Shown: piece after piece, positions 1-64,000 of the stretch | Position numbering within the stretch: the stretch's first letter is position 1 | Layout: each line of letters starts with the position of its first letter | Source of the DNA: Cyanophora paradoxa CCMP329 | Lineage: Eukaryota; Plantae; Glaucophyta | Direction of reading: 5' to 3' | NCBI GenBank assembly: GCA_004431415.1 | Contig: QPMI01000061.1 | Location: 1-64,000 of the forward strand | Length of the DNA stretch: 64,000 nucleotides | Translations under genes and position numbers: made by a program | The notes under the pieces: model-generated | Database searches by the model: none | Told to the model about the DNA's origin: nothing | The model's input: the letters and a program-made list of their open reading frames with translations, nothing else

Positions 1-181
1 CTGCGCATGCCGGGGCTATCCGATGATCACTGTTCCGCAAGTCCCAATTCAATGATTTTCTCGGTGAACATCACATTGAGATATTTGGCGAGCGCCAATA
101 CAATAACACTATAGCCAATTTCAACGGGGGGCAGGCTCCGAAAAAAGATCCGGGGTCTCGCGGGTCGGGGGCCCCTGCAGC

Positions 182-2775
182 CTAGAGGGGGCAGTCGACC
201 TTGCGGCACTCGAGGATCTGGGGGGCGGGGGTCAGGGGCGGTCCCCCGGGGGCGGGGGCGGGGGCGGGCGGGCCTCGAAGTAGCGGTGGCGCTCGCGCTG
301 GATGGTGCGGATGCGGCGCGCCGCGTCCCGCTCCGAGCGCTCCTGGTCCCCCGCCGCCGCCGCCTCCGCCCGCCCCGCGTGCTCCCGCATGATCTCCAGC
401 CGCCGCTCCTTCCGCTCCCGCGCCGCCGCCGCCTCTTCGGGCGCCGTGACGCCGCGCCCCCCGTAGATCTCCCCCGCCTTGCCGGCCAGCCGCTCCGCCT
501 CGGGGGCGTGGCCCGCGCAGCCCGCCACGGGCACCGTCACGTGCGCCGTGCTCGGATACACCGACCGCCCGAACCGCGTCTTCGCGGGCGGCGCCGTCCC
601 CGCGTTCGCGGCGATCGAGCCGGCGATGACGTCCCGCGTCTCCGCCCGCGCCGCCGCCGCCGCCGACGCCTCCGCCGCCGTGGGCGGCCCGCGCACGGCG
701 GGGCGGGGGCGTGCGTGGCGGGAGGGGCGGTGGGGCCTCCGCAGCTGGCCCGGCCGGCCCCCGCAGCTCCCGCGCCGAGAGGGGCCGCTGGGCGCCCTCG
801 AGCCCGCGGGGGCCTCCTGCGCGGCGCGTCGGCCACGCGGGGCGGGTGCGGGCGGGAGGGGCGGGGCGCGGACGCGGGGGCGGGGGCGGGCGGGCGGTGG
901 CGGGGCGGCGGGCGGCGGGGGCCTCCTTGAAGGCGAAGTACTCGCCGGTCTTGTCGTTGATGCGGACGCGGGCGACGAAGTCGGCGAGGGAGACGCGCCC
1001 GTCCCCGTCCGCGTCGATCGCCCGCAGCAGCCGCCCCGCCGCCTCCTCGCTCAGCGGCATGTTGTACAGCCGCCCCATCGCCCCCCGCAGCTCCCCCTGG
1101 GCGCCCCGCCCTCAGCCCCCCCCTCCGCTCGAGCTCGAGCGCCTCGAGCAGGAGCGGCGGGCACGGGCGCACGAGGTCGAGGTGGCCGTCCCTGTCGGCG
1201 TCCATCGCCCTGAACGCGTCCTTCGTGCCCCTGCGCCGCTCGTAGACGCGTTGCCGCAGCGCCTCCACCGCCCGCTCCGTGTCCGGCGGCGGCGCCGGGT
1301 CCCGCACCTCCCACGCCACCCGCCCCAGCGGCGCCGGCGCCGGCTCCTGCCGCCCGTCAGGCGCCCAGGCCCCGCGCCGGGCGGGGGCGCGGCGCACCGC
1401 GAGGCGGGCCCGGCGCGGGCTCGACTGCACGACCGCCCCGCCGGCATCCCCTCCTGCGGCCTGCGGCGGCGTGGGAAGGGGCGGGAGTGGTGCGGGCGGG
1501 GCGGGCGGGCGGACGGGGCGCGGTGCTCGAGCAGCGCCTCTGCGAACTCGGCCCAGTGGACGTGGCCGGGGCGCCCCGCCTCGAGCGCCCCCGCCGCCGC
1601 CTCCACCAGCGCCGGCGGCATCGCCGGGTCCAGCCGCCCCAGCAGCGCCCGCAGCTCCCCGGCGCGAGGGCCCCTGCCCCGCGCGGAGGCGCGTCGGCGG
1701 GCGCCGGGGGTGGGGGTGGGGGCGGCGGGCGCGGGGGCACCGGCCTGGTCGAGGCGGGCCATGCGGCGGGCCTCCTCCGGCGAGGCGCGGGGGACACGGG
1801 CGAGCCGCCCCCGCACCTCCCCGAGCGCACCCTCCCGCACCCTCTCGCCCCCGCCCCCGCCCGCCCCCGCCCCCGCCCCCGCCCCCGCCCCCGCCCCCGC
1901 CTCCCGCCTCCGCTTCTCCGGCGAGTCCCTGCGGGGCTGGTGAGACGGGCGGGGCTGGAAGGATTGGCCCAAGCGGCGCCCACCGGAATGCCCTCACAAA
2001 GGCAGGGAAATCTTCAAGGGGAAAGACAGGAGCGTTAGAAGCGTGCGGGGAGCGAGGTGGGGGGCGGCTCGGATCGGGCGTACCGAGGCGACCGGCGGCG
2101 TCCGGCTCGCAGGCGGCGAAGAGGCGGCGGGCGAGGGCGGCGCCCTCCGGGCCCCCCGCGACGACGTTGAGGCCCTGCGGGCGTGTGCGCGTGGCTGTCA
2201 GCGAGGGCGGGGGCGGGGGCGACGAGGCGGAGGCGGGCGGGGGCGGGGGCGGCGGGGCGCGCCTGGAGGGCCTCCACGAACTCGGCCTCGGAGAGGGCGC
2301 CCCAGCGCCTCCCCGCCTCCAGCATCCGGTACGCCCCGCGCAGCTCCTTCCGGTTGAAGTGCACCTTCTCCCGCAGCAGCGCCTCCGCCCGCCCCAGCAC
2401 CTCCGCGTCCCGCGCCGCCAGCGCCGCCTCCCGCCGCCGCACCCGCGCCGCCCGCGCCGCTTCCTTCGTCGGGTCCGTCGGCCGCGGCTGTTCGTAGAAC
2501 GGCCGTGCCGAGAAGCCCGCCGCCGGTGCCGCCGCACGCGCAGCCGCATCCGCCACAGGGATCGCTAATGGCCTGAGCGCGATAACCTGCGCGACTTGAC
2601 GCCCCGGGCCGGGCCCGCCGGGCTCCTGGGCTGTCTGTGCTTCTGCTGCATCGACTTGCGGAGGAGCTGGTCGCCCTTCAGACGGAGCCCTGTGGCTAAG
2701 GCCGCCGCTGACGCTGCCTGTCGCCGGCCCTGCCTGACGAGCGCTGAGCGATCCAGCCCTTTCTCTCTTCACCAT
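182..2775 (-). CDS. Multi-exon EF-hand calcium-binding protein
   Basis: Spliced translation contains EF-hand loops DADRDGHLDL and DADGDGRVSLADF plus degenerate EF-like helices (LSEAEFVEALQ, HVHWAEFAEAL) and a C-terminal coiled coil. ATG at 2775; last exon ILECRKVDCPL* ends at 182. Confidence 0.8.
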
Positions 2776-3146
2776 CTTCGTCTAGAGGAGGCCGGGAGTT
2801 CGTGCAAGCCCCTCCCGCCAGCCTTTAGCTAAACCTGCGCTCCAATTCGGAGCTATACGCGGCTGTAGCTAAGCTCGCCAGAGCCCGCTTGCTGCAAATA
2901 GCCTCCGGTAACACGGCGCGCCGGAATGTTGTTTTTCTGTCCTAGAAACTCCCGCTTACGCTTTTTCCTCCGCTGTTACGCCTTGGCCCGGTTCGGTGTG
3001 AATCGGCTGCTTTCGAGGGGTACGGGTGTCGAGAAAGCCCTGCCAGCCGTCGCACAGTCCCTTCTCGACTCTAGCTGGTAGGCCGCTTTACCATTCTTGC
3101 AAATCTCACAATCCAGGCCAGCTTGTTCAGCGATCGGCTGCGTACA

Positions 3147-5277
3147 ATGAGCTCCCTGCCGGCCTGCCGGCCGAGCGTGGCGTTCACGTCACAGCTTGCG
3201 CTGAGGATACCGGCGCCATCCTTCTTCCTGGGAACCTCGTTGAGCTCGCAGGTCAGTGACGCTCCCGATCAAAATTCAGCCCAGGGGTCGACTTCCCTAG
3301 ATTCCGAGGCTCGAGACCGCTGACGTTGAAGTTACTGGCGTTGAACGACATCCCACAGAAGCGTGCGCAGAGCGGCCGCACGAGCGCTCTTCGGGACAGT
3401 GGCAACAGACGCCGCCAGGCAGGCGGCGAGACCGCCGGAACACCTCCGGTGCGTGCGACGATCGATGCTCCAACCTGGACAGCTAAAGACGATTCGTGGC
3501 TCGCTCTCGGCAGCTGTCAAGGCGCTACTTCGTGGTGGAAGCGCAGGCCAGCGTCCCTCCGCCGAACGAGTCGCCAAGGCCTGGGAGCCAACCGCCACAG
3601 GAGTTCACGGCGTGGTCGCAGGGACGGAAGATCCTCGCCAAGGCGAGCGCGGCCGATCCGCGCCGCGGCGGCTCTTGGGCGCGTGGCTGACCGCGAAGCC
3701 GCGGGGCGCAGATCACGCACCACCGGAAGCAGAAGTTCAAGAAGGTGGTTTCCTACGGGAAGCAGGGCCGCGTGGTGGAGTACGTGCCTGCAGACGGCGG
3801 TGAGAGCCCGCCGCTGCGCGTCGAGTGCCGGTGCGGTCTCGGCGCTCCGCTTCGCGAACCATCGCGCGCCAACGCCCGGCGCCGCAGGAGCCCGCACCCG
3901 CCGGCGTACCTGCGCGCACGCTACGCCTCCGCGAGACGCAACTCGGGCATCCAGTCCGTCAGCCCTTCGCCCTCCCCGCCCGCCCAGCCGGCCTCCCCCC
4001 GCGCCGGCGACGCCCGCTCGCCCCGGCCGGCATCCCCCCCCGTCTCCGCATCCGCGGCACCCTCCCCGCCCCCGCCGGCACAGGCCTTCGTCGCGCCTCC
4101 CTCGGCGGCGCCGCTGGCGACGCCGGCGGCGCCGACGGCGGAGGCGCTGGTGAAGACGGTCGCCCTCTCCGCGGCGATCGGGCTGCTCGGCAGCGCGGCG
4201 GGGGCCCTCATCGGCCTCGGCGGCGCCTTCGTGCGTCCCCGCAGGGCGCCTGCGGCGCGGCGCGGCGCGGGGCTGACGGCGCGCGGGCGGGCGGGCGGGC
4301 AGGTGATCGTGCCGCTGATGACGCAGTGGGGCGGCCTGCGGCAGCATGAGGCCAACGCAACCTCCCTCCTCGCGGTTGCCTTCACCGGCCCGCCCCCCCC
4401 CCCCCCCCCCCCCCCCCCGTCCCCGCCCCGCCGCCTTCCCCGCCCCCCCTGAGGCCCCCGGCGCCGCGCAGGGATCGTGGGGGCGTACAACTACAGCGTG
4501 CGGAACGTGTGCCCGGCGTACGCGGCGGTGCTGGCGGCGAGCGCGATGGTGACCGCGAGGCTCGGGGCCGGCCTCACCGAGCGCGTCGCCCCGGCCCGCC
4601 TCCGCAAGTACTTCGGCTGGTTCCTCATCTGGGCCGCCTTCATGATCCCCGTCAAGGCCCGCCCCGCCCCGCCCGCCCCTCCCCGCCACCCGCCCATGAC
4701 GAGGCCCGGCGCAGGCGTGGCTGGTGTCGCGGGCGGGGGCGGCGGGGGCGGCGGGGGCGGCGCTGGCAGGAGCGCCCCTGGCGGAGGCGGCGCGGCACCT
4801 GCTCGCCCAGCCGCGCCTCGCCGCCTCGCTGCTCCTCGCCGGCGCCGCTGCCGGCTTCTCCTCGGGCTTCCTCGGCGTCGGCGGCGGCACCGGTGCGCCC
4901 GCCCCCGCCGCCGCCCCTCGCCGGCGCCGGCGCGCGTCACGCCGGCGGCAGTGATGGTGCCGGCGCTGGTGGTGGCGGCCGGCCTGCCGCAGCAGCTCGC
5001 GCAGGGGACGTCGCTCCTGGCGATGGTGCCGCCGGCGGTGGTCGGGGCGATCACGCACGGGGCGCTGGGGCACCTGCGGCTGGACCTGGCGCCCGGGCTG
5101 GTGGCGGGGGCGTGCGCGGGGGCGACGCTGGGGAGCCGCCTCGCGGTCTGGCTCCCCGAGAAGAGCCTCAAGGCCGTCTTCGCCGCCATGCTCCTCTACT
5201 TCGGCTCCCGCTACGCTGGCCCCCCGCCCCCGCGCCCCGGCCCCCACGCCCCCGCCACCCCGGCCCCCCGCCCCTAG
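3147..5277 (+). CDS. TauE/SafE (TSUP) sulfite/organosulfonate exporter family membrane protein, probably plastid-targeted
   Basis: Two internal repeats of the TSUP motif (GALIGLGGAF-VIVPLM...ANATSLL; GFLGVGGGT-VMVPAL...AQGTSLL) and about 8 hydrophobic helices. Ser-rich, Phe-containing N-terminus MSSLPACRPSVAFTSQ. The 5' exon structure is uncertain. Confidence 0.85.
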
Positions 5278-5479
5278 CGCCCCCGCATGTACCCGTACAC
5301 TCGCTCGCTTCGCCGATTCGGCCCCGCCCCCGCCCCTGTAGAGAACCATTCGCCGGCACGGCCCCCGCCCTCGGAAGCCCTTTCTCCCCCGAGCGCCCGC
5401 CCCGTCCCCCGCGCGTCTCTGGAAGCGAGGGAGGGGGTGATTGGAGCGGGGGCGGGCGGGGGCGGGGCGGGGCGGGGGC

Positions 5480-7711
<2,232 letters not shown>

Positions 7712-8155
7712 CTGCCGCGCGGAGCGCAGCGGTCGCATCAGAGAGAAGCGGGAGAGGATAAGAGCTCTTCAGCCAGAGCGCTGGAGGCGGCTGGGCGAAC
7801 CTGGATCTTACGCACTTTGGAGGGGGGGCGAAGAGGGGGCTACAGCCATCAATTGCAAAAGGTCAGCTCGCGCCGCCCAAACGCTTGCCGCGCCGCCGGA
7901 CTCACGCGGCCGCCGCCGCAGATCAGTGATCAAGTACCTGTGCCGGAGTTGCAAGGGCCGTCCCCGCAGAAATCGGCTGTTCGGCCCGCGGTCCGTCCGG
8001 CCAATTGGATCGCGTCCGCTCCGTAACACGCGCTGCTCACGCTCTCCGGGTTCGACAGACTCTTTTCTCCTTCTGGACCCCCTCGCGTATCAAGTGAACA
8101 GGTCGGCCGCATATGTCTCCCGCCGACGCCGGCGCTGCTCACACTCTGGACAGTC

Positions 8156-11100
8156 ATGGCGCCCGTTACGGCAACATTCATCATAGATTCGGACACGAGC
8201 GTCGGCGAGGACATTGTTGTTGAGATCGAGGGCGGCGAGCAGGTCCCGCTGACGTTCTCGAGTGGGCGCTGGCGCGGCAGCGCGAAGGTCGAGACGACCA
8301 AGCCCGTCATTCAGATTCAGCTCTTGCTGAAGACGCGCGGCAGCGTGAACGCCGTGCGCCCGATTCTGACTTTTGATCCCGCCTTTTCTCTCCCGCCCTG
8401 ACCCCTCGAAAAGAGCGGCCCAGTGCGCAAACTCGACGTCCCCGCCAACACCGTCGCAGTCGAATTCCGTGATACTTGGAAGCGGAAGTCCGGCGGGTGC
8501 GTTCTTCGAAAGCTTTGGAAGCGTGCACACGGCCCCCAGGCCACTAGAAGGCGTCTTTGTTCAGCGCGAGGCCCCTCCCGAGCATAAGCCGAGCGTTGGC
8601 GCCGTATGCTTACGTCCCTCGCAGTGACCTCGGCGGCATCTTCAACTGCGGCCTCTTCAAGGATGTGATCTTCACCGCTGAGACTCCCGCGAATGGGACG
8701 CCCATTCCTCGCGTGACCGCAACCAGCACTCCGGACTCTGTGGTTGTTCGTCTGAACTGCTCTTCTTCCGTCTCTGCCCCCGGCAAGGTCGTCTACTGCT
8801 GCGGCAGCATCCCCGCCGTGCGCCGTCCTTTTTCAGTTCTTTTTCGCCTCGCCTCACGCATCCTCGGGTCCACGCAGCTCGGGGCGTGGAAGGTCGAGAA
8901 CGCGGTCGCCATGGGGTTCGTCCCCGAGAGCAAGCTGTGGTCCCTGGACCTCGTGGTGGACAAGAAGGACCTGCCCTTCAGCTACAAGTTCATCCTGGCG
9001 AACGAGAAGCGCGGGGAGGCGCAGTGGGAGGCCGACCCGAACCGGAACTTCACGCCGCAGATGCTCGACGAGTTCCTCGCCAACGCCAAGTCGGCCGGCC
9101 TGGAGGCGGCGATGGCGGGCCTCTCGGTCTCGGAGGGCCCCGCGAAGATGCTCTCCGTCACCGAGGAGCCGATCCGCATCAAGGGCTCCATCAGCTACAA
9201 GGGCGCCGGCCTCGCCGTCCCCGTCTCCGCCCTCCGCTCCGACTCCAGCCTCGGCGTCGTGCGCCCCGCCCCGCCCCCCTCTGCGCCCCCCGCGCGCCCC
9301 GGGGCCGACGGCGGGGGGCGCAGGGCGAGTTCCAGGACCTCAAGCTCCTGGTGGACTTCGCGCGGGCCTCCGGGTTCACCATCATCCAGCTCCTCCCCGT
9401 CAACGACACCACCAACTTCCGGTCCCGCCCCGCCTCGAGCTCCGCCGCCCTCCCGCCGCCTCGCCGACGCCCCGCCCCGCCCGCAGCGACTGGCGCGACT
9501 CGTCGCCCTACAGCGGAATCTCAGTATTCGCACTCCACCCCATGTTCATCAACGGCGCGCCCCGGCCCGCCCCCGCCCCGCCGGCCCCCGCGCCTGACGG
9601 CGACGGCAGTCCCGGCCATCGGCGACCTCCCCGAGTCCCTCCTCGCGGACCACGCCGAGCAGAAGAAGAAGCTCGTGCGCCGCCCCCGCTGCCCGCTGCC
9701 GCCGCGCTCTTCTGCCGCCGCTGAGGCCGAGGGCGGCGCGCAGGAGGCGCCCACGCTGAAGTGGCAGGAGGTGTGGACGGTGAAGCTGCGGCTGCTGCAG
9801 GAGGCGTTCGCGCTGAAGAAGGCCGGCCTCGCCGCCGACCGCGACTTCGCCAGGTTCGTCGACGCGAGCCGCAAGTGGCTCGTCCCCTACGCCGTCTTCT
9901 CGTGCCTGCGGGACAAGTTCGACACGTGCGACTACACCGTCTGGCGGGTGGAGAACCTGGACATCTCTCGGCCCTCGGTGGAGCTCGTCGAGCGGCTCGC
10001 CAAGGAGGGCCTCCCGAGCTACTTCACGGCGGACGACGTGACCTTCTACTACTGGGTGCAGTACCACCTGCACCGGCAGCTCCAGGACGCCAGCAGCTAC
10101 GCCAAGACGAAGCGCATCGGCCTCAAGGGCGACCTCCCCATCGGCTGCTCCCGCTTCTCCGTCGACACCTGGATGTACCCCCAGTACTTCGACTTCGTGC
10201 GCCCCGCCCCGTCCCGCCCCGACCCGCCCCGCCCTGGCGCGCGGCTCACTCGGCGCCGCAGGACTACAGCATCGGGGCGCCGTCGGACCCGGGGTGCTTC
10301 TGGGGCCAGAACTGGGGCCTCCCCGTGTACAACTGGGACAACCAGGCGAAGGACGGGTTCCAGTGGTGGAAGGACCGGATGTCGTGCATGAGCCAGTACT
10401 TCTCCGCCTTCCGCATCGACCACGTGCTCGGCTTCTTCCGCACCTGGTCCTGCCCCTCCACCTGCGTCAAGGGCCTCATGGGCCACTTCTCCCCCGCCAA
10501 CGGCATCCACCGCAACGAGCTCCAGCAGCGCGGCATCAACGACTTCGGCCGCCTCACCTTCCCCTACATCCGGTCCCCGCCCGCGCCCCGCGCGCCCCCG
10601 CCCCCCGCCCGCCCCCCCTGACCCTCGCGCGCCAGGCGCCAGTTCGTGTACGACCTCTTCGGCGGGCGCGGCAACGAGATCATCGAGCGCTTCTTCGACA
10701 ACGACTTCGGCGACCGCATCAAGTTCAAGCCCCAGTGCGCGGGCCCCCTCCCCGCCGGCCCCGCCCCGCCCCGCCGACGCGCCGCGGTGCGGCAGCCTGG
10801 CGACGGAGGCGGCGATCGCGAAGGCATTCGAGCTGCCGGCGAACGCGAACGACGGGCAGAAGCGGGAGGCGCAGTACATGAAGGAGTCGCTCATGGGCCT
10901 CCTCGACTCGGTGGTCCTCATCCGGGACCCCCACAACGGCGAGATGTACCACCCCCGCATGCGCATCGGCGACTCCCGCTCCTTCCAGGAGCTCCCCGAC
11001 CACTGGAAGCAGCCCCTCGTCGACCTCCTCAACGAGTACGTCTGGAAGCGCCAGGACGGCGTCTGGACGAACCAGGCGATGCGGCTGCTGCCCATGCTCA

Positions 11101-11896
11101 AGGGCGGCTCCGACATGCTCCCGTGCGCCGAGGACCTCGGCCTCATCCCCAACTGCCTCCCGGGGTGCGCCCGCCCCGCCCCCGCCCCCCGCCCCCGCCG
11201 CCCGTGACGCCGCCGCGGCCCCCGCAGCGTGATGGACCGCCTGGGGATCCTGGGCCTCCGCATCCAGCGCTTCCCGACGGGCCCCGAGGAGTTCGCCGCC
11301 CCGAGCCAGTACCCGTGGCTCACCGTCGCCTCCACCTCGACGCACGACATCGCCCCGCTGCGCGCCTACTGGGAGCAGATGGACGCCGGCAAGCGCCAGC
11401 GCTACTTCAACTTCCTCGGCTTCAACGGCAACGCCCCGGGCTTCTGCGAGCCCTGGATCGTCGAGCGCATCATCTTCCAGCACCTCGTGCGGGGCCCTCG
11501 CCGGCCGGGCGGGCGGGGGCGCTGACGGGGGGCGGGGCGCAGGAAAGCCGCTCGGTGATCTGCGTGCTGCCCCTGCAGGACGTCCTCGGCCTCAAGGAGG
11601 ACGTGCGGCGCCCCGGCAGCCCCGGCGATGAGCAGGTGCCCCCGCCCCGCCCCCGCCCCCGCCGCCCCAGGCCGGCGCCTGAGGGGCCGCAGATCAACTA
11701 CCCGGACCTGGGGGAGCACGAGATCAACTGGCGCTACCGCCTCCACATGCCCCTCGAGCAGCTCGTCAAGAACAAGCCCTTCGCCGAGCACGTCTACGGC
11801 ATGCTCCGCAGCAAGGCCCGCCCGCCCCCGCCCCCGCCCCGCCTCCTCTCCGCCCGCGCGCCAGCTGACCCCGCGCAGGGCCGCACCGTCTTCTGA
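8156..11896 (+). CDS. DPE2: 4-alpha-glucanotransferase (GH77) with two CBM20-like domains, DPE2 type, cytosolic
   Basis: CBM20 motifs (LGAWKVENA...YKF...QWEADPNR) and GH77 motifs GAGLAVPVSALRS, IQLLPVNDT, LKGDLPIG, GQNWGLPVYNW, AFRIDHVLGFFR, CAEDLG, STHD, QINYP, WRYRLHMPLE. About 14 introns; no transit peptide. Confidence 0.95.
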
Positions 11897-12644
11897 TCGA
11901 CCCATTAACGGGGAGGGTGGAGAACCGAAATTTCAATCAGTGCCGCGCGGGTCGCGCGGTTCGCTTTCACCGCGGAGGCATTTCACAGGGGTTTCATCTC
12001 TTCGGGTTCACAGGGTGTCCATTCTGCTGTTCAGTCGTCGCATGATTGCTCAACAGTTTCAGATTAGAAGCTATTCTTGTTGCGATTGTAGATTTTAGGC
12101 AAGCGAGCGCTTCCAGTGTAGAGATCACGGTCGGCGTTGGCACGTGCACCGGCAGTCTGGCAGGGGCTGTCTGTGTTTTCATTTTCCGTTAGATACTGAA
12201 TCACCGATCATAGACACTGCAATACAAACCAAAGTTGAACCTCGCGCCTTCGATGCCTCAAGGCTTCATCCCGGGTCCCCGAGCTCTCGATCGGTGCAGC
12301 CAGGTCCCGAGGACGGACTGCTTGGCAACTTCCGAAGTTCACTAAGTAAGTTCAAGGCCCAGCTTGCAATTGGCAACCTCAAGGCCCGAGGCTTGGCAAT
12401 CGGGTCCTCGTGCGGCCCCCCTCAGGGCCTGTAGTTGCTGCGTTGCACTGCGGCAGCTCATCATGGCATGCCATGATGATCATGATCATATTGCAACACT
12501 GTGACAGACAGACTCAGAAAGATGGTACAAGGCTGCGGCTACCGTACGCAGCAACTGCATGGGAAATGAACTGTACAACAAGGGCGATGCATGTAATTAC
12601 AGGGCGGCCGAAGCCCCCGAGCGGACGCGGCCTCACGGGCCAAG

Positions 12645-15114
12645 TCAGGCGAGGCTCGCGGAGGGGCCGATGGCGCCGGCGGCGCGGGCGGCGCGGAGGG
12701 CGCCGGCGCCGGGGTCGCGGGGCCCGGGCGGCGGCCGGAGCGGGCGGAGCCCGTCTCCGAGCCACTCTCGCCGCTGCCGAAGCCCGAGGCGGCGCTGGAG
12801 GCCGAGGAGCTCGCCCCGGGGCCCCCGAAGGCCGCCCCGGAGGCCACGCTCCCGCCCGCCTCGTCGGCGTCCATCGGGTCCCCGGCCTCCTCGCCCGCCC
12901 GGCGGCCCCGCCGGGGGCGCCTCCTCCTCCTCGGGGTCGGCGGCGAGGCCGAGGGCGTCGCGCAGGTCGAGGAGGGCGGCGCCGGGGGTGTTCTCGGCGA
13001 CGAGCTCGGCGAGGCAGACGGCGGCCTGCTGCGCGGCGCGCTCGAGGGCGTGCGCGGCGGGGCGCCCCTGCTCCTCCAGCAGCGCCGCCTCCACGGCCCC
13101 CGCCACGGGCTCCCGCCGCCCCGGCGCGAGCAGGTACGCCACCGGCGACGAGGCCGGCTCGATGTACGCCATCAGGCTGAACACCTCGCACAGCGCGTTC
13201 TGCGCCCCGCCCGCCCCAAGTCGGAAAAGCTTGCCGGCGGCAGCGCGCGGGGGCGGCGCGCACGCGGTCCTCCTCGCAGCAGACGTTGAAGTGGGGGGCC
13301 AGCTCCGCCTGCCCGTACGCCATCGTCTCTGCGCCGCGCATCGCCCCGGCCCTCGCGCGCCGCTGCGGCGCCGGACGGGGCGCACCGGCGAGGGGCGCCG
13401 TGCGGAAGAGTTCGACGAACTGCGGGGCGGGGGCGTGAGCGGCGGGGGCCGACGCGGGCAGGAGCCAAGGCTGCTCCGGCTACAACTGGATGCGCTCCGG
13501 GGTCCTCGCTGAGGAGGCTCGGGAAGGCTCGGGCGCACCTTCTGGCGCTTGAGGGCGAGGGCGAGGCGCCGGTCGCGGGCCAGGAAGCCGGGGAACCGCG
13601 CCTCGATCTCCGCGACCGCCCCGTCGATGTCGCCGGCGAGGACGCGCGCGCAGATGCGCCGCCGCGCGTGCACGCGCTCCAGCTCCTCCTCCAGCTCGCC
13701 CTCGGGCAGCAGCCGCGCCGCCCGCCCGAACGCCGCCGCCGACTCGGCGTAGCCGCTGGGGCGCGTCAGGCGGCGGCGCTGCGTGGCGCGGGGCGCGCAG
13801 GGCGGACGCGTGGAGGAGGTAGGAGAGGACGAGGCGGGGGAGGAGGGGCGGGGCGGGCCCCGCGGGCAGCGGCGTGGCCTCCGCGGCGGCCCGCAGCCGC
13901 TCCTTCTCGTCCCGCACGTACGTCTCGATGTCGAAGCGGAACGGCTTCTGCCCGAAGTTCTGCGGCCGCGTCGGCCCCGCCCACGCGCGCCCCGGCGGCT
14001 GCCGGCGCGCGGGCGGGGGCGCGCACCGCCTCGACACACTCCTGCGGGGTGCGCAGGCCCGCCGTGGGGAACAGCGTCCCCTTGACGTCGCTGAACGCCA
14101 CGCCCAGGCTGTTTTATATTTATTGTTCAATGATTTATTATGTGCCATAATTTGTGCATATGTACCTGACGCCGTTCTTCGTGTAAAATATCTGTCCGGT
14201 TCGCGTGCGTCAGGGGAATGTGCGGAGGGCGCTCGAGGGCGTTGATGTACCGTGTTGCTAAGGAAATTCACGCAGGTCCCGATGATGTCGCCCGTCGTGA
14301 AGGTGGGGCCGTAGGCCGTGCCCGTTCCCGAGCCCCGGAAGCTGTTTCCATCGTCCCCGTGGTATCCTGCACAGGACGCGGCGTCAGCAGCGGCGAAGCG
14401 CGCCGTGCAGTCGAGCAGCGAGGCACACCGAACGAGCCGCGCTCCCAGCCAGGGAGCCTGTTCAATGACACTGATTGCGAACAAACTCCTACGCCGATGT
14501 AGCCGTCTCGACCTGCTCATCATAAGCGCGAGCAGCGCACATCACATGGCCCATCGCGCCGCGGACCCTTGGAAACGATGCGGGTCTCCCAGTCTGCGTC
14601 AAGGCGCATTATATAGAGGGCATCAAAGACTTACGGTCAAAGACGCACAGAAGATGCCCGCGGCGGCGGGAATAGCGCAGTTTGCTCTGACAGCTGCTGC
14701 CTCTGCGTCGCTCTTTCCCTGGCCTACGTAAGTGGCCTTCAGGTGCCCGTCGCCCAGATCAATAAAAGAAGGATGCTGCGGCGAATGCAGAACAGTGAGA
14801 CAGAGCGCGGCGACCGATTGACCCTTGGGCGCGGTCACTGATGTTGTTAAGCGAGCGCCTGAGTCGTGCAGGAGGCCCCGGCGCAGGTGAGAGAGCGTGG
14901 GCTCCGTTATGCGCCAGGGCGCGGGGCATGGAAGCCAGAGAGCGGGACGCCGCCAGCGCTCGGAGGGAAGATGGGCGATGCGCTCAAGTGGAGTACGCAC
15001 GTCGCGCGGATTCCAGCTCGAAGGAAGTTTCAGGGAAGCGCCGGCGCCCGTTGCTGCCGCTGCGGCGTAAGCCGGCTGGAAGGGAAGGCTTGTGCCTCCC
15101 TCCGACGCGGTCAT
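12645..15114 (-). CDS. RANBP9: RanBP9/10 (RanBPM/GID1)-like SPRY-LisH-CTLH-CRA protein
   Basis: [73 protein letters not shown] (SPRY); [15 protein letters not shown] (LisH); GDIDGAV (CTLH); [10 protein letters not shown] (CRA). The 3' end is uncertain (possible frameshift, 12539-12645). Confidence 0.92.
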
Positions 15115-15220
15115 GCACGAGAGGATATACAGCGCAGCACGGGGATGCTCTGTAGCCAATTCGGCCGCCGGCGCGATATTGGCTCCGTACCCCAAACTTC
15201 GTTCGCCTAACTTCCGCAAA

Positions 15221-17168
15221 ATGGCCGCCTTCGTTCAGCCGGTCCCGGGCAGGCTCCTGGCAAGTGAGCCGCCGCTGGCGCAGCGCGTGGAGCGCATCTG
15301 CCTTTCAGCCACAGCACCGCCCGCTCTCCGGCGAAGGAGTTTCGCCGGGGACAACGTGCGGCCTCAGTTTCAGGCCGCCATGAGGCCTGCAACGCGTCGC
15401 GCAGCTGTGCCGTTCAGCGCTTGTTGCGCCGCTGCGGCGCCGGCGGCGACGGTGGGAGACAGGTCCGTGGCGCCGCACGTGCAGGCGTCTTCTTTCCGTG
15501 ATACGCCTGTGGGCAGGACATACACCTGGCGCGGCCACCGCATTAAATACCAGCATGCCAAGGGCAGCGGTCCTGCTGTTTTGTGTGGTGTGTGCTGGCC
15601 CCGAGGTGCTCAGCAGCCCTTCCCTGACGCGCCAGGCCGCCAGTGCACGGCTTCGGCGCGCATTCTGGCCACTGGAGGAAAAACATGGCGGAGCTGAGCC
15701 AGGCGGGCTGGTACGGAACGGGTCGCTGCCGCTTGTCCGCATCGCGCAGCGCGGCCGCTCGCGCTGAGCTCGAGGGCGGCCCCGTCCGCAGCGACGTGTA
15801 CGCGATCGACCTGATCGGGTACGGCGGCTCGGACAAGCCGGCGCCCAGCGACGCCTTCCGCTATTCGATGGAGACGTGCGCGGGGCGGGGCGCGGGGGGC
15901 GGGGTGCGGGGCGTGCGGGGCGGGGGGCCGAGGCGGGGGCGGCAGGTGGGCGGCCCTCTGCCTCGACTTCGCGCGGGACGTCATCGGGCGGCCGCCCTTC
16001 ATGCGCGCCGCGCCCGCCCGCCCCCCCCGCGCGTGCCGGGGGCGAACGGGAGGGGGCTTGCAGAGCGGCGAACAGCATCGGGTGCGTGGTGGCGCTGCAG
16101 GCGGCGAAGGACGCGCCGGAGGCCCTCGCCGGCCTCGGCCTCCTCAACGTCTCCCTCCGCCTCCTCTCCGTCCAGAAGGCCAAGGCATCCGCAGACCGAG
16201 CAGCCGCCCCGCACCCGCCACGCGCGGGGGCGTGACGGCGGCGGGGCGCAGGACCTGCCGTGGATCCGGCGGGAGGGCGCCGGGCTCATGATGAAGGTGC
16301 TCAGCTACAAGCCCCTCGGTGGCGCCTTCTTCTCCTCGCTCGCCAAGCCCCAGGTCCTGCCCCGCCGCCCTCGCCGCCGGCCGCCGAGAGCCGACGGGGG
16401 CGGGGCAGACGGTGCGGAACGTGCTGCGGCAGGCGTACGCGCGGAAGGAGGCCGTGGACGACGAGGCGCGCGCCGCGCCCCCCGGCGCCCGCCCCCGCGC
16501 GACACCGCGCTGACGCGGGGCCGCGCTCGCGCTGGCAGCTGGTGGAGATGCTGCTGGGGCCGGCCCAGGACCCGGGCGCCCTCGACTCGTTCCTCGCCTT
16601 CATCACGTGCGCCGCGCCGCGGGGCGCCCCGCCCCGCGGGCGAGGGCGAGGCGGGGGCGGGCAGGTACAACACAGGGCCCATCCCGGAGGAGCTGCTGGA
16701 GGCAATCGCCCGCCACGAGCGCCCCCCGCCCGTCTTCATGGCCCGCCCCGCCGCCCCCGCCCCTGCCCCCGGCCTCGGCCCCGCCCGCCCCTCACCCCGC
16801 CCCCGCTGCAGGCGCACGGGGAGGAGGACCCCTGTGCGAGGGCCCCCGCCCCGGCCCCCGCCCCCTCCCCCGCCCCGCTGACGGCCCCCCGCGCAGGGGA
16901 ACCCCTCCGGCTCGCGCGGGCGTTCGAGGGGTACGAGGCCGTGCAGGAGTTCCGCACCCTCCCGGGGGTCGGCCACTGCCCGCAGGTGCCTCGCCCAGCT
17001 GCCTGCGCGAGGGCCGGCCCTCGATTGCGGTCTGCCGCTGAGCGCGGGCCGGGGGGCCGGGGGCGGCAGGACGAGGCGCCGGAGGTGGTGAACCCCCTCA
17101 TCCTCGAGTGGCTCGCCCGCGTGCACGGCCCGGCCGCCCTCTCCGGCCCAGCCTCCCCCGAGGCGTGA
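15221..17168 (+). CDS. Plastid alpha/beta-fold hydrolase (pheophytinase/CLD1-like family)
   Basis: Transit peptide MAAFVQPVP; VHGFGAHSGHWRKN, VYAIDLIGYGGSDKP, nucleophile ANSIG, GEEDPWEP, GVGHCPQDEAPEVVNP; 11 introns. Confidence 0.92.
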
Positions 17169-17645
17169 GCTCGAGGGCGTGGCTCCTCATGGCCACGCCG
17201 CCTCCGCGCCCTGGAACATGAATCGCGGTGCGGCGCGCATATGCAGCGGCTGGCAGCCCGCGGCCGCCCAACCTGCCAGCAGCCATGATGATCAATTTGC
17301 ACACTTCAATGCAATCTCAGATCTCATGCATGATCACGGTGACATATGCATTGTGGACGATTTGAATTAGCGTTCACATTATGCATGCATATGCGCACAA
17401 GTTTAATATGCGTATCATGATCATGATCACGCACCCCCCCTCGGAGCACAATCTCATTGAGCAGCCCATGCAGTGGCGCCAGCAGATTGAGGCTTGACTT
17501 TTAGATTCGCAACATATATATACAGCTCAGCTGGGCATCTCAGAGTCTGGTTTGCCCCCGCGTGCGCGAGCTTGAGACTGACCGCAGTCGACACGGTCCG
17601 CGACGGCGGCGCGCGCGAGCCTCTATCGATTAACCGCCTGCAAAG

Positions 17646-20588
17646 ATGGAAGAAGACGACGAGGTCGTAGAACGCGTCTTTGTAGGGATCGGAGCGCACC
17701 CAGCAGCCGCCCTCGTCTTGGGTATACTCCTTCAGCAGCCACAGGGCGCCAGCCTGACTGCGGATGAGCTGGCGGCCGTCGTTACATCGGGCGATATCGA
17801 AGTGCGCTGCCGGTGGACCCCAGCGGCGTTGCAGCACGCGGTCGCAGAAGTCCTGCATTCGTGGACGTCGACAAGACCGTTTCCCGTACAAATGGTCGAG
17901 CTATCTGGCGAAATTCGCTTCTCGACCGCCGAGACGGGCGCTCTCTTCACATCCGATGTGCGGCGTGGCCCCTGCCTGCTTCGCGTGCATGACGCCCGGC
18001 AGGCGATCCTGGAGTTCTATTCAGAGAAAGAGGCCCAGATAGAGCTGGAATCTGACGACGGCGACGGGGAGGCGGACCTCGCACAGGCAGAGGAGGGACT
18101 GGGAGCGGAGCGCGCGGCCGACGAGAACGGCCGGCGGCTCTCGGACGACGACGAGCTGGTGGACCTCATGCCTCTCAACAGATCCTCGCCGTCCAAGCAG
18201 GAGGACGGAGAGCGGGACGCGGATTCGCAGTTGAAGAGGATCCGCGCGCGGCTTGCACAGCAGGCCCGCGCCGCTCCGCTCGCCCCGCGCCGCCACCCCG
18301 AGCGCGCAGCTCACCGCGCCGCAGACCGTGTACGTGATTCTGCGGGCGTGGCGGGAGGACCCGTCGCTGTGGCTCGACCGGGACGAGATCGCGAACGTGG
18401 GTGCCTGCGGGGCGGGGCTCGCGCGGGGACCGACGGGGCGGGGCGGGGCGGCAGCGGGGCGTGGAGTACGGGGTGTGGGAGGAGGCGAGCGTGGCGGAGA
18501 CGGTGCGGCGGAGCCTGGGGCGGACCTTCGACTTCTCGGACGCGTCGACGCCGGTGCAGAAGGACCGGACGGGCCTGCGCTACCAGGCGCGCCAGTGGGC
18601 CGCACTCTCCGATCTCGGGGCCAAACTCGCAGAGGCTCTCTCCCTCCCCCCGCCGCCCCCCGTCCCCGACCTCCCCCTCCCCGCCCCCGACGAGCCCGCC
18701 CCGGACCCGCCCCGCAAGAAGCCTGGCCCCAAGCCCAAGGGCGCCGGGGGCGGCAAGCCGGGGCCCAAGCCGAAGGCGGCGGCGGCCGGCTCCTCGTCGG
18801 GCAACGGCGTGGCGCCGCTGATCAGCCTGGAGGGGGCGGGGGCGGACGAGGCGCCCGGGGAGGGGGAGAAGGGGGAGAAGGAGGGGAAGCCGGTGATCGT
18901 GCGGCGTCCGACGGCGGACGAGATCGTGCGGCACCTGCGGCCGACGCTGCGCCGCGTCCTCTACGTCTTCCTCCTCCGCCCCGCCGAGCGCATGCCCCTC
19001 TCCAGGGCCTGGGAGGTGCCCGCCCCCGGCCCCCGACCCCGTGCGCGCCGGCGGGGGCGCCTCTGATCTGGGCCGGGGCAGGCGGCGGTGGCGCTGGGGG
19101 TCGCGGAGGGCTCCACGGAGGCCCTCCAGCTCATCCTCTCCCAGGCCCGCCGCTTCAAGTTCGACAAGTTCGGCCTCGGCGCGCCCCGCCCCGCCCCGGC
19201 CCCCGCCCCCGCCCCGGCCCCCCTCACCCCGGGCCCGCAGAGTTCCCCTTCGTGGGCCCCGTGCAGGGCGGGTACACGGCGGCGGAGTGGGTGCCGGGCC
19301 TGCTGGAGGCCGAGGAGCTGCGCCGACGCCTCGACGACCCCGAGGCCATCACGCGCGCCCCGCCGCCCCCGCCCGCCCGCCCCGCCCCCTGACTGACCCC
19401 CCGCCCCGCGCAGCCTCCCCGTCGTCAACCACATCCAGTCGCACCACGAGAAGCGGGGGAAGGAGGAGGGGAAGGACAAGAAGGAGGGCGGGGCGGGGCG
19501 CGCCCACAAGAAGCCCCGCGTGAGCGCCCCCGGGGCCCTCGCCGCCGGCACCTCCGCCCCCGTCCCGCTCCCCCCCGGCGTCCTCCGCTTCCTCGGGGCC
19601 CCCGCCGGCAAGGAGGAGGCCGCGCCGGCGGGGCCGGCCCCCGCCGCCTCGCAGGAGGGCCGCGGCGGCTGGGAGGCGCCCCCGATCGGGCCGCCGCCGG
19701 GGGAGGCGGTGCTGGTGCGCTTCAGGCGGCCGGTGCCCGGGGCGGCGACGCACCACGTCTACTGCGACGCCGGCTGGCGCTTCGAGGACGTGCTGCAGGC
19801 GGTGCGGCGCGAGACGGGCGTCCCCGACATCGCCGCCCTCGTCGCCGCCGACGGCTCCTCCTCCTCCCGCCTCCCCGACCTGCTGCTCGCCGCCAGCGCC
19901 GGCCACACGCACACCTTCCGCGCCGTCACCCGCGCCGAGCTGCGCGCCTGCGACGAGCCCGACGAGGCCGCCCCCGCGCTGGTCCGCGTCCAGCGCCCCG
20001 GCGACCCGACGTGGACGCGCCTCCTCTGCCGGCGGGGCATGGGGATGGAGGAGCTGCTGGGGGCGGTGCGGGGGAAGCTGCGGGCGCCTGGGGTGGCGGC
20101 GCTGGTGGACGGCGAGGGGGGCCGCGTGCCCGGCGTGGAGGAGCTGCTGGCGAGCCCGCGGGAGGCCTTCACCGCCCTCACGGAGGCCGAGCTCTGGTCC
20201 GGCGACCTCCAGCGCCTCCTCCCCGCCCGTCAGCCCCCGCAGGCGCCCCCCGGGGGCAGCCCCGGCGCCAGCGCCAGCGCCGCCGCCGCCGCCGCCGCCC
20301 ACGCCCTCCAGCAGCAGGCCCAGCACGCGGTGCGCCCTCCGCCCCCGCCCTCCCCTCTCCCGGGGCGGCCGCTGACGGGGCGCGGGGGCGCAGGCGGTGG
20401 CGGCGCACGCGGTGGCGATGCAGTCGCACGTGATGCACACGGCGCAGGCGGCGCAGGCGGCGCAGGCGGCGGCGCAGCAGGGCGTGCCCCCGGGGGCCGC
20501 CATGCTCGCCATGGTCCCCCACGAGGCCTACTACCCGCACGCCCTCGCCGCCGCCCACTTCGCCGCCGCCCAGGCCGGGCGCATGTAG
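17646..20588 (+). CDS. Hypothetical nuclear protein: three putative winged-helix repeats, two KPGPKPK motifs, two beta-grasp-like repeats, Ala/Gln/His-rich tail
   Basis: Continuous spliced ORF from ATG 17646 to TAG 20588 across 6 short introns. Domain calls are by eye only. Confidence 0.7.
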
Positions 20589-21230
20589 CCCCGGCAACCC
20601 GCCACCCCCTCTAGACCCTTCTCCGCGCCTCCGCGCAACTAGTTCCCTTCTCAAGGCCTAGGCCTTTTATATCTCCACCTGGGAGAGTCTGCAGATCAGT
20701 TAACGTCGCCTTGTAGTATTCGGCGGCGAATACTATGGCAGGGCTCGCCGTGACGAGATCCCTGGGACCCGCAGTTGGGCCGGTGGGTCCAGCTTCGAAT
20801 GCGATCTAAAGCTAGCGCAGCTGCAGGCTTGCCTGGGCGCTGGGCAACGTCGCACCGGCTTGCCACTGGGGAGCAGGGGTGGAGGCCGAAGTGGTATTGA
20901 CATTCAATGATTCACACAAGAACACGAGGCCGAGCACATTTACAGCTGCGGGGGTCCGGGTTGCTGTGGAGGGGGTAAGCGGGAGAGCTGGGCCCGACGG
21001 CCTCCGAAGGCCCCGGGGATACTGGCGGGCAGGGAGATGGTGGGCGGAAGACCGGGCCGGGCACGCGTTGAAGCCCGTGGCCCAGTGGAGAGCGGGCGCG
21101 CCGGCGCCGCGTAGGGCATGCGTACGTAGAATCATGTGATCATGAGGTCCAGCGGTGCCATTAAACCATATTGCATGGCCGCCGCGCTTGTTTGCTGGCC
21201 ATGGCCGAAGGGCGGGCGTCTGGCCGCCGC

Positions 21231-21485
21231 TTATCCGCAACGCGGCGCGCCCACAACAGTGCCGTTTTCTTTCGAGACGAAGATCCGGACGCGGTCTAGA
21301 CGGTAGTCCCGCGTGCACATTGAGCCCGCCGGCAGTACGTACGTCTTCAGCTCGGGGCGCTCGGCCTTGATGCGCTGCTCCGCCTCCGCGCCTGACACGC
21401 GAGGTCAGGCGCAGGCGACAGTGCAGCCATAGGACCGACCTGACAAGCCGACCACCTCCGGCCACTCCCTTTTCTCTCTCTCCAT
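21231..21485 (-). CDS. Potato inhibitor I (I13) serine-protease inhibitor, no signal peptide, P1 Arg
   Basis: Two exons give MEREKREWPEVVGLSGAEAEQRIKAERPELKTYVLPAGSMCTRDYRLDRVRIFVSKENGTVVGAPRCG*, with the hallmark WPExVG, DYRxDRVRIF and PRxG. Not represented as a gene in the ORF track. Confidence 0.93.
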
Positions 21486-21649
21486 GGCTGGTTTTGAGCT
21501 TTCTCGCGTTGAACGCGTTCGACGCTGAGGGTACACCCACACGGGATGAGGGTACACGAATCTAACACAGACCCTCCACGAGGCCTGTTGAGACTTCAGA
21601 CGCTCCGGCGCCGGCCTTTTCAGAGCACAAAAGCGCCTCACGTGATTCG

Positions 21650-22093
21650 ATGAAGCGGTCGGTCATCCTCGCCGCTGTCGTCCTGATCGCTTCACTGGCT
21701 GTGGCCTCCGCCGTCAAGCCGGGCCGCCGCCTCATGGTCGAGGACGACGAACAGCGGAAGTCCGAGTGGCCCGAGCTCGTAGGTGCTGCTTTGTCTAGCC
21801 TCTTGTTGCATTCCAAGTCTCCAGCTGCGCAGTCTTAGTCATGCGCGCAGGGCTCGCCGTCGAGGACGCGAAGGCCTTGCTGGAAGCAGAAGGCATCAGC
21901 AAAGTCCAGGTTGTGCCGGAGGGCAGCATGGTGCGCCTGCGCCTACGCCACCTCCTGACCTCCTTGGCCTGAGCCTGCAGCTGGCGCCTATCGCTGACCT
22001 CGCTACGCACAGGTGACGATGGATTGGAACGAGGAGAGGGTCCGCTTGTTCGCTTCAGAGGGCAAGGTCTCGCAGGTCCCGCGGCGCGGGTGA
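21650..22093 (+). CDS. Potato inhibitor I (I13) serine-protease inhibitor, secreted, P1 Met
   Basis: Three exons: MKRSVILAAVVLIASLAVASA (signal peptide)...KSEWPELVGLAVEDAKALLEAEGISKVQVVPEGSMVTMDWNEERVRLFASEGKVSQVPRRG*. Confidence 0.93.
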
Positions 22094-22598
22094 TCGCTCT
22101 TCGCCCGTCCGATGGTCTTCAAGGCCTCTCTGAGCACCATCCGGCGTCCGCTTGTACAGGCTCTAGCCTAGGCCTAGCCCCTCTCTATAGATAAATCGTT
22201 TCCCTTCCGAGGCTCGCCCCACCCTCGCCCAGGCCTCGCAATTCAGTGATTTGTAGCAGAAAAACATGCATATGAGGATTCGAAATACAAACCTATAGCT
22301 AATAGCTGCTGTATAAAATCTGCACTGCGCATCTCATTAGCCGCATTGGCCGAACAGCCATGCCAGAAGAGCCTAACAACTCGCAAGAATATGACGAAAC
22401 GAGCTATATGCGATCAATTTCTATAGCTATCTGCAAGCGTTCCAGTGTACACAGGGATAAGTCGCTGCACAGGGCAGGTGTCGCTGCCTAAAGAAAGAGC
22501 ACGCCAAAAGAAAGCGGAGAGATGCGAGGGGGGCGGTACTGGACAGCAAAGCGCAAACGCGAAAAAAGGAGAAAGTGGCGAAGTACAGGAAGAGTCTA

Positions 22599-25286
22599 TC
22601 AGGGGAAGGCGAAGGTCGGGGTGGCGATGCCGGCGGGGGTGGCGGAGGAGAGGAAGAAGGAGGGCGTGAAGGGGCTCGGGGCCGGCGGCTCCAGGGGCGC
22701 CAGGGGCGGGCTGGAGCGCAGGAGGGAGATGGGGGGCAGCTGGGCGGACTTGGCCCCGGGGTCGGGCCCGGGCGGCTCTTCGGGCAGGGAGGAGAGGCTG
22801 GGGAGCTCGGTGGGGGTATCCAGGGCGCTCGGGGCGCTCCATGGGGCCCCCTCCTTCCCTGCCCCGCGCCCCGAGAGGGCCTCCACCCGCGCGTGCTTCC
22901 CCACCGGCGGCGGCGCCCCGCAAGGCTCCGCCAGCGCCGCCCTCCCCGGGGCCGACTCCTCGGGCGAGCTGCGCGGGCCCCTGCCGCCCCGGCGCGTCGG
23001 CGCGGCGCGCGGGCGGCGAGGAAAGGGCGGGGCGCACGAGGAGCTCGAGGCGTCGTCCGAGGGGGACGGCGTGCGGGGCGCGCTGGCGGGGCCGCGCGAG
23101 GGCCCGCCTCGGGGCGAGGGCCGGGGCCCAGGCGGCGGCGGCGGCGGCGAGGTCCGGGGCGGACTGCGAGTGCAGGTGGCCCTGCATCCCCTGCATCGCC
23201 CGCAGGGGCGCCGCCTCCAGGCCGCCCGGCGCGTGCGGCACGGAGGCCGGACGCGCCAGCATCCGCCGCCCTGGGCGCCCGGCGGGGAGAGCGGCGGCGT
23301 GGCCGAGGGCGTGCTGCTCTCGCTCTGGGTGGAGGGCGGGCCGGCCGCCTCGCCGCCCTCGTCGGGCCGGTCGCGGCGGCGCTTGCGGGGGCGGGCCAGC
23401 GGCTGATGCCGATGTCGCGGGCGATCTGGCGCAGGGCCGACTGGGAAACCCGAGGCGCTCCGACGCCTCCTTCAGCGGCAGGTGCAGCACCGCCTCCACC
23501 GCCTCCCGCGGCGCCTGCCTCGCCCCCGCCCCGCCGCCGGCGGCGCCAGCGGGGCCGCCGACACGGCTGCCGGGGGTGGGGCGGCGGGGCGACGGCGGAG
23601 GCTGCGGCGGCGGCGGCGAGGGCGAGCTGGGCGGAGTGGACGCGGTGGAACTGGTGGCGCTCGAGCTCCGCCTGGAACGCCTGCGTCTGCTGCCACGCCG
23701 ACACCGCCGGCAGCTGCGCCCCGCCCGGCAGCGCCGGCACGCCCCCGGGGCCCGGCGGCGCCGAGCGCGGTCGCCCGGCGGCAGCGGCGGCGGCGGCGTC
23801 GAGGGCGCCGCCGCCGAGGAGGGGCCAGCCGAAGAGGCCGGTTTGGAGCATGGGGTGGATAAGGGAGGCGGCCGGCTGGGGGAACTGGGAGTGGGGTGGG
23901 GGCGGCAGGGGGCCGGGACCCGAAGCGTGGAGGCAGGCGGCGGACGGAGGCCAGGAGGGGGGCACCTCGGGCGAGGCGGACGTAGAGGTCGTGGCCGTAC
24001 CGCAGTCGCTCCCGCCGGCGCTGCTCGCGCTGCTGCTGCCGCCGTTGCTCGTGTCGGGCACGCGGTGCTCGGTCGCCCCCGCACCGGGCTGCGAGGCGCG
24101 CGGGAGGGGCGCCCCGCGGGGCGGCCCGGTGTGCAGCTCGACGACCAGCAGCTCCGTGGTCTCCGCGGCGGTGACTGTCGCGCAGCGCGGCCCGTGCGCG
24201 CGGCTGTGCAGCATCGCCGACTCCCCCGCGGCGTCGCCGGGAAGCAGCAGGCTCCCGAACTTGTACACGTCGTCCTTGGCGATGCGGAGGGCGCCGGAGA
24301 GGACGACGAAGCAGGCCCCGCCGGGGTCGCCCCGCGCGAAGACCGTGGAGGAGGGCGCGAGGTGCGTGACGACGGCGGAGCGCCATATGATGTGGAAGAC
24401 GTCGGCGAACTTGCGGAAGAAGGGGACCTGCTCGAGGTCCAGCCACGCGTCCCCCGCCATCTGAGCGGTCCGCTGCCCTGGCTTCGTCCCGAACAGAGTC
24501 TTCACCGTCGGCGTCATCACCGACGCTGTAAAGATGGGCAGCTCCGTCGGCGCCCGCTCCCGCGCCGGCAGCGGCGGCATCTGCGCCAGCTTCGACAGGA
24601 TAGTCTCCACTTGCACGCGATCCAGCTCCGCCGGCCTGCGTGCGCTCCTGCATTCAGATGCGTCCTCGCGGGGCGAAGACCTGCCCAGGAAGCCCTGGCG
24701 AACCGTGCGGCGAACAGGACGATGACTCGCGAAACTGCGCCGCCTGGCGGTGCGAGCGGGATGGCGAGCGCCTGCGCGCATTCAGAGTTAGCTCATTGAC
24801 CGCTCTGGATGCAGATTCCCTGAAGATGCCGTCGGACCTGTCGCAGGCCGGCCCGGCGAGCGTTCGATGTTCGGGAGAACAACTTCGCCGGCAGGACTGA
24901 TACATCGGTCTCCCAGACAACGTGGTTGGTTTCCGCACATCTACCTACAATATCCATGCCCTCGGCAAACTTGATTGACCTGCGGGGCGGTGAGGGACCG
25001 GGCGCGAGCGAGCGGCTGGCTGTGCGGCACCTGCTGGATTCTTTGAATTCTGCTAGTTGTACAGCACGTTCTGAAAGCACCGACGATGACAACCAGCCCT
25101 CCGGGGAGCAGAAAAAGAGGGCATTGCCCTCGCCCACGGCGGATGCGTTGCGCTCCCACGCTTCTCCTGCACGGCGAGACGATTAGGATGCGATGCGCCG
25201 CGCCAAATCGCCGGCGGCCAAAGGGCCGCACCATACACATAGCCGTGGCGCGCCCCGCATTCCTCCAATATTGCGTTTATACCCAT
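22599..25286 (-). CDS. RWP-RK transcription factor with N-terminal GAF-like domain and central cyclic-nucleotide-binding domain (apparent frameshifts in the 3' half)
   Basis: GAF-like: ILEECGARHGYVYGEAW...FKESSRSIKFAEGMDIVGRCAETNHVVWETDV...ARRAGLRQALAIPL. cNMP: VFARGDPGGACFVVLSG...GESAMLHSRAHGPRCATV. RWP-RK: LHLPLKEASERLG(V)SQSALRQIARDIGISRWP. Confidence 0.85.
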
Positions 25287-25501
25287 TGCGCGCTACTCGT
25301 GGTTAACGCGTGGTTGTGCCGCGCTTCATCGGCGGCGGCGGCGGCCGCGGGATGGCGCAGAGCTGGCGCCGGACTCTGTAGTCTCGATAGAGGTTGTACC
25401 CCACCTCCCCAAGTCGAGCGGCTGAGAGCGATCGGTCCTCACTGTGCTTGTGAAAGTGCGACAAGGTCGGTTGGAAGCGTCCTTGATCTTACGATTACTA
25501 A

Positions 25502-25696
25502 GTTAGCCAGGGCGCCGGCGTCCTTGATCTGCGATTACGATCGTAACTAGCTATAGGACGCCTTAGCTTTTGATCTGCGATTACGATTACTAAGCTTTTT
25601 AAGTTCAACGCCGTGACGGTTAGCCAGGGCGTCCTTGATCTGCGATTACGATCGTAACTATAGCTAGCTATAGGACGCCTTAGCTTTTGATCTGCG
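25502..25696. repeat. Imperfect direct repeat of about 78 bp (25502-25579, 25619-25696), each copy hairpin-forming
   Basis: gttagccagggc...gtccttgatctgcgattacgatcgtaac...ctataggacgccttagcttttgatctgcg occurs twice. Each copy has ggcgtcct/aggacgcc arms around the palindrome ttacgatcgtaa. Confidence 0.85.
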
Positions 25697-25919
25697 CATA
25701 GCGCATAGCCCCCTAGGGCCCGGCTGGCCAGTTCGCTGGTGGGCTGGGCCCGCGGCCGCGGCGGCCGCAGTGTACATTCCCACACTTGTAGCCCGGACCT
25801 GCGTTTTGAGTACGTGTCCAAATGCGAACTGCACACTGACTTGCCGTAACCTCGGCGAATCCAAGATCCTGCAGCTCTAGATCCGGAGCGGAGGCTCGAG
25901 GCCCAGGGCGACTCACGTA

Positions 25920-26066
25920 GCTATAGTGTTGCACGTCGCACGTTAAACTAAAAGCCGCGCGTTAAACTAACACTGCGGTACTAGCTAAAGCTATAGTGTT
26001 GCACGTCGCACGTTTAACAACACCGTACGCGTGCACAGTTCAACAAATTAAACTAAAAGCCGCGCG
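25920..26066. repeat. Short intergenic direct repeats
   Basis: gctatagtgttgcacgtcgcacgtt occurs twice and taaactaaaagccgcgcg occurs twice. Confidence 0.8.
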
Positions 26067-26339
26067 CGCGCAGCCCCGGCCGCACTGCGGCAGCGCCGCG
26101 GCGCACGTCGCGTGCGGCGCCGGCGCGCGGCGCGCGCCGCAGTGCGCGGGCCGTTGATCGCCGAGCCGGATGCAGCGTTGGCTGCAGCTGCAGCTTCTGC
26201 CGCGTCGGGGGGCCCGGCCGGCGCGCGGCGGGCCGGCGCCTGGAAAATGCGAACTTCCACCGGACCTTGCAATCGAAGCGGAGATATGGAACGTAGAAAC
26301 GACTGTGCACCGCGGCGGCCGCGATCGCGGGGCGTGGCG

Positions 26340-28398
26340 CTACGCTAACCGGAAGACGAGGGCGCTGTGGTCGTCGGAGCCGGTGACGATCGTGTTGCCG
26401 TCCCTGCGCGCGCCCTCGGATCCGGAGGGCGGGGTCGGGGGCGGGGAAGGGGGCGGAGCGGGGCGGGCCTGGAGACGGCGAGGGAGAGGATGGAGTCGCG
26501 GTGGCCGGAGAGGGAGCGGACGCACTGCCCGTTGCGGGCGTCCCACACGCGCAGCACGCCGTCCGTCGCCGCCGTGTACACGAACGGCTGGCTCTCGTGC
26601 CACGCCAGCCTCAGCACCTGGTTCCCCTCCTGCGCCCCCTCGCCTCGGGCCCCGCCCGGCGCGGCGCGGCGGCAGGGGCCGGCGGGGCGCCGGGGCGGCG
26701 CACGCCGTGCTCGCAGGTCTGGCGGAGGGCCATCGTGGTGAGGTCCCAGACCCGCAGCGTGCTGTCCAGCGAGCAGCTCGCCGCCAGCGGCAGCCTGCGC
26801 CGCCTCAGCGCGCCCCCGGCGCCCAGCAGCGGCCGGCGCACGAGCTGCAGAAGCCGACGTCCTCGATGCCGGCGCCGTGGCCGGCGAGCGCGCCCCGCAC
26901 CTGCGCGCAGATCAGGCGCCGGCCGGTGGCCAAGAAGGGGGGCCTGGGGGGGGGGGGGGGGGGGGGGGGGGGTGCGGGCCTTGGCGCCATCGATCTGGAG
27001 ACGATGACTGAGGAGTCCTCGCTGCCCGAGATCACCAGCGCCCCCTCCCGGTTCACGCTCAGGCACGTCACCGGGCCCTCGTGGAAGCCCCGCCCTGCTC
27101 CCCGCGCTCACAGGGGAGGCCGAGGCCCGGGCGGCCGGCGCGCGCACCGCCGAGGGCGCCGATGCCGCTGCCGTCGCGCGGGCTCCACGTCCGCACGGTC
27201 CCGTCCGCGGAGCCCGTGACCACGGTCTTGCCTGCGCGAGCGCTCGGCCGCCGGCCCGGGGGCGAGCGCGCGGCCGGGGCCGGGGCCGGCACCGTCCGGG
27301 GTGAAGCCGCCGCACGTGACCGGCCCGCTGTGCCCCGCAAAAACCTGCCGCCCCGGCCGCCTCAGCGGATCTGCGGCCTGGGGATGGAGGATGGGGAACT
27401 GCGCGCCTGCATGCACTTGGTGGTCGGGGCGTTCCACATCCACACTGTCCCGTCCTCCGAGCCGCCGAGGAGCACGTAGCCCTTGGGGTGCCAGTCCACC
27501 CACTGGCGGCACGCGGCGCGCCTCAGGCAAGGGAGCGGATGCGGCGGGCCGGGGGCGGGGCGCACGGTGAGGTCGGCGGCGGGCCCCTCGAGCGTGCAGT
27601 TCAGGGCCCCCGTCTCGACGTTCCAGACCTTGGCCGTCCCGTCCATCCCCGCCGTCGCCACCAGCTTCCCGTCGAAGCTGAACTTCAGGTTCGCCACCGT
27701 GTCCGTGTGCCCTGCGCGCGCCTCGCGCCCGGCGAGGGCGCCGCGAGGGCAGCCGGCGCGGACCCTGCAGCCGGTGGAGGGCCTGGCCCGTCGCAATGTT
27801 CCAAACGTACGCGACGTCGTCGCCGCCGCCCGACGCCGCGAGCTCCGGGTTCGAGGGGTGCAGGGCCACGCAGTACACTGGGTCTGCGGCCCGCGGCGTC
27901 AGTGGCGGCGCTGGCGTCGTGATTGTGGACCTCGGGCGCAATACGGCGCGCTGCGAAACGCACCCTTGTGCTCTCTAAACTGCGCGGCAGACTCATCTTT
28001 GACATCCACGAGCTCCTGATCCCCGCCCTCATCGACTGCGTTCTCGTCGATGGCGCCAAGCGCATCGTCGTCCGCATCCTCTGCAGCAAAGCGGGCGCGT
28101 TCATTGTGTGAGAATCAGCCGCATACGCGGCGCCCGCGGCGCGGGGCGGCGCTCACCCATCTCGACCCCCATGTTGTCGAGCTCCACCTCCTCGATGACA
28201 TCCTCGTCAGCGAGATACTCGCCCTCATCCAAATCCGCGTCATCCTGGTCCCGCGCGTCGCCCGTCTGCGCCAGAAAGCACGATCGGGCGCGCGAGGCGG
28301 GCGGGGGGCGGGGGCGCTTCTGCAGCGCGCGAATCGATTCGGGCAGCTAGCTACAGCCCGCAGCGCACCCGAGTGGGATCACTGCTCGTTCCTGCCAT
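26340..28398 (-). CDS. AAMP: WD40 protein, AAMP/Sqt1 (uL16 chaperone) orthologue
   Basis: Acidic N-terminus followed by AASGGGDDVAYVW, GHTDTV...LVATAGMDG, LEGP...WVDWHPKGYVLLGGSEDGTVWMW, VFAGHSGPVTCGGFTPDGK, LRQTCEH, TGSDDHSALVF. Start codon tentative; one apparent 1-bp indel near 26997. Confidence 0.9.
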
Positions 28399-28439
28399 CG
28401 TGTACAGAAGTGTACCCGGCAAATCGAAAAAAACTGGGC

Positions 28440-29443
28440 ATGGCCAGAGGCTCCGGAGCTCGAGCCAGCGCGCCAGCAATCCAGCTTCGCGGACCTGCAT
28501 ATGCTGCTGTTGCAGGCCTAACTGTCGCGGCGGCGCGTCCGACAAGCCTGTCGGCACCTTACACGGCCAGCCATGGCCAGCTCCGCGCGGCACGGCACGA
28601 AAAGATCGGGTTGCAGCTTCAGAAGCCCCGCCGACCGCGCCGGCGCCCGAGCTTCGAGTGCGTGTGCAACGTAGAGCGAACGGACCAGAGCGCCGGCGAG
28701 GGCTCGCAGTCGTCAAGTGGAAGAAGGACCTTCATCGGCGTCTCGATGACGCAGTTGACGGGCGTGATCGCGTCCGCCAGCGCCGCGCACGGAGGCACCG
28801 TCCGGGAATACGACGTTGGTGCGCTTTCTCGATCTAGTTTGCCGCCCCGAGCGACCGCGTCCCATCGACCGTCGGGCGCGACGCAGATCCATCGGGGCAG
28901 TTCCGAACGCTCCCGAGCGGCCTGATGGTGAAGGACTTCAATGAGGGGTCCGGGGCAGACATCAAGGCGGGCGATGTCGTCCGGGTGCGCGGCACGGGAC
29001 GGCTCGTCAATCGAGATGGATACGTCTTCTGGCGCACCGTGCGGCCCCCAGGCCCCGCCACGTACGCCCGGAAGCCGCAGCCCAGCGCCCTCCGCAGTCC
29101 GAGCTGGAGGAGGGGTACTACGAGGTGGACACGGGGGAGGCGGGGGTGATCGCTGGTCTCAGGGAGGGCCTCGTCGGCATGCGCGCGGGCGGCGTCCGCC
29201 GCGTGATCGTACCCCCGGGGCCCCTCACCTACGCCGAGGGCGTCGAGCAGCCGTACCCCTCCTCCTTCCAGGTGCGCTGCGCATGCCCTCGAGCTCAGTG
29301 GCCTCCTCGACCCCGCGCCTACTCCGCCAACCCCGCCGGGCTCGAGCTCGCAGGGGGAGCGGCTGCTGCGGTCAGTGCTGGACAACGGGTACAGGGACTG
29401 CACAATTTCGTTCGATCTGCAGGTCGTCCGCGTCCGGCCCTAA
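28440..29443 (+). CDS. FKBP-type peptidyl-prolyl isomerase, thylakoid-lumen type
   Basis: TLPSGLMVKDFNEGSG, VIAGLREGLVGMRAGGVRRVIVPP, TISFDLQVV. Bipartite leader with twin-Arg motif SGRRTFIG followed by a hydrophobic stretch. Confidence 0.9.
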
Positions 29444-29690
29444 GGCCCGCCCCCCCGCCCCCTCGGCCTCTGCTCCGTTGGCGCGTTGAAATCTTCGCTC
29501 ACTTTGCATTGCACACTGTACAGAAAACAATAGACACGACTCTACATGCTGCAGCGCTGCCCCCCCACACACCCCTCTACATGCTTCCCCGTTCTCCGAT
29601 CCCCCACATCATCCCCGAAAAAATGGAGCCTCCCCCGCCGAAAAAAAGCGCGGCCGGGGGGCGTGTCGCGGGCGGCGGCGGCGGGGGCGA

Positions 29691-30668
29691 TCACGCGAAG
29701 GCGAGCTCCTCGGCGTCCTCCTGCGGGGCGCGAGGGTGAGCGGGGCGCCGACGGGGGCGGAGAAGGGGCGCGGCGCACGGCCTCCCAGGCCAGGGCGACG
29801 AGGTCCGCCACGTCCGCCTCGCACAGGGCCGCCCCCGCCGGCGCCCCCTGCGCCCCGACCTCACCACTCGAGAGAGCGCGGGGCGTGCGGCGGGCGGCGG
29901 CGCGGGCTGACCTCGAGCGGGAGGGCCTCTTCCGCGTCGGCGAGCAGCTGCCCCGCCTCGTCCAGCTGCTGCTCCGGGCCCCTGCGCCGGCCACCGGATC
30001 AAATCCAGCGCCGGGGGCGACGGCGCGGGGCCGGCGGGGCGGGGGGCGCACGTCTGGCGGCTGGCGGAGATGACGCTGAGGAGGGAGCTGTAGTAGCGGG
30101 AGCCCAGGGCCGAGGCCTCGAGGAGCTCCTCCTGGTTGGTCTCCTCGTCGAGCTCGCGGCTCGTCTCGGCGCGGATGATGTCGAACGCCGCCTCCGTCGT
30201 GTTGTGGTTCACCGTCGGGTGCGCCGCAAGGATGTCCTCAAAGAGCTCCGACGCCGCCGCCCGCTCCATCTCCAGCTCCGCCCGGCTCATCCTCGACGGC
30301 CGCGCCGCCTCCGGCTCCCTGGACATTCGGCGTCAAAATAAGGCGTATGTGATGCGAATGAACGCTTAGAGTGCTCTAGAGGACCGAGGGCGAAGCGAGG
30401 ACGAGTAACCGCCGAGTAACCGCTTTCCCGCCTAATCACACCGTTCCGCGGCGACTTAGGCCAGGCTCTGCGAGTACGCGCCGCTACACGCATCGGCACG
30501 CTCCTGCTTAGACCCTACGCTCTCGTACGCGGTGGGAAAAGCGGGCCTCGGCGGGGCATGATTTTTAACTTCAGCCTCGGAGCGTTTCCGACGAGGGGAC
30601 GACGTTCGTGTGCTAGTGTGACGGCGAACGCACGGGAGAACAATTTCATCAACGTAGCGGAACGCCAT
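29691..30668 (-). CDS. Hypothetical acidic, alpha-helical protein
   Basis: Coding-like exon 30050-30326 (ELEMERAAASELFEDILAAHP...) with typical flanking introns, ending QEDAEELAFA*. The 5' exons (MAFRYVDEIV... at 30668) are tentative. Confidence 0.5.
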
Positions 30669-30778
30669 TGGAGAACGGAGCTGAGCTGGGCTAAGAGGTC
30701 TTGAACAATTGCTGTGCCCGTCCCAAGCTCATTCCCCCCACTGCCGCTTGTGCTAGCGGAGCCCCGCTGGGGCGGAGG

Positions 30779-33700
30779 ATGCGCTTACGGAGCACCTGCA
30801 AGCGCCCAATGCGCGCGCGCGAGCGTTCGGGGCTCGTTTCGTTTGCGGCAGTTACTAGCGTCCCAACCACTTCAGAGGCTTGGCGCTCGCACCCGCTGCA
30901 GGCTGTAGCGCGCTAGCGCGAGCATCCGCGGACATCGGCATTCCGGAGTTCGTTGTCGGTAGCGCCGTGTTCTTGTTTGATGATGTGGTTCTCGCCGGTT
31001 CATGACGCGCCAGCCGCAGCGATTGACCAGAATGTGGTTCTCAGCGCTCAATCCGCCTCACGCACGTGCGCTCCCGCCCCTCAATCCGTGTCACCTCGTC
31101 GTTTATGAACTATCAGATAGAGGCGAGAACGCCTGCAGCTGGATCTGGCGGACAACGGTGCGCCCGGTGCTCCGGTCAGCTCGGTGCTCCTATCAGAGAT
31201 CAGCAGCACGCAATGCCTGAGCAGGCGCATGCGCAGGCCTAGATCGTCGGTGCCAGCTGCAGCGGGCGCTGGAGAATGTGGATCTCGACGGGCGGCTGCT
31301 TCTTTTCGACGCACGTCTAAAGGTGTTAGAACGGCATCGGGATGCGGGCGGCAGAAGCCGGCCGCGCCTTTTCGGCGCACCGCGCGGCCGCAATCGCCGC
31401 ACTCGCCCGCAGACGCCGGTTCCTGGTCTCCGCATTTACTGTGTCGTGCGTTCCAGAATCCCCTCCGCCGCCTGTCCCACAGCAGTCTTCGAATCCTGAC
31501 CTCCGACGCAGGCTTTCCCACCTGTTCTTCCGGTCAGCGCTCATCGTGCACCACGCCGGCTCGCTCTCAGCGGCGGCGCGGGTGCCGGTCTTCTGGCTGC
31601 CGGCGGCCGGCGTCGCCCTGGCGCTCTGGACGCTGCGCGCCGTGCGGGACGGCGGCGTCGTCCTCCCTTCCGTCGCCCACTTTGCGTTCGGCGTCGCCGC
31701 CATCGGTGGGCCTGCCCCGCCCCGCCCCGCCCCTTCCCTCAGCTCGCGCAGTGGCGCTGGCGCGCACGCGGGAGGCGCTGCCGGTCGGGGCCGGCGAGCT
31801 GGCCCTCCACCTCTCCCTCGTGCTCTGGTGCGGGAGCTTCGGGCGGCCGTGGCGGGCGCTGCCGGCGGGGGCGGCGCTGGACGGCGCGACGGCGGCCATC
31901 GGCCTGCACCTCCTCGCCGACGGCGGCCGCGCCGCCACCTCCGCCGCCTGCGCCGCCGCCGCCGCCCTCGCCCACATCACCCTCAGCAGCCTCGGTGCCC
32001 CCGCCCCGCCCCGCCGGCCCCCGCCGCGCCGCTCACGGGGTCGAAGTGTGCCAGCACCTCTCGCGGCTCGAGCGGGACGAGGTCGAGCGCGCCCTCCTCT
32101 GGGTGCCCCCGGCCCCCGCTCGCCAGCCGGACCGCCCCCGACGCCCCGGGGCGACCGCAGGAGCGCGTGCCGGTGGGCATCGTGTGCCTCGACGAGGCCG
32201 GCCGCATCGCGTCGGAGCCGAACGGGGCGGCCCGGGGCCTCCTCGCGGCCGCCAGGGGCCCCGGCGCGTGGCGCGGGACGCCCCTCGCGGCGCTCTTCGA
32301 CGCGCCCTCGCGGGGCGCGGTGGAGGCGCTCGTCGCCCGCGCCCTCGCCTCCGCCGGCGGGCGGGGCGCCCCCGCCGGCGACCCCCTCACCGTCGAGGCC
32401 CGGTCCGCCCCTCGCCCCTCCCCCGGCCCCTGAGCGCCCCTCAGCCGCCCGCCCGCGCCAGGCTCCTCGCGCCGCCCCCGCCCCGCCGGACACCGCAGAC
32501 CCGGGCGGCTCCGTCCAGTCGGCGGGGTCGGCGGGGTCGGCCTTCGAGCGCAGCGGCTCCGCCTCGGGCTCGGGCTCGGGCTGGGGTGACCTGCGGCGGA
32601 GGCGGGGCGGGGCGGGGCCGGCGCCCGTGCTCCCGCCGGGCGAGCGCGGGGCGGCGGGCGCGGCGGGGAGCGGGGCGGCTGCGGGCCCTGGGTGCGGCTC
32701 TCGGTGACGGGGCTCCCCGCCGTGGCGCGGGGGCCGGGGCGGGGCCGGTGGCGGCGATTGCGACGCTGGAGGAGGCGACGGCGCGGCGGGAGGCGGCCGA
32801 GGCGCTCGAGCGGGCGCGCGCCCTCTCCGAGGACTCCGCCCGCCGCAACGCCGAGTGCGCTGCACGGCCCGAGCCGGCGGGGCCGGGCTTAGAGGGGGCG
32901 GGGCAGGTTCGCGCTGATCGCGTCGCACGAGCTGCGGCAGCCGCTGGGCATCATCGCCGGCCTCGCCGAGGAGCTCGCCCACGCCCCCCGCGAGGCCCGC
33001 CCCCCCCCCTCCCCGCCCCGACCACGCCCCCTCCGGGCGACGGGGGCGGGCAGGAGGGGTGGGAGGGGCTGCTCGGCGAGCTCCGCCGCACGGTTCGCTC
33101 CCTCGCCCTCATCACCGACGACATCGTCGACTTCTCCAGGCCCGTCCGCCCCCCGCCCCCACCCGCCTCGCGCCCCTCACGCGCGGGGCGGGGGCAGGCT
33201 GGAGGCGATGGGGCGGGGCCCGTCGTGCGCGGAGGCGACGTCGCTGCGGGCGCTCCTCGAGTGGCTCTTCGACGCCTTCGCCGCCGCCAACCGCCGCGTC
33301 CAGGCCCGGCCCCGCCCCCTCCCCCCCGCCGGCCCCCTGCGCTCGGGCCTGAGCGCGGGGGCAGCTGGCGGTGTACGTCGAGGAGGCCTGCCCCCCGGTT
33401 CTCCTCCTCGACCGCAACGGCCTCCGGCGCGCCCCGCCCGCCCCGCGCCCCGCCCCCGCGCCGGCGGCGAGCGGGGCGGGGCGGGCGGGGCAGGCACGCG
33501 CTGGCGAACGTGCTGCACAACTCGCTGCGGTTCACGGCGGCCGGGGGCGAGGTGACGGTGGTGGCGCGGGCGGTGCGGGGCGGGGCGGCGCTGCTCGAGG
33601 TCGAGGTGGCGGACACGGGCGTCGGGATCGACGAGGCGGAGCTCGAGGCCATCTTCGAGCCCTTCCACCAGGCCCCCCGCCCCGCCCCGCCCGCCCCCAC

Positions 33701-35336
33701 CCCCGCCCCCTTCTCGCGGCGGCCCCCTGAGATTCCCTTTCCACTGCAGGCCCGCTCGGGGCTGCAGCGCTCGCACGACGGCACCGGGTGCGGGGGAAGC
33801 CCCTCCCAACTCGCGGAGCTCCCCCGCTGACTCGGGGCAGGCTTGGGCTGCCCCTTGCCCGGCGCCTCGTCGAGGCGTGCGGCGGCAGCCTGGACATCGC
33901 CTCCCGCCCGGGCCAGGGTGCCCCCGCCCGCCCCCGCCCCGCCCCGCCCCCGCCGAGCTGCGGGCAGGCACGCGGGCGTGGCTGCGTGCGCCGCTGCGGC
34001 TGCCGGCGGAGGCGCTGGACGAGGCGGACCCCGCCCTGGACTTTGGGAGGGGCACGCCGCCCCGCCCGCCACCCCGCCCCCGCCCCTCCCCGTTCCTCGC
34101 CCTCGGGCCCGCCGCCGCCCGCGCCGCCCTGCCGCCCGCCCTGCGCGGCGCCCCCGCCGCGGTACTGGCGGGGAGGGGCGCTTCGGGGGCGCGGAGGAGG
34201 CGCTGGCGCGCATGGCCCGCTGGCGCCTCCGCGGCCTCGGCCTCGCAGTCCCGAGCGCCACCCGCACGGGGCGGCCCCGCGGGCCCCCGCGTGGAGCTCG
34301 ACCTGCGCGGGGCCGCCTCGGGGGCGGCGCGGGTGCGGGTCGGGGCGGGCGAGCGGGCGCTGCCGCTGCCCTTCACCCTCGCCGACCTCGCCTTTGCCCT
34401 CGCCGCCCTCGCCGCCCCGGAGCCCGACCCGGCCCCGGCCCCGGCCCGGCCCCGGCCTCGGCCCTCGCGGTGGGGCCCCAGTGCGGGGCGGCGGCGCGGC
34501 GGGCGCGGGGTCGCCCCCGGGGCGCGGGGCGGGCGGCTGCCGGCGGCCGGCGCGGCGCAGCGCGTGCTCGTCGTCGACGACACCGAGCTGGTGCCGTACC
34601 CCCCAACTTCCCCCCCCCCCCGCCGCCCCCTGACGTCGGGGCAGAGCCTGCGGGTGCTGCGGCGGCTGGTGGAGCGGGCGGGGCTCGAGGCGCCGGCGGC
34701 GCGCGACGGGGCGGAGGCCCTCGCCGCCCTCGGCCTCGACCCCCGCCCGCGGCCGACGGCCCGACTGCCCGCTTCAAGACGGGGTGCAGGAGGGGGGGAG
34801 GAGGAGGGCCCTCTGGAGGCGGGCGGCGCCTGGCCCGTCGCCGCCGTCCTCATGGACCAGCAGGCCGGCCGCGGTGCACCCCCGCCGGCCCTCGCGCCCT
34901 GAGCGCGGCGGGGGCAGATGCCGGTGCTGGACGGGCGGGAGGCCACGCGCGTCATCCGCCGCGCCCAGGCCGCCCAGCGCAGGCCCCAGTGCGCCCCGCC
35001 CCGCCCGGGCCCGCCCCCGGGCCCGAGCACCGGGCCCGACCTCGGGCCGGCAGCCTGCCCGTGATCATCGTCTCGGCGAACGCGACGGCGGGCGACCGCG
35101 CCGCTGCCGCCGAGGCTGGCGCCGATTCCTTCCTCGGTCCGACCTCGGCGCGCTTCCCCGGGTACGGCGCCTGTGGCTGACGCTGCGCCGCTCTGCGGCA
35201 CTCCGCAGCAAAACCGGTGACTCGGGAAGGCGTCGCGGGGGCCCTGCGCCCCTACCTCCGCCTCCTTGCCGCGGCCGGCTCCGGCTCCCGCGAGGGGACC
35301 CCCGACGTCGACCGGTACCGCGGCCGCGAGCCGTAG
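30779..35336 (+). CDS. Membrane-bound hybrid histidine kinase (TM-PAS-HisKA-HATPase_c-REC)
   Basis: PAS VPVGIVCLDEAGRI; H-box ASHELRQPL; N-box LANVLHNSLRFT; G1 VADTGVGI; F-box IFEPFHQ; G2 GTGLGL; REC VLVVDD...VLMDQQMPVLDGREAT...IIVSANA...GADSFLAKPV. Stop at 35336; start uncertain. Confidence 0.9.
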
Positions 35337-35783
35337 CCTCGGGCCAGGCCGCGCCATGCCCGCCGCCGGCCCAGAGCAGTCTAGCAGGTCCAGGCCTAGG
35401 CAGCAGCAGAAGAACCGAATTTCGAAATCAAAAACTCATGGCATGGTCGTCAACGTTCAACTCTCTGGTATTTCCATGGCAAGTGCATGTCTGCATCAAG
35501 ATATAGCTCCAGCATGCGCTGTGGCATAACGGCTATCGCTATAGCTAGCGCTCGCGAGATCTAGAGCGCGCCACACGAGCGCGCCAGCAGTACCCCGTCT
35601 ACAGTCATTCCCCCTGGCAAAGTTTTTCCGAACTGTTTGCTGCGGCAACGACAGCGGCGCGAAAATCAGCTCAGAGTGATAGGAAAAGCGCTTAGCTAAC
35701 CAGTATCGTGTGGCTTCCTGTGCGGCTTGCGTTTGCTCAGTGGTGGCCCAGGAGAGCGCAGGAGGCACGCGGAGCGTGGCAGG

Positions 35784-36813
35784 ATGGATGCCCATTTTAC
35801 AGCCAAGGTAGCTGTGCTTGGAGATCAAGAGACGGGCAAGACCTCGCTAGTCGAGAGGAGATGTGTTGTAGCAGTCGGTGAGGATCCGCTAGCGACCGGC
35901 CTGGGCTTCCAGAACCTCCACACGGGCCTCCGCTTCAAGGTGCGTTCTTGGCTGAGCCGGGCGGGCCCGCCCGCGCCCTGGACGCCGCCCTCGTCGCCCT
36001 CCAGCGCTCGAGCGCGCCCCAGCTCCGCCCTTGGCCCGTGCCAAGCTGAGATCGTGCTCGCGCCGCCTTCTTCGCGCAGTCGGAGATCGTGCCCGGAGAC
36101 ATGCACCGATACGGCATCACTTATTGGGACATACCCGGGAGCAGCCTGGACATGGCGGCGCGCTACGCGGCCGGCGCCGCCGGCCTCGTCTTCGTCTTTG
36201 ACGTGACGAACGCCACAACGTTCGATCACCTACAGGACTGGATCGCCGCCGTCGAGGGGATCGGCACCACGCCCCAGAAGATGATTCTCGCCAACAAGGT
36301 GCCCCTCGGAGCCCCCCCCCCCCCCCTCCCCCCCCCTCACCCGCCCACCTCCGCGTCGCTCGGGGCCGACGGGGCGGCAGCTGGACCTGCTGGGGGCGCC
36401 GGAGGGCCTGGTGCGGGAGGTGGGGCGCGACGAGGCGGAGCGCTTCGCGCGGGAGCGCGGGTGCTGGTACTTCGAGGCGAGCGCCGTCACCGGCTTGGGC
36501 CTCGACGACGCTTTCGAGTCCCTCGTCTCCAAGCGCGCCGCCCCCTCCGGCCTCGTTCGACGCCGTCTGACCCGCGCCCCGTGCAGCATCGTGCGGAGCA
36601 TCCCGACGCCCGCCGAGCCCAGCGCCCTTCTCAGGACCGGCGTCCGCATCGGCGCGCGCCTCACGCAGGCCCGCCCGCCGCCCGCGCCCGGCTCGCCCCG
36701 CCCGACGCCCGCCGCAGGACCCGTCGTACTGGCGCTCCCTGTACCCGGATGTCATCGCCCCGCCCAAGGTCGAGCCCAAGTTCGAAGTACCCCTCGGAAT
36801 CCCCTTCAGCTAG
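35784..36813 (+). CDS. Atypical Rab-like small GTPase
   Basis: KVAVLGDQETGKTS (G1), WDIPGS (G3), VFVFDVT, ANKLDL (G4), YFEASAVTG (G5). C-terminal extension lacks Cys. Confidence 0.88.
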
Positions 36814-37049
36814 CCCCCTCCCCCGCTGTCCATCCACCTCACCTGCGCTGCTTCGCCCTCGAGGCTCCTCTACGCCTGGTTCGGGTCTTCCTGTGCTCCT
36901 GGCTAGCTCTAGGGTCTAGCCTACGCTATCGCTTCTGCTCTGCTGCGCTACGTATGCGGTTCAGTCTCCTGTGAGTCCTGTCTGGAAGTCTAGATCTGGT
37001 TCGGCTGCGGGTTGCGGTGCGGCGGGCTGCATCATCCTGCACGGCGCCC

Positions 37050-40000
37050 TCAGGATGGCCGCCCGGCGAGGGCGGCCTGCGCCTGCATCGAGTGCGCGAT
37101 CTTCTCGTCCAGCTGCCGGCGGGTGAGCTCGGGTTGGGGACCGGGATGAGGGCTGGGGCCGCGGGGCACCGCGGCGATCTGGGCGAGGAGGGAGGCCGCC
37201 TCGAGGCGCGCGTCCTCCTCCGCCCCCGCCGCCGCCTGCCGCGCCGCCTCCGCCTCCTCCGCCCGCTCCGCACGCTGCCCGCCGCCAGCCCGGTCAGGCC
37301 GGGCGGGCGGGGCGTTGCAGCTGGGAGGCGGCGATAGCGCACTGCGCGGAGGAGGGCGGCAAGGGCGGCGAGGCGGTCGCGGCCGGCGAAGGCGCGGACG
37401 CAGAGGGGGTCGAGGCGCGCCGGGATCTCCCGAAGCGGGCGGCGCTGCCCGGGGGCCCGAGCGCGGGCCCTCCCACGCGTCCGTCGCCCCGTGCGCGTCG
37501 ACCAGGCGGCGCTCGCGGAGGGCGAGGGCCGGGGGCACGGCGCGGCCCTGGCGGGCGCGGGCGGCGCGGCAGGCGAGGGCCTGCTCGAGGGTGTCGAAGA
37601 GGAGGGCGCCCTGCGTGAGGGGGAAGAAGAGGCTCGCCCGCAGGCCCTCCTCCACCGGCACGATCCGGTTCGCCGCCAGGCTGCCCGCCCCGCCCGTCAG
37701 GCCTTTGCGGCGGGAAGCTCAGGCGCGGCGCAGGGGCGCGGGGCGGACTCGATGAAGCCCGGGAAGGCGTCGTAGCTGGCGGTGGAGAGGCGGCCGTCGG
37801 GCCCCAGGGCGCCCCGCGGGAGCCCCTCGAGCACCACGAAGCGGGCCGGCGGGGCGGCCGGGCCGGCGGCGGCGGCGGCGGCGGCGGACCAGAGGGCGAG
37901 GGCGGGGCGTCGCGGACGACGGCGGCCTCGAGGCGGGCCCCGAGGAGCCGCTGGAGCCCCGCCGCGAGCTCCCCGTCCCGCACGTACCCCAGCGCCGCCA
38001 CCACCCCCAGCAGGCCCCGCCCCGCCCCGTCGCGCGCGGCCGCGGCCTCGTGGAGGGCGCGGGCGGCCGGGGAGCGCCCGACGGAGGTCTCGCGGCGGCG
38101 CGCCCGCCGGGTCGCCTCGAGCAGCTGCTCGGCCTCCCGCGCGAGGGCCTCCACGTCGGCGCCGGGCTCGTCGACCTCGCCGTAGCCGGCCGCCCGCGCC
38201 GCCGCCCGCGCCTGCTCCACCGCCGACTCCGTCTCCCGCAGCAGCTCCGCCCCGCCCGCGCCCGCCCCGCCAGCTCCCCCGCCGCCCCGCGCCGCTCCGC
38301 CACCCGCGCCGCCAGCGCCGCCCGCTCCTTCAGCAGCGCCGCCATGTGGCCCCGCATCACCGACTGCGGCCGCGGCGCGCGGCGCGAGTGAGGCGCCCGG
38401 GGCCCGGAGGGCGGGGGCAGGAGGAGACCTTGCTGAGGACGCGCAGCGGGAGGAGCGCCGGCTGCAGGCCGTCGCTCTGCGCCCCGCACCCCGTGACGCG
38501 CGCGCGAGGCCCCGGGCCGGGCCGGCGCACCCAGACGATGAGGCGGTAGGCGCCGGGGGCGCCCCGGGGCCGACGGAGACGGCCCCGAAGCGCGCCACGC
38601 CGCCCTCCAGGCGCGCCTCGCGCGGCCCGGCGAGGGGCGGCGCGCCCGGGTGCTCGGGGGTGGGGCGGGGCCGGCGAGGGCGGCGGCGGCGGCTTCTGAG
38701 TCGGGCCCGGGGCCGAGAAGGAGGAGGCGGACGGGGCCGGGGCGGAGGGGGCGGCGGGTTCCCGTGGAGGTCGACGGCGCGGGCCTCGAGCCCCTCGAAG
38801 AGGCGGCGCGCCGCTGGCTCGCCGTCCAGGCTCACGGGCGGGAGCTCGAGGCCCGGCGGCAGGGCGAGGCGGGCGGCGGGGCCCGGGGCGAGGCGGAGGG
38901 GGATCTCGAGGCGGGCGCGGCGCTCGGGCGGTCGAGGGGCCCCTCGGCGTCGGAGCCGAGGCAGGCGGCGGAGCGGGCGAAGGCCGCGGTGAGGCGGAGG
39001 GTGTACTCGCCGGCCGCCGGGGGGAGCTCGAGCGGGGCGAGCCGCGCCTCGCGGCCGGCGCCGTCCCACTCGAAGGCGAGGCGAAGGGCGGCGGGGGCGG
39101 GGGCCGGCCCGGGGCCGAGGAGGGCGAGCTCGAGGGTCTCGGGCTCGAGGGCCGACCCGTCCTCCGCCTCGAAGGCGGCCCGCAGGCAGGAGAGCGTGGA
39201 GGCGGCGGGGAGCTCGGCGGGGCGCCCCTCGAGCGGCGGCTCGCTGCGCAGGCGCGCCTCCCGCGGGTGGTCCGAGGGGAGCACCGCCAGCGACACCTCC
39301 CCGCCCTGCGCGCGCGCCCCCGCCTCGAGGCGCTCCCCGCGCACGCACAGGCGCGCGAGCGGCGGCGGCGGGCGAACCTCGAGGGCCCCGGCGGGGTCGC
39401 GCGCCCGGAGGAGGTAGGCCCCGGGGGGCCGCCACGCGGGCCCTTCGAAGGTGACCGACCCGCGGGCCGCCGGCCGGCGCGTCGTCGCAGGGGCGGCGGC
39501 GAGCTGGTCCCCCTGGGAGGCCCCGCCTGCCGCCTCCGGCCAGGCCGCCGCGGCGCGCAACTTGCGCGGCCGGCGCGGCGCGGAGGCGGCGGAGTGGAGG
39601 GCGAACCCAGGGGGCAGCTCGAGGCCGATCTCGCCGGCGTACGCCTCGCAGCGATGCCCGAAGGCTGCGGGCGGTGAGGTCGAGAGGCGGGACGCCGGCG
39701 GGGGACGGGAGGCGGGCCGCGGGCACCGTCTTCGACGGCGAAGCGGAGCGGGGGCAGGATGCTGCGGTTGACGACGGTCACCATCGCCGGCACCAGCTCG
39801 AGCTCGGCCCCCGCGGGGGCCTCGCCGGGGGCCGGCGGGCGCTCGGGCCGGGGAGGAAGCGGAGGCGGGCGGGGGGCCGGGCCGTAGCTCGCACGCGGCC
39901 TCGGCGGGGGCCACGACGGCCCCGGGGTCGCTCACGCGCACCCGGAAGGGCCCCAGGCCCCCGCCGCCGCCGCCCCCGAGATGCGGAAGCGGCCCGTCGC

Positions 40001-43000
40001 CGAGTCGAACCAGTGGCGGAGCTCGCAGCCGGGAGGAGGTCGGCGGGGGCGCGGGGGCGCGGGGTCCGGGGGCGCGGGGCCGGGAGGAGGGAGAGGAGCG
40101 GGGTGGGGCGCTCGGAGTCCCCGAGGAGCTCGACGCCGTGGGCGTTGCCGTGCGCGTCGAGCACGCGGAACTCCACCTCGAAGGCCGCCCGCACGCCACC
40201 GCCCCGCCCCCCGCCCCGCACACCACCCGCACCTCCGCGAACCGCCGCGCCTCCCCGGGGCGCACGCGGAGGAGCAGCCGCGCCGCGAGCGCCCCGCCCC
40301 GCCGGCGCCGGGCGCCCGGAGGGCGGCGACGGTGAGGGCGTAGAGGCCGGCGCGGGGCTCGAGGGGCACGTCGAAGAGGCCCTCGCCGGCGAGGACGCCG
40401 ACGTCGCGGCGCCAGACCTCGCGCCCGGCGGGGAGGGCGGCGCAGGAGGCGGTGAGGAGCGCCTCGTAGCCGGCGTGGAGGCGCCCGGCGGCGTCCAGCA
40501 CCTCCACCGCGCACTCGCGCAGCACCGCCCCGGCCTCGCACGCCACGCACGGCCCGCCCTCGACCTCCCCCCGCACTCCACCGCCCCGCCCCCGCCCGCA
40601 GCCGCAGGCTCGCCGCCCGCTGCGGCAGCTCGACGAGCAGCCGGAGCTCCGCCCGCGCCGGCGCCTCCGCCTCACCCCCGCCCCGCCCTCCGCCTCGCCC
40701 TCCTCGACGGCGCTGAAGAGGACGGTGGCGCCGTGCAGGGCGGCGGCCCCCTCCGGCGCAACGACCTGGCCCGCCGCCTCGGCGCAGGCGAGAGGCGGGG
40801 GCGAGGGGGCGGGCGAGGCGCGCACGCGGATGGCGGTGGGCCCGTCGAAGCGGGCGTCCCCCTCGGAGTCCACGGGGGCCTCCACGGGCGCCCCAACGCA
40901 CTCCCCCGCCGCCCGCACCCGCACCAGCGCCCCCTCGGGGCCCGCCACCGCGTTGCCCCACTGCCCGGCGTCGGCAGCAGGCGGGGGGGCGGGGGGCCGA
41001 GGCTCGCACGAGGTCGAGGGCGCGGACGAAGACGGGGGGCAGGGGAAGGTCCGCCTTGGCGCGCAGCGGCTCCTCCGCCACGTTGCGCAGCGCGAGGGTG
41101 CGCACGCGGCCTGCCGCCCCCCGCCCTCAGCGCCGGCGGGCCGGGGTGGCACGAGGTCGCGGGGCCGCACCGGGGAGGACGGCGATGGGCACGCGGGCGG
41201 TGTAGGTCCCGAGGGAGACGGCGAGGGTGCAGACCTGACGGGGCTCTTCGCCCTCGCCCAGGCGGCGCCCGGCGGCCTGCAGGCCCCGCAGGCGGGCGGC
41301 GGCGCGCCGGCGGCCGCCCTCCCCGGCGAGCTCCTCGAACTCGACGGCGCCGAGGCGGAGGAGGGGCGCCGCGGGCTCGCCGAGGGCCTCCCCGCCGGGC
41401 CCAGGACCTCGGCGCGCCAGCGCGCCTCCCGCAGCGCCGGCGGCACCTCCGCCACCTCGTTCCCGTGCTCTGCCCCGCCCCTCGGCCCCCGCCGACTGCG
41501 CGCGCGCGGAGGCGCCGCGCACCGTCCTCGCAGACGACCAGGAGCGGGGGCAGGGGGCAGCCCATGCGCGCGGGGCGCGGCGGCGGGCGGCACGCGAGGC
41601 GCGCCATCGCCCTCGGCCGCAGCGTCATCCGCAAGACCTGCTCCGGCGTGCCCTCCTCAAACGCCTCCGACTGCGCGCCCCGGCCCCCCGCCGTCAACAG
41701 GAGACGCGCGCGGGGCCGGGGGCCGGGGGCCGGGGCCGGCTGGGGCCGCACGGTGAATGCGAACGTGTAGGGGCCGGCGCGTGTGAGGAGCGCGGTCCCG
41801 AGCAGGCGCTCCAGCTGGAACTCGTAGCGGCCGTGGCGCCCCGGGCGCTCGCACACCGCCGTCGCCTCCTTGCGGCCGCCCTCGCCCTCGGCCGACGGGA
41901 AGCGGAGGCGCATGGTGACGGCCTTGCCCCTGATCAGCGGCCCGCTCTGGTAGTCTTTGCCGTTCTTCTGGTGGACGACGGCGATGCTGGCGAGGCGCAC
42001 GGGGACGGTCTCCCCCTGCAGCTCGCTCGCGTTCGTGCCGGCGCTGTTCTGCACGGCCTTCAGCGAGAGCGCGCCCGCCCTCGCGAGCTGCCGGTCGACG
42101 TCAGCTCCGCGGCGCCTGCGGGTGCCGGAGGAGGAGGGCGGGGGCGGGGCGCGCGCCTCCTTCTCCGCCTCCGCCTCCGTGAGGGCGCCGGTGACGCGGC
42201 TCGCCGGGGCCGCCTCCGCCTCCGCCTCTCGCGCAGCCAGCTCCGCGGGGGTCTTCGGCCGCCGCAGCTTCGTTTTGCTCTCCACCACGTACAGCCGCAC
42301 GAAGGCCTGCGGAGGGCCCCGGCGCCGCGTCAGGGGCGGCAGCGGTCTGCAGGGGCGGTGCGGGGCGGCTGCGGCGCGCCTTGGCGTCCTTCTTTCTCTG
42401 GTAGATCGCCTCCACGGTGCAGACCGCGTTTCTCTTGTGCTGCCCGCTCCGTGAGCAGCGCCCCGACGGAGCCGGCGGATGCGGCCGGCGGCGCACGGTC
42501 CCGAGGGTGGCGCGGACGCAGGCGTGCAGCGCGATCTCGACGCGCCCGCGGGGCCCCGCGATGCGCACGGAGCGGAAGCAGGTGCCCTCGCCGCCCTTGT
42601 ACTCCCCCAGCGCCTCCCCGAAGGTCGTCTCCTCGTCGAGCTTCCCGTGCGCTGCGCGCTCGCCGTCTCAGCTGCGCGGGGCGGGGCGGCGCGGGGGCTG
42701 GGGCGGCGCTGAGGGCGCGCGCACATCGTTGGGCAAATTCGGCGATGGCGCGGGCGTTGTCGCGGAGGCCGAGGATCTTGCGCAGCTGCTCGGCGGCGGC
42801 GCTCGTGAGCTGCCGCTTCGCGTCGTCCACGCCGACCTGGCGGCCCTCGCCGCCCGCCCCGAAGGCCTTCCCCAGGAACACCGCCTGCCGCCGGCCCCGG
42901 CCCCTCCCGATCAGCCGCCCGCTCTCCCGGCCCCTCGAGCTCGAGGAACGGGGCCGGCGCACCCCCTTGATGCGGTCCAGGAACTGCCGGCCGGGCGGCG

Positions 43001-45139
43001 TCGGGCGGTCAGGCGGGCGGGGCGGGGCGGGGCGGGGCGGGGCGGGCGGGGCGGGGCGGGCGGGCGGGGCGGGGCTGACGGGGCGGGTCTCCGCGGGGAC
43101 GCCCTTGAGGAGCTCGGACAGGCGCCAGACGTCCTTCCCCGCGTCGCTCAGCAGGCGCCCCATCCAGAACACCTGCCCCGCCCTCAGCGACCCGCGCGAG
43201 CGAGGTAGGGAGGGCGCCCTGCCCCGCCCGCGCGCCTGCAGCCCGGGGTAGCGCGAGCGAAGGTCCCCGTCGGGGGGCGCCTCGAAGGTCCCGTAGGGCC
43301 GCGGCGCCGGCATCGTCTCGCCGCCCTCCGTGTGGGGGTAGTACCGCAGCACGATCTGCCCGCCCCGCCCCAGTCAGCCCGCCCGACGAGCGCCGCGCGC
43401 GCGCGGGCGGGCGGGCGGGCGGGCGGGCGGGCGGACGCGGCAGTGGGGCTGGGAGGGCCCCTCCGCGAGGGTCTTGAGTTCCCGCCCGTCACGCAGCAGG
43501 CGCGCCTCGTCGTCGTCCGCGTAGGCCCGCACCGACTTTCCCGCCACCACCAGCTCCGCCCGCCTGCCACGTGCACCGCGATCAGCCGGCGCGGGGCGCG
43601 AGGCGGGCCGGCGCGCACGAGCGGGGATGAGGGCGTCGCGCCCCGCTGCGACCGCCTCGGGGCCGACGGGGCCCGGCGGGGCGGGAGAAGCGTCGGTCGC
43701 GCGCATCGAGAGCCGCTCGGAGCGGCGGCGCTTGGCGAGGGGCGAGGCAGAGTGCGCCCGCCCGCGCTTCAGGGACGCCGGGGCAGCGTTCTCCTTCCCC
43801 GGCGCCGGGAGGGAGGCGGGGGCGGCGGGGGGCGGGGCGGGGGCGGCGAGGGGGCCGGCGGGGGCCTCCACGGGGGCAAGCGCGGGGTGCGCGGGGCCCG
43901 GGGAGCCGTCCCCCTGGAGCTCGTTGAGCTCGAGGTCGACGTCGACGGCGGGGGCCGGCGCGGGGCGCCCCTCGGGCCCGTGGAGCACGTAGTGGTACTT
44001 GCGGCTCAGCGCCGGCACCATCGCCCGCAGGTCCACCCCCCGGTACGCCTCCCGCAGCCCGTACACGCTGCGCCGCGTCAGCGTCGCGGCAGCCCCCGGG
44101 GCGGGGCGGGGCGGGGCACTAGATTTCGGTGAAGTGCGGAGGGTCGTCGGGGCGGGCCTTCTGGGCGCCGCGGGGGAAGAGCCAGGAGCAGGCGCCGGTG
44201 CGGGCGCGCTCCTTCTCGAGGGCCGGCCGCGAGACCTTCCCCGTGTACACGTCCCCGCCGCCCGCCCGCGTGCGCACGAAGACGGCCTCCCCGAGGTGGA
44301 ACGCCGCCTTCTTGGCGCCCACGCCGAACTGCCCGAAGCCGCAGTGGCGCTCCCCGGGGCGGTGGCTCGCGAGCTTGAGGAACCCGTTGAGGCCGGCGTC
44401 GTCCATGCCCGGGCCGTCGTCCCGCACCACGAGCACGCGCTCCAGCTGCCGCGCAGCGTCGGGCGCCGGCTTGCAGTCCAGTTGCGCCACGTCCATCTCC
44501 ACCAGGTCGATCCAGACCGTCCCATCCCCCGCCCCGATCGCCTGCGCGCGGTTCAATACGCGTCAGGCGGCGCCCGGCTGCGCAAGCGCGCGGAAGAAGC
44601 GGGGGCGATTCGCGCGCAGCCCGCACCTCAAAACTGTTGTCCACGAGCTCGGACACAGCGCTGAGGAAGTCGTGACAGCTCCCGCCCGATAGGATGGCGT
44701 CGTAGTCGGGCACGCACGCCGCCACGAAGGCCGTAGGCCCAGCGGCCGTTGCATCTGCGGCGCGGACGCGGACGCGGAGGCCCAGGTCAAGATCAATTTG
44801 CTTTGCTAGCGCTTTGCTTTCCAGAACCGAGACAGCGCACCGAGGTCGACTAAGTAGAGATGCTTGATGTTCGAGAGCGTGAAGGCGCCGGCATCGTTGT
44901 CCGCAAGCTGCAGCCCGCGAGGATCGTGCGCGAGCCGCAGGCGCTCGGCCTGGGTCTGCAAGACTTGAGATGCGAGAAAGTTTTGATCAAGAGCCTTGTG
45001 CACGCACGTTATCGAATTCGAAGTTGATGGCGAGGAGTTCCAGAAGCTCGCTTAAGGTCGTCCGCTGGGGAACTTGGAGCTCTCTCTGCTGTTCACCAAA
45101 CGTGAATCCGACGCTGAACAGTGCATCGGCCTCCATCAT
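37050..45139 (-). CDS. SMCHD1: SMCHD1/GMI1-like protein (UBL-GHKL ATPase-Ig-like linker-coiled coil-SMC hinge)
   Basis: N-terminal UBL-like exons from ATG 45139; VPDYDAIL, SELVDNS, VRDDGPGMD, FGQFGVGAKKAAF, YHYVLHGPEG, VLRYYP, VFWMGRLL; long beta-rich repeats; C-terminal hinge GLLGVVAALG...LLGARLEAAVV...FPGFI...LLFDTLEQA. Confidence 0.85.
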
Positions 45140-46729
45140 CGTGCGCCGTGGTCCGCGTGGGATTTCCGCATTCGAAAACCCGAAACCCGCGGAGGCGAGG
45201 GTGGTGCGACCGCGACCTCCGCTCTCCCAGGGCGTGAGGGCTTCGCGAATTGCAAGTTGGAAAGGAACCGTTCGCCGAAGAGGGGTATGTTGCCGTGTTT
45301 TCGCGGGGTACGTGGCTCACCCTGGGTACAGCGCAATCGAGCACAGAGGAGCGAGTGACGTAGCGACGACAGCTCGTAGCGATGAAAGGGAGCCTTCGCA
45401 GACGTCATAGAATCCGCTGAGCCGGTCGTAGTCATCATTGCCAGGGCGCCGGCGTCCCGGGCCGCTTCCGGAGCGGGCCGCGGCGCCGGCGGCGAGCTGG
45501 CAGCCAGTCGACCCTCCGCGGCACGGCTACGCGTGACTACGCGGGGGCGAGGAGGAGGAGGAGCGGCTGCGCGCGCGCGGCCTGCACGAGCTGGGTCTGG
45601 GCCTGGGCGCCTTCCTCCGCGGGGCGGCGTCGGCGAGCGGGCGACCGCCAGCGTCAAAGCGACTGCCCGCGCGCGGGTCGAGGACCTGGGCCGTACGAGC
45701 ACCTTCAACGGGGCCGGCCTGCGCGCGCTCACCCGCATGGCCTGCCTCGAAATCCTCGCTGGCATCAGGTTGCGCGTCACCGGCACCCGGGGCCGCGGCC
45801 GTGCTTCCGATGGGCCTCGTGGCAGGTGGGGCCCGTGTGCGGGGAGGATGGCCTGGCGCGCGGCGCTGGGCTCGCTGTCGCGCCTGCTGGCTCGAGTTCT
45901 CGCGGATCAACAGCCGGTGCACTGGCGGCGCCCAGCAGCTGCCCGTCGCGCAGAGGCTCGCGCCGCCCCTGGCCCCCGCCTCCTCCCGCCGCCCTCGCGG
46001 CTCTACATCGCTCGTCCACCTCGCTCGTCCCATCTCGAGCCCGGTGCCGCCGGCCCTCCTCATGCTCCCCGCGCGCAGAAGCTGCGCAGCCGGTGACCGT
46101 CGCGGCCGCCGTGAGCGCACACGACACCACACACGACCTGCGGGCAAGTGCCGAGGAGCGTCGCCGTGCCGTCGGCGAGGAGCTAAGCAGCGTCGTTGAC
46201 GGCACGGTCACCTCCGTCTGCGACCGCGGCCGCCCGCTCTCGGCAGAGGAGGCGGCGGCGCCGGCGCTCGCCGCGTGCGGTCGCAGCTACGGCGCGTCAC
46301 GCGTCGGCTCGGGCGGCGTGGCCGGGCGCGGGGCGTACCGCAAGGTCGCCTTGAGCGCCTCGGCCTGCGGAGCCGGCAGCTGCAGGCCGAGTGCGGCGAG
46401 AGCGAGCGCGAGGAGCTCGAGGAGCGGGCGGCTGCTGCTGCTGCAGAGAAGCACGCCGCGCACCGCTTCCTCCACGACCTCTTCCCCGCCGCGGCCGCCC
46501 GCGTCTGCTTCGTTGGCCAGCTTATAAATATTCGGGGCCGCCGGCGCGTGCACGTGAGAAGCTGCCAGGCCTAGGGCTGCAGGCCCTGAGGCTGCAGCCT
46601 GCCAGGCTGGCGGTGGCAGCTGCTGCCTCCGCGGTGGCATTTATTGAAACCAACATGAAAATAAAAATCTTGAATCGATCGCGATGTCCTAAGCCGCTGA
46701 TCATGAGCGGCCCTTTTAATTTGAAGCGC

Positions 46730-47540
46730 TAGCGGTGCTGGCAGACCCTAGGCCTGCAACTGGCAACTTGTTGGCAAGCCGCCTGGCCCAGTCACTGATC
46801 ATGATCATGAGTGGCCCGACTCATTGAATCCGCCTGGCCCGGCCCAGTGGCCCATCATGGCATGCCAGTGGGCAGTAACTTAGTAACTTAAGTAACTGAT
46901 CCGATGCATATGATCATGACCATGAGCGGCCCGTGGCCACCGGTACCGTACCGTGGTACCTTGAGCTCGAGACTACTGTCCGACCGTCGGACGTCGAAGT
47001 CATCAGTGCTACCGAGTATGTGACGGTGACTTTAAATTTCGAATCATGATCAGTTAAGAGTGTTATGAGATCTCTCAGTTAAGAGATGATCCGATGATAT
47101 AGAGTCTCGGAGCTCGAATCGGCGAGACTATATCTAGATGCCCGCTGCCCGCTCGAGACTTACTAGTTACTAAGTTAAAGATCATATGCATCAGATCAGA
47201 TCGGGGCCCGAGTCATCCGACTCATCATGGCATGATCAGCGATTTCACGATTCAAGCTAAAAGGCGTACGCGTATGACCACTCAGCAGTGACTGGGCCAT
47301 GCTCGCATCAGCTTAGCAAGCCGTTCTAAATTCATGTTTTGTTGCAGTTTCAAGTTTAGTGTGCCAATCCGATGATCTGCCAGGCTGGCGAACTACCTCG
47401 AGGCCTGTGGTTGCCGGGTTGTCTAGATCTACCAGCTATAGGCTAAATAGCCTATGATCGGAATGAATCGCAGCTGCTAGGCTAAAAATCATGGAATGCG
47501 TCTCAGATTCGATGCCACGATGTACGAATCTAGATCTGTC
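46730..47540. repeat. AT-richer intergenic island of nested micro-palindromes and degenerate inverted repeats
   Basis: Dense CATG/GATC/CTAG/GTAC words. taacttagtaac (~46876) and atgcatatgatc (~46904) recur reverse-complemented at ~47167-47191. Confidence 0.55.
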
Positions 47541-47791
47541 TAATTTTATTCTCCGTGAAAACTCATGATCACTGCAAAGCACTGAGCAGTGTCCACGGCG
47601 ACAATAAAGTACACTGTGACACGACAGGAGGCGGCTTGCATGTCGCTTTCGCTAGCAACATATGAATTGCCAAGAGCAGTACAAAATTCCGGCTGCCTAC
47701 AAGCAGGCCAAGAGCTCGAGAAACGAACAGAAAACATTATGCGAGTTACGGGAAACGAAAACCAACTAGAGGCTATGTTTAGTACGTACGC

Positions 47792-49450
47792 TTAGCTATA
47801 CCAGGTGGTTGAAAGGGAAAGTAATTTCAGAGTCCAGCTGTACAAACTTTGGTAGAAAATGTATCCAGTAATTGAAATTTGAGAGATGCGACAGGAGGCC
47901 ACTGGGTCACTCGGAATCGAGAGACTCAGCGGCGTGTCAAGGGCCGAGGTGCATGGGAGCGGGGGCCTCCAAGGCGCAGCATGGCGCGGCCGAGGGTTCG
48001 GCGGGGGCGGGGCGTGGCCACGCACATGGGAGGGGGGCGGAGGGGACGGTGGCTTCGAGGGTGGGGCCGGGAGGGGGCGCGGCTGCAGGGGACGTGGGCG
48101 TCGCCGGAGGAGGGCCCCGCCCAGGCGGGGGCGCCGCGGGAGCGCGGCCGCGGGGTGGGCGGCGTGCGCGTGGACGAGCGCGGGCGCTTGGCTGCGGGGG
48201 ACTCGCCTCCCGCCGACGGCTGCTGGCCGCCGTGGGGCCCGAGGCGCGGGTGGCGAGCGCGGAGGAGCTCGTCGGGGTCTGGCCACGGGCGCGGGGTGCG
48301 CACGCGCTGCGAGGGGCTCGGCACGTGCACCCCCTCCTCGAGCAGCGCCGCCGACTCCCGCAGCTCGCCCGAGGTCGGCGGCAGGGTGATGTACCCCCTG
48401 CTGATCGACACCGAGAGGCGCTCGCGCATCGCCATCGCCCGCGCCGGTGTGGAAAGGTACCGTCGCTCTGCGCAAGCCGCCCAGCCCCGGCCCGCGTCGG
48501 CCGCCGCGTTCTTCGGCCGCAGATAGTCGGGGTCCCACGGACCCCGCAGCGGTGGCGCACCGTTCAAAGGGACGCGCCGCGTCTTGCTGCGCGGGACGTA
48601 TTGCTCTCTGCGAGAGGGGTGAGCCGGTGCAGACCCTGAAAAATGGCCCGGCTCGAGGGGGGGGCGGCACCCGAGGAGGAGGCGGTGGAGGCCCTCCAAC
48701 GAGTTGAAGTCGGACGCTAGGATCTCCCCGAAAGAAATCCCCAGCTGCGGACGCAGTTGGAATACACGTCAGCGGCCCCGCGGCAGGACGGGCGCCGGCG
48801 GGCGGCTGGAAAATAAAGGCGGCGCACGTCCCGGGCGATGACCTCCAGGCACTGAGGGCAGAGCGGCGCGGCGCCGGGCGTGTCAGGTCTAGATGTGATT
48901 GAGATTCGAGAGCGCGGCGCACGCTGAGGAACGCGTCGCTTTCCACAGAGATGGCCCCGCTCGCGCGGATGTTGACGTGCAGGGCGCGCTCCCGTCCCGA
49001 AACCTCCCGGAAAGCGAGCGCGAGGCGCTGGCCCCTGCCCACCGTCTTCGCGGGGTCAACGAATTCGCCGGCGCTCGACTCGCCCGGCCGCGCGGCGGCG
49101 ACGACCGCGGCGGCCTGCTGGAAATGCGGCCCACGGCACATCGCAGCTGCACGCCGCCGATAGGATAGGATATCTAGATGCCAAGCTGCGAGGAAAATAT
49201 AAGTGAGCACCGCACCCGCGCACTGCGGCAGGGCGGGTGGAGGCGCTGGCGGCAGCGGCCGTGTGCGAACCTCAGGCGTTTGCGCATGTACACAAGCAAG
49301 CCGTCGTGTGCTGCTCCATCTTCATGGGCAGAGCGCTCATAATGCAGCTGCAGCTGCAACTGCAAAGCTTCTGTGAGCGTCGGCGACAGAAGCAATGCGC
49401 CAAGCAGCTCTCTCAACACGCGCCACCGCGCGTCATCATGGCATGATGGT
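47792..49450 (-). pseudogene. Possible hypothetical gene or decayed gene fragment
   Basis: GC-rich coding-like stretches (RLALAFREVSGRERALHVNIRASGAISV; RERLSVSISRGYITLPP) lie in inconsistent frames; no family recognised. Confidence 0.3.
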
Positions 49451-50293
49451 CGCCTACTACTGGTACTGTATAGTACGGCTAGGCCTAGGAGAGTCGGCAC
49501 TGGGCCTAACGTACGCTCAAGTAAACTTGAACGTGCTGTGTCTCTTGGGCATCCTGTGTAGGATGGCCATATATCGAGAGCACGTCGTATAAGTAGTACA
49601 ATGGACTGTCCTGTCCAACGCGCTGATGCCGTGTGGCCGGGCGCGCGGCGGTCAACGTTGCGATTGCGCATGCAACTTGCAAGTTGATCGATCGGCGTCG
49701 GTTGCCCGGTGAAGGGAAACCGACCGTCCGGTCCGGACCTAAACAGCTCACTGCCCGGGCGCATGCTTCTGCCATGTCGCCGCTGTTGTGGACGTTGACG
49801 TCGACTCGCTGCGCTTAAGTTCAAGTTACTAGTTAAGTTAGTTGTCCTACTCACCGGTTGAAGTCCGGTTCTACAGCTCCAGTTTCATGGTGTGTCCTAG
49901 GTACCCCTCCCCGGTACCTCGGACCGCACGACCTCGGACAGAGGCATTAAATTCATGCCTAATTTTATAAGGGAGCATTCGCATCCCATGATCGACATCC
50001 GAATCATGATCCGATGACCGATAACCGCACGCGTACGCATACCGTCGGCATACGCCGAGGGGCGTGCTCGCAAGCTGCCTCCGCCGCGGGGGTACTGCAT
50101 TTGGCACTACGTCCGGGTACAAGAAAGCGCATTCACCAGCGGGTCGGGCGCCTGCGGAAGACCGAATCAAGTTTCGGTCTACGAAATGTGGTAAAGCGGA
50201 CGCACCCGGCGGTAGCTCCGGCAACGCCCCTGCTCAGTTCGGCTGGGCTCCTAGCCGGCGGCCTCAGGCTCGCAACTCGTCGAGTCGCTCGAA

Positions 50294-53200
50294 ATGATGA
50301 TGGGAAACCGGCTGGCCCTCCTGGTGGCGGCTCTGCTGGCCGTCTCTGCGCTCGCAGCTGCCCAGATTGGTGCGAACCAACGGGCACAGCCTGCGGTCGA
50401 TGCTCACGCACGGCGAGCGCAGAGAATCTGCCTCCCAGCACAAGATGCACAGATGCGACTATCCAGCTTCCGGAGTCCTCGGCGAAACTCGTGTGCGAAG
50501 CCGTGGACGCGGATGGCTTCATCAGCACATACAGGCACGCCCGTTTAGCGCTTCGCTTTCTTTTTCCCGCTTCTTTGGTGAAACTGCGAACACGCCGCTC
50601 AAGCGCTAGACAGGTGGAATCAAGTCGGAGGGCCCGCGTCGACGTACCTTTCCTTCGCCCGGAATGAGGCGACGGTCACAGGCGTTAGGGCCGCTGGTCG
50701 ATATCAGGTACAGTTTACCCCGCCACTCGACGCTGCTCTTGAGATTGTGGCCGGTCTGACGGGACCGCGCCCTAGTTCGAGTTCGTTGCGATCGACAACT
50801 CGGGGGCGCGGTCGACAGCGGTCGCAACGCTAACCGCTGTTGATCGTACGCTGTCTCCAGACCCGCCCGCTTACGCCGCTACTCACGGTCGCCGCTTTGC
50901 AGCGAACGGGGCCCCAATGAACCAGCCCCGTGCGCTCTTTGCGTTACCGGCCGCCGCCGTCGCCTAATTAGCCTCCTCCTCTTTGCAGCGACGGTCTCGG
51001 TGGGCCAGGATCTCGTGATTCGGCTGCCGCAGAGCAGCGTGGAGCTCGTGGGCACGGCCTTCGACCCCGAGAACCGCCTCCGGTCAGCCTCGTGGCGAGA
51101 GGCGACCAGCCCGCGGCCGGCGACGCTCTCCTCCACGGTCAACGGGCGCGCCACGGCCTCGGGCCTCATCGCCGGCTCCTATGTTTTCGTGCGCCGGACC
51201 GATCTAGCACCGCCTGTGGCCAGCGCCACCGACGCGACGCGGCGCAGGCCTTCGAGGCTCTGGACGAGGAGGGCGAGGCGGCGTCGAAGCGCCTCTCCGT
51301 GACGGTCCTCCCGGCGCAGGAGGGCGAGCTGCAGGTCTCGGCCGGCCCCGGCGGCAGCGTCCGCATGCCGGCCGCCGGCGGCCTCGCGAGCGCCACGCTG
51401 TACGGCTCGTCGATCGGCTCGACGGGCGGCGTGGCGTGGCGGCAGCTGGCGGGCCCAGTGCAGGCGACGGTGGAGTCGCCGCAGAGCGCGGTGACCAACG
51501 TGAAGGACCTCAAGCAGGGCGTCTACGTCTTCGAGCTGCGCGCCCGCGACGCCAGCACCGGCCGCGAGGTTTCCTCCACCTGCAACCTCGTCGTCTTCGG
51601 CCGTGCGCCGCCGCCTCCCAGCGCCGCGCCCCCGGCCTGCCGCCCCTGACACGGCGCCGCAGCCGGGGAAGCGCCGGTGATCGACCTGGCGGGGACGTTC
51701 CGGGTGAAGATGCCGGCGGACAGCTTCACGCTGGCCGCCAGCGTGCGGGACCCAGACGGGACGGTCGCCTCGCGCCAGTGGGCCTTCCTCTCGGGCCCCG
51801 CGACGCCCACCGTGGAGGGCCGCGGCGACTCGGCGGACGTGCGCGGGCTCTCCCTCCCCGGGAGCTACGTCTTCAGCCTCACCGTGACGGACAACGACGG
51901 GCTCACCTCGACCGCCCGCACCACCCTCGCCGTCCTCCCCCGTGCGCCGGCCCCGGCCCGCGCGCGCCGGGGCCGGGGCGAGCGGGGGCGGCAGAGGACG
52001 CAGCGCCGACGGTGCAGCTGCTCGTGGCGCCGCGCATCGTGGTGGACCCGGCGGCCAACGGCACCGTCACCCTCGCGGCCCGCGCCTCCGACCCCAACGG
52101 CCGCCTCGCCGTCCGCCACCCGCCCCCGCCCCCGCCGCCGCAGTCACCCCGCCCCTCGCCGAAGGCGGGGCGCGCAGGGCTTCGTGTGGGAGCAGCTCTC
52201 GGGCCCCGAGCAGCTGCCGATGGCCGCGGCGGTGGAGGGCGGCGTGGCGCGGGCGACGCTGGCGGGCCCGATGGCCCCCGGCGACTACCTCTTCCAGGTC
52301 TCGGCCTCGGACGAGACGGGGCGGCGGGCGACGGAGGTGGTGACGGTGCAGGTGCTGCGCGAGAACCAGGCGCCGCTGCGGGCGCAGGACCGCATCCGCG
52401 CCGCCGTGAACCTGCCGGCGCGCGAGACGACGATCCAGGCCAAGTGCTACGACGAGGACGGCAGCGTCGTCAACTACTCCTGGCGCCAGGCGCGCCGGCC
52501 CTCGGACCCAGCGGCGGCGGCGGCAGCGCGGGGGCTGAGGCGGGCGGGCGGCAGGTGTCGGGCCCGAGCACGGCGACGATCGAGGCGCAGGGGGACGGCT
52601 CCTCGGCCAAGGTCTCGGGCCTCGTCGAGGGCGAGTACGCCCTCCTCGTCTCCTGCGTCGACGACCGCGGCGCCGCCGCCGCCACCCCCGTCACCCTCTC
52701 CGTCCTCCAGGGTCCGCCCCGCTCCCCTCCTTGCGACCTCCGCGCCCGGGCGTGACCGCCCCGCCGGCAGAGGCCCTCTTCCCGCCCCGCAAGCTCGCGT
52801 ACATCGTGACGTTGCCCATGCGGAGCGTGAACATCACGTACCCCGTGCCGAGCGGCTTCGGGACGCCGGGGTACGTCCGGTGGCGCTTCGTGAGCGGGCC
52901 GGAGGAGCGGGCGGCGAACTCGCAGAGCCTCGACCTGAACCTGGCGGACCTGGTGCCGGGGACGTACGTGTTTGAGATGTCGGCGGTGGACGAGCGGGGC
53001 CGGGCGGCCAAGGACACGGTCGCCGTCGTGGTGCAGGCGGACAGCGGCCCCCCCGTGGAGGCCCGCGTGGCGGACGGGCGCCTGCAGGCCCCGGCCGCGC
53101 GCCTCCCCCGGGACGCCTCCGACTTCATCGTCGTCCAGGCCGACGGCCCCGCCCGCCTCGACCCCGCCAGCCTCCGCGTCCGCCCGGGCAAGCCGGCCGC

Positions 53201-56200
53201 CTTCCTCGAGCTCGGCGCCCCCGAGGCGGCCGCCCCGGGCCTCTACTCCTTCCTCGTCGCCGCCTTCGCCCCGGACGGCTCGTACGACCAGGAGACGCTG
53301 CGCGTCAACGTCGCCGGCGCGCTCAAGGCGCCGACGCTGGAGGGGATGGCGGCGGAGCTGGCGGCGAGCGCGGCCAAGGGGGACGTCGGGCTGAGCACGC
53401 GGGGCGCCCGCGTGGACGCCCTCGGCGCCCGTGGGCCCTTCTCCTACTTCTGGGAGCAGCTCGCCGGGCCCCAGGGCGCCCGCCTCGTGGACGCCCACAC
53501 GGGCGAGGCGCGCCTCGAGGCGCCGCGCCCGGGCCTCTACCGCTTCCGCGTCACCGTGCGCGACGCCGACGGCAACTCCGACTCCCGCACCGTCACCCTC
53601 TACGTTCGCGGCTGTGCGCGCCCCCGCCCCGCCCGCCCTCTGCGGGGGAGGGGCGGGGGCTGACGGGGCGGGGCGGGGCGGGGCGCAGCGTTCCCGTGGG
53701 TCTCGCTCTTCACGGCGGTGGGGCTGGGCGTGGCCTTCGTGGGGGACGCCGTCTCCCCGGGCCCCGTCCTCTCCACCGCCGTCGCCGGCGTCTCCATGCA
53801 CGCCGCCCTCGTCCACGGCTCCGCGCACCTCGCCGCCCCCCCGGCCGCCCACAGCGAGTGGTTCGACTTCGCCCACTCGTTCGCCTGGGCCAACCTCCAC
53901 TTCCCGGCGCCCTGGGCCGGCATCCGGGCGGGGGACCCGCTCTCGCGGGCGGTGCACGCGCGGCGGCTGCAGGGCGTCGACGAGGCGAGCCTCGCCTCGG
54001 ACCTCACTGTCGAGGGCTACGCCCGCATCTACTTCGTGGGGACCTGCTTCTGGGCCCTCCTCGCCCTCCTCCTCGCCTTCGTCGCGCGCGTCGCGGGGCG
54101 CGCCCTGTACCCGCCCCTCGTGCGCGCCTGGCGGGGCCTCTCGGGGGAGCACGCCGGGGAGCCGGTGGAGCTCCCCGCCGGCCTCCACTTCCCCGCCCTC
54201 GAGCTCCGCGTCGCCGAGTTCGCCTTCTTCGGCGTCGCCCTCGCCGCCGTGCGGGCCCTCGCCGTGGGGGACGCCCTCGCGCTGCGCGTCTTCGCGGGGG
54301 CGGCGCTCGCCCTCTTCCCCGTCGCCTATCTCTTCCTCGCCCTCTCCACGTACGCCCGCGTCAAGCGCGAGGGCCACACCGAGCGCCGCCCCCGCTCCTA
54401 CCTCGCCATCCGCCTCGGCGGCCGCGCCTTCCGCGCCGCGGCGGAGGCCTCCTCCGCCCTCGGCGGCGCCTGGGGCGGCGCCGGCGCCCCGTCGCCCCCG
54501 ACGACGGCCCTGCTGCACTGCGCGGCGGGGCGGCCGGCGAACGAGCGGGACATCGCGCGCTGGTTCGTCAGCTGCCCGCCCCTCTTCGCCATCGGCACGA
54601 CGCGGCCGTCGCTGGGGCGGCCGGCGGCGCGCGCGGCCGCCGCCGGCCGCGAGAAGCTCCTCTCGGACGGGCCGCGCTCGGACGCCTGGGAGGAGGAGCA
54701 GGCCCCCGGGGCCGCCGCGGCCGCCTCGGACGCCTCGGCGCCGCTCCTCTGGGCCCTCCCCGGCGAGCTCCGCATCCTCAACATCTTCGCCCCGCTCTAC
54801 GTCTGGGGGCCCCGCCCCCGCGCGCCCCTCCCGTCGGCCCCGGGGGCGCCCCCTGCGGCGCCGCGGAACGGCCCCGGCTCGGACCCGTTCTACGCGTGCC
54901 TGGGCGGGCTCTACCGCTGCTACAAGCAGGTGGGGCAGGGGGCCGGACAGTACGGCCCCGCCCGCCTCCTCGCCCGCCTCGTCATCGCCGTCGTCCTCGG
55001 CGCCTTCCCCGCCATGTACCCCCCCGAGGGCCCCGCCCCCGCGGCCTTCCTGCCGCGGCTCCAGCTGGCGCTGCTCCTCGTGCCGGCGGCCTGGCTCGCC
55101 GTGCAGTGCGCCTTCACGCGGCCGTGCCTCCTCCCCTACGACAACCCCCTCGAGCTCATCTCCGCCGCCGCCGGCCTCGCGATCCCCGCCGCCGGCGCGA
55201 GCTACCTCGTCGGCGGCCCGCTGACGGCGGGGGCGGACGCGGCCGGCGGGCTGGTCACCTTTACGACCTTCGCCCTCGTCGTGCGCGTCATCCAGGCCGT
55301 CCTCGAGTCGGGCATCATCACCGCGGTGCGCCCCCCGTGCCTCCCCTCCCCGCGCCCCGCTCACGGCGCGCGCAGCTTGTGCTGCGGCCACTGGCGGCGC
55401 TGGTGGCGGGGCTCTCGCTGCTGCTGTGCGGCGGGGCCGGGATCAGCGCGGGGGAGCTGCACCTGACCCCCGAGGAGATGGCCGACTGCCACTACCTCGT
55501 CACCACCCACGTGCCCCCGCTCCGCCGCTCCTTCGACGTCTTCGCCGCCCCCGTGCCCCGCTCCCCGGGCTTCGCCCGCCGCTTCCTCGGCCACCCGGGG
55601 GAGATCTCGCGCGGCTTCGCGCTGTACCAGCCGGCGGGGGCGCCGCAGACGGTCTTCTGCCTGTACGACCCCGCCAAGGTCTCCCCCGAGGAGATCGCCG
55701 GCCTCGTGGACCGGGAGCTGCAGGGCCAGGGCACCTCGGAGGCCTTCCGCCCCCTCCACCGCGCCGCCGCCGAGGCCGTCGACTTCTCCTCCGCCCCCGC
55801 CCGCGAGGCCTCCCTCGGCCACCCCCGCGCCGGCTCCCCGGCCCTCATCTACCCCGCCGGCCAGCCCGGCTACGCGCAGCCGACCCTCGCCACGCCGGCC
55901 TACAGCGGCGCCCTCGCCTCGCCGGCGCGGGGCCCCGCCGAGCTCCAGGCCTCCACCTCGTACCGCGCGAGCAGCCGCGGCAAGCAGCGCCCGGGGGCCA
56001 GCCCCGGCCCCGCCGCCGCCGCCGAGGCGGCGAGCCGCGCCCTCTACAACTCGGGGCGCGTCCCGGGGGCGGCCTTCCCGACGGACCCGCGCCTGCTGCC
56101 GCGCTTCGGCACGCTGGAGGAGTACTTCAGGGCGCTGGGGAAGGGCGGGCGCGCCGGGACGTGGCGCGGGGCCCCCGCGCGCGTCTACGTGCAGGCCTTC

Positions 56201-58126
56201 GAGGGCCCGCTGCGCGCCGAGCACCTCGCTCCCGCGCGCATCGCGGCGACCCTCGACGCCGCCGTCTGCCAGGCCCGCACCGCCTCCCCGGGCTTCCTCC
56301 GCGTCTACGACTTCTTCGCCCTCGGCGCCCCCGACGCCCCCGCCGCCCTCGCCACCGTCGCCGAGCCCTACGGTCCGCCCCCGCCCGCCCGCCCCTCCCT
56401 CCTGTCGCCCGCGCCGCCTGAGCGGGGCGGGCAGACCTGGACCTGGAGACGTACATCCGTTTCGCCGGCTTCGGGGACAGCGCGCAGCGCCGCCACGAGG
56501 TCCTCCGCGGCGCCATCGCCCAGGCCCGCCCACCGCCTCCGCCCCGCCCCGCCGCCCCCGCCTGACGCCGCCTGCCCGCGCAGGTGCTCCTGGCGATGGA
56601 CGCGGCGGTCTCGGCGCGCTTCGAGGGCGGGGCGTTCGCCTCGCAGCGGATGCTGGGCGGCGCCGGGGACGACGGGCGCTCCCTCCAGTTCGTGCACGGG
56701 GACCTGCGCCCCTCCAACGTCGCCCTCCTCCTCTCCCGCCGCATGCGCGCCGAGCTCGCCGCCCAGCACGCCCGCGCCGGCGCCTCGCCCGCCCACTGGA
56801 AGCTCGGCAACAAGGCCTCGGCCGCCTTCCCGGGGGCGTACACGGCGCTGCACGGGCGGCCGCCGCCGACGGGGTCGACGCCGTACGGGCCCGTGGCGGC
56901 GCAGACGGGGCGGCTGGCGAGCCCCGCGGGCCTCGCGGACGGGGGCCCCGACGAGGCGGCGGACCTCGCGGCCGTGCTGCGGGCGGCGGAGGCCCAGGCC
57001 GAGCCCCTCGGCGCCGCCGCCCGCCGCTACCTCGTCTTCGTGCGGGGCCCGACGGGCCCGCAGCGCCACCGCGAGCCGCCCGGCGGCTCCTTCCTGGGCG
57101 CCACGGGCGGCTCGGGGACCCTCTACCGCCCCGGGCACCCGTACCCCTCGTCGCCGGGCGAGCCGGGCCTCCTGGGCCCCGCCGGCTCGACCCGCGCCCT
57201 GGGCGCCCTCGGCTCCGACCCCCGCGAGTGCTTCCTCGTCGACCTCGACACCGCGCCCCTCGCCAAGGCCCGCCCCCTCCCCCCTCCCCGCCCCCGCCCC
57301 CGCGCGCGGCGGCTGACAGGGCGCGCGCGCCGGGCAGATCATGAACATGAGCGCGGCCTCGTCGCGGGTGCTGGGGGCCGACGGGGCGCTGTCGGGGGAG
57401 ACGGTGCAGGGCCCCGAGGCGGCGCCGCGGCTGCCGCCGGCGGACGGGGCGCACGACCTGCGCACCTTCGCCTTCCACGCCTTCCACCTGCTCGCCGCCT
57501 GCGAGGACTCCTTCGGGCCCCTCGGGCCCGACCTCTACGACCTCCTCCGCTCCATGGGCGACCCGCCGGCCGCCGGCGCCCCCATGCCCCTCGAGCCGGC
57601 CCCGCGCCGCTTCCTCCGCCACCGCTTCTTCGACCCGCTCCGCCGCCCCGTCCCCGACTCGCTGCACGCCGCGACGCTCCCCGGGGGCGCCCTCCTCGGC
57701 TACGGCTCCGCCGCCTTCTTCGTGGAGCACGCCACCGACCGCCCGCTCCCGCCCACGCCGGCGCCGGCCGCGTCGCCCTCCTCGGGCAGCTTCTACGGGA
57801 TGGGCGGCGAGGGCGGCTCGGGGTCGGTGCCGCCGGTGCGCGCGGTGGCGACGTACCGGCGGGAGGCGCTGGCGGCGCTGGCGGGCAAGCGGGCGGCGGT
57901 GCGGGGCGAGGCGCTCTCCATCACGATGGGCCCCGAGGGCGAGACCACCAGCGTCCGCCGCATCGAGGGGCCCGCCTTCGCCCCCGCCGGGCCCCGCCCC
58001 GGCCCCGGCCTGCAGCAGCCCCTCCAGCCGCCCCCCGTGCAGCCCGAGCGCCCCTACTTCGCCGGCCCCGCCCCGCCCCCGCAGCCCGTCAAGAAGAAGA
58101 GCAAGATGGCTCGCTTCTTCGGCTGA
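50294..58126 (+). CDS. Large receptor-like protein: signal peptide, ~9 PKD/Ig-like (KIAA0319-type) repeats, multi-pass TRP/FLC-like membrane domain, C-terminal kinase-like (likely pseudokinase) domain
   Basis: Signal peptide MMMGNRLALLVAALLAVSALAAA; repeats of W(x)Q(L/V)(S/A)GP...G(x)Y(x)F(x)L(x)V(x)D(xx)G; TM block with FAWANL and LGGLYRCYK; kinase-like FLRVYDFF, DLETYI, FVHGDLRPSNV, AKIMNMS, HDLRTF; stop at 58126. Confidence 0.85.
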
Positions 58127-58408
58127 CCCCGTAAGCCCGAAGTCTCCAACAGATCCCGTATTTTAGTCGATCAGGTGTTTTTCTTATCTTGGTGTGCTCT
58201 CGGTTGTACTGTATCCAGAATGCAGGTATTTCTTTGACGCCGGCCACACGTGCACCGCATGCGCAAGACGGGAAACTTGAAACGCGCGCGCGCGCGTGTG
58301 CGGCGAAAGTGCAAGGGAGGGGGGGGGGATCGAGTTGTGGGATCTAGTGGGGTACAGAGCGAAAGCTCAAACCGGCTTCTCAGAGTCTAGATCTTCCGCA
58401 ACTTCAGA

Positions 58409-59524
58409 ATGGGCCGCACGAGCATCCCTGCCGTCGCCACCGCCCCGCATGTCCACGAGACGGCCACCGCCAAGGATGCCGCCGCCGCCGTCGACGTCGA
58501 CGCTCCGGACCTGAATTCGAACCTCATGGCCACCGTCGCGAAGGTCGCGGCGCGCGTTAGCGACGTGCTCGGCATTTCCACGGGTGGGCTGATTGTTTTC
58601 GCGCCCACATTCCGCTCGCGCGCCGTAGCCCGCCTGACTTCAGTTGGCGCAGAGCCCCGCGAAGCCGCTGAGCGGCGCGTCCTGCTGGAGGGCCTGAAGG
58701 AGCTCGCGGAAGACGGCGAGGCGCGCGAGCGCGCTCCCGCGTCCGCGCCGCCCGCCCGCTCCCTGCGCTTCCTAGAGGGCATCGCACACTTCGCAGTCGA
58801 CGTCAAGGAGACCGTACGCACGCGCCTGCGCACATTCCGTCCATTCTGGGCGAAACGGCTTACGGGGAGCTCGTCGCACGCAGTGGATGGAGGTCCCCGC
58901 CCTCGCTCGCGCTCGCCGCGCCGCGCGAGTGCGCTGCGCTGCGGCTGGGGCGCGACGCGCGCGCGCAGGTGCTGCCCGAGGACTGGGTCACACTCCGCCG
59001 CTTCGCGGATGACGTGCGGCCCGGGGGCACGCGCAGAATGCGGGGGCGAAACTGACGCGCCGCGCCGCGCCGTAAACCGAAGGCGTGCGAGACGATGCGG
59101 GAGTTCTGGGCTTGGACGGACGAGTGCTGGCACGACGCCGTCGAGGTGCGCGCTCGCCATGTCCCGACCGCGCGGCCTGTGCGATTGGCTCCGATGTCCT
59201 CTGGCAGGGCCTGGAGGTGCCGGCGGCCTTCTCGCGGGCGGGGGAGGAGTGGACGGAGGAGGACCTGATCGCCGCCCTTCTCTTCAACGCCTCCGTGCGG
59301 CTCCGCTTGCCGCCGCCTCCGCCCGGCCCGCGCGCCGAGCTGACGGGTCTCTCGGGCAGGTGCCCGAGCTGGGGCGGCTGGCGCTGCCGGCCAGCGTGCC
59401 GCTGGCGACGCTGCGCGGGGCGGTGGGCGAGGAGCGCCTGGCGCCGTTCGTGGCGCGCGGGGTGCTGCCGCCGGCGGAGCCCGCAGCCCCCGCGCCCCGC
59501 GACTTCGGCGAGATCGTCGCGTAA
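58409..59524 (+). CDS. Hypothetical protein (8 exons, including a 9-nt microexon)
   Basis: Consistent spliced frame ...VDVKET|WME|VLPEDWVTLRRFADD|ACETMREFWAWTDECWHDAVE|GLEVP...EIVA*. Confidence 0.65.
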   Translation: MGRTSIPAVATAPHVHETATAKDAAAAVDVDAPDLNSNLMATVAKVAARVSDVLGISTGGLIVFAPTFRSRAVARLTSVGAEPREAAERRVLLEGLKELAEDGEARERAPASAPPARSLRFLEGIAHFAVDVKETVRTRLRTFRPFWAKRLTGSSSHAVDGGPRPRSRSPRRASALRCGWGATRARRCCPRTGSHSAASRMTCGPGARAECGGETDAPRRAVNRRRARRCGSSGLGRTSAGTTPSRCALAMSRPRGLCDWLRCPLAGPGGAGGLLAGGGGVDGGGPDRRPSLQRLRAAPLAAASARPARRADGSLGQVPELGRLALPASVPLATLRGAVGEERLAPFVARGVLPPAEPAAPAPRDFGEIVA

Positions 59525-59967
59525 CTGAAAGGCGCCTCGCCTCCGCTCCGGCCCCTCCCGCAGAGCGCCCGCCGGCGTGGCGACTCGCGCCCTGCACATG
59601 CTTAGAAATGACGCGTTGACGGCCCACGAGCTCTGGCCCGTTGCAGCCTGGTTTAGGTCTCATAGCTACCTTCTTCGCATACTCTGCGAACGTTGTAACC
59701 TGTGAATTTGCGCATGCATTCGATCCCGTTGATCCCATCGTTCAAGACGAATTCGAAGGCACACTGGCCCCGCACGCCGAATCGATGGGCCCGGTTCGCG
59801 TGGGCCCGGCTCGCGCACGGGGCGTGAAGCGGCAGCGCTAGCGCGCGGAGTGCGCATGCATGCAGGCGGGTTGCAGGGAAGGGAGAAATTCGAAAAGGGA
59901 GGCCATATGGCGCAGTCATCATATGTACTTCTTAATTCTTTTAAAGAGGCGCTGGGGGACATCTCGC

Positions 59968-61372
59968 TCACATGAGGGAGCAGGCGCTGCTCTTCTTCTG
60001 GTCGCCGGCGGCGCCCGGGGCGGCGGGGTCGCGGGCGGTGGTGCCCGAGGCCTGCTTGACGTCGACGCCGAAGCTCCTGAGGCGGCTCTCGCAGTCGGCG
60101 AGCTTCGCCTGCACGGCCGCCATCTCCTTCGTCCGCCGCGCCAGCTCCCCCTTCGTCGGCTCCACCTGCCCCGCAGCCCCGCCCTGAGCCGCCCCGCCGG
60201 CCGCTTGGGGCGGGGCGGGGCGGGCAGGGGGGCGGGCACCTGCTCGGCGAGGGTGCGGGCCTCCTGCTTCCACTTGGTCGCGTCCCGCTCTGCCGCCTCC
60301 TGCCGCTCTCGGTTGTTGTCAGCGTTCCGGCGCAGAACTTGGTTCTCCATCTCGAGCTTCGCGCGCGCCCCCTCCGTCTCCACGTGCCTGGCGGGTCCGG
60401 GCTCGCCTGGGGCGGGGCGCGGGGGGCCGGGGGCGCGGGGGGCGAGGCCGCACTGCTGGTGCATCTTGGCGAGGGCCTCCTCGAGGGCGAGCGCGCGCGC
60501 AGCGTCCGCCGTCTTCGCCGGCCGGCGGCGCCCCGCGCGCAGCAGCAGCTCGCGCAGGCCGCCGGCGCCGGCCTCGAAGGCGGGGGAGCCGGGGGCGGGG
60601 AGCAGGTGGAGGGCGGCGGCGGGGAGGCCCTCGGGGAGCGCCGCCTCGAAGCCGGGGACGAGGGCGAGGGGCAGCACGAGCGGCGGCGGCTTGATCGCCT
60701 CCGCCGCCGCGACGAGCTCCTTCGCCTCGGCCGAGAGCTCGGCGCCGGGGCGCGCGAGCACGAGCAGCGCCGCGACTCGAGCGAGCGCCCCGTTCAGCAG
60801 CGCCCTGTACTCGTTCTCGCTCGCCATCTCGCCCTGCTCCGCTCGCAGCAGCGTCGCCACCCTGCGCCCCCGCCTCAGCGGCCCGCTAGCGCTCGCCCCG
60901 GCGGGGGGCGCACATGACGTCCTGGCGCAGGGCCTTGTCGATGGCGAGCGCCGTCCCACGATCCTCATCGTTATACACGATCGCTATCAGCGGCTTCGGG
61001 TCGGGCGGCGGGGGCGCGTCAGGGTCCTCGGAAGGCTTGGGCGCCGGCGCCGTCGCATCTCGCAAGTTCGCTGGGGAGCGCGTCAATGTGCGTCTTGAAG
61101 AAGGCTACCTCAGCTAAGCTCAGCTCGCGGGGCGGGGCTTAATGGGCGCCGGGTGCTGAGCTTGCATCTGCCAGCTCACCGCTAAACCTGTTCGGGTCCT
61201 CCGGTGGTGCGGGGGCGTCCTGGATAGCATCTGCTGGTGCATTTGCGGGAGCAGCCTCGGCCGCGTCCGGGTTCGGCTGTTCTTCTTTCGGGTCGTCGGC
61301 GGGGGCAGGCGCAGTTTCCTCCGCTGGAGCTTCCGGTGCTGCAGAAACAGCCGCTGCATCGCTTTCTGACAT
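59968..61372 (-). CDS. Acidic leader + TIR-like domain + coiled coil + CaaX protein
   Basis: MSESDAAAVSAAPEAPAEE...; LIAIVYNDEDRGTALAIDKALRQD (TIR betaA/alphaA-like); heptad-rich region; ends KKSSACSLM*. Confidence 0.7.
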
Positions 61373-61686
61373 CGCTGGGCTGGTTTGGTGAGTTTCAGAC
61401 CTTTGCACACGGGTATCGTGCACTGGATTGAAAAAAAGTCCGTTGCCTGCTGGCGCCGGCACGGCTGAGGCGCGGCTGGGATAGCGCTCTGGAGGTGAAG
61501 ATGTATCTCCAGCCTCGCTAACCGGCGCCGCCTTCAGCTGTGCGCGTTGTGTCCGCGCTCAGCCGACATGCGGAAACCATTGAGTGGTCTCAGCTGCCGC
61601 TGCTTAGGTTAAGCTGGGTAGCTCAGTGAGCGACGGAGGCTCGGTTGGGACCCTCTTGCTCCCGGAGCGGTCGACCGGGGCCCAGC

Positions 61687-64000
61687 ATGGACTTCCTCGA
61701 TGCACTCTCCTCCTTCTTCACCGGAGCGGTGGGCCTGCTCCGTGCTCGTGTCGCTCCGAGCGCGGGGCGGTTGAGCTCGGCTCACGCAGGCGGACTCGGA
61801 GTCGGACACGGATTCCGGAAGCGATTGCAGCCAGCGGCGTGCCTCTCGTTGGCCCTTCCTCAACCTCGGCATCGATGTCCCTCCTGAAGCGCTCCCGACG
61901 GTCCTCCGCGCCGCGGTGCGCCCCGCACCGTGGCCGCACGCCCCGCCCCTCGCGCCCCACCGCCGGCGCGCCGGGCGAGCGGCCGGCGCAGGAGGAGGAG
62001 CCGCTTGAGGGCGGGGCCGGGGAGGGCGAGGAAGCGGACTTCGTGTCGATGCGGCGCATGCGCTGGTCCCTCTGGCGCCTCACCCTCTTCGCCCTCGTCT
62101 CGCTCCTCTCTGGCGGCCTCCTCCCCCTCGTCCGCCCGCCCCGCCCGCCCCCAGCGACGCCAGAGCTCATCCCTCGCTCCGGTGCGCGCGCAGGCGGCCT
62201 CGCAGTTCCCCGCGATCCTCGCGTACGGGACGAAGCGGACGTGCCGGGAGGACGAGCCGTGCAGCAGTGTTCTCCTCCTCTCCCAGAGCGGGCGCTATAG
62301 CGAGCACCCGATCCGCACGCGCGCGTGGCAGTCCTCGAAGGAGATGGGCCTGGTGGCGGCCAAGGAGCGCGAGCGCGTCTCCTACTTCAGCTACCAGTTC
62401 AAGCGCTTCTCCAAGGTCGCCGAGGACCGCTTCGCCCGCATGCGGCGCGCCCCCGCCCCGCCCGCCCGCGCCCCGCCCCCGCCCCTCACCCCGCCCCGGC
62501 AGGTACGTGGTGGAGCGCCCGCTGGGGATCCTGGTCTCGGAGGTGGGGCGGGGCCTCTCCTTGGAGCAGGCGCGCCGCCGGGCCCTCCTCTTCGGGTGCC
62601 GCCCCTCGCCCCACCCCGCCCCCGCGCGCCCCGTCGAGCAGCGCGGCGGGGGGGCGGGCGCAGGCCGAACGAGCTGCGGGCGCACGTGCCGGGCGTTCTC
62701 GTCTCCTTCGTCAGCAAGCTCTTCCGCCCCATGTTCCTCTTCCAGGCCTTCACCTTCTCCGTCTGGATCGCCGAGGAGTACTACCCGTCCGCCCCCCCCT
62801 CCCCCCGCCCGCCCCGCCCTCGGGCCTCCCCCGAGGGCCCCCTGTGCGCGCAGGTACGGGTCGTTCGTGATCGCGCTGACGTTCGCGTCGCTCCTGTGGG
62901 AGCTCTACGTCGAGCGCACGCAGTGCGCGCGCCCCCCGCCCCGCCCTTCCCCCCTCGCCGCCCCCTCACCCACCGGCCCCGCCCCCGCAGGGCCGCCCGC
63001 CTCGACCGCCGGCTCGTGCAGAAGGCGCGGTCGCCGAGGCCCCTCCGCGCGCCCCGGTGCCTCGCTGAGGGCGGGGCGGGGCGGGGCGCAGGAGAGCGTG
63101 GTGGCGGTGCGGGACGGGCGGAGGTGCGGGTCCCCTCGGTGCGCCTCGTGCCGGGCGACGTCCTCCTCCTCGACCGCCCGGGGCCCATCCTCGCCGACCT
63201 CGGTCCGCCCCGCTCCCCGGCCCACCCGCCCCCCCCCCCCCCCCCCAATCCCCCCCCAACCCGCCCCGCCAGTCCTGCTCTCGGGCCCCGACTGCCTGGT
63301 GGACGAGTCGAACCTGCGGGGCGTGGCGATGCCGATCTCGAAGCAGCCGCTGGCGCCCGTGGCGGCGGCGGCGCCCGGCGTGCGCTTCGAGCCGGCTGAG
63401 CACGCCTCCCACGTCCTCCTCTCCGGCACCCAGCTCCTCCAGATCAGGCCCGCCCCCCGCCCCTCCGCCCGCTCGCCCCGCCCCGCGCGAGCTGAGCTGC
63501 GCCCCGTGCGCTCGCAGCCCGGCGGGGGAGGGCGGGGAGGGGCGGGTGCGGGCGCTGGTCTTCCGGACGGGTTTCCAGACAGAGAAGGGCTCCTTCTTCC
63601 ACCGCATCCTCTTCCCGCGCCGCCCCGGCCGCAACATCCTGGCCGACATGTACCAGTACTACTCGCTGATGCTCTGCATGGCGGTGGTCACCTTCTTCAT
63701 CGCCCTCTCCAACTACACCCGCAACGCCGAGGGGCCCCTCTCCGCCTCCGCCCTCTTCCTCTCCTGTGCCGACATCGCCACCGTCCGCCCCGCCCCCGCC
63801 CCCCGCAACCCCCGGCCCCGCCCCCGGCGCCCGCCCCTCACGCCCCTCCTTCAGATCGCCATCCCGCCGGCCCTCTTCCTCCTCCAGGGCCTGGTCGTGG
63901 TGCGTGGACCCCCTCGCCGCCTCGCGGGGGCGCCGGCGCGAGGGGAGGGGCCAGATCGTGGGGCGGGTGCGGCTGGAGCGGCTGGGGTGCCAGGTGGGGG
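61687..64000 (+). CDS. P5B-type (ATP13A-like) P-type ATPase, 5' part; runs off the window
   Basis: LLFGPNEL, LFRPMFLFQAFTFSVWIAEEYY, SVRLVPGDV, DCLVDESNLRGVAMPISK, HVLLSGTQLLQ, ALVFRTGFQTEKG, DIATIAIPPAL. Confidence 0.9.

Follow-up and report, generated by a model that had tools for sequence, protein, structure and literature searches.

A glaucophyte RWP-RK protein that joins a GAF domain and a lidless cyclic-nucleotide-binding domain on one expressed chain

NIN-like proteins (NLPs) are defined by an RWP-RK domain plus a PB1 domain (PMC7569760), and a recent survey placed them as a gain of Phragmoplastophyta (PMC11712027). It has been reported that NLP7 binds nitrate in its NreA-like GAF region (PMC13766177, PMC11062454, PMC9731675), where H-L-Y residues form the nitrate pocket (PMC9731675), and that the GAF domain of Chlamydomonas NIT2 does not bind nitrate (PMC4620153). 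In Chlamydomonas, cGMP has been implicated in the control of nitrate genes and was proposed to act on NIT2 (PMC4620153). When we compared these systems with gene tig00000237_g20459 of the glaucophyte Cyanophora paradoxa, which lies on the minus strand of the 64,000-nucleotide stretch of contig QPMI01000061.1 analysed here (the window), NIT2 was alike in combining a GAF with an RWP-RK domain, in its long low-complexity regions and in having no PB1, but it has no described cyclic-nucleotide-binding (cNMP) domain. Plant NLPs such as Arabidopsis NLP7 contain PB1, whereas the Cyanophora protein and its two scanned paralogues do not, and here a cNMP domain follows a single GAF. Since PB1 is absent from it, tig00000237_g20459 is an NLP/NIT2-like variant and not an NLP proper.

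The usual view is that eukaryotic cAMP and cGMP signals arrive at genes by way of kinases, GEFs or channels. The cNMP domains of Epac2, PKG, PKA and MloK1 share with the one described here the N-terminal helices, the beta-barrel and the cassette with Glu and Arg (for Epac2, Z 12.7 and rmsd 2.4-3.2), but they differ in possessing a hinge and a C-helix and in being joined to a kinase, GEF or channel and not to a transcription factor. In PKG and HCN, the hinge and C-helix cap the ligand and transmit the conformational change (PMC4412288, PMC5115869), and the capping residues matter for nucleotide affinity (PMC4412288). The bacterial CRP/FNR proteins are alike in concept, with a cNMP and a DNA-binding domain on one chain. 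However, their C-helix dimer and winged HTH are absent from tig00000237_g20459, whose DNA-binding fold differs; a Pfam scan gave no match to any HTH family in it, and the cNMP domain is followed instead by 210 disordered Pro/Ala-rich residues. The two architectures are not homologous.

Gene structure and errors in the reference

We aligned public reads to the locus, using one run of DNA and three of the RNA type, drawn from two studies. The alignments revealed that tig00000237_g20459 is one expressed, spliced gene, whose transcript was seen in the three RNA runs of both studies and whose coding exons are all covered by spliced RNA contigs, one of them 3387 nt long. The corrected open reading frame encodes 795 amino acids from the ATG at 25286, immediately 5' of which lies an in-frame stop, to the stop at 22599, and it is open throughout. 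The encoded protein contains, in this order, the GAF domain, the cNMP domain, a low-complexity linker and a divergent RWP-RK domain, and is rich in Pro, Ala and Ser outside its domains. The earlier note, made from the DNA letters alone, had proposed an NLP/NIT2-like protein in which a cNMP domain lies between GAF and RWP-RK, and this was borne out, since all three domains lie in a single reading frame where that note had placed them. It had also predicted four short introns in the 5' part; all four are supported by RNA (65, 51, 66 and 68 nt for introns 1 to 4), and a fifth coding intron was added. All five coding introns are of the GT..AG type. The gene is organized as follows.

25232 to 25386, minus strand: exon 1, with the 5' UTR from at least 25386, the ATG at 25286 and residues 1-19 (RNA contigs X15/X16/X17)
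25031 to 25166, minus strand: exon 2, GAF, completing the YGEAW motif (RNA contigs)
24838 to 24979, minus strand: exon 3, GAF core (RNA contigs)
24704 to 24771, minus strand: exon 4, 68 nt, last strands of the GAF (inferred from a coordinate gap)
23038 to 24635, minus strand: exon 5, end of the GAF, the whole cNMP domain, the Pro/Ala-rich linker, the RWP-RK domain and all seven exonic indels
22981 to 23037, minus strand: intron 5, coding, 57 nt, GT..AG
22599 to 22980, minus strand: coding part of exon 6, a Pro/Ser-rich tail without PB1, with the stop TGA at 22601-22599; the 3' UTR runs on

Exon 4 was placed from a 68-nt gap in the RNA contig coordinates, the fit of its borders to GT..AG and the same exon in the public model, and the YGEAW motif is assembled across intron 1. 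The cNMP and RWP-RK domains share exon 5 and the GAF exons are spliced to it in frame, which rules out that the domains lie on separate transcripts.

The reference sequence itself breaks the frame. Within 560 bp (23019-23577), nine single bases are omitted from G/C runs, and seven of these are exonic frameshifts, each a single base missing from a G/C homopolymer. All four runs insert a base after 23577, 23528, 23448, 23386, 23268, 23110 and 23099, while the runs and the reference show zero substitutions over 4.6 kb. The same single-base corrections appear in DNA and in RNA, which shows that the frameshifts come from the assembly and are not lesions of the gene. A pseudogene is ruled out by the open 795-aa frame, the clean splicing and the correction of the frameshifts by reads. 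Thus, two of the outcomes that the earlier note had named as fatal to its proposal, real frameshifts in a pseudogene and separate transcripts, do not hold.

The C. paradoxa genome is a PacBio assembly of ~68% GC (PMC6704402), and the GC content of the window is 57-83%. The EukProt record tig00000237_g20459.t1 (P0001), a model of 694 aa, is identical to the 5' part of the gene and matches the corrected protein over residues 1-481. To bridge the assembly errors, the model contains introns that do not exist, and half of the RWP-RK domain is missing from it. As a result, surveys by domain do not see the gene, and the number of transcription factors counted in this assembly may be an underestimate. 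Our similarity searches used the exon pieces of the window and the public record P0001, not the joined 795-aa model.

GAF and RWP-RK domains

The two domains at the ends of the architecture occupy the following positions.

24583 to 25286, minus strand: GAF domain of the NLP / bHLH-MYC_N / bacterial "YGEAW" subfamily, residues 1-152, exons 1-5
23379 to 23508, minus strand: RWP-RK DNA-binding domain, residues 511-554, with a one-residue insertion in its signature

The presence of the GAF domain, which the earlier note had recognized from scattered pieces, was supported by profile matches and by its modelled fold. Residues 1-152 matched Pfam GAF_NLP with an E value of 1.1e-4 (22.2 bits, cut-off 24.1) and GAF_2 with 3.6e-4, just under the curated cut-off, and the bHLH-MYC_N match was likewise just below its cut-off. 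Paralogue P0006 reached 25.3 bits against GAF_NLP, and bacterial GAFs of the "YGEAW" subfamily scored higher. In an Atlas feature search with the GAF, streptophyte GAF_NLP clusters ranked first (0.93). The closest sequences form a tight bacterial subfamily within sensor kinases and cyclases, with the consensus Y-G-E-A-W ... G-L-P-G-R-V-W ... P-E-W ... F-x-R, which occurs in cyanobacteria, planctomycetes and acidobacteria, among others. In a tree obtained with a quick method, the four glaucophyte GAFs formed two pairs at an open fork, and a cyanobacterial donor cannot be claimed from it.

When we modelled the domain by AlphaFold with an alignment of the bacterial subfamily, a GAF fold was obtained with a pLDDT of 93 and a pTM of 0.89. 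Among solved structures, it matched EGL3 and MYC3 best, in each case the N-terminal domain that docks other proteins (TM ~0.74; Z up to 14.7), with TM values of 0.73-0.75 for EGL3 and a Z of 14.7 for MYC3; NreA (Z 12.5), PDE6 and other GAFs followed with Z values of 12-13.7. EGL3 and MYC3 belong to the bHLH-MYC N-terminal type and differ in carrying a bHLH instead of an RWP-RK domain and in binding MYB or JAZ peptides. Since the closest folds are docking domains, the GAF fold gives no pointer to nitrate, and dimerisation or partner docking is the most likely role of this GAF. The suggestion in the earlier note that the GAF might sense a nitrogen molecule found no support, in view of the single GAF, the protein-binding nearest folds and the reported lack of nitrate binding by the NIT2 GAF (PMC4620153).

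The RWP-RK domain was likewise confirmed. Its two halves, split by a frameshift in the reference, aligned to different parts of PF02042, one to positions 5-23 with 13 bits and the other to positions 24-42 with 23.9 bits. When the read-corrected segment was compared with a profile made of 26 independent RWP-RK domains, it scored 38 bits (E 5e-14). The three homologues described below scored 58-77 bits, above the cut-off. The signature R-W-P-A-P-R-K is one residue longer than the canonical R/K-W-P-x-R-K; two residues separate Trp-Pro from Arg, compared with one in 28 of 28 comparable domains, and the extra base is supported by the reads. Two residues found in all three homologues, a Lys and a Cys, are replaced here, while the hydrophobic core and Trp-Pro are kept. 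A K-R-R-R basic stretch at the end of the domain is a possible nuclear localisation signal. A PDB search found no RWP-RK structure. This protein also deviates from the G-L-P-G-R...P-E-W motif that marks the GAF subfamily, and by sequence comparison it is the most drifted of the four family members; the Gloeochaete protein and tig00000113_g5675 are better experimental subjects.

The cNMP domain and its missing lid

The central domain and its cassette were located as follows.

24134 to 24511, minus strand: cNMP-binding domain, residues ~176-301, with N-terminal helices and beta-barrel, without hinge or C-helix
24176 to 24226, minus strand: phosphate-binding cassette with Gly271, Glu272 and Arg284

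The domain is of the eukaryote type and matched PF00027 above the cut-off (E 1.2e-11). By sequence it matched MloK1 (E 3.5e-5), PKA-R and Epac2, and by structure the domains of PKG, Epac2, KCNH and HCN. The barrel, the N-terminal helices and the Gly-Glu...Arg cassette of a canonical cNMP domain are all present. However, the hinge (alphaB) and the capping alphaC helix are missing beyond the last barrel strand. The cassette is also longer than usual, with 11 residues from Glu to Arg here and 9 in the homologues, compared with the usual 8 (108 of 138 domains). The residue after the cassette Arg is Cys, which does not discriminate cAMP from cGMP.

The loss of the lid is shared by the family. All four members contain a Pro at Arg+21/22, whereas none of 133 other cNMP domains does, and 87 of these 133 have an aromatic residue at Arg+20. 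In tig00000237_g20459, Gly occupies the position of the hinge Phe and is followed by Pro-Pro. The hinge scores of the four proteins lie at or near the bottom 2-6% of the other domains, and for tig00000237_g20459 only 2 of the 133 score lower. In the predicted model, the chain is coil from residue 302 onwards (pLDDT below 50); the two-domain model of GAF and cNMP reached a pLDDT of 60, at which domain packing is not reliable. The truncation is not an artefact of the gene model, since it lies inside an RNA-confirmed exon here and the Gloeochaete sequence comes from a transcriptome. A hinge and lid lost throughout a family make an unusual structural variant by themselves.

Because the hinge and C-helix are absent in all four proteins, high-affinity cyclic-nucleotide binding and classical allostery are doubtful. 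The earlier note had described the phosphate-binding cassette as intact, which is correct for Gly271-Glu272/Arg284 but does not extend to the hinge and C-helix. Its proposal of a cAMP or cGMP input is weakened in the same way, given a family without the alphaB and alphaC capping helices (PMC4412288, PMC5115869), while the cassette is kept. The cassette Gly-Glu and Arg are invariant among proteins of only 24-29% identity, which argues for selection on the pocket.

Homologues, alternative readings and neighbouring genes

To find relatives, a HMMER scan of 1.84 billion representatives was performed with residues 1-305 (GAF and cNMP) as the query. Three proteins matched across both domains (E 2-3e-13): tig00000042_g15646 and tig00000113_g5675 of Cyanophora and an MMETSP protein of Gloeochaete wittrockiana (P0005, MMETSP0308). 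Together with the query, they were the only four proteins with both GAF and cNMP among the best 150 of 588 matches at E 0.001, and weaker members may be unseen. Thus, the layout of GAF, cNMP and RWP-RK is shared by no fewer than three genes of Cyanophora and one of Gloeochaete. The four cNMP domains form one weakly supported branch (SH-aLRT 82), and the linker between GAF and cNMP is short and of similar length in all four.

The Gloeochaete protein contains a PB1-like domain at its C-terminus (residues 897-980, E 2.3e-4, 81 of 84 profile positions; 21.5 bits, cut-off 23.6), so that its order is GAF, cNMP, RWP-RK and PB1-like, which is the order of plant NLPs plus a cNMP domain. In the Atlas, the clusters closest to the Gloeochaete protein consist of GAF/RWP-RK/PB1 proteins from streptophytes and chlorophytes; the score is low (0.80), and we take it as a lead only. 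Neither exon 6 nor the tails of the Cyanophora paralogues P0004 and P0006 gave a PB1 match. The relevance of the family to the origin of NLPs, raised in the earlier note, is strengthened by the PB1-like end, and the Gloeochaete protein bears on when the NLP architecture arose (cf. PMC11712027).

The full combination was not found outside glaucophytes among the best 150 of the 588 matches or in 80 metagenomic RWP-RK loci. None of the 80 loci, which are mostly redundant copies and include many short contigs, has a GAF or cNMP domain near RWP-RK, and a GAF pattern scan of metagenomes gave no match. Searches by word index gave nothing beyond the query itself and bacterial GAFs; since they missed the known paralogues too, little weight can be given to their negative results. 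Two metagenome contigs (L009 and L012) contain ORFs with two tandem RWP-RK domains. We found no description of RWP-RK combined with a cNMP domain in the literature searched, where subscription journals were mostly uncovered and beside which automated annotations exist; the novelty supposed in the earlier note stands provisionally.

The reading we prefer, in which we place about even confidence, is that tig00000237_g20459 belongs to a group of glaucophyte NLP-like transcription factors whose activity is adjusted by cNMP binding that is either weak or capped in trans. In this reading, GAF, short linker and cNMP domain would make up a single compact regulatory unit at the N-terminus, which 200-440 disordered residues (the family range) would tether to RWP-RK, and cAMP or cGMP would bind the conserved Glu/Arg cassette. 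A conserved cassette without a lid suggests that binding is weak or that another domain or subunit provides the cap, and the affinity would probably be micromolar or poorer unless the GAF or a second subunit supplies a capping residue. Capping across domains is known in PKA-R. As the hinge and C-helix are gone, the signal would pass not through a C-helix but from the cassette and N-terminal helices to the GAF, which may serve dimerisation or partner docking. The output might be release of autoinhibition or, as in NLP7, an altered binding of partners or retention in the nucleus, and would not be rigid allostery of the CRP kind.

An RWP-RK protein with a cNMP pocket of its own may place genes under direct second-messenger control, and such a factor would be a short-cut from cAMP or cGMP to genes. 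Since the route by which cGMP reaches algal nitrate genes was stated as unknown (PMC4620153), the combination is a candidate for that route, and nitrogen genes are plausible targets, though solely by analogy with the family. A broader proposal seems possible to us, but we lean against it: that glaucophytes possess nuclear factors whose lidless cNMP domain binds cAMP or cGMP directly, with the GAF or a partner subunit as its cap, as a eukaryotic counterpart of CRP on an RWP-RK scaffold. In this proposal, the GAF, RWP-RK and PB1 layout of Gloeochaete would date the NLP-type architecture back to the common ancestor of Archaeplastida, at a time before it served nitrate sensing.

Here, we need to consider that the cNMP fold could be a homology domain that binds no ligand, or another one, and serves as a structural or protein-interaction module of a NIT2/NLP-like factor. 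KCNH channels and CRP-fold proteins such as NtcA, which binds 2-oxoglutarate, are precedents, and the family-wide loss of hinge and C-helix, the lengthened cassette and the KCNH cNMP-homology domains among the structural matches all point in this direction. However, non-binding homology domains usually lose the Glu and Arg, whereas these residues, which bind the ribose and the cyclic phosphate, are invariant in four proteins of ~25-29% identity from two genera, and we regard this explanation as rather unlikely. It is also conceivable that the protein is only a drifting member of a functional family and no longer binds DNA specifically. Any activity left to it would then be that of a dominant-negative partner of its paralogues or a ligand sink for them. 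All three domains depart from the family consensus, including the insertion in the RWP-RK signature, and PB1 is absent from the public model and the RNA. The intact 795-aa frame, the clean splicing, the RNA in three runs of two studies and the retained RWP-RK hydrophobic core and Trp-Pro (38 bits) speak against such decay, which we consider very unlikely.

A true dual-ligand sensor, in which the GAF binds nitrate or a nitrogen metabolite, the cNMP domain binds cAMP or cGMP and both gate nitrate-assimilation genes, appears improbable. GAF_NLP is the best Pfam and Atlas match of the GAF, NreA is among its structural matches (Z 12.5), C. paradoxa possesses NRT2, NR and NiR (PMC4620153) and the Gloeochaete homologue has an NLP-like order of GAF, RWP-RK and PB1, all of which would fit such a sensor. 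However, NreA ranks under EGL3 and MYC3 and level with unrelated GAFs, the protein has a single GAF while the nitrate residues of NLP7 sit in its second GAF, and the immediate neighbour genes are not nitrate genes. In addition, the GAF of NIT2 is reported not to bind nitrate (PMC4620153).

Several features surround the gene. On the plus strand, ORF pieces at 28925-29740 resemble an FKBP-type peptidyl-prolyl isomerase by eye, and one piece that was scanned gave no Pfam match. The upstream neighbour on the same strand (26340-28100, minus) is a multi-exon WD40-repeat gene (PF00400, E 1.2e-14), whose 3' end is expressed in the RNA runs. On the other side, a small three-exon gene at 21650-22093 (plus strand) encodes a probably secreted protease inhibitor of the potato-inhibitor-I family (PF00280, E 1.5e-4 on exon 3) and is convergent with tig00000237_g20459. 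The RNA contigs of these two genes are merged, which indicates that their 3' UTRs probably overlap, as has been reported for other Cyanophora genes (PMC6704402); the merging is confined to the 3' end and leaves the coding part of tig00000237_g20459 unaffected. Upstream of the latter, at 25500-26070, short direct repeats of 33-36 nt occur in two near-identical copies, and the region ~25650-25830 contains a high-copy element with a summed depth of ~36,000 compared with ~100 in the DNA run, possibly a MITE or another dispersed promoter repeat.
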